A stretch of DNA of 24,000 nt from Thiotrichaceae bacterium (GTDB lineage Bacteria; Pseudomonadota; Gammaproteobacteria; SZUA-140), in assembly GCA_002401765.2 (NCBI GenBank), contig NVTY02000080.1, positions 1 through 24,000 on the forward strand. The letters run 5' to 3'. The notes under the pieces were generated by a model. That model did not search any database. It was not told where the DNA came from and was given only the letters and a program-made list of their open reading frames with translations. This document shows positions 1 through 24,000 of the stretch, one piece after another. A program made the translations under genes and the position numbers. Each line of letters starts with the position of its first letter. Positions within the stretch are counted from its first letter, which is position 1.

Positions 1-282
1 ATATTTTTTGCCGGATTCGCAGCTATCTTTCGACATGCCGAAAACAGGGAATGAAACCGAGCGAAGCACTTAGGTTACTGTTTGCCGGGGAGCTGCCTGG
101 CTTTGTTGTAGGGTCAGCTGAATAGTTACAATGATTTCACTATAAAAGTAAGCAATGAGTACGTATGTAGTCAATTAGACGTTTTTATTTGCCTAATTAG
201 GAATATATTGATAACCATGCCCGCTATATTCTTTCTATAAAAGGAGGAAAGAGAAAAGCAGGCCTTAAAAAGAAAGGGGTAC

Positions 283-2185
<1,903 letters not shown>

Positions 2186-2575
2186 TTTTGTTGGCTTAGG
2201 GTCGCGCGGTACAGATTAGGTATAATTATATTAACTTCAATAGGTTACGTTAGATTAGCTTAGTTTTGAAAAACTGAGCACTGTTCCGCAAGTGTACCGC
2301 GGTACAGGTGATTTTTATGGGGGTAAATTTGGCGTGTTGCCAGTGGCAACACCCTCGTAACTGATATCTTCCACAACCAATCTTTCGATTTGCGTGCTTT
2401 TGCGCTGCTAACACTTTTCAGAGCCACTCAATCAATTACCCATCAATCAATTAAAAGTCCAGCCATAGAGATTTTTGTCTTTTTAGTACTCTTTATGTTC
2501 AAATCATATTTTTAGCTGCTAAAAGTACTGTCGAAGTGCAGGCTCGATGAAACGGATGCAACATAAGCAATCAGT

Positions 2576-3138
2576 ATGAAGTGGAGACCATTTGAATATC
2601 AGGGGGCTACTTATAACCTGTCACACCTGGATCCTTTTTATTGGCGCTACACTGCTGAGGCAGGCGGGAAACGCCCAGAGTGTACTTATAAGTTTCAAGT
2701 CAGTTTCTCTATGCACTGTTTTACTAGAAAGGCGCTGTCCAGCGAGACGATAGGCGATGGGCTGTGGTATACGGGGCCAAAAGAGAGCCGCGTTTTCTGC
2801 GTTGATCGCTATGCTTTTTCCACCCAACTCCCAGATATCGTCCGAAGCATGGGAGAGCGGCCCTGTTGGCACACTCACCATGGGAATTTTTTTACCATCG
2901 AATTGACTACCCAGGAGGAAAGGGTGGTTGAATATGAGATCTACTTTGATGTCACCAAAGCTAGCAGAAAAGGATGGTTAAACCTGATCCTCGAAAGCGC
3001 TTATGAACGAACAGATGCTTATGCAACCACGCAACCACGCAACCTAGAAAACGAAAAATCCGTCTGGATGTTATCGCTTACAATCGACAGGTAGGAAAGA
3101 AAATAAAACCGGGAGGGTCACGGACGCGCATAAAATAA
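2576..3138 (+). pseudogene. Conserved hypothetical island protein, frameshifted by an 8-bp tandem duplication
   Basis: The 172-aa ORF runs 2576-3094. The unit gcaaccac occurs 2.75 times at 3023-3044. Deleting one unit changes the tail to ATTQPRKRKIRLDVIAYNRQVGKKIKPGGSRTRIK, ending at TAA 3136-3138, which overlaps the first base pairs of the terminator hairpin (3137-3160). Confidence 0.65.
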
Positions 3139-3160
3139 AGCCCGCTCAAAGGCGGGCTTT
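3137..3160 (+). terminator. Hairpin terminator downstream of the restored 2576 gene
   Basis: aaagcccgc (3137-3145) pairs perfectly with gcgggcttt (3152-3160) across a 6-nt loop. The T run is short (3 nt), so efficiency is uncertain. Confidence 0.5.
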
Positions 3161-4044
3161 CCGGGACTCTTTGAATATCCCCAGACCTGCTAGAGACCTG
3201 TCACCAGGCGGTACAACCACACTGCCTAAGCAGCTCCGTTCATATGGTTGCATTAATAGTATCGGCTTTTAGGCCGAAAATGTAAATAGTAAAAAAGGTA
3301 TTAACATACTGCAACCGAGACAGGCAAAAGAAAGACAAAATAATATAACCCATTGTAATACAACAACATAAACACTTAACCTCTAATTCTAACTGCATTA
3401 GATTGCATCTGGTGGTTAGGTGGAGATTAATCTCCCCTTCCGGGCGCAGTCATCAGGGGAGATATATTCAGCAGCAAGCACTATACTACCCCCTGCCAAA
3501 ACCGTTATCGCTGCGGTCAATCAGCGATACCCTTGTCGAGCAATCGACTCCCAGCACCTCGCAGACCCAGTCCAGTTTGGTTCAGGTGCGACAGCCATCA
3601 GGCTGTGGGTTATGCCTTAACTTTATCTATTAAGACTATCGGTGTTAGCACCGAGCACTTTCACGCCTGATCACTTTGATCAATCCACATCACTGCACCA
3701 GTTTTTCTGTTGCAGCATCAAAAAGCGTGCGCCAAGCGTTGGCCCGTCTTTGCTGGTGGCGCGCAGCGCCTCCACAGAGACGGGCGGCATGAAACTGGCG
3801 CAACGTCTTATCAATAGAGGCTTTTTCGGTTTTCATCACCGATGCAAAAGCCTGCAACCCCCTGAATGCGGCGGCAGATTTCTGATCTGTGACAGCCAGT
3901 ACCTTACCTGCGATCTGCGCAATGCAGACCGTGCAGAGGTGCCATGCATTCAGGCTTTAACTGCCCTGCTGTCGGTAATAGACAGCCCCAGGGTCACGGG
4001 CAAGTGACCACGGCGCGACCGGCGCTTAATCCGGTTTAACACTC

Positions 4045-4208
4045 AAGGAACCTCTGATTAATTCTGGGCGGATAGCTATGAGCCAAAAATGTCCAACTGC
4101 TGTGTTGCTAATCTTAGCAATAGTCCCGCTATTACTTGCGATTAGCGCCTTGCATTTGAAAATTTTTCATCTCATATCTATCCGCCCAGAATTAATCAAA
4201 GGCTCCTT
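4045..4208. repeat. 164-bp inverted-repeat element (38-bp arms, 88-bp spacer), MITE-like or large cruciform
   Basis: Arm 4045-4082 pairs with 4171-4208 with 3 mismatches. The perfect 21-bp core is tgattaattctgggcggatag (4055-4075) against ctatccgcccagaattaatca (4178-4198). Confidence 0.7.
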
Positions 4209-4222
4209 AGCAGCATCAGGGT

Positions 4223-4930
4223 ATGGCGGTGAGTTATGCGCAAAACCTGCTCTCATCGGTGAATGTGATCCTGGAGACGATGCGGGGGGATTCACTGCTG
4301 CGGGTCTCACCCGCTGAGCGGGTGGGTGAACGCAGCCACGTGCGCCATGAGGCTCCAATGGGGTTGGCACGGGAGCGGCTGCAACATGCGACCTCTAATC
4401 TGCACCATCGAGGGGAGCCGCGTGTCGCAGCCGTGGCGGAACTCACTCGGGAACTGGGGCTGCGTTTTCGTGAGGCCTCGCTGCTCGATGCCCGCAGCGC
4501 ACTGCAACAGGCCGAGCATCGGGGTGCGGTGAATATTACGGCGGGGACTAAAGGGGGTCGAGGCCATCTGGTAGATCGCTGGGTGCCGGTCACATCACAG
4601 GCCACAGCAGCACTGCAAAGGGCGGCCGAGCTACAGGGAAACGGTCGGAACCTGATCCCTGATGGGAGCCGCTACAGCCAGTGGCGTGACCACGCCTATC
4701 ACGCCTGGTCGAAGGTCGCCCCAGATGCTGAGTTAAAGGGCTTTCATGACCTGCGTGCCGCTTACGCCTGTGAGCGATATGAACAACTGACCGGCCACCC
4801 TGCACCGGTGGTGGCGGGTGAAAGGGAAACGGCAAAGGGGGAAGATCAGAAGGCACGAGCGGTGATCTCCGCTGAGCTGGGCCACGGCCGGGTCGATGTC
4901 GTGGCGGCCTATCTGGGCAGCGGCCGCTGA
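4223..4930 (+). CDS. Tyrosine-recombinase catalytic-domain protein (integrase-domain family), probably 5'-truncated
   Basis: Catalytic-type motifs appear in order: GLRFREA (Arg), TKGGRGHLVDRWVPV (Lys), FHDLRAAYA (H-x-x-R), LGHGRVDVVAAYLG (His, Tyr). The frame opens only at TAG 4208-4210, at the edge of the inverted-repeat element. No N-terminal core-binding domain is readable upstream. Confidence 0.6.
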   Translation: MAVSYAQNLLSSVNVILETMRGDSLLRVSPAERVGERSHVRHEAPMGLARERLQHATSNLHHRGEPRVAAVAELTRELGLRFREASLLDARSALQQAEHRGAVNITAGTKGGRGHLVDRWVPVTSQATAALQRAAELQGNGRNLIPDGSRYSQWRDHAYHAWSKVAPDAELKGFHDLRAAYACERYEQLTGHPAPVVAGERETAKGEDQKARAVISAELGHGRVDVVAAYLGSGR

Positions 4931-5304
4931 TGGCGACGCCAGCTAATCAGCAGCAGGCGGCACGCATTGCGCGTGACTTGCTGGTGCGACGTCTACCCGG
5001 CTCACGCCGAGGCTCGGTACACGCCCATCTGCAACGGGCGCAGTTGATCGCTGAGGTTATCTGGCGGCGCTGGCAGGTGGGGCCGTATCAATGGCAGGTG
5101 AAACACTTGCGCTGGTATCTGGTGGAGAAGACCGCGCATTTAACACCGGGTACCCGTTATCGTCATTGGCTCACCGTGCGGGTTTTAGTGTCCGCACTGC
5201 GGACAACCGAGCACTGGCTTCCTCAGTTGCAGGGGCCGTGGTTAAGGCCGACGGGGGTGGCGGGTAAATTGAATGTGGGGCGGCCGGTGAAGCGGCCTTG
5301 TTAA
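4930..5304 (+). CDS. Hypothetical protein, translationally coupled to the integrase-domain gene
   Basis: The 124-aa ORF starts in a TGATG overlap (stop 4928-4930, start 4930-4932). It is basic and Trp/Arg-rich. No family was recognised. Confidence 0.45.
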   Translation: MATPANQQQAARIARDLLVRRLPGSRRGSVHAHLQRAQLIAEVIWRRWQVGPYQWQVKHLRWYLVEKTAHLTPGTRYRHWLTVRVLVSALRTTEHWLPQLQGPWLRPTGVAGKLNVGRPVKRPC

Positions 5305-5482
5305 GGTGTAGTATCTTTGAATATTCAGGTTCTCTTTTTAATGGTCGGTGTGTCGCGAAAGCAGTCGCTCGAAGCTGGCCATTGGGTTTCTGACGAGTCC
5401 AAATTTTTTTCAAATATTCTAAGCGTGTAACTTGATGATTGTCAGGATATAATTCAGTTTTGTTAATGTTAAGATGGATGTC

Positions 5483-5565
5483 CGGCTAAGCTCGTCCGGC
5501 TAAGCTCGGCTAAGCTTTAAGATGGGTGTCCGGCTAAGCTACGGCTAAGCTGCTACGGCTAAGCT
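5483..5565 (+). repeat. Iteron family 1: six copies of CGGCTAAGCT in two clusters of three
   Basis: Copies lie at 5483-5492, 5497-5506, 5507-5516, 5531-5540, 5542-5551 and 5556-5565. Each cluster begins with a 24-bp unit, ttaagatggRtgtccggctaagct (5469-5492 and 5517-5540, 1 mismatch, 48-bp period). Confidence 0.9.
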
Positions 5566-5623
5566 ACCTTATATGCGTAAAACAACCACCTCTTATGCGT
5601 AGATCCTGCCACCTTATATGCGT
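5566..5623 (+). repeat. Iteron family 2: three copies of ACCT(T/C)(A/T)TATGCGT at 22-23 bp spacing
   Basis: The copies are accttatatgcgt at 5566-5578, acctcttatgcgt at 5588-5600 and accttatatgcgt at 5611-5623. The spacing is about two helical turns, as in classical iterons. Confidence 0.85.
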
Positions 5624-5647
5624 GGATAACTCCATTAACTAACAGGC

Positions 5648-6517
5648 TTATCCACCGTTGCGCAGATAGCAGCTGAGATCCTTCGGCGGGATATGGGTCG
5701 GACTGGGAAAAAGCCTAACCCCGCATTGAACAACCACAAATCGTGCCTGCGGGTAAAACAGCCCGACACGCGCCAGTGCACTGCGGAAGCGATCCCTGAA
5801 ATGGGCATCACGCTGGTAGCTGTTACCGAACTGCACCATCAACTCCCCCCAGGGGATGGTGACCGGCCGCTTCAAACTATAAAAACGATAAGTCAGCCAG
5901 CAGTAGATATCCATCGCTAATGGATAATGGCCACAGGCGTGCAGCACCCGCAGATCGACCGGGATCGCACTCTGCTGAGTATGCTGAAAAAACTCATCAC
6001 TCAACACCAGTCGAGACTGCCAGCGAAACGGAGAGGCGGGCTGCCACAGCAGTGAGGCTGACTGTGCAACGCGCAATGAGGCGATATCCCACCGCTGCTC
6101 ACTGCGCTCAGTCACCTGAATCGTACAGCTTAACAGCCGCTTCAACTGCTCACGTGCGTAAGTCAGCGAACCATTCCTGCCGCCGGTACTCGCCTTGCCC
6201 ATAAGATTAAGAAAGTCGGCCGTACTCGGCCCCAGTGAAACAACACGGCTCTGGCACTGTTTACTCAATGTGGTGATCGCACAGAGCGCCAGGCGCGGCA
6301 TCGCCCCATAAGGAAGACCTACCTCACGACTCGCCAGCATCGTAAGCGTGCGGTTACCATTGCGGCGGATGAACTCATTCTCCCGAGGCTTACTAACCGG
6401 CAGCGAGGTCGTCGCCATCAGGCGCGGAATAAAAGCGATCTGCTTCGACTCCAGCGCACTGCACTGTTTGATCTGCTCCGCAATATCGATGAGATAGGCG
6501 GCAGTGCGTTTCTTCAT
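5648..6517 (-). CDS. repA: Plasmid-type replication initiator RepA
   Basis: The 289-aa ORF contains GLPYGAMPRLALCAITT, TGGRNGSLTYAREQLKRLLSCTI and a C-terminal YCWLTYRF region. From memory these match the plasmid-encoded RepA family. The reading frame is intact and iterons lie immediately adjacent. Confidence 0.75.
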   Translation of the reverse strand: MKKRTAAYLIDIAEQIKQCSALESKQIAFIPRLMATTSLPVSKPRENEFIRRNGNRTLTMLASREVGLPYGAMPRLALCAITTLSKQCQSRVVSLGPSTADFLNLMGKASTGGRNGSLTYAREQLKRLLSCTIQVTERSEQRWDIASLRVAQSASLLWQPASPFRWQSRLVLSDEFFQHTQQSAIPVDLRVLHACGHYPLAMDIYCWLTYRFYSLKRPVTIPWGELMVQFGNSYQRDAHFRDRFRSALARVGLFYPQARFVVVQCGVRLFPSPTHIPPKDLSCYLRNGG

Positions 6518-6633
6518 TGTCTCACTTTACGAACCCACTCAAACTGAGCTGTCATTGTTCGGTATCTACGCTAATAAAATGAACACTGAAAGGCAGCAGT
6601 AAATTGGAACGCGAATAATAGCGATCTCTTCCA

Positions 6634-6882
6634 TTAGAGATCCGCAGCAGAGATGATGGCGGCAACATCAGAGGCAGGATAATAGACCCGCCGCCCGATG
6701 CGCCTGGCGCACTCTTTCAGCGCCTGTGTCTTTGAGTCGCAAGGATAACAAAGGCTATAACGCAGCCCGCCTGCCGAACGCCCTAGCAGCTGCGCCAGCT
6801 GATCCTGTGAAAGTAGTGGGCCATAGAGTCCTGTGATCTTATTCTCAAGCAGTGAGCCGTTGGCATTGTCAGTATCTCGCAT
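6634..6882 (-). CDS. Small HTH DNA-binding protein (excisionase / AlpA / PrtN-like)
   Basis: The 82-aa ORF has LLSQDQLAQLLGRSAGGLRYSL ... IGRRVYYPASDVAAII, the pattern of MerR-superfamily excisionase-type HTH proteins. It lies between int and repA on the same strand. Confidence 0.55.
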   Translation of the reverse strand: MRDTDNANGSLLENKITGLYGPLLSQDQLAQLLGRSAGGLRYSLCYPCDSKTQALKECARRIGRRVYYPASDVAAIISAADL

Positions 6883-6974
6883 TTCATGTGCTCCCTTGTG
6901 TGAACATGACGAGACATAGCTATACCTATTTCAGACAGCGAGAACCATAATAAATCAGATCTCCAACTCAAAAA

Positions 6975-8020
6975 TTAAATGTTACCCTGGTGAGACTGTA
7001 GCTGATCCAGCCGACTAACAAGATCTTCGGCACGCAGATGGGTATAGCGTCGCAACATCTGCATCGACTTGTGGCCGGAGATCGCCGCCACCTCCTGATC
7101 ACCAAGCCCCATCTCAACCAAACGAGAAACGGCCTCATGGCGCAGGTCGTGAAAGCGCAACCCATCGATACCCGCATCCTTTATGGTTCGATGCCAGGCA
7201 GGGCGGAATTCATAGGGGCGACGCTTGCCATCCCGACCCGGTTCGCCCCAAAAAATAAGGTGGGTATCCAGAGGGCGAATAGGATGATTTAACACTTCAC
7301 GAAATACCGCCGTGGCCTCACGGGTCAACGGCACCATTCGTGCTGAACCGTTTTTGGTATCGCTGAGTAGCACTGTCCGCTTCGATAGATTCACCTGATC
7401 ACGCGAGAGTGATTTGATCTCACCGGCACGCATACCCGTGTGGAGTGCAATACGTACGATCCATCCCAGCATAGGGTTGGAGTGCTGGTTACAGGCCTTG
7501 AACAACTTCGCCTCTTCACCCTCAGTTAATCGTCGGTCACGCCCTTTGGCTGGCGGATATTGGCAACCGGATTGTAAAACAACCCCACACGCCACTCTTT
7601 AATTGCAATGGTAAACATATGTGAAAGCAACGAAAGTTCCAGACGAACCGTACTGGCGGATTTGCCTTCGTTCAACCGCTTGTCACGGTACTCCGCCACC
7701 AGATCCGGTGTGATTGCCCCCAGACTATAACTGCCCAGCGCCGCCTTAAGCGCCTTAGCTTTGTGACGTTCTGCAGAGGCAGTACTGGCCTTCTTGGTTG
7801 AAGAGACTTCATTCAGATAGCGGTCTATCGCTTTCTTAAGAAGCAGGCGGTCAGCGCTCGCCCGGTCGATGTAGACACCGCGTACCATCTCATCCTCGGT
7901 ACGTCTTGCCCAGTCCTGAGCATCACGTTTGGTGCGGAAAGTTTTGATCGTGGTGGGCCACCCGCGCTTGCGAATAATCGCCTTCCAGGTAGCCGATGGG
8001 GTCTTTGCAATCGTTGCCAT
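6975..8020 (-). pseudogene. int: Tyrosine integrase (phage-integrase family), frameshifted
   Basis: The N-terminal part (ORF 7526-8068) has its likely start at ATG 8020, preceded by GGAGG. The C-terminal part (ORF 6975-7595) has ALHTGMRAGE, HDLRHEA and RRYTHL. The frames join as NPVANIRQPKG / RDRRLTEGEE if one base is added at the ccc/ttt run 7542-7547. Confidence 0.85.
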
Positions 8021-8108
8021 TTTGCACCTCCAGAACGAGTAGTGCACTGAAAGTGTACCGCATGACACGGGGACTAAAAAGCAGGAGAGGGTAACTTATT
8101 GAATTTAT

Positions 8109-8184
<76 letters not shown>

Positions 8185-8346
8185 ATTTTGTAATGCGGAT
8201 TTCGCTGCTGGGCATTGCTGCCGCTTTTTTGTCAGCGAGGGCGTATTAAACAGGGCAGGCCATTTTTAGTCAAGCCTAAGTAGCGATAAACCCTGAATTT
8301 TAATCGAAAATGCATCATTTTAGCCGTTCTACGGTATATTGCCGCC

Positions 8347-9384
8347 ATGCTTCGACATATCATTTCTATATCTGTGTTTTTGTTGCTTGCTCCGCCGCTG
8401 GTGGGGTGCGATAAACCCGAGCCTAGCACTCACACATCACTCGCTGAGGATACGATGCCAGCTAATGCGCTGACACCGCAACCTCTCCACCTCGTACCCA
8501 CTACCAAAGCAGGGCCGCCCGGAGAGCACGAGATATTAATCCCTGCGGGGGCGTTCGTCCGCGGCAGTAACAAAGTCGACGAGGCGGGGTTACAAGAGCG
8601 CTACGGCTTTGTCACACCACTATTTGTTAATGAGCATCCAGAACACAGGTTCACCCTGCCTGCGTTTATTCTCGATAAGTACGAGGTGACCAATGCCGAG
8701 TACAAGACCTTTGTAATGCGCACCCACCACCCGGAGCCGCAGGCGTGGATTCAAAATGGCTACAACGTGCATGGCGATAAACTGCGTCGTGCGCATGTCG
8801 ACAATCTACGCTGGATCTCTACCGACTACTTCAACCTAGACATCAATCCTGAGACCCTCGATAAACCACAACTGCTCGAAGCGCTGCTTGCCAAACAGAG
8901 CCAGCGCGATGCCTTGGCTGCCACCGCGGTTAACTGGTTTGATGCGGATGACTACTGCCGCTGGCTCGGCAAGCGACTGCCGACTGAAGCGGAATGGGAG
9001 AAGGCCGCACGCGGCCCCAATGGCAATGAATACCCGTGGGGTAACGAATGGGCACCGGGATTTGCCAACTCAGGCGAGAACCCCGCACAGGAAGATGACG
9101 AGTCGATTATGCCACCGGGCAGTTTTCCCAAGGATGTTTCGTATTACGGCATTTTTGATCTGGGTGGTAACGTCTCAGAATGGGTCGCCGATGTTTACCA
9201 GCCTTACGACGACAGTGACTTTGATGACCCCAACTACGCCAAACAGCACCGCATTGTCAAAGGGGGTGGTGCCGGTATGGGGCATTATGGCCTTAGCACG
9301 TTCTTCCGTGGTGCGCGCCGTGCCCACACCGCAGCCGAAAGTGCGAGTACTGATGTCGGGTTTCGCTGTGCGCGGGAGGAGTGA
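8347..9384 (+). CDS. Formylglycine-generating-enzyme (SUMF1/FGE-sulfatase domain) family lipoprotein
   Basis: The signal peptide has lipobox LVGC. Motifs YEVTNAEY, DYCRWLGKRLPTEAEWEKAARG, GNVSEWVAD and GFRCA are typical of the FGE-sulfatase domain. Confidence 0.8.
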   Translation: MLRHIISISVFLLLAPPLVGCDKPEPSTHTSLAEDTMPANALTPQPLHLVPTTKAGPPGEHEILIPAGAFVRGSNKVDEAGLQERYGFVTPLFVNEHPEHRFTLPAFILDKYEVTNAEYKTFVMRTHHPEPQAWIQNGYNVHGDKLRRAHVDNLRWISTDYFNLDINPETLDKPQLLEALLAKQSQRDALAATAVNWFDADDYCRWLGKRLPTEAEWEKAARGPNGNEYPWGNEWAPGFANSGENPAQEDDESIMPPGSFPKDVSYYGIFDLGGNVSEWVADVYQPYDDSDFDDPNYAKQHRIVKGGGAGMGHYGLSTFFRGARRAHTAAESASTDVGFRCAREE

Positions 9385-9414
9385 TTTTTAGTGATGTGAG
9401 TGGCGTTTAAGCGT

Positions 9415-9559
9415 CGTCATCCCGGCGCAGGCCGGGATCCAGATAACCACTAAAGACTCAGTGACTACCATTATCACTACGTAGCAGGTAGATAGAGTAC
9501 AAAGACAATTTTTGGGTCTTTTTTAATCTTTCTGGATCCCGGCCTGCGCCGGGATGACG
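9415..9559. repeat. MITE-like palindromic element with perfect 28-bp terminal inverted repeats
   Basis: cgtcatcccggcgcaggccgggatccag (9415-9442) is the exact reverse complement of 9532-9559. Each arm also contains its own hairpin (cccggc gcag gccggg). The element is intergenic. Confidence 0.8.
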
Positions 9560-9616
9560 GCCAATAAAATTAACCGGTGCCCGGGTAACGGATAATAAAA
9601 CCAACTAGATGGGAAC

Positions 9617-9641
9617 AAAACAATGCCGAAGCATTGTTTTT
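9617..9641 (-). terminator. Rho-independent (bidirectional) terminator downstream of yggX
   Basis: aaaacaatgc (9617-9626) pairs with gcattgtttt (9631-9640) across loop cgaa. A/T runs lie on both sides. Confidence 0.65.
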
Positions 9642-9650
9642 AAGCAGGCT

Positions 9651-9923
9651 CTAATTTTCTGGCGGAACATAACCTTCTGGGGTTTCAGAACCACCACCAA
9701 AGAAAAACTTCTCCATTTCACCTTCCAAAAATTTGCGCGCACGCGGCTCCATGGGCACCAGGCGGTTTTCATTAATCAGCATCGTCTGCTGTTTGAGCCA
9801 CATCTGCCACGCCTCGGCAGAAGCCTCATGGTAGATGCGAGCACCAAGATCACCAGGATAAGGGGCATAAACCAGACCAAGGGCCTCTTTTTTCAATACT
9901 ACACATTCCACCATACGCGTCAT
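9651..9923 (-). CDS. yggX: Fe(2+)-trafficking / oxidative-damage protection protein YggX
   Basis: The 90-aa ORF has [29 protein letters not shown] and a C-terminal EGY.P. It lies directly downstream of mutY, as in enterobacteria. Confidence 0.9.
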
Positions 9924-9959
9924 TTTCTACTCCTTCGGGGTCTCGTCACTGAGGCCAAC

Positions 9960-11036
9960 TTAATCAATACCAACAACATCTATACCAGCTTGCTCGATCA
10001 CTCGCCTGACTGGCGCGGCCAAGCCAAGCGCTTTGGTCGAGGCGGGATTGTACCAGAGGCGGGAATCGTCATCCATGACAACGCTTTCCATAATTTTTGC
10101 ATGGGCATGCAACGGCGTCACTTCATAGTGGTAATGACTAAAGGTATGGCGCTGCACCGCGCCGCTTTCCAGCGCTAAAAGATCACACCCTAATTCACGC
10201 CGACACCATTCCCTCATTGCCGTCTCATCAACCTCACTCGGCCCCTCGGGAAAACACCATAACCCACCCCAGATGCCCGCGGGTGGCCGTCGATGCAGCA
10301 ACCACTCTCCGACGTCGTTTTCCAACACCAGCAAAACCCCTTTACGTCGTGGTAGTTTTTTACGCGGCTTGGATGTGGGCAGCTGGCCAACCAATGCAGC
10401 CGCTAATGCCATGCAATCTTGCGACACCGGGCATTCACCGCACAACGGTTTACTGCGGCGACAGACAGTCGCACCCAGGTCCATAATCGCCTGGGTATAA
10501 AAATCGGCATTCTTTTTCGGGGTTCGCTCTTCCGCTAGCAGCCACATATCTTTCTGGATCAATGGTGCACCCGGCCAGCCGTCGATGGCACAGTGGCGTG
10601 CCAGCACTCGCTTCACATTGCCATCCAGAATCGGGTGGCATTGTTTCAACGCCAGCGACAGCACAGCACCCGCGGTTGAACGGCCAATACCCGGCAATGC
10701 AATCACCTTCTCGATCGTCTCAGGGAATTGCCCACCATGCTGCTCACAGATCACTTGGGCCGCTTTATGCAGGTTACGCCCACGCGCGTAGTAACCGAGA
10801 CCGGCCCAATGGTGTAGCACTTCATCTTGAGTCGCCACCGCAAGTGCCTGCACATCCGGAAAGCTTTTCATAAAGCGTTCAAAATAGGGAATCACCGTCG
10901 CCACCTGTGTCTGCTGCAGCATAATTTCCGACACCCACACTCGGTACGCCGTCGGGTTCTGCTGCCACGGCAGATCTTTACGCCCATGCTTTTCAAACCA
11001 CGCCAGCAGGCGTGTACTAAATTTCTCTCTACTCAT
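9960..11036 (-). CDS. mutY: A/G-specific adenine DNA glycosylase MutY
   Basis: The ORF has LPWQ..PT.YRVWVSEIMLQQTQV, the HhH motif GIGRSTAGAV, the Fe-S cluster cysteines C.RSKP.C..CP....C and a NUDIX-like C-terminal domain. Confidence 0.92.
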   Translation of the reverse strand: MSREKFSTRLLAWFEKHGRKDLPWQQNPTAYRVWVSEIMLQQTQVATVIPYFERFMKSFPDVQALAVATQDEVLHHWAGLGYYARGRNLHKAAQVICEQHGGQFPETIEKVIALPGIGRSTAGAVLSLALKQCHPILDGNVKRVLARHCAIDGWPGAPLIQKDMWLLAEERTPKKNADFYTQAIMDLGATVCRRSKPLCGECPVSQDCMALAAALVGQLPTSKPRKKLPRRKGVLLVLENDVGEWLLHRRPPAGIWGGLWCFPEGPSEVDETAMREWCRRELGCDLLALESGAVQRHTFSHYHYEVTPLHAHAKIMESVVMDDDSRLWYNPASTKALGLAAPVRRVIEQAGIDVVGID

Positions 11037-11042
11037 GCACCA

Positions 11043-13307
11043 CTATCGTCCAAATAACGCTTTTAGTTTTTCTTTCGCCTTACGTTCCAGGCGTGCCTTT
11101 TCTGCTGCAAATTTTTTCTTCAACGCCGCCTTTTCATCCGTCTTGAGCTGATCAAGCTTCGCGCGGGCCTTTGCTTTTAGTTTCGCCTTCTCTTTGGCCA
11201 ACAGCGCTTTTGCCTGCGCCTTTAGCGCATCACCCAGTTCAAGTTTAAACTGGGGTTCTGCAAAGGTACCGGTTACACGCAACGGTAGTGTCAGGCCACG
11301 TAGTTCAGCCAGCCCCTTACCACCCTGCCCTTCTTTGGTTTTACTCAGCACGATGGTCGCAAGATAGTTAATTGTTTCATTCGCAAGGTCAACCTGTCCA
11401 TCGCCACCGACCCGCAGAAACGGTGATTTAATCGACAGATCACGGTTATTCACCACCCCATTTTTAATTTTGAAAGAGGCGGTTAACGCAGCAAAATCGG
11501 TATCACGCTTCTCAGCCGAGACGGGCGGTGCGGGACGCCCTTTTAATTTCGCCTTTGCCTCGTCCACCATCTGCACAAGATTAAAGTCTTTAATCGCCCC
11601 ATCAACAAAGGCGATGTTAGCGGTGCCACTCAGGCTTTTAGTAATCGCGGCCTGGGTATCCCCCACTGCCGTGAGTGTTGCCTGCATAGAACCCACACCA
11701 CTCACCTTGTCTTCACCCATATAATCTTTTAACAGTGGCCCAACGTGAATCTGCGTCATTGATTCATTCAGAGAAATTTTTGGCTGATCACCCCGCACAT
11801 CGAGCTGTATCTCACCGCGGTATTCGCCCTGGTAAAGCTGGGCGCTTAAAGGGTACATACGAATGATTCCATCCGCCGCATGCACTTTCGTTTTAAATGC
11901 GCTTAGCTGCAGGCCCGATACCTTAAGTTGATCGATATGAAGACTGCCATCAAGATCAAGTGCGCGCAGCATTTCCAACGGCAAGGTTGAAGCCGCCACC
12001 GTGGTTGGCGTAACCATCGGAACGGTGCTGCTAGTGTCGGCCTTCGAACGATCAGGCGTGTTAACCACCACCTCAGTAGACTCAACAACCATAGGTGGCA
12101 AGTAGCGGTCAAGGTCTAGCTGGTCAATCGTCAATCCATAAGTCACCGCGGGCAGCAGTGAATCCGACATGGTCAATTGTAATGCCCCCTCAATGCGGCT
12201 CTCATCCAGCATCAACACCCATTGCGCCAGCTTGTATTGCGCCAACGAGCCTTCCACTGCAAACTCAAGCTGTAGTCGGCTTAACACGCTGGCATCTGCG
12301 GTAACTGGCAACGTAATCCCCAGCGCAGGCAATACGGTTTGAGGATTAAATTCCGCGAGACGAAGATGACCATCAAACACCAAATCACCCAGCCACTGCT
12401 CAAGATTGAGCTCACCGCTGAGATTCAAACCGTAACTACTCAACTTAAGTGATGACAGCGCCACTGTCTGCTGCGCCATGTCCAGCGCAATGTCGCTCGC
12501 AAACACCACCACTGCCTGCCCTCCGGGAAGATCGCGGCCATTCAATGTCATATTGAGTGTGGTGTGATCGAAACGGTAATGCTCGTTGGCAAGATCGGCT
12601 TTTATCGTGGTTCGAAATTCAATCTGACCCGTGACAGCTGGTTGAGACACCTCAAACTGGCTACTCAGAAAAACATCCACGGGGGTGTTCAATGAAAGCA
12701 GGCCCGTTTCCAAGTTTAGTTGACTGATGGCATAGCGTACATCATTGAGATCATCAACGTAGTTCACCTGCGCATCGTTCACTTGAATCCCTCCAATCGC
12801 CAGTAAAACAAAGCCCATCTCACTCGACTGCAGGTCTGAAACAGCGGTCGGTGGTGGCGTTGTCGACTGGCGGGCCTGCGGAACGGGCGGCACTTCCGAC
12901 TGAACACCAGCAAGATCAGCCCAATTGGCAACGCCCTGGTCATCGATTCTTAAATCAAGCCGAAGGCCGTGCAATATCACCGTACTCACTTCAATTTGTC
13001 GATTCAACAACGGCAGCAAACGTAATTTCACCTCCGCACCTTCGATGCTCGCAAACTGGCCAGCGCCAAAGACGGCTGAGTTGGCCAGCGTCACGCGGCC
13101 AATCGTCACCCCAAGCCACGGAAAGAGTGAGAGCTCAATATCATCATTGATGCTCAAATTTCGTCCCATTGCATCGCTCACTAACCGCTCAATCTCACCT
13201 CGATAATCGTTTGGATTCAATAGAATCGGCACCACTAATACCACAACCAATAGTAGTGCCATTAGCGATGACATTATTATCCCAACTATTTTTAAGGTTT
13301 TCTTCAT
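11043..13307 (-). CDS. asmA: AsmA-family outer-membrane biogenesis protein
   Basis: The ORF has an N-terminal anchor (MKKTLKIVGIIMSSLMALLLVVVLVV) and a long beta-rich repetitive body typical of AsmA. The start was moved to ATG 13307, which follows GGAG. The tail is Lys/Ala-rich. Confidence 0.8.
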   Translation of the reverse strand: MKKTLKIVGIIMSSLMALLLVVVLVVPILLNPNDYRGEIERLVSDAMGRNLSINDDIELSLFPWLGVTIGRVTLANSAVFGAGQFASIEGAEVKLRLLPLLNRQIEVSTVILHGLRLDLRIDDQGVANWADLAGVQSEVPPVPQARQSTTPPPTAVSDLQSSEMGFVLLAIGGIQVNDAQVNYVDDLNDVRYAISQLNLETGLLSLNTPVDVFLSSQFEVSQPAVTGQIEFRTTIKADLANEHYRFDHTTLNMTLNGRDLPGGQAVVVFASDIALDMAQQTVALSSLKLSSYGLNLSGELNLEQWLGDLVFDGHLRLAEFNPQTVLPALGITLPVTADASVLSRLQLEFAVEGSLAQYKLAQWVLMLDESRIEGALQLTMSDSLLPAVTYGLTIDQLDLDRYLPPMVVESTEVVVNTPDRSKADTSSTVPMVTPTTVAASTLPLEMLRALDLDGSLHIDQLKVSGLQLSAFKTKVHAADGIIRMYPLSAQLYQGEYRGEIQLDVRGDQPKISLNESMTQIHVGPLLKDYMGEDKVSGVGSMQATLTAVGDTQAAITKSLSGTANIAFVDGAIKDFNLVQMVDEAKAKLKGRPAPPVSAEKRDTDFAALTASFKIKNGVVNNRDLSIKSPFLRVGGDGQVDLANETINYLATIVLSKTKEGQGGKGLAELRGLTLPLRVTGTFAEPQFKLELGDALKAQAKALLAKEKAKLKAKARAKLDQLKTDEKAALKKKFAAEKARLERKAKEKLKALFGR

Positions 13308-13444
13308 GCTACTCCGCGTCCTTAAATACTCCCAAAGGGTTGCTTCTCCGATTCCCCAGGCCACTCAACTTGCGCAATCGCTATCATAATGTATATTGAG
13401 TCCCTTCCTAATTACTAACTAGCAGTTTAACAGGCAACACAGGC

Positions 13445-13852
13445 ATGAGCACGACGCTATACCGCGCCATCAGAATTGAAAATGCGGATAACAACAGCAC
13501 CACGGGGCAGCTGCACATCACCCACTATTCGCAGTCTGAACGAACCTCGCGTGCGCTTAAAATGTTGGCGCTGATGTGGGGGCTGGCAATCATCACCGTC
13601 TTTATTCCACTTGCCCATTTTGTATTGGTACCCGCCTTCCTGATCGCCGGCCCTGTTATCGCCTACAAACGCTATCAAACGGAAGAACATCCAAGCAGTG
13701 CAGAAGGCGAATGTCCAACCTGCAAACAACCTTCTTCGATTCACCTTGAACCTGCTGACACCCTCCCCATGTGGACCTACTGCTCGGTCAATAGTGACCC
13801 GGTACAACTACTAGACGACCCACAGGGCGCGACCAATACAACCCCCGCTTAA
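13445..13852 (+). CDS. Hypothetical membrane protein
   Basis: The 135-aa ORF has two adjacent hydrophobic segments (LKMLALMWGLAIITVFIPLAHFVLVPAFLIAGPVIAY) and a CPTC motif. No family was recognised. Confidence 0.45.
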   Translation: MSTTLYRAIRIENADNNSTTGQLHITHYSQSERTSRALKMLALMWGLAIITVFIPLAHFVLVPAFLIAGPVIAYKRYQTEEHPSSAEGECPTCKQPSSIHLEPADTLPMWTYCSVNSDPVQLLDDPQGATNTTPA

Positions 13853-13870
13853 GCGACTGGAGACTATGTT

Positions 13871-13969
13871 ATGAGAGGCGTTTTTGCGATCTTTATTCTA
13901 TTGTTATTGCTGATTTCTGGCACCGCGACGATTATGCTAATGCTCTATCTGTTCGGCGTGATCGGTTAA
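13871..13969 (+). CDS. Possible 32-aa hydrophobic micropeptide
   Basis: ATG 13871 follows GGAG (13858-13861). The product is MRGVFAIFILLLLLISGTATIMLMLYLFGVIG. It is below the size cutoff of the ORF track and is supported only by sequence features. Confidence 0.25.
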   Translation: MRGVFAIFILLLLLISGTATIMLMLYLFGVIG

Positions 13970-13995
13970 TTAATGCCGCTGATGAATTTAAAAAA

Positions 13996-14069
13996 TGGAG
14001 CGGGTGATGGGAATCGAACCCACGTGACTAGCTTGGGAAGCTAAAGTTCTACCATTGAACTACACCCGC
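13996..14069 (-). tRNA. tRNA-Gly (anticodon CCC)
   Basis: The reverse complement is GCGGGTGTAGTTCAATGGTAGAACTTTAGCTTCCCAAGCTAGTCACGTGGGTTCGATTCCCATCACCCGCTCCA. It closely parallels the E. coli tRNA-Gly(CCC) layout. Confidence 0.93.
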
Positions 14070-14127
14070 ATCATCTAAAAACAGTGTACCGCTCTCTCGG
14101 GCAAAACACACCCCCTAGGAAACCACA

Positions 14128-14328
14128 ATGAAAATCCAGCTCAATGGCGAACCACGTGAGATTACTGACGGTACCACACTGAGCACGCTGCTAGAGCAGC
14201 TTGAAATGGCGCAACAGCGCATCGCGGTAGAGATTAACCTCAGCATCATTCCACGCAGCCAATATGTGGAAACTGTTTTACAGGCAGATGATAAGATTGA
14301 ATTAGTGCGCGCGATAGGTGGCGGCTAA
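14128..14328 (+). CDS. thiS: Sulfur-carrier protein ThiS
   Basis: The 66-aa ORF begins MKIQLNGEP and ends IELVRAIGGG. The ubiquitin-like fold signature and C-terminal Gly-Gly are present. Confidence 0.85.
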   Translation: MKIQLNGEPREITDGTTLSTLLEQLEMAQQRIAVEINLSIIPRSQYVETVLQADDKIELVRAIGGG

Positions 14329-14360
14329 CGCCGTACGAAACCTTGGTACGATCAATAGAA

Positions 14361-14897
14361 CTACAGCAACATCCCCATCAGTAGCAGACGCCCCTGCTCA
14401 TAAGTCAAAGAGCCAAAGTGGCTATAGGCGATCTTGCCAAATTTATCGACGATCACCGTGTGCGGCAAAATACCATACTGATTACCATATGCCATCGGAG
14501 TCTCAAAGGTATTCCCATCCCCCAGTAAAATAGGATAATTAATGCGTGGTTCAAGGCCCTCTAAAAAAGCATTCACATCACGCACATCATCCAGTGCGAC
14601 GCCAATAAACTGCACCCCTTGATCACGATAATGTTGTTGCAGACGGGTAAACGCGGGCATCTCGCGTAGACAAGGCTCACACCAGCTCGCCCAGAAGTTA
14701 ATCACTAACAGTTTGCCATCCCACTCACTGATGCTACGCGCGGTACCATCAAGGTCAGGCAGGGTGAAGGCGGGGCGCGGCTGATTCAACATCAGGTCGC
14801 CCTGCGCCTTTACCGCTTGACTGGCTGCCAGCAGAATAGCCAAGCATAGCAGCGATGCTGCCACGCTTAAAATGAGGCGAGGAATGGAACGAGACAT
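14361..14897 (-). CDS. Periplasmic TlpA/ResA-like thiol:disulfide oxidoreductase (redoxin family)
   Basis: The ORF has a signal peptide, the WASWCEPC active site and a thioredoxin fold length. It follows dsbD on the same strand. Confidence 0.8.
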   Translation of the reverse strand: MSRSIPRLILSVAASLLCLAILLAASQAVKAQGDLMLNQPRPAFTLPDLDGTARSISEWDGKLLVINFWASWCEPCLREMPAFTRLQQHYRDQGVQFIGVALDDVRDVNAFLEGLEPRINYPILLGDGNTFETPMAYGNQYGILPHTVIVDKFGKIAYSHFGSLTYEQGRLLLMGMLL

Positions 14898-14910
14898 TAT
14901 TTAATCCTGA

Positions 14911-16782
14911 TTAAAGCGCGTTATTAACATGTGCAGCAAATTCTTCCGCCGCCATAAAACCGATCACCCGACGGCTCTTAATCTCATTGCCATGGGTATC
15001 AAAGAAAAGAATCGCGGGCGGGCCAAACAGACCAAATGCTTTTAGCAGTTCTTGATCAGTCTCATCATTGGGCGTCACGTCTGCCTGTAATAGTAGTACA
15101 TTATCAAGCGCCTTATGAACGTTCACATCGCTAAAGGTACGCTTCTCCATGATCTTGCAATCAACACACCAGTCAGCGTAAAAATCTAACATCACCGCCC
15201 GATTTTGACTGGCCGCATTTTTCACTTCACTTTCCAGCTCCGCCAGGCTCTTAATCGTTTTGAAGTTTAGATGCGCTTCTGCCTTGCTGCCACCGCCCAT
15301 TAATGTGGAGCCATGCAACGGCTGCAACACATCGCGCCCACCGGATGATGCGCCAAGCATCACAATCGCACCGTAAATCAACATCACAAGCCCCAGCCCT
15401 TTCCATAATTTCTGCCAACCACTGGCACTGTTTTCCAGCTGCGTTAATGCACCTAAATAGATCGAGGTACCAATCAAGAGTATTGCCCACAGAAACATGG
15501 CAGTCTGCGCCGGGATCACTCGCTCCAGCATCCAGATCGCAAGACCCAGCATCATCACACCAAACACCGCTTTGATGCTATCCATCCAGCCGCCCATCTT
15601 AGGCAGTAATTTACCCGCCGAGGTGCCAAACAGCAGCAGTGGCGTACCCATCCCAAGGCTCAAGACAAAGAGTGAAATGCCGCCGAATACGGCGTCGCCA
15701 CTCATGCCGATATAAATCAAAATGCCTGCAAGCGGTGCTGCCACACAGGGGCCAACGATCAACGCAGATAACACGCCCATCACGCCCGCGCCCACCAACG
15801 TGCCGCTGCTCTGTTTGCGACTCATCGCATCCAGGCGACTCTGGATGGCACTTGGCATCTGCAGTTCATAAAAGCCAAACATCGACATCGCCAGCACCAC
15901 AAACAGCAGACTAAAACTACCGATAATCCATGGATTTTGAAACATGATTTGCAGGTTCTGACCAAACATCCCCGCTAGCACACCGGCCACGGTATAAGTC
16001 AGTGCCATCGCCAACACATAAGTCAACGACAGAGAAAAAGCGCGACGTGTCGTTACCTCTTTACCTTCCCCAACAATAATGCTGGAAAGAATCGGCATCA
16101 TCGGCAAGACACATGGGGTAAACGCTAACAATAAACCAATGCCGAAAAAGCTCAGTATGGTGAGAAACCAGCCATCGCCAGCCAGTTCCAGCGCAATCCG
16201 CTCATGCTCAGGCACAAACACAGAGGCACCGCTATCGACACTGCCTTCACTGGAACTCGCCTTAGGCAGATTAAACTCAGCCGTTTTGGTGATGGGCGGG
16301 TAACAGAAACCATCTTCAGCGCAACCCTGGTAGGTAACACTGAGCGTCAGCGGCATGGCCGCCAAATTGCTGCGCTTAAGCGGTAACGTCACCACCGCTT
16401 CATTAAAATAGACCTCCATCTCGCCAAAGTTTTCATCTTCCTTCAGCTTGCCTTGCGGCGCACGAAACGGCAGCAGTTCAACCCCTTCGGCATCCACCAG
16501 CTTAAATGCAAAACGTTCACGGTAGAGATAGTAATTCTCAGCCACATCCCAACGCGCCACCAGCGTATTGGGATCCTGAATCTCACTGCTAAAGATGAAG
16601 GCATCATCTGGCTTGAGAAAACGCGGCTGCTCCTGAGAGCCGAACCCCAGGCCTTGCCCAAAACTTGATAACGAATCAAATATACTGCCCGACGTATTAC
16701 CCTCAGCATGCAGAAAAGTCGGCGCAGACAACAAAAGGGCAACCACCAACGGTGCCAGCAGAATACGTAATTTATTTATCAT
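14911..16782 (-). CDS. dsbD: Thiol:disulfide interchange protein DsbD (protein-disulfide reductase)
   Basis: The 623-aa ORF has a signal peptide, an N-terminal periplasmic domain with YQGCAEDGFCYPP, a polytopic core and a C-terminal thioredoxin domain (YADWCVDCK). Confidence 0.92.
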   Translation of the reverse strand: MINKLRILLAPLVVALLLSAPTFLHAEGNTSGSIFDSLSSFGQGLGFGSQEQPRFLKPDDAFIFSSEIQDPNTLVARWDVAENYYLYRERFAFKLVDAEGVELLPFRAPQGKLKEDENFGEMEVYFNEAVVTLPLKRSNLAAMPLTLSVTYQGCAEDGFCYPPITKTAEFNLPKASSSEGSVDSGASVFVPEHERIALELAGDGWFLTILSFFGIGLLLAFTPCVLPMMPILSSIIVGEGKEVTTRRAFSLSLTYVLAMALTYTVAGVLAGMFGQNLQIMFQNPWIIGSFSLLFVVLAMSMFGFYELQMPSAIQSRLDAMSRKQSSGTLVGAGVMGVLSALIVGPCVAAPLAGILIYIGMSGDAVFGGISLFVLSLGMGTPLLLFGTSAGKLLPKMGGWMDSIKAVFGVMMLGLAIWMLERVIPAQTAMFLWAILLIGTSIYLGALTQLENSASGWQKLWKGLGLVMLIYGAIVMLGASSGGRDVLQPLHGSTLMGGGSKAEAHLNFKTIKSLAELESEVKNAASQNRAVMLDFYADWCVDCKIMEKRTFSDVNVHKALDNVLLLQADVTPNDETDQELLKAFGLFGPPAILFFDTHGNEIKSRRVIGFMAAEEFAAHVNNAL

Positions 16783-16842
16783 AATGATTGTGTTACCAGA
16801 GTTCTCAAATCGCGTCGTAATAATACTCGAATTACATCAAAT

Positions 16843-17175
16843 TTATTGTGATTCGTTTGGCACCCGCTCCATGACCCAATCGAGATAAGCAGGTAATCCA
16901 GCCTCGATTGAGACCGCAATAATTTCAGGAAGTTCATATGGATGCATCGCCTTAATTTGCTGTTCAATCGCGACATAAGCACTCTGCGGGGCCTTAATCA
17001 GCAACAACTGCTCATCCCCAGCGGTCATCTTCCCCTGCCATTTATATATAGAGCGCACCCCCGGCAGAATATTAACGCACGCGGCCAAGTCTTGCTCCAC
17101 CAGCGCATTGGCAATCTTTTCTGAGGTTGCGCTGTCTGGCGCACTGCTAATAATCAATAACGCGTCTTTATCCAT
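16843..17175 (-). CDS. cutA: Divalent-cation tolerance protein CutA
   Basis: The ORF has LAACVNILPGVRSIYKWQGK...DEQLLLIK...HPYELPEIIA. The start was moved to the internal ATG 17175 (MDKDALLII). It lies upstream of dsbD, as in E. coli cutA-dipZ. Confidence 0.88.
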   Translation of the reverse strand: MDKDALLIISSAPDSATSEKIANALVEQDLAACVNILPGVRSIYKWQGKMTAGDEQLLLIKAPQSAYVAIEQQIKAMHPYELPEIIAVSIEAGLPAYLDWVMERVPNESQ

Positions 17176-17283
17176 ACCCGAAAAATACACTATTGAGCGA
17201 GAACAGGCAAAATAGCCAAAGGCGCCCGCCAAGCCAATAATGGTATAGTGGGTCCTCGTGTAAACTAGCTAAACGGTGATTGT

Positions 17284-17757
17284 ATGGGCTTTTTCCAGAT
17301 ACTGCTTCTGTTGTTTCTATTGGTGCCAGTGATCGAGATTTACCTGCTCATCGAAGTCGGCAGCATGATTGGCGCAATTTACACCATCCTATTAGTGGTA
17401 CTCACCGCCGTGGCTGGCGCCGCGTTGTTACGCTGGCAGGGCTTGACCACCTTTCAGCGGGTGCGCGAGGCGATGGCACGCGGCGAAGTGCCCGCCATCG
17501 AAATGATGGAAGGGGTGGTCCTGCTGATCTGTGGCGCGCTGTTACTCACCCCTGGGTTTTTCACCGATGCGATCGGTTTCCTGGCCCTCATCCCCGCCGT
17601 ACGCCGCCACTTCATTTTAGAGGTGATTAAACGCCAATCGGTTTCGATGAACCGAGGTTTCAAGCCGCAAAACACCTATGAAGGACAAGGTAAAAACCAC
17701 GAATCACGCACGATTGAGGGCGAGTCGTGGCAGGATAACGACGAAAAACGTCGCTAA
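17284..17757 (+). CDS. fxsA: FxsA-family cytoplasmic membrane protein
   Basis: The N-terminus is LLLFLLVPVIEIYLLIEVGSMIG, and LLLTPGFFTDAIGFLALIP and a basic C-tail follow. The overlapping ORF at 17280 was rejected. Confidence 0.8.
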   Translation: MGFFQILLLLFLLVPVIEIYLLIEVGSMIGAIYTILLVVLTAVAGAALLRWQGLTTFQRVREAMARGEVPAIEMMEGVVLLICGALLLTPGFFTDAIGFLALIPAVRRHFILEVIKRQSVSMNRGFKPQNTYEGQGKNHESRTIEGESWQDNDEKRR

Positions 17758-17802
17758 ACCCACTCGATTTGAGAAAAAAACAAGAAAACCTCCCACCTGC
17801 CC

Positions 17803-17830
17803 TTGACTCTTAACAATTCGACACTATGAT
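17803..17830 (+). promoter_or_regulatory. Sigma70-type promoter candidate for groES-groEL
   Basis: TTGACT (17803-17808) is followed by a 16-bp spacer and TATGAT (17825-17830). CIRCE begins 3 bp downstream. Confidence 0.5.
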
Positions 17831-17832
17831 TG

Positions 17833-17859
17833 TTAGCACTCGTTTACGGCGAGTGCTAA
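17833..17859 (+). promoter_or_regulatory. CIRCE operator (HrcA binding site)
   Basis: ttagcactc-gtttacggc-gagtgctaa is a perfect match to the CIRCE consensus TTAGCACTC-N9-GAGTGCTAA. It lies 73 bp upstream of the groES ATG. Confidence 0.88.
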
Positions 17860-17931
17860 AGCATACCGTAAACCGGCCGCAAGGCCATTTCAACATCCTG
17901 ATTTTACAAATGATTCTAGGAGGATCAAAAC

Positions 17932-18222
17932 ATGCAACTGCGACCATTACATGATCGTGCAATCGTACGCCGTACGGAAGAAGAGCGTACATCAGCTGGC
18001 GGTATCGTCATCCCGGATTCAGCGACCGAAAAACCTTCTCGCGGTGAAGTACTGGCTGTTGGCAAAGGCAAGCGCCTTGATAACGGCGAACTCGCAGCAA
18101 TGGACATCAAAGCTGGCGACCAGGTTCTGTTTGGCAAATACGCAGGCACCGAGATCAAAATCGACGGCGAAGAGCTGTTGGTAATGACCGAAAGCGACAT
18201 CATGGGCATTTTCGACGCCTAG
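17932..18222 (+). CDS. groES: Co-chaperonin GroES
   Basis: The 96-aa ORF begins [14 protein letters not shown] and contains GGIVIPD. AGGAGG lies upstream. Confidence 0.97.
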
Positions 18223-18252
18223 GTCCGCCCGCTACACAACCCAGAATTTTAG

Positions 18253-19905
<1,653 letters not shown>

Positions 19906-19936
19906 GCTGTCTCTACAAACCCTGTAGAAATTAAGA

Positions 19937-19964
19937 CCCTCGCCAGTTTGGCGAGGGTTTTTTT
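19937..19964 (+). terminator. Rho-independent terminator of groESL
   Basis: ccctcgcc (19937-19944) pairs with ggcgaggg (19950-19957) across loop agttt, followed by a T7 run. Confidence 0.88.
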
Positions 19965-20282
19965 ATGGGTGCTATGCCTCAACTACCTTCTGAAAGGATA
20001 AATTATTCCTTATCCAAGGCAATAGCTGTAGTCAGCTTATAAACAAATAGGGTATAAACTCTCATACGAAATTTGTTATATTATTAAACAGATCGCTGTT
20101 ATACGCTTCTGAGTGACTCGCTTTTCAACTGCAAAGTCGGAGTACACGAATAGGCCCTACCACCCAAAACATGGCAATAGAGGAATATTCAATTATAAAT
20201 AAGCAGAAGGTCAAATGCTCACACTCATCCCTCTTCTAACTCATAAAATACCACTCAAGAAAGCTTTTAAATTGCCGATTAT

Positions 20283-20684
20283 ATGGAATATGGTATAGTC
20301 CACATAGATATTCATCAGCATGCTAGGCAAGATTTGAATGAATTGTGGCGTGATAACCCAAAGGCCGCAGCATCAGCCGAAGCAGTCCTGGAACAACTGT
20401 CAGCAGATCCCGAGGTTATCGATAAGCTTACAACCCACGGTGATAACACCACTGGGAAAAACCTAATTAATGTAAAGAGCTGGCAAAGCGTTCGCGGGAT
20501 TGCTGATTTGTGGAGGTTTCGTATACTAGAAACCCCAGCAACTACATGCCGAATCATTTATGGACATCATTGGTACACAAGACAGCTTTGTATATTTGCA
20601 GTAGTAGAAAAGGGGACATACGATTATGACAATCTTAAAAGTAATATCAACCAAAGAATCCTTACCGATTGGCGGGATCTCTAG
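20283..20684 (+). CDS. RelE/ParE-superfamily-like toxin candidate
   Basis: The 133-aa ORF has an N-terminal DLNELWRDNPKAAASAEAVLEQL and a C-terminal DLWRFRI....CRIIYG....LCIFAVVEKG.YDYD. This is the layout I recall for a RelE/ParE-type family that pairs with XRE antitoxins. It is AT-rich relative to its neighbours. The assignment was not checked by any search. Confidence 0.55.
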   Translation: MEYGIVHIDIHQHARQDLNELWRDNPKAAASAEAVLEQLSADPEVIDKLTTHGDNTTGKNLINVKSWQSVRGIADLWRFRILETPATTCRIIYGHHWYTRQLCIFAVVEKGTYDYDNLKSNINQRILTDWRDL

Positions 20685-21081
20685 CCCTTCCTCATCAAAA
20701 GGAAATGTTACTTTTTACGAATTTAATACCCAGCGCCCTATTCCTCTTCCCAATACGGTAAGCCTTGAATCACTTATACACGAGAGTGAAGCAGACCCCA
20801 TAAAAGCAAAATATTTATCTGAGGCGCGCAAAGAATTATCAAATGAACTTTACAGTGAAGAATCAAAAACATTGAACGGGTTACGCCTTACTGCTGGCTT
20901 ATCCCAAGTAAAATTGGCAAAGCTAGCTGGGACAACTCAGTCGCACTTAGCTCTCATTGAACAAGGAAAGAATGATCCAGGCACAGGCATGATTGCCAGA
21001 ATCGCAACGGCTCTTAATTTAAATGAAATTGATGTATTTCAAGCAATTCGAAACCAAGCGTGCAAAGACAAAGGTGTTTAA
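20626..21081 (+). CDS. XRE-family HTH protein (antitoxin/regulator candidate) with Ser/Pro-rich N-terminal extension
   Basis: The C-terminal Cro/C1-type HTH reads LRLTAGLSQVKLAKLAGTTQSHLALIEQGKNDPGTGMIARIATALNL. The only canonical in-frame start is ATG 20626, which overlaps the upstream ORF by 59 nt and follows AAGGGGA. Confidence 0.7.
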   Translation: MTILKVISTKESLPIGGISSPSSSKGNVTFYEFNTQRPIPLPNTVSLESLIHESEADPIKAKYLSEARKELSNELYSEESKTLNGLRLTAGLSQVKLAKLAGTTQSHLALIEQGKNDPGTGMIARIATALNLNEIDVFQAIRNQACKDKGV

Positions 21082-21516
21082 GTGATCACATCAAGAACCG
21101 TTATCTCACAATTTTGTGATGACATACGTCATGAATCTGGTAACAAGTACTCTCTAATGGGTTGCTACGGCAATGAGCTATTAGTTGAAAACTTGCCAAG
21201 CCTGCTTCCAAAATTGTGCGTGCAAGTCCGTGCTATTACCCCGATAGACAAGCCATTCACAAAGCTTCTTATACGGGCAAAAATGAATGATGAGATTATA
21301 GCTGAAATAAATGTACTACCAAATGGACCAATAACACCAAATTCAAGTGTTATCGATGCCCCTATTCGATCTGAGTTAAGTGTAATGATAGTGCTTTCTC
21401 CCCTAGCGATTGCAGAATCAGGAAAGTTGCGTATTGAAGCTGAAACAGATGATGAAATACTCCGAGGTGGGGTTTTATTATTCAGAGAAATATTGCCAAG
21501 CAATCACTCTTCATAG
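21082..21516 (+). CDS. Uncharacterised 144-aa protein, third gene of the cassette
   Basis: The GTG start directly abuts the stop of the XRE gene (taaGTG), with AAAGG upstream. The sequence is predicted soluble, with alternating hydrophobic beta-like patterning (SQFCDDIRHESGNKYSLMGCYG..LPKLCVQV). Function is unknown. Confidence 0.55.
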   Translation: MITSRTVISQFCDDIRHESGNKYSLMGCYGNELLVENLPSLLPKLCVQVRAITPIDKPFTKLLIRAKMNDEIIAEINVLPNGPITPNSSVIDAPIRSELSVMIVLSPLAIAESGKLRIEAETDDEILRGGVLLFREILPSNHSS

Positions 21517-21620
21517 TGCATGGCCTGAATCTCATGCAAATGAAATCCTAAGGATATTGCACTGCCCTCCCGGGTTTCGCTGGAAGCTCAGCCCGGGCTA
21601 CAGTTAAAACACCGTTGCTC

Positions 21621-22421
21621 TTATTCTTCGGGGGGTTGGTTTTCGCTGATGTAGTTTGTGATGCGCGCGAAAATTTCCAGGCTTAACACTTCGGCACGCA
21701 GGCTGGGGTCAATTTCAAGCGCATTGATTTCATCACTAGTCATGTATGGCTTTAATGTATTGCGGATTGTTTTACGGCGCTGTGAAAATGCCTGCGTGAC
21801 GACTTTGGCAAACAATGCCTCATCACTTACCTTAACTGCAGGTTCGCTGCGCGGGGTTAAGCGCACAATGGCGGAGTCGATTTTCGGCATCGGGTCAAAC
21901 GATTCTGGGCCGACGATAAAGAGGTTTTCAACCTCGCAGTGATACTGCACCATAATACTCAGGCGGCCATAGGTCTTGCCGCCCGGTTGTGCCGCCATAC
22001 GTTCCACCACTTCGCGCTGCAGCATGAAATACATATCACGAATAGAACTCGCCTGGCTTAGCAAGTGAAAGATCAGCGGCGTTGAGATGTTATAAGGAAG
22101 GTTACCCACCACCCGCAGTGATGATGGTGCTTTGGCGAGTGAGGAAAAATCAAACCTCAACGCATCAACGTTGTGAATATTTAATGTGCCGTGCGCGGCA
22201 CAATTCCTTGCGAGAATCGGCACCAGGTCACGATCAAGCTCAACTGCATCCATCTCACCTAGCTCATCTAGCAACAACGTCGTTAATGCGCCCTGGCCTG
22301 GCCCGATCTCAACGACGTGATCACCCTTGCGGGGAGCAATGGCATTAATGATGCGCAGGATCACTGCCTCATCATGCAGGAAGTTTTGCCCAAAGCGTTT
22401 ACGTGCGCGGTGCTGGCTCAT
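21621..22421 (-). CDS. rsmA: 16S rRNA (adenine1518/1519-N6)-dimethyltransferase RsmA/KsgA
   Basis: The ORF has KRFGQNFL, the SAM motif VVEIGPGQGALT and NLPYNISTP. It overlaps pdxA by 4 nt. Confidence 0.93.
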   Translation of the reverse strand: MSQHRARKRFGQNFLHDEAVILRIINAIAPRKGDHVVEIGPGQGALTTLLLDELGEMDAVELDRDLVPILARNCAAHGTLNIHNVDALRFDFSSLAKAPSSLRVVGNLPYNISTPLIFHLLSQASSIRDMYFMLQREVVERMAAQPGGKTYGRLSIMVQYHCEVENLFIVGPESFDPMPKIDSAIVRLTPRSEPAVKVSDEALFAKVVTQAFSQRRKTIRNTLKPYMTSDEINALEIDPSLRAEVLSLEIFARITNYISENQPPEE

Positions 22422-23452
22422 GGTGCAGTTATCTCTTGATGGCGGCGCATTTCTATCGCCGTGGTGATTGCTGTTTGCAGGCTACCTATACTGGCGCCAC
22501 CCTTCCCGGCCAGATCAAACGCGGTACCGTGATCCACCGAGGTACGGATAAACGGCAGCCCTAAGGTAATGTTGACCGCATTTCCAAAGCCGAGGTGCTT
22601 TAACACTGGCAGCCCCTGGTCATGATACATCGCAACCACCACATCGGAGGCAGCAATCTTGGCTGGGATAAATGCGGTATCTGCCGGTAGCGGCCCTTGT
22701 AACTGAAGCCCTTCTGTCCGCAGTTTCTCCATCACCGGGATAATAGTCTCTAGTTCTTCGCTGCCAAGGTGGCCATCTTCACCAGCATGTGGGTTTAGAC
22801 CACAGACCAGAATTCGCGGCGCCTTGATGCCAAAATATTTCTTCAATTCAATATCGACGATACGCAAATTACCCGCCAGCACCTTTGGGGTGATCGCGGC
22901 ACTGATTTTTATCAATGGTAGATGAGTGGTCACCAGCGCAACTCGCAACCCTTCGGTGGCGAGCATCATCACCACCTGTTCGGTATCACTTTCATCGGCA
23001 AGGAATTCGGTATGACCACTAAAGGAAATTCCGGCGTCATTAATAATGCCTTTGTGTAGCGGCCCGGTCACCAGCGCGGCAAAGCGACCATCGATACAAC
23101 CACGCACAGCAAGACGTAGGGTCTCCAACAGGTAATTAACATTGGCAACATCGGGTTCACCACAAACAGTCTCTTGCGGGCAATCGACTGCCACCACTCT
23201 GATTGCGCCAACAGGTACTAGCGATGGTGCCAGTGCCGCGTCATACAGCTCAATCTTCACATCGATATTTAATTGCTGCGCGCGCAAGCGTAACAATTCT
23301 GGATCGGCGATCACCACCCATTCAACCGGCAGTGCTTCCTGCGCTAACTGTATACAAAGGTCAGGACCAATACCGGCTGGTTCGCCCGCTGTAATCGCAA
23401 TCGGTGCTGCTAGACCGGTACTAGTCGTCAAGGCGATACTCGACATAGGCAT
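22418..23452 (-). CDS. pdxA: 4-hydroxythreonine-4-phosphate dehydrogenase PdxA
   Basis: The ORF has ITAGEPAGIGPD, GHTEFLA, CGLNPHAGE, MYHDQG and TSVDHGTAFD. The start may instead be the ATG at 23446. Confidence 0.92.
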   Translation of the reverse strand: MPMSSIALTTSTGLAAPIAITAGEPAGIGPDLCIQLAQEALPVEWVVIADPELLRLRAQQLNIDVKIELYDAALAPSLVPVGAIRVVAVDCPQETVCGEPDVANVNYLLETLRLAVRGCIDGRFAALVTGPLHKGIINDAGISFSGHTEFLADESDTEQVVMMLATEGLRVALVTTHLPLIKISAAITPKVLAGNLRIVDIELKKYFGIKAPRILVCGLNPHAGEDGHLGSEELETIIPVMEKLRTEGLQLQGPLPADTAFIPAKIAASDVVVAMYHDQGLPVLKHLGFGNAVNITLGLPFIRTSVDHGTAFDLAGKGGASIGSLQTAITTAIEMRRHQEITAP

Positions 23453-24000
23453 CTTCGCGTAACTTACGCAACCAACTCAGATGCTCTTCTTCAGATTTGC
23501 GCTGAAAAATCAGGTCGCGCACTTTGGCATGATTGTGCGCTTCGGTATTATCAAATTCTCGATGCGCCAGCACCTGTGCCATATGCCAGCCAAACTGGCT
23601 TTCAAACGGCGCACTGATCTCGCCATCCTTCAAATCAAAGATCACCGCCTCAAACGATTTCACCATCACACCGCGGCTCACCCAGCCAAGGTCGCCACCA
23701 TTCGCGGCACTACCTGCATCATCAGAATAACTTTTTGCTAGCACGGAAAAGTCTTCGCCCGCTTCGATGCGTGTGCGCAAACTATTAAGCTGCTGCACAG
23801 GGTTAATTAGGTTTTCTGCCTCAGCTTTCGGCTTAATCAAAATATGACGCGCCTGCACCTGCTTAACCATGTGGCGCTCGGCATCACGGAAATCAAACAA
23901 CGTCACAATATGAAAACCACTCGCGCTGCGGATCGGCTCACTCACCTCGTTCACTTTCATGTTGACCACTACGTCGGCAAACAGTGTCGGTAACTCACCT
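23421..24000 (-). CDS. surA: Periplasmic chaperone / PPIase SurA (C-terminal part; gene continues past the window end)
   Basis: Parvulin-type motifs are present (HILIK, GGDLGW, FGWHM). The frame stays open to position 24000 (GELPTLFADVVVNMKV). The surA-pdxA-rsmA order is conserved. Confidence 0.88.
   Translation of the reverse strand, partial: GELPTLFADVVVNMKVNEVSEPIRSASGFHIVTLFDFRDAERHMVKQVQARHILIKPKAEAENLINPVQQLNSLRTRIEAGEDFSVLAKSYSDDAGSAANGGDLGWVSRGVMVKSFEAVIFDLKDGEISAPFESQFGWHMAQVLAHREFDNTEAHNHAKVRDLIFQRKSEEEHLSWLRKLREDAYVEYRLDD

Follow-up and report, generated by a model that had tools for sequence, protein, structure and literature searches.

In the 24,000-nucleotide stretch of bacterial DNA analysed here (the window), a gene for a RepA_C-family replication initiator is followed by two families of short direct repeats. 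We take the repeat region, with a probability of about three in four, to be one ordinary iteron origin of the SGI1 kind that has been truncated by the stuttered, gene-less end of a Y1 transposon. Comparison with related islands indicates that the repeats next to repA (family 2) are the iteron set of that gene and form a real iteron-type origin, and that the outer repeats (family 1) are foreign to the ancestral origin, being a gene-less, stuttered Y1-transposon end and no second set of iterons. A sequence-only reading of the same DNA had proposed a composite origin with two iteron families; its iteron origin survives as family 2, and its other family gives way to a transposon end.

An integrated island with a RepA_C initiator

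The repeats lie in a ~6-kb island that is bounded by 48-nt direct repeats (2112-2159 and 8106-8153) and has tRNA-Phe (8109-8184, minus strand) as its integration site. Starting at tRNA-Phe, the island carries a tyrosine integrase gene split into two overlapping frames (6975-8068, minus strand), with the Phage_integrase and Int_N/SAM-like domains on separate ORFs (6975-7595 and 7526-8068); a small gene for an 82-aa, AlpA/Xis-like HTH protein (6634-6882, minus strand; a weak match to HTH_17) upstream of repA; repA itself (5648-6517, minus strand), which encodes a 289-aa initiator of the RepA_C family (Pfam PF04796, E=3e-22); the repeat region; a 124-aa ORF (4930-5304, plus strand); and an Integrase_1-domain gene (Pfam PF12835; 4223-4930, plus strand) without its first 81 codons, the product of which aligns to residues 82-316 of a 316-aa relative. 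The last two genes both converge on the repeat region. We propose an integrated, SGI1-like replicon module, of which this stretch is the origin and which would run int, small HTH, repA and oriV outward from tRNA-Phe.

RepA has 197 homologues, nearly all of ~289 aa, and the module common to the relatives comprises an HTH gene (75-94 aa) preceding repA, RepA, a ~340-bp spacer, the 124-aa ORF and a 316-aa Integrase_1 protein. The 124-aa ORF, conserved in this island family, is intact in the window and 88% identical over its full length to its homologue in locus L009, and the gene order around it is the same in L005, L009, L011 and L062. A megablast search of plasmids and E. coli genomes with 5300-6600 found nothing, no solved structure matched RepA by sequence, and NCBIfam models were lacking for all four of RepA, the HTH protein, the 124-aa ORF and the Integrase_1 protein. 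On 5200-5700, Rfam returned nothing beyond a chance-level match, and we found no iteron-like operator upstream of repA or the HTH gene.

In SGI1, a RepA_C rep gene has oriV immediately downstream, with four 17-bp iterons ending ...ATTATGCG and a DnaA box, and deletion of this oriV abolishes replication (Huguet et al. 2020, PMC7433901). The island described here resembles SGI1 in being an integrative island with int, a small Xis-type gene and a RepA_C (PF04796) initiator, with oriV directly 3' of rep, iterons with a ...TTATGCG core and a DnaA box. It differs in the repeats themselves, which are 15-nt units at 22 bp that numbered five ancestrally, whereas SGI1 has four GC-rich units of 17 bp; in its integration at tRNA-Phe rather than trmE; in the orientation of repA, which here is co-directional with int and the HTH gene; and in the truncation of its origin. 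Classical iteron plasmid origins, such as those of pPS10, RK2, pSC101, F and R6K, share the two-turn direct repeats beside rep and, in the ancestral layout of the present island, the DnaA box and AT-rich unwinding element. Here, by contrast, the initiator is of the RepA_C type, and neither the unwinding element nor the distal DnaA boxes are left in the window copy.

Conserved iterons beside repA

Family 2 consists of three 15-nt units on the minus strand, spaced at 22 and 23 bp. Iteron 1 (ACGCATATAAGGTGG, 5609-5623) occupies the same place in nine relatives, and its first bases overlap a DnaA box (TTATCCACG on the repA strand, 5621-5629, minus strand) that matches the consensus at 8/9 positions and is conserved in relatives. 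It is followed by iteron 2 (ACGCATAAGAGGTGG, 5586-5600) and iteron 3 (ACGCATATAAGGTAg, 5564-5578), the last base of which, according to alignments to relatives, is already foreign. On recounting, the repeats were as the sequence-only reading had described them, with six copies of family 1, a 48-bp duplication and the family 2 triplet. Window positions 5037-6785 are matched, but for one base at 6028, by an independent metagenome contig (L015), which excludes an assembly artefact in the repeat region.

We compared this origin with a closer set of loci (L005, L009, L001, G005:C98, L011/L012, L062 and L002; RepA identity 81-65%) and with the further loci L063 (47%), L064 (42% RepA identity) and G002:C53, a relic in a same-genus genome. 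Nine relatives, the nearest at 91% DNA identity and the most distant at 42% RepA identity, have four to five ACGCATANNNGGTGG-type units at 21-23 bp directly after the repA stop codon. In L002 all five units have CGGTGG instead of AGGTGG, and this same change in every unit points to concerted variation within one array. The DnaA box overlapping iteron 1 is found in eight of the nine relatives and is perfect in L001, L069 and L064; one or two distal TGTGGATAA-type DnaA boxes occur in all nine, and an AT-rich stretch lies further out in the closer relatives. Family 2 thus accompanies RepA in every relative examined, which bears out the earlier proposal that these repeats and the box at 5621-5629 form an iteron-type origin. 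Among the features of an oriV in a RepA_C replicon, the window has the adjacent initiator, at least three phased repeats conserved with that initiator, and the DnaA box. An AT-rich unwinding element beside the iterons and distal DnaA boxes are absent, with foreign DNA beyond iteron 3, and 5305-5565 contains no distal TGTGGATAA-type box.

The sequence-only reading had also pointed to two DnaA-box-like sites with 8/9 matches, and both are present, the first at 5621-5629 (one base away from the position given originally) and the second, TTATCCACC, at 5648-5656 on the plus strand, where it overlaps the repA stop codon. Matches of this quality are not rare (four in the window, with 4.8 expected), and therefore only conservation can support such sites. 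The significance of the second site is uncertain by this standard. It matches at 8/9 positions in the relic G002:C53 as well and is perfect (9/9) in L064, the relative with 42% RepA identity, whereas six closer relatives have ...GTGAATAA or worse, a match of 7/9 or less. It could be an ancient feature that some lineages kept and others lost, or it could result from the coding sequence.

A probable Y1-type transposon end in place of the distal origin

Alignments to relatives delimit a foreign segment at 5305-5565 (plus strand), in the place where the ancestral origin had iterons 4-5, its AT-rich stretch and its distal DnaA boxes. From the 3' end of repA through iteron 3, the window is 90.8% identical over 207 aligned bases to its nearest relative, G002:C53. 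Past the breakpoint the identity is 33.8%, compared with 64% between G002:C53 and G005:C98 over the same second stretch, in which both of the latter go on into iterons 4-5, AT-rich DNA and a DnaA box. The breakpoint lies directly after the ...AAGGTA of iteron 3 (window position 5565/5564), and the relatives become alignable again at 5304, in the stop codon of the 124-aa ORF, which marks the other edge of the segment; 5305-5565 therefore replaced ~256 bp of ancestral origin with DNA of nearly equal length (261 vs ~256 bp). For the ~40 bp at 5305-5345 no source was found, and blastn-short detected no second copy of 5300-5350 in the window's genome. Neither the family 1 10-mer CGGCTAAGCT nor the leader motif ATGGNTGTC occurs in any of 17 relative loci fetched by a RepA search, and family 1 is also missing from the origins of two further same-genus loci that were read directly.

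Most of the foreign segment has the layout of a transposon terminus. A gene-less arm (5346-5468, plus strand), with similar DNA in other genomes, leads to the end proper, and 5395-5470 is AT-rich (72% A+T). The end is present as two copies on the plus strand, each made of a 14-nt leader and three copies of CGGCTAAGCT. Copy A (5469-5516) has leader TTAAGATGGATGTC and 10-mers starting at 5483, 5497 and 5507; copy B (5517-5565) has leader TTAAGATGGGTGTC and 10-mers starting at 5531, 5542 and 5556, the last of which abuts iteron 3. These six copies, in two triplets across 5483-5565, are the only ones in the 3.39-Mb assembly, in which ~6.5 scattered copies would be expected by chance. Their spacing (14, 10, 24, 11 and 14 bp) is irregular and does not follow regular helical phasing. 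The 24-nt units at 5469-5492 and 5517-5540 are identical at 23 of 24 positions and lie 48 bp apart. The 48-bp segmental duplication seen in the sequence-only reading is real in this sense, although it represents one of two scales of end re-copying and not a duplicated origin leader.

The same arm and end are found in three same-genus genomes and one metagenome contig, at places that have nothing to do with the origin. The segment 5346-5493 is 89% identical to G002:C30:4170-4312, an unrelated locus beside a TraG_N gene, and 69% identical to a sequence in G005:C8; the arm also occurs in G001:C199 and in the metagenome locus L067. Leader and 10-mer together recur in G001, G005 and L067, and the 10-mer is again re-copied in G001:C237, G005:C110 and L067. 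These homologues in G002, G005, G001 and L067 are gene-less, too. A metagenome scan for the 20-nt end returned three loci, one of them related (L067) and two seemingly fortuitous. Within the window's own genome, blastn-short found no second copy of the arm, and nothing resembling it could be detected in the arms of gene-bearing copies there.

Ends of this kind belong to a family of HUH/Y1 elements in the window's genome. By tblastn, a Y1 protein of ~330 aa is present in at least eight full-length and many partial copies, the partial ones often at contig ends; the copies are 65-92% identical to each other and have an HUH motif (SNHYHVV) and a Y-x3-NP motif (YVDLNP). The protein matches NCBIfam REP_Tyr_transpos (E=2e-11) and, weakly, Pfam Y1_Tnp, both below the curated cut-offs, and a sequence search of solved structures gave no match. 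Each Y1 gene is bracketed by inverted ends in [ACT]TGG[ACG]TGTC, ~80 bp before the start and ~200 bp after the stop, and the genome contains dozens of sites of the form T[AT][AT]N ATGG[GA]TGTC, each followed by a different short tandem unit. The two window leaders end in ATGG(A/G)TGTC, and their terminal motif (ATGGATGTC and ATGGGTGTC) matches that of 22 gene-adjacent ends. By tblastn there is no Y1 transposase gene near 5400 on the window's contig (C65), and no full-length element with ends exactly ...TGTC CGGCTAAGCT was found; the window end is accordingly placed in the Y1 family by the terminal motif and the stutter that it has in common with gene-bearing copies.

We defined stutter as recurrence, within 70 nt, of the 8-mer that follows ...TGTC, and scored the 22 gene-adjacent ends against random genome positions. 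Stutter was present at 12 of the 22 ends, compared with 584 of 198,906 random positions (0.29%). Both end copies in the window show the corresponding re-copying of ~10 nt after the motif. Stutter at two scales also occurs elsewhere, at C79, C68, C9:3650-3900 and a solo end at C29, which reads ATGGCTGTC C and then repeats the 8-mer unit AGGTAAGC six times. The re-copied unit often takes in part of the end itself, as with the CGTC before the second 10-mer in the window. In the subfamily with ...GATGGGTGTC, the next 10 nt conform loosely to YNGNTAAGYT (for example, TGGATAAGTT, TCGATAAGCT and TGGTTAAGCT), and this loose consensus argues that CGGCTAAGCT is the outermost part of the end rather than target DNA.

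Among described Y1 enzymes, the element fits TnpA-Y1 subclass 2.3 and is TIRYT-like, as matched by description (331 aa, Y-x3-NP, multi-copy and diverged). Proteins of this subclass are described as 325 aa long in the median and as present in more than five diverged copies in a genome, without REP structures (Quentin et al. 2018, PMC6006769). With subclass 2.3 and TIRYT ('TIRtron') elements the present family shares a ~325-331-aa Y1/HUH protein with Y-x3-NP, more than five diverged copies per genome, the absence of REP hairpins, and inverted repeats flanking the gene (PMC6006769; Di Nocera et al. 2013, PMC3733652). It differs in that the TIR consensus given there, GGGGWSAS, is unlike the ends found here and in that the window copy has no gene; ATGGNTGTC ends and a re-copied terminal ~10 nt are not described in the parts consulted of either paper (PMC6006769; PMC3733652). 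REP/BIME-RAYT elements (REPtrons) are comparable in having a (semi-)domesticated Y1 enzyme and gene-less end copies that are scattered genome-wide and often clustered. The present ends, by contrast, have no GTAG-tagged palindrome and instead combine a conserved 9-mer with a variable tandem 10-mer, without hairpins.

Competing readings and the fate of the origin

The proposal that family 1 is a second iteron, copy-control or partition family, bound by the HTH or the Integrase_1-domain protein in a composite origin with two functional iteron families that might also serve resolution, draws on six perfect copies clustered directly beside the iterons and on a 10-mer found nowhere else in the genome. 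We now consider it very unlikely. All relatives with the same module of HTH, RepA, 124-aa and Integrase_1 proteins are without family 1, including the 17 loci and the nearest relic, G002:C53; its spacing is irregular; it sits within the ~260-bp replacing segment; and the same leader and 10-mer occur at loci without repA in other genomes. Its leader and re-copying are those of HUH/Y1 ends across the genome, and genome-wide end stutter explains the pattern. Birth of family 1 in place, as a plain slipped-strand minisatellite with no transposon link, is scarcely credible: replication slippage alone can expand short tandem units, but these units are headed twice by the 9-nt terminal motif of the Y1 element, arm, leader and 10-mer recur together at unrelated loci of other genomes, and family 1 sits in DNA that is foreign to the origin. 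Several other identities for family 1 were considered and rejected. Arrayed transposase sites of the Tn7, Tn402 or Mu type do not fit a TGT that is not terminal and the lack of a DDE gene; a Xer/pdif-like recombination site does not fit the lack of a dyad and of dif similarity; a tiny leader peptide from the ATG of the leader has no ribosome-binding site and variable stops; and a consensus scan for a promoter with a small RNA gave only weak minus-strand matches.

A different alternative accepts the foreign origin of the segment and holds that function was kept, with the new 260 bp providing a fresh unwinding region (5395-5470) and the origin firing after excision of the island. This exchange of modules would suit the 72% A+T of that region, the intact repA, HTH gene and three iterons, and a replacing segment nearly as long as the ancestral one. 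We nonetheless judge it unlikely, as the AT-rich stretch is 95 bp from the iterons with GC-richer repeats between them, all the distal DnaA boxes conserved in nine relatives are gone, and an integrase in two frames makes excision improbable.

Under our preferred reading, an SGI1-like iteron origin truncated by a Y1-type end, only the repA-proximal part of the origin would survive. Conservation of the array and the parallel with SGI1 suggest that RepA binds the three remaining 15-nt iterons, two helical turns apart, and host DnaA would bind the box overlapping iteron 1. Past these, the ancestral origin had iterons 4-5, a stretch of AT-rich DNA for unwinding, and one or two further DnaA boxes. 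In this lineage, the DNA between iteron 3 and the stop codon of the neighbouring gene would then have been replaced by ~260 bp from a gene-less HUH/Y1 single-stranded-DNA transposon end. The tip of that end was presumably re-copied both at a short interval (10-14 bp, three times) and at a long one (48 bp, twice). Such a stutter could arise if the transposase repeatedly cut and rejoined the DNA at its cleavage site, or if slippage occurred there. This model calls for no binding of family 1 by RepA or another island protein.

The truncated origin is probably inactive or badly impaired. That would be in keeping with the other decayed genes of the island, the split integrase and the truncated Integrase_1 gene among them. 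Three iterons and one conserved DnaA box are left, with an unrelated AT-rich stretch (5395-5470) now 95 bp off behind GC-richer repeats. These elements might still support some initiation; pSC101-type origins function with three iterons.

As to why a Y1 end came to lie here, one conjecture is that the unwinding element is single-stranded at initiation and was the landing site for that reason, that single-stranded-DNA transposons home to plasmid-type origins, and that the stutter is a footprint of cutting and rejoining. We regard this combination as a long shot. If both origin homing and the stutter footprint were true, cleavage would fall ~10 nt beyond ATGGNTGTC, and the ends and cleavage register of TnpA-Y1 subclass 2.3 would be defined. 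The 22 or more ends of this little-studied class of Y1 transposase, over half of them stuttered, provide a data set for finding the cleavage site.

More generally, perfect short repeats beside iterons call for a comparison of relatives before they are taken for a second iteron family. Here, such a comparison shows what is conserved in the origins of a family of RepA_C islands that is widespread but unstudied: a DnaA box over iteron 1, four to five iterons in all, an AT-rich stretch, and one or two DnaA boxes further out. The window would illustrate one way in which such an integrated replicon can be silenced.

Y1-type ends elsewhere

Inverted copies of the family 1-type end (TTAAGATGGGTGTCCGGCTAA...), the gene-less, stuttered end, probably of an HUH/Y1 transposon, that lies beside the three iterons of the window, flank a 5-kb cyanate-utilisation cassette at locus L038 (contig G005:C110, 1010-6118). 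The cassette encodes an NMT1_2 binding protein, a permease, an ABC ATPase, a cyanase and a DUF1348 protein, and it is directly preceded by a fragment of the Y1 transposase gene corresponding to residues 4-124. The L038 cassette may be a passenger-carrying element with Y1-type ends at its borders.

Stutter, the re-copying of ~10 nt after the terminal motif, also occurs at multiple scales at further solo ends in the window's own genome (G000). At G000:C9:3650-3900, the leader TATAAGTATTGTGTC is followed by ~8 units of CCGGATACC, and at G000:C29:1930-2010, ATGGCTGTC C precedes six copies of the 8-mer unit AGGTAAGC. Across this genome, 68 segments of 100 bp, taken in 50-bp steps such that arrays are counted more than once, contain some 10-mer at least three times.

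Left edge and length of the foreign segment

At its left edge (window 5305-5377), the foreign segment has the sequence TTAATGG tcgg TGTGTC and then GCGAAAGCAGTC and GCTCGAAGC. This stretch may represent an older end motif, now degenerate and oriented the same way, whose own stutter has decayed. The matching bases are partially conserved in the unrelated loci G002:C30 and G005:C8. The entire foreign segment (5305-5565) spans 261 bp versus ~256 bp for the ancestral segment that it replaced, as measured in the relative L009, and the two are nearly equal in length.

Neighbouring genes and decay in relatives

The window's Integrase_1 gene begins at residue 82 of its relatives, just after window 4045-4222. 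In L063 (2600-3867) and L064 (1328-2586), relative loci with RepA identities of 42-47%, a T4SS coupling-protein gene (T4SS-DNA_transf/TraG-D_C) follows the origin, taking the place of the 124-aa/Integrase_1 pair. At L071 (G002:C53:110187-110306 and downstream), in a same-genus genome, the nearest repA is reduced to its final ~40 codons, which are fused to a sequence resembling the N-terminal region of an integrase. The origin there still carries five iterons along with the AT-rich stretch and a DnaA box. Decay in L071 is the reverse of that in the window: repA was lost and the origin kept.

Follow-up and report, generated by a model that had tools for sequence, protein, structure and literature searches.

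The insertion between groEL and rsmA

The window, by which we mean the whole 24,000-nt stretch of DNA that was analysed, contains an AT-rich insertion of about 1.65 kb (19970–21619) between the housekeeping genes groEL and rsmA. As originally predicted, it carries three open reading frames that are tightly packed on one strand (20283–20684, 20626–21081 and 21082–21516), here referred to as g1, g2 and g3. These are genuine genes and not chance reading frames, because sequence searches identified 86 homologues of g3 and 46 homologues of g1, and a profile search with g3 retrieved 3258 clusters at 50% identity. The locus comprises the following features:

19933–19966, plus strand: intrinsic terminator of groEL with a 13-bp stem and a T-run, at the left edge of the insertion (inverted repeat I4; terminator scan)
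19970–21619, no strand: the whole 1.65-kb insertion (comparison with the empty sites L244 and L245)
19970–20254, plus strand: AT-rich non-coding leader, GC 0.37 (composition; not common to other copies of the cassette)
20255–21517, plus strand: conserved cassette unit, consisting of a 28-nt leader and the three genes (DNA homology to L006/L012)
20283–20684, plus strand: g1, ATG start, 133 aa, putative HigB-like toxin with a predicted RelE/ParE-superfamily fold (AF2 model, Foldseek)
20626–20684, plus strand: stretch of 59 nt common to g1 and g2; the g2 ATG falls within the conserved (F/Y)DYD codons of g1 and is preceded by a Shine-Dalgarno-like AAAGGGG run
20626–21081, plus strand: g2, ATG start, 151 aa, putative antitoxin/repressor with an XRE HTH at residues 83–140 (HTH_3, 3e-9; HTH_31, 9e-9) and an 80-aa N-terminal extension
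21079–21084, plus strand: g2 stop and g3 start, TAA GTG in the same frame, a signature of translational coupling
21082–21516, plus strand: g3, GTG start, 144 aa, DUF6941/phrog_31406 (2.9e-20), all-beta sandwich (AF2 model)
21517–21620, no strand: 103-nt trailer from the g3 stop to the rsmA stop, with a CCCGGG…CCCGGG hairpin (sequence; homology limits)

The AT-richer block between the groEL terminator and rsmA that had drawn attention to this locus is evident from its composition (GC 0.37–0.41 versus 0.51), with values of 0.372 in 19970–20254 and 0.406 in 20255–21517, as opposed to 0.508 in the rest of the window, and its limits agree with those obtained from related genomes. Two relatives found via a protein database (L244 and L245, whose RsmA proteins are 85–86% identical) maintain the synteny lptD-surA-pdxA-rsmA / groEL-groES-fxsA and have an empty site at this position, with groEL–rsmA stop-to-stop distances of 95 and 207 nt, compared with 1715 nt in the window. 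Homology to these empty sites stops at 19968/19969 in the left flank and restarts at 21620–21637 in the right flank. The cassette is thus missing from this interval in two relatives and not a family-wide feature of the locus. A metagenome scan with RsmA for the empty site recovered only relatives with ~60% identity, and groEL was not close by in any of them.

DNA homology between copies of the cassette is limited to the three genes and 28 nt in front of them. The identity to the copies in L006 and L012 amounts to 79% over exactly 20255–21517, homology to the Ectothiorhodospiraceae copy begins only at 20255, and the trailer is absent from other copies. The leader at 19970–20254 presumably holds the promoter and operator; a scan for such elements gave weak consensus matches, the best of them overlapping the g1 start codon, and no convincing operator palindrome. 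An Rfam search returned no family at threshold, with sub-threshold matches located on the groEL terminator only. In line with the original prediction, no flanking direct or inverted repeats and no integrase were found in the window, and the same holds true for tRNA genes or targets. There was also no recognisable target-site duplication at the insertion borders. The cassette does not appear to be an integron gene cassette, which would have an attC site at its 3' end and an integron integrase close by: there is no integrase in the window or the contig flanks, and the trailer is not common to other copies.

Predicted gene products and their coupling

The proposal that g1 is a RelE/ParE-type protein is borne out by its predicted structure. 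The AF2 model (pLDDT 84.6) has a beta-alpha-alpha-beta4 topology followed by a C-terminal helix, and it displays the beta-alpha-alpha element and subsequent antiparallel sheet of the RelE/ParE (BECR) fold. When it was compared with the PDB using Foldseek, nearly all of the top 50 matches were RelE, YoeB, HigB (HigB2), ParE or YafQ proteins (probability 0.9–1.0, target TM 0.5–0.76), at a modest best E value of 9e-4. At the sequence level, the g1 protein of the window has no Pfam, NCBIfam or PDB match and no significant match to a RelE/ParE family, and its alignment profile retrieved nothing relevant from the PDB. Weak Pfam matches were obtained for members of the g1 family, with ParE_toxin detected in 4 of 31 (best 4.6e-4) and Gp49 in 2 of 31, and some homologues are named RelE by JGI. 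The conserved Arg, Lys and Tyr residues of the family include R78, R80, R90, Y93, Y115 and R125. Because of the gene order and the nearest fold neighbours (HigB2, RelE and YoeB), translation-dependent mRNA endonuclease activity appears to be the likeliest function of this putative toxin.

For g2, the prediction of an XRE HTH protein with a Ser/Pro-rich extension of roughly 45 aa requires some adjustment. The HTH domain is confirmed and the first ~45 residues are indeed rich in Ser, Thr and Pro, but the full extension is N-terminal and spans about 80 aa. In the subfamily represented in the window, the HTH is followed by only ~7 residues, so that there is no C-terminal tail. The same layout is found in the Vibrio cholerae antitoxin VcHigA2, in which the disordered neutralising segment is N-terminal and the HTH C-terminal (PMC5416850). 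The HigB2-HigA2 system likewise has the toxin gene first and a toxin with a RelE-like fold. However, it consists of two genes and has no detectable sequence similarity to the cassette. Moreover, g1 comprises 133 aa, compared with ~110 in HigB2, adding a conserved IDKLTTHGDN loop and the C-terminal helix, and g2 has an N-terminal region roughly double the length of that in HigA2. By analogy, g2 may act as a HigA2-like antitoxin and autorepressor: its XRE HTH, at the C-terminus, would contact the operator, and the N-terminal extension would wrap around the toxin and neutralise it.

The three genes are closely interlocked. As noted at first, the g2 start overlaps g1 by 59 nt; the next canonical start in frame is a TTG at codon 83, at the HTH itself. 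Translation of g2 would begin at the ATG embedded in g1. Among 66 non-redundant trio loci, 65 have their first g2-frame start codon within the 3' part of g1; in most of them it is an ATG placed 56–74 nt before the g1 stop, and several show an AAGGAG upstream of it. With g1 upstream of a co-directional, overlapping HTH gene, the locus has a HigBA-type arrangement. The toxin gene is often overlooked by gene callers, a likely reason being the length of its overlap with the antitoxin gene. At the second junction, the GTG of g3 directly follows the TAA of g2, as first noted, without overlap and in the same frame. Among 67 non-redundant trios, the distance between the g2 stop and the g3 start is -4 in 41 and -8 in 11 cases, and between -1 and +12 in the remainder. 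A conserved stop-codon readthrough, fusing g2 and g3 across the single TAA that separates them in the window, was considered and rejected, because most homologues overlap by 4 or 8 nt and, hence, are in different frames. Synthesis of g3 may keep pace with that of the antitoxin through termination-reinitiation coupling.

The g3 protein matches phrog_31406 over its full length. Its score for PF22091 (23.8 bits) is under the 27-bit cut-off, and many homologues with 40–77% identity have a precomputed match to this family. The closest of its homologues reach E values down to 1e-86. The AF2 model (pLDDT 83.4) is an all-beta sandwich of ten strands, with weak and generic fold matches to UNC119, PDE6D and RhoGDI in the PDB (TM 0.43–0.48) and to uncharacterised phage proteins (TM 0.54–0.61); a search of the PDB with the alignment profile returned nothing relevant. 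The family has an invariant motif in the N-terminal loop, CDDxRxE…K (FCDDIRHESGNKYSLMGCY, residues 11–29). No toxin-antitoxin, chaperone, enzyme or known DNA- or RNA-binding domain was recognisable in g3, and no SecB match was obtained in Pfam or NCBIfam. In PADLOC-DB v2, neither g1 nor g3 matches a defence-system model, and g2 only matches generic HTH models. We found no mention of DUF6941 in the literature, and this third gene is absent from published surveys of the gene contexts of RelE/ParE and HicA.

Distribution and linkage of the trio

The trio is present in the same order at 82 of 123 distinct g3 loci, and an HTH or antitoxin-like gene lies directly upstream of g3 on the same strand at 109 of the 120 distinct loci that could be evaluated. 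All five g1 homologues that were looked up are part of trios with g3 downstream. The linkage of g3 spans sequences down to ~30% identity and extends over Gamma-, Beta- and Alphaproteobacteria as well as phages. Thus, homologues of g3 do not mostly occur alone, and 82 of them follow the same pair of g1 and g2. The GC content of the trio is below that of its flanks at 68 of 70 loci, and its genomic settings vary widely: it lies between the genes for PBP1C and citrate synthase in L006 and L012, adjoins genes for an integrase and a TrwC relaxase in another context, and, among further settings, is found in prophage regions that contain a terminase, Mor or an S24 repressor, with BrnTA and DUF4160/DUF2442 pairs as neighbours.

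Homologues of all three genes, with the same order and the same couplings, are also found in the Pseudomonas phages MD8 (gp52-gp51-gp50) and phi2 (GenBank KX198612, NC_030931), at hhalign probabilities of 98.5 and 99.8 and identities of ~27–37%; g2 is 37% identical to MD8 gp51. The phage genes are annotated as encoding a HigB-like toxin, a HigA-like antitoxin and a putative Ig-domain protein, and the authors of the MD8 study independently named gp52/gp51 a HigBA system. The phi2 RefSeq record has no CDS for the toxin. In both phages, the trio immediately follows cI in the same orientation, in the phage immunity region, whereas the trio of the window occupies a chromosomal intergenic site. Given its position behind cI, expression of the phage trio in lysogens is to be expected. 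Exclusion genes are typically found in this slot, which in lambda holds rexAB, although the likeness of rexAB to the phage trios is one of position only, with no relationship in sequence or fold.

Relatives of g3 also follow other gene pairs, giving four pair types in all. Apart from the HigBA-like pair, they lie downstream of HicA and HicB, both confirmed by Pfam, of MqsA-like proteins, whose assignment is sub-threshold (25.9 bits versus a cut-off of 61.8 bits), and of a further pair composed of a 165-aa protein and an HTH protein. The 165-aa protein has no Pfam or NCBIfam match, and the idea that it is a relative of g1 was dropped after a non-significant profile comparison (probability 0.5%); its visual likeness to RelE/Gp49 was given no weight. 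The HicB-like, MqsA-like and X135 antitoxins adjoining g3 have variable C-terminal tails of 45–90 aa that are rich in Ser, Thr, Pro and Gly. In addition, there is a clade of solo g3 genes without a toxin-antitoxin partner, which occupy conserved chromosomal positions in Steroidobacteraceae-type genomes. Their persistence implies some function for g3 in its own right.

Since g3 is not mostly found alone, g1 has a predicted RelE/ParE fold and the cassette is neither native-like in composition nor conserved at this locus throughout the family, the three-part architecture represents a conserved, mobile unit, as judged from linkage, fold and empty sites. To this extent, the original prediction of a tripartite module stands; its toxin-antitoxin or defence action and the role of g3 are what we infer from these patterns.

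The proposed role of g3 and the probable nature of the module

Taking all evidence together, we consider it rather probable that the cassette is a tripartite HigBA-like module that is mobile and travels chiefly on prophages and other mobile elements, and that the insertion in the window is horizontally acquired foreign DNA with a toxin-antitoxin-type operon of three genes that is complete in itself. In such a module, g3 would most likely be a near-obligate third partner that associates with the antitoxin, or with the toxin-antitoxin complex, and governs its stability or what triggers it. It would thereby take the part of the SecB-like chaperones of toxin-antitoxin-chaperone (TAC) systems, but with a fold unrelated to theirs. 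In biological terms, the module would probably exclude infecting phages or abort their infection, or else stabilise the carrier element.

TAC chaperones are attached to HigBA, HicAB and MqsRA pairs in the order toxin-antitoxin-chaperone (PMC5105189), and TAC systems occur on prophages and have been linked to phage defence (PMC11980606). The cassette has the same operon order of toxin, antitoxin and third protein as Mtb HigB1-HigA1-SecB(TA), E. coli HigBAC, MqsRAC and CmdTAC, and the family of g3 is found behind the corresponding HigBA-like, HicAB and MqsRA-type pairs, the last of these with a sub-threshold MqsA-like assignment. Furthermore, the variable, disordered C-terminal tails in most partner classes of g3 resemble the chaperone-addiction (ChAD) tails of TAC antitoxins. 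However, the third protein of TAC systems is SecB-like with an alpha/beta fold, whereas g3 is an all-beta sandwich and not SecB-like. The extension of TAC antitoxins is C-terminal and that of g2 in the window N-terminal; as g2 lacks a C-terminal tail, a ChAD-like element, if present, would need to sit in the N-terminal extension. Unlike a TAC chaperone, g3 also has an invariant polar motif, suggesting a fixed ligand. Other three-gene systems, such as PasABC, PaaR2-PaaA2-ParE2 and omega-epsilon-zeta, combine a toxin-antitoxin pair or a RelE/ParE toxin with a third small protein that aids neutralisation or regulates transcription. They differ from the cassette in gene order, and what they have as third component is a small helical protein or a DNA-binding regulator rather than a beta-sandwich, with no homology to g3.

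The comparative data point to g3 as an accessory linked to the antitoxin more than as an effector, and we tentatively regard it as an antitoxin-linked chaperone, adaptor or sensor, at somewhat less than even confidence. To a similar degree, it is conceivable that g3 is something other than a partner linked to the antitoxin or to nucleic acids and ribosomes. It is tempting to speculate, more tentatively still, that DUF6941 constitutes a second, non-SecB class of third components for type II toxin-antitoxin systems, in which a beta-sandwich has been recruited repeatedly, to HigBA-like, HicAB, MqsRA-like and undescribed 165-aa/HTH pairs. It might restrain the antitoxin or the complex through its invariant CDDxRxE loop and free the toxin once a competitor for this site appears, be it a phage product or a common cellular ligand, thus serving as an infection-sensing module in the immunity regions of temperate phages.

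An unlikely alternative is that g3 does not act on the antitoxin as a chaperone but is a co-factor associated with nucleic acids or ribosomes, either as a co-repressor joining the HTH antitoxin at the operator, similar to PaaR2 and omega in other three-gene systems, or by acting where mRNA-cleaving toxins act. The CDDxRxE…K loop is identical in all partner classes, which fits a common ligand better than variable antitoxin tails, and the identifiable partner toxins, RelE-fold g1 and HicA, are members of families whose target is mRNA. Several g3 homologues also have C-terminal tails rich in Lys, Arg, Pro and Ala, as typical of nucleic-acid binders, suggesting possible contacts with nucleic acid, and the solo copies imply a function independent of a toxin-antitoxin pair. 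However, the protein of the window lacks such a basic tail, no nucleic-acid-binding domain is discernible in g3, and its beta-sandwich fold has no specific match.

It is improbable that the locus represents an ordinary two-gene HigBA-type pair followed by an unrelated passenger, such as a prophage 'moron', with no functional link to g3. The absence of a recognisable domain and the existence of solo copies would be compatible with a passenger, as would the fact that the MD8 authors described two genes only and did not discuss gp50. Yet the association has been retained down to ~30% identity across three proteobacterial classes and phages, 52 of 67 loci show a 4- or 8-nt overlap of g2 and g3, every g1 homologue examined is followed by g3, the family follows four different pair types, and the DNA unit common to distant hosts stops exactly at the g3 stop. 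Least probable is the idea that g3 is the effector, a second toxin or phage-directed inhibitor that g1 and g2 mainly regulate or guard: its strongly conserved polar motif could form an active or binding site and its family (3258 clusters) is far larger and more widespread than that of g1 (46 matches), but solo copies are stable in conserved chromosomal positions without a regulator or antidote, which argues against toxicity of g3 by itself, the small Ig-like sandwich has no enzyme-like fold match and no membrane segment, and a toxin fold is already present in g1.

As a third partner in a HigBA-like module, g3 would be of wider relevance. TAC systems provide the best-understood case of phage sensing by a three-part toxin-antitoxin module, in which a phage protein displaces the chaperone, and, to our knowledge, the only known third-component family for HigBA, HicAB and MqsRA pairs is SecB-like. 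The uncharacterised DUF6941 family, with its 3258 clusters at 50% identity, is unrelated to SecB and is attached to pairs of the same kinds in an equally modular fashion. Its function can be tested in the cultured Pseudomonas aeruginosa phages MD8 and phi2, in which the trio lies right after cI, and the frequent omission of its toxin gene marks a gap in current annotations. Our findings suggest that the trio, common to many bacteria and phages, is a little-studied three-part self-poisoning or anti-phage switch. If g3 controls the antitoxin, it would represent an independent evolutionary solution and a new handle on the triggering of toxins.

Acquisition and conservation of the three-gene cassette

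The three open reading frames of the cassette were found exactly where the original prediction had placed them, between groEL and the convergent rsmA gene:

19933-19961, plus a T-run: stem-loop of the groEL terminator, left of the three genes
20283-20684, + strand: gene 1, putative toxin (ATG start, 133 aa)
20626-21081, + strand: gene 2, putative antitoxin (ATG start, 151 aa)
21082-21516, + strand: gene 3, DUF6941 protein (GTG start, 144 aa)
21621-22421, minus strand: rsmA, convergent, right of the three genes

Genes 1 and 2 overlap by 59 nt, and the next in-frame canonical start codon of gene 2, the TTG of codon 83, already falls at its helix-turn-helix (HTH) domain, so that the overlapping ATG is the sole start giving the N-terminal 80 residues. 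The TAA of gene 2 lies directly 5' of the GTG of gene 3, in the same frame (21079-21084). Readthrough of this TAA to yield a fusion protein was rejected as a conserved feature, because in most homologues the two genes are out of frame with each other, with overlaps of 4 or 8 nt.

A JGI metagenome contig is identical to the window, and two relatives, whose RsmA proteins are 85% and 86% identical, preserve its neighbourhood, with lptD-surA-pdxA-rsmA converging on groEL-groES-fxsA, followed by cutA and dsbD. In both relatives, the trio is absent between rsmA and groEL, and the stop codons of these two genes are 95 nt and 207 nt apart, compared to 1715 nt in the window. Homology to the relatives extends as far as 19968/19969, where the groEL terminator ends, and restarts at 21620-21637, at the rsmA stop codon. 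Together, these distances and limits define an insertion spanning about 19970-21619, in agreement with the limits of the AT-rich block noted originally (GC content 0.406 at 20255-21517 and 0.372 at 19970-20254, versus 0.508 in the remaining window). As in the first inspection, a renewed search of the window and the insertion borders detected no flanking repeats or integrase, nor did it reveal a target-site duplication or an adjacent tRNA gene. The final part of groEL (19869-19899) carries a repeat with a 9-nt period (TATGGGTGG-type); it encodes the C-terminal GGM repeats of GroEL and was therefore dismissed as a mobile-element feature. In the closest relative with a long contig (L243; RsmA 89% identity), groEL does not adjoin rsmA, indicating that rearrangement beyond the 3' end of rsmA has occurred even between closely related genomes; here, rsmA is followed by an unannotated 150-aa gene (5818-6270) and a different gene set.

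The trio was present for all five gene 1 homologues looked up separately, each of them with its own genomic surroundings. Over exactly 20255-21517, a span made up of the trio and 28 nt of leader sequence, the window is 79% identical at the DNA level to an Ectothiorhodospiraceae copy that lies in another genomic setting. Among 67 non-redundant trios, the gap between the gene 2 stop and the gene 3 start measures -4 nt in 41 cases and -8 nt in 11 (maximum +12), and the first start codon in the gene 2 frame falls within the 3' end of gene 1 at 65 of 66 loci, with the ATG 56-74 nt before the gene 1 stop at most of them and AAGGAG upstream in several. The GC content of the trio lies below that of its flanks at 68 of 70 loci (mean difference 7.3 points). 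Among other settings, it was found with an integrase/TrwC element and within prophage regions that also encode terminase, Mor or an S24 repressor. Two prophage copies sit beside further small toxin-antitoxin-like pairs, BrnT/BrnA (L192 5400-5943) and DUF4160/DUF2442 with an HTH (L194 3158-3876), neighbourhoods with the appearance of small toxin-antitoxin islands within the accessory part of prophages. In the cultured temperate Pseudomonas phages MD8 and phi2, the trio directly follows cI on the same strand. MD8 gp52, gp51 and gp50 are true homologues of the window trio; gp52/gp51 were independently named a HigBA system by the phage authors, with gp50 left undiscussed (PMC8508860).

The putative toxin-antitoxin pair

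Gene 1 gave no significant match in Pfam, NCBIfam, PADLOC or PDB sequences, its only hit being a weak one to phrog_5869. Its AlphaFold2 model (31 homologues; pLDDT 84.6) has a beta-alpha-alpha-beta4 topology with a C-terminal helix, and nearly all of the top 50 Foldseek matches in the PDB are RelE, YoeB, HigB/HigB2, ParE or YafQ toxins (best E 9e-4; target-normalised TM up to 0.76). A few family members show weak ParE_toxin or Gp49 matches, and some homologues are labelled RelE by JGI. Predicted structure rather than sequence thus supports placing gene 1, a putative toxin, in the RelE/ParE superfamily, as proposed initially; its activity would be either mRNA cleavage or gyrase poisoning. Genes of this type are often missing from annotation, probably due to their long overlap with gene 2: in the phi2 RefSeq record (NC_030931; L197 2140-2583), no CDS is given at the position of an identical 147-aa HigB-like toxin that is annotated in MD8, and JGI gene calls on the window's own contig leave out gene 1 (L001, L002 5217-5600).

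Gene 2 contains the XRE-type HTH recognized at the outset (residues 83-140; HTH_3 3e-9), followed by about 7 residues and preceded by an 80-residue region whose first ~45 residues are Ser/Thr/Pro-rich. The same layout is found in Vibrio cholerae HigA2, in which experiments showed a C-terminal HTH to be preceded by a disordered, toxin-neutralising N-terminal segment (PMC5416850). Together, genes 1 and 2 form a two-gene core of a known, HigBA-like kind, albeit a divergent one.

The DUF6941 family and its partners

Gene 3 matches phrog_31406 (2.9e-20), a family annotated without function, and scores 23.8 bits against DUF6941, just below the 27-bit threshold; many homologues carry a precomputed PF22091 match. 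No mention of DUF6941 was found in the literature searched. In the gene 3 model (pLDDT 83.4), ten strands form an all-beta sandwich, which has weak PDB matches (TM 0.43-0.48) led by UNC119/PDE6D/RhoGDI lipid-tail-binding sandwiches and antibody domains, and its BFVD matches are solely uncharacterised phage proteins. The hallmark of the family, which comprises 3258 clusters at 50% identity (profile search, E ≤ 1e-3), is a loop near the N-terminus (window sequence FCDDIRHESGNKYSLMGCY), with C12, D13, D14, R16, E18, K22 and G27 invariant even in the most distant members. The best-scoring 150 members are single-domain proteins of 120-211 aa without fusions. Some homologues (P0086, P0163, P0189, P0191, P0197, P0249, P0269) have 25-45-residue Lys/Arg/Pro/Ala-rich C-terminal tails (e.g. 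…TTRKVAAKKAAARSVPTKKSK) resembling histone-H1-like nucleic-acid-binding tails; window gene 3 has no Lys/Arg-rich C-terminal tail.

Neighbours of gene 3 relatives, sampled at 80 loci from species-representative genomes and 20 + 42 from viral contigs, were scored with profiles built in this analysis.

Genes directly upstream of gene 3 relatives (loci out of 123, with distinct gene 3 sequences)
Gene 1-like and gene 2-like: 82
165-aa protein and 135-aa HTH protein (X135): 12
Gene 2-like alone: 6
X135 alone: 4
HicA and HicB: 3
MqsA-like zinc-ribbon/HTH protein with a 130-aa upstream gene: 2
None of these partners: 11
Truncated by a contig end: 3

Pfam confirmed the HicA and HicB partners. The MqsA assignment falls short of the threshold, and neither the 165-aa nor the 130-aa protein could be assigned to a family. 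The HicB-like, MqsA-like and X135 antitoxins bear variable, Ser/Thr/Pro/Gly-rich tails of 45-90 residues, often ending in a short hydrophobic stretch. The pair of the 165-aa protein and X135, the latter with a long variable tail, is always followed by a DUF6941 gene (L047, L063, L072, L078, L083, L084, L203, L207, L223, L231, L235-L237). The 165-aa protein, which often starts with MLTYMATL… and has a conserved W-E-L-K-T…R-x-F-G-W segment, gave no Pfam or NCBIfam hit, shows no significant profile similarity to gene 1 and may represent an undescribed toxin family. In viral contigs (L109-L111, L224, L228, L229), a 205-211-aa zinc-ribbon and HTH protein with a full-length, sub-threshold MqsA-family match and an extra C-terminal tail of ~85 aa precedes the DUF6941 gene; the 130-aa protein upstream of it ends in …W(L/I)IKSF, recalling MqsR, with no significant family match.

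In a solo clade (L023, L024, L026-L029, L034, L042, L045; homologue at ~6001-6414 in most), gene 3 retains an intact CDDVRQEIGNK motif and has no toxin or HTH gene upstream. It occupies a fixed chromosomal spot in Steroidobacteraceae-type MAGs, between genes that by eye resemble queC/queE and, on the opposite strand, cstA. In a neighbour-joining tree, this clade is sister to trios of the same group (L021, L022, L092), which suggests that gene 3 persisted after its toxin-antitoxin partners had disappeared.

Possible roles of the third protein

The RelE/ParE-fold, HigA2-layout HTH and beta-sandwich proteins are inherited and moved as one unit and apparently also translated as one. In the mechanism we propose, gene 1 would act as a toxin, gene 2 would neutralise it and repress the operon, and gene 3 would serve as a functional third partner of the pair. 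Toxin-antitoxin-chaperone (TAC) systems offer the best guide to what gene 3 may do. In these, HigBA, HicAB or MqsRA modules have, behind the antitoxin gene, a gene for a SecB-like chaperone, and the chaperone binds a variable C-terminal antitoxin extension, thereby protecting the antitoxin (PMC5105189), until a phage protein displaces it and sets off the toxin (summarised in PMC11980606). Relatives of gene 3 are found behind pairs of these kinds, with the gene order unchanged, and the tails of their HicB-like, MqsA-like and X135 partners resemble the TAC extensions. Moreover, the gene 1/gene 2 family was never seen without gene 3, whereas gene 3 can occur alone, matching the prediction of a pair dependent on gene 3. 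The TAC parallel, the partner tails and this asymmetry make an antitoxin-linked stabiliser, adaptor or sensor the favoured role for gene 3, if one somewhat short of probable.

However, gene 3 is not SecB-like, which places the module outside the TAC family as defined, and window gene 2 lacks the C-terminal tail typical of TAC antitoxins. The invariant polar loop of gene 3 does not change with the partner, which would be expected of binding to one shared ligand more than to tails that vary; basic tails typical of nucleic-acid binders occur in several homologues, and the solo clade persists at a fixed site. Together, these points keep alive a doubtful alternative, in which gene 3 is a co-regulator or a ribosome or nucleic-acid co-factor, and they make a role as effector unlikely.

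The view of the cassette as a horizontally acquired, conserved tripartite toxin-antitoxin-type module, with predicted functions for all three genes, holds. Its novelty lies in the way an uncharacterised family of beta-sandwich proteins is systematically and modularly linked to several families of toxin-antitoxin genes, in analogy to SecB-type TAC systems but with no relationship to them. The presence of the trio in cultured phages makes this module directly testable.
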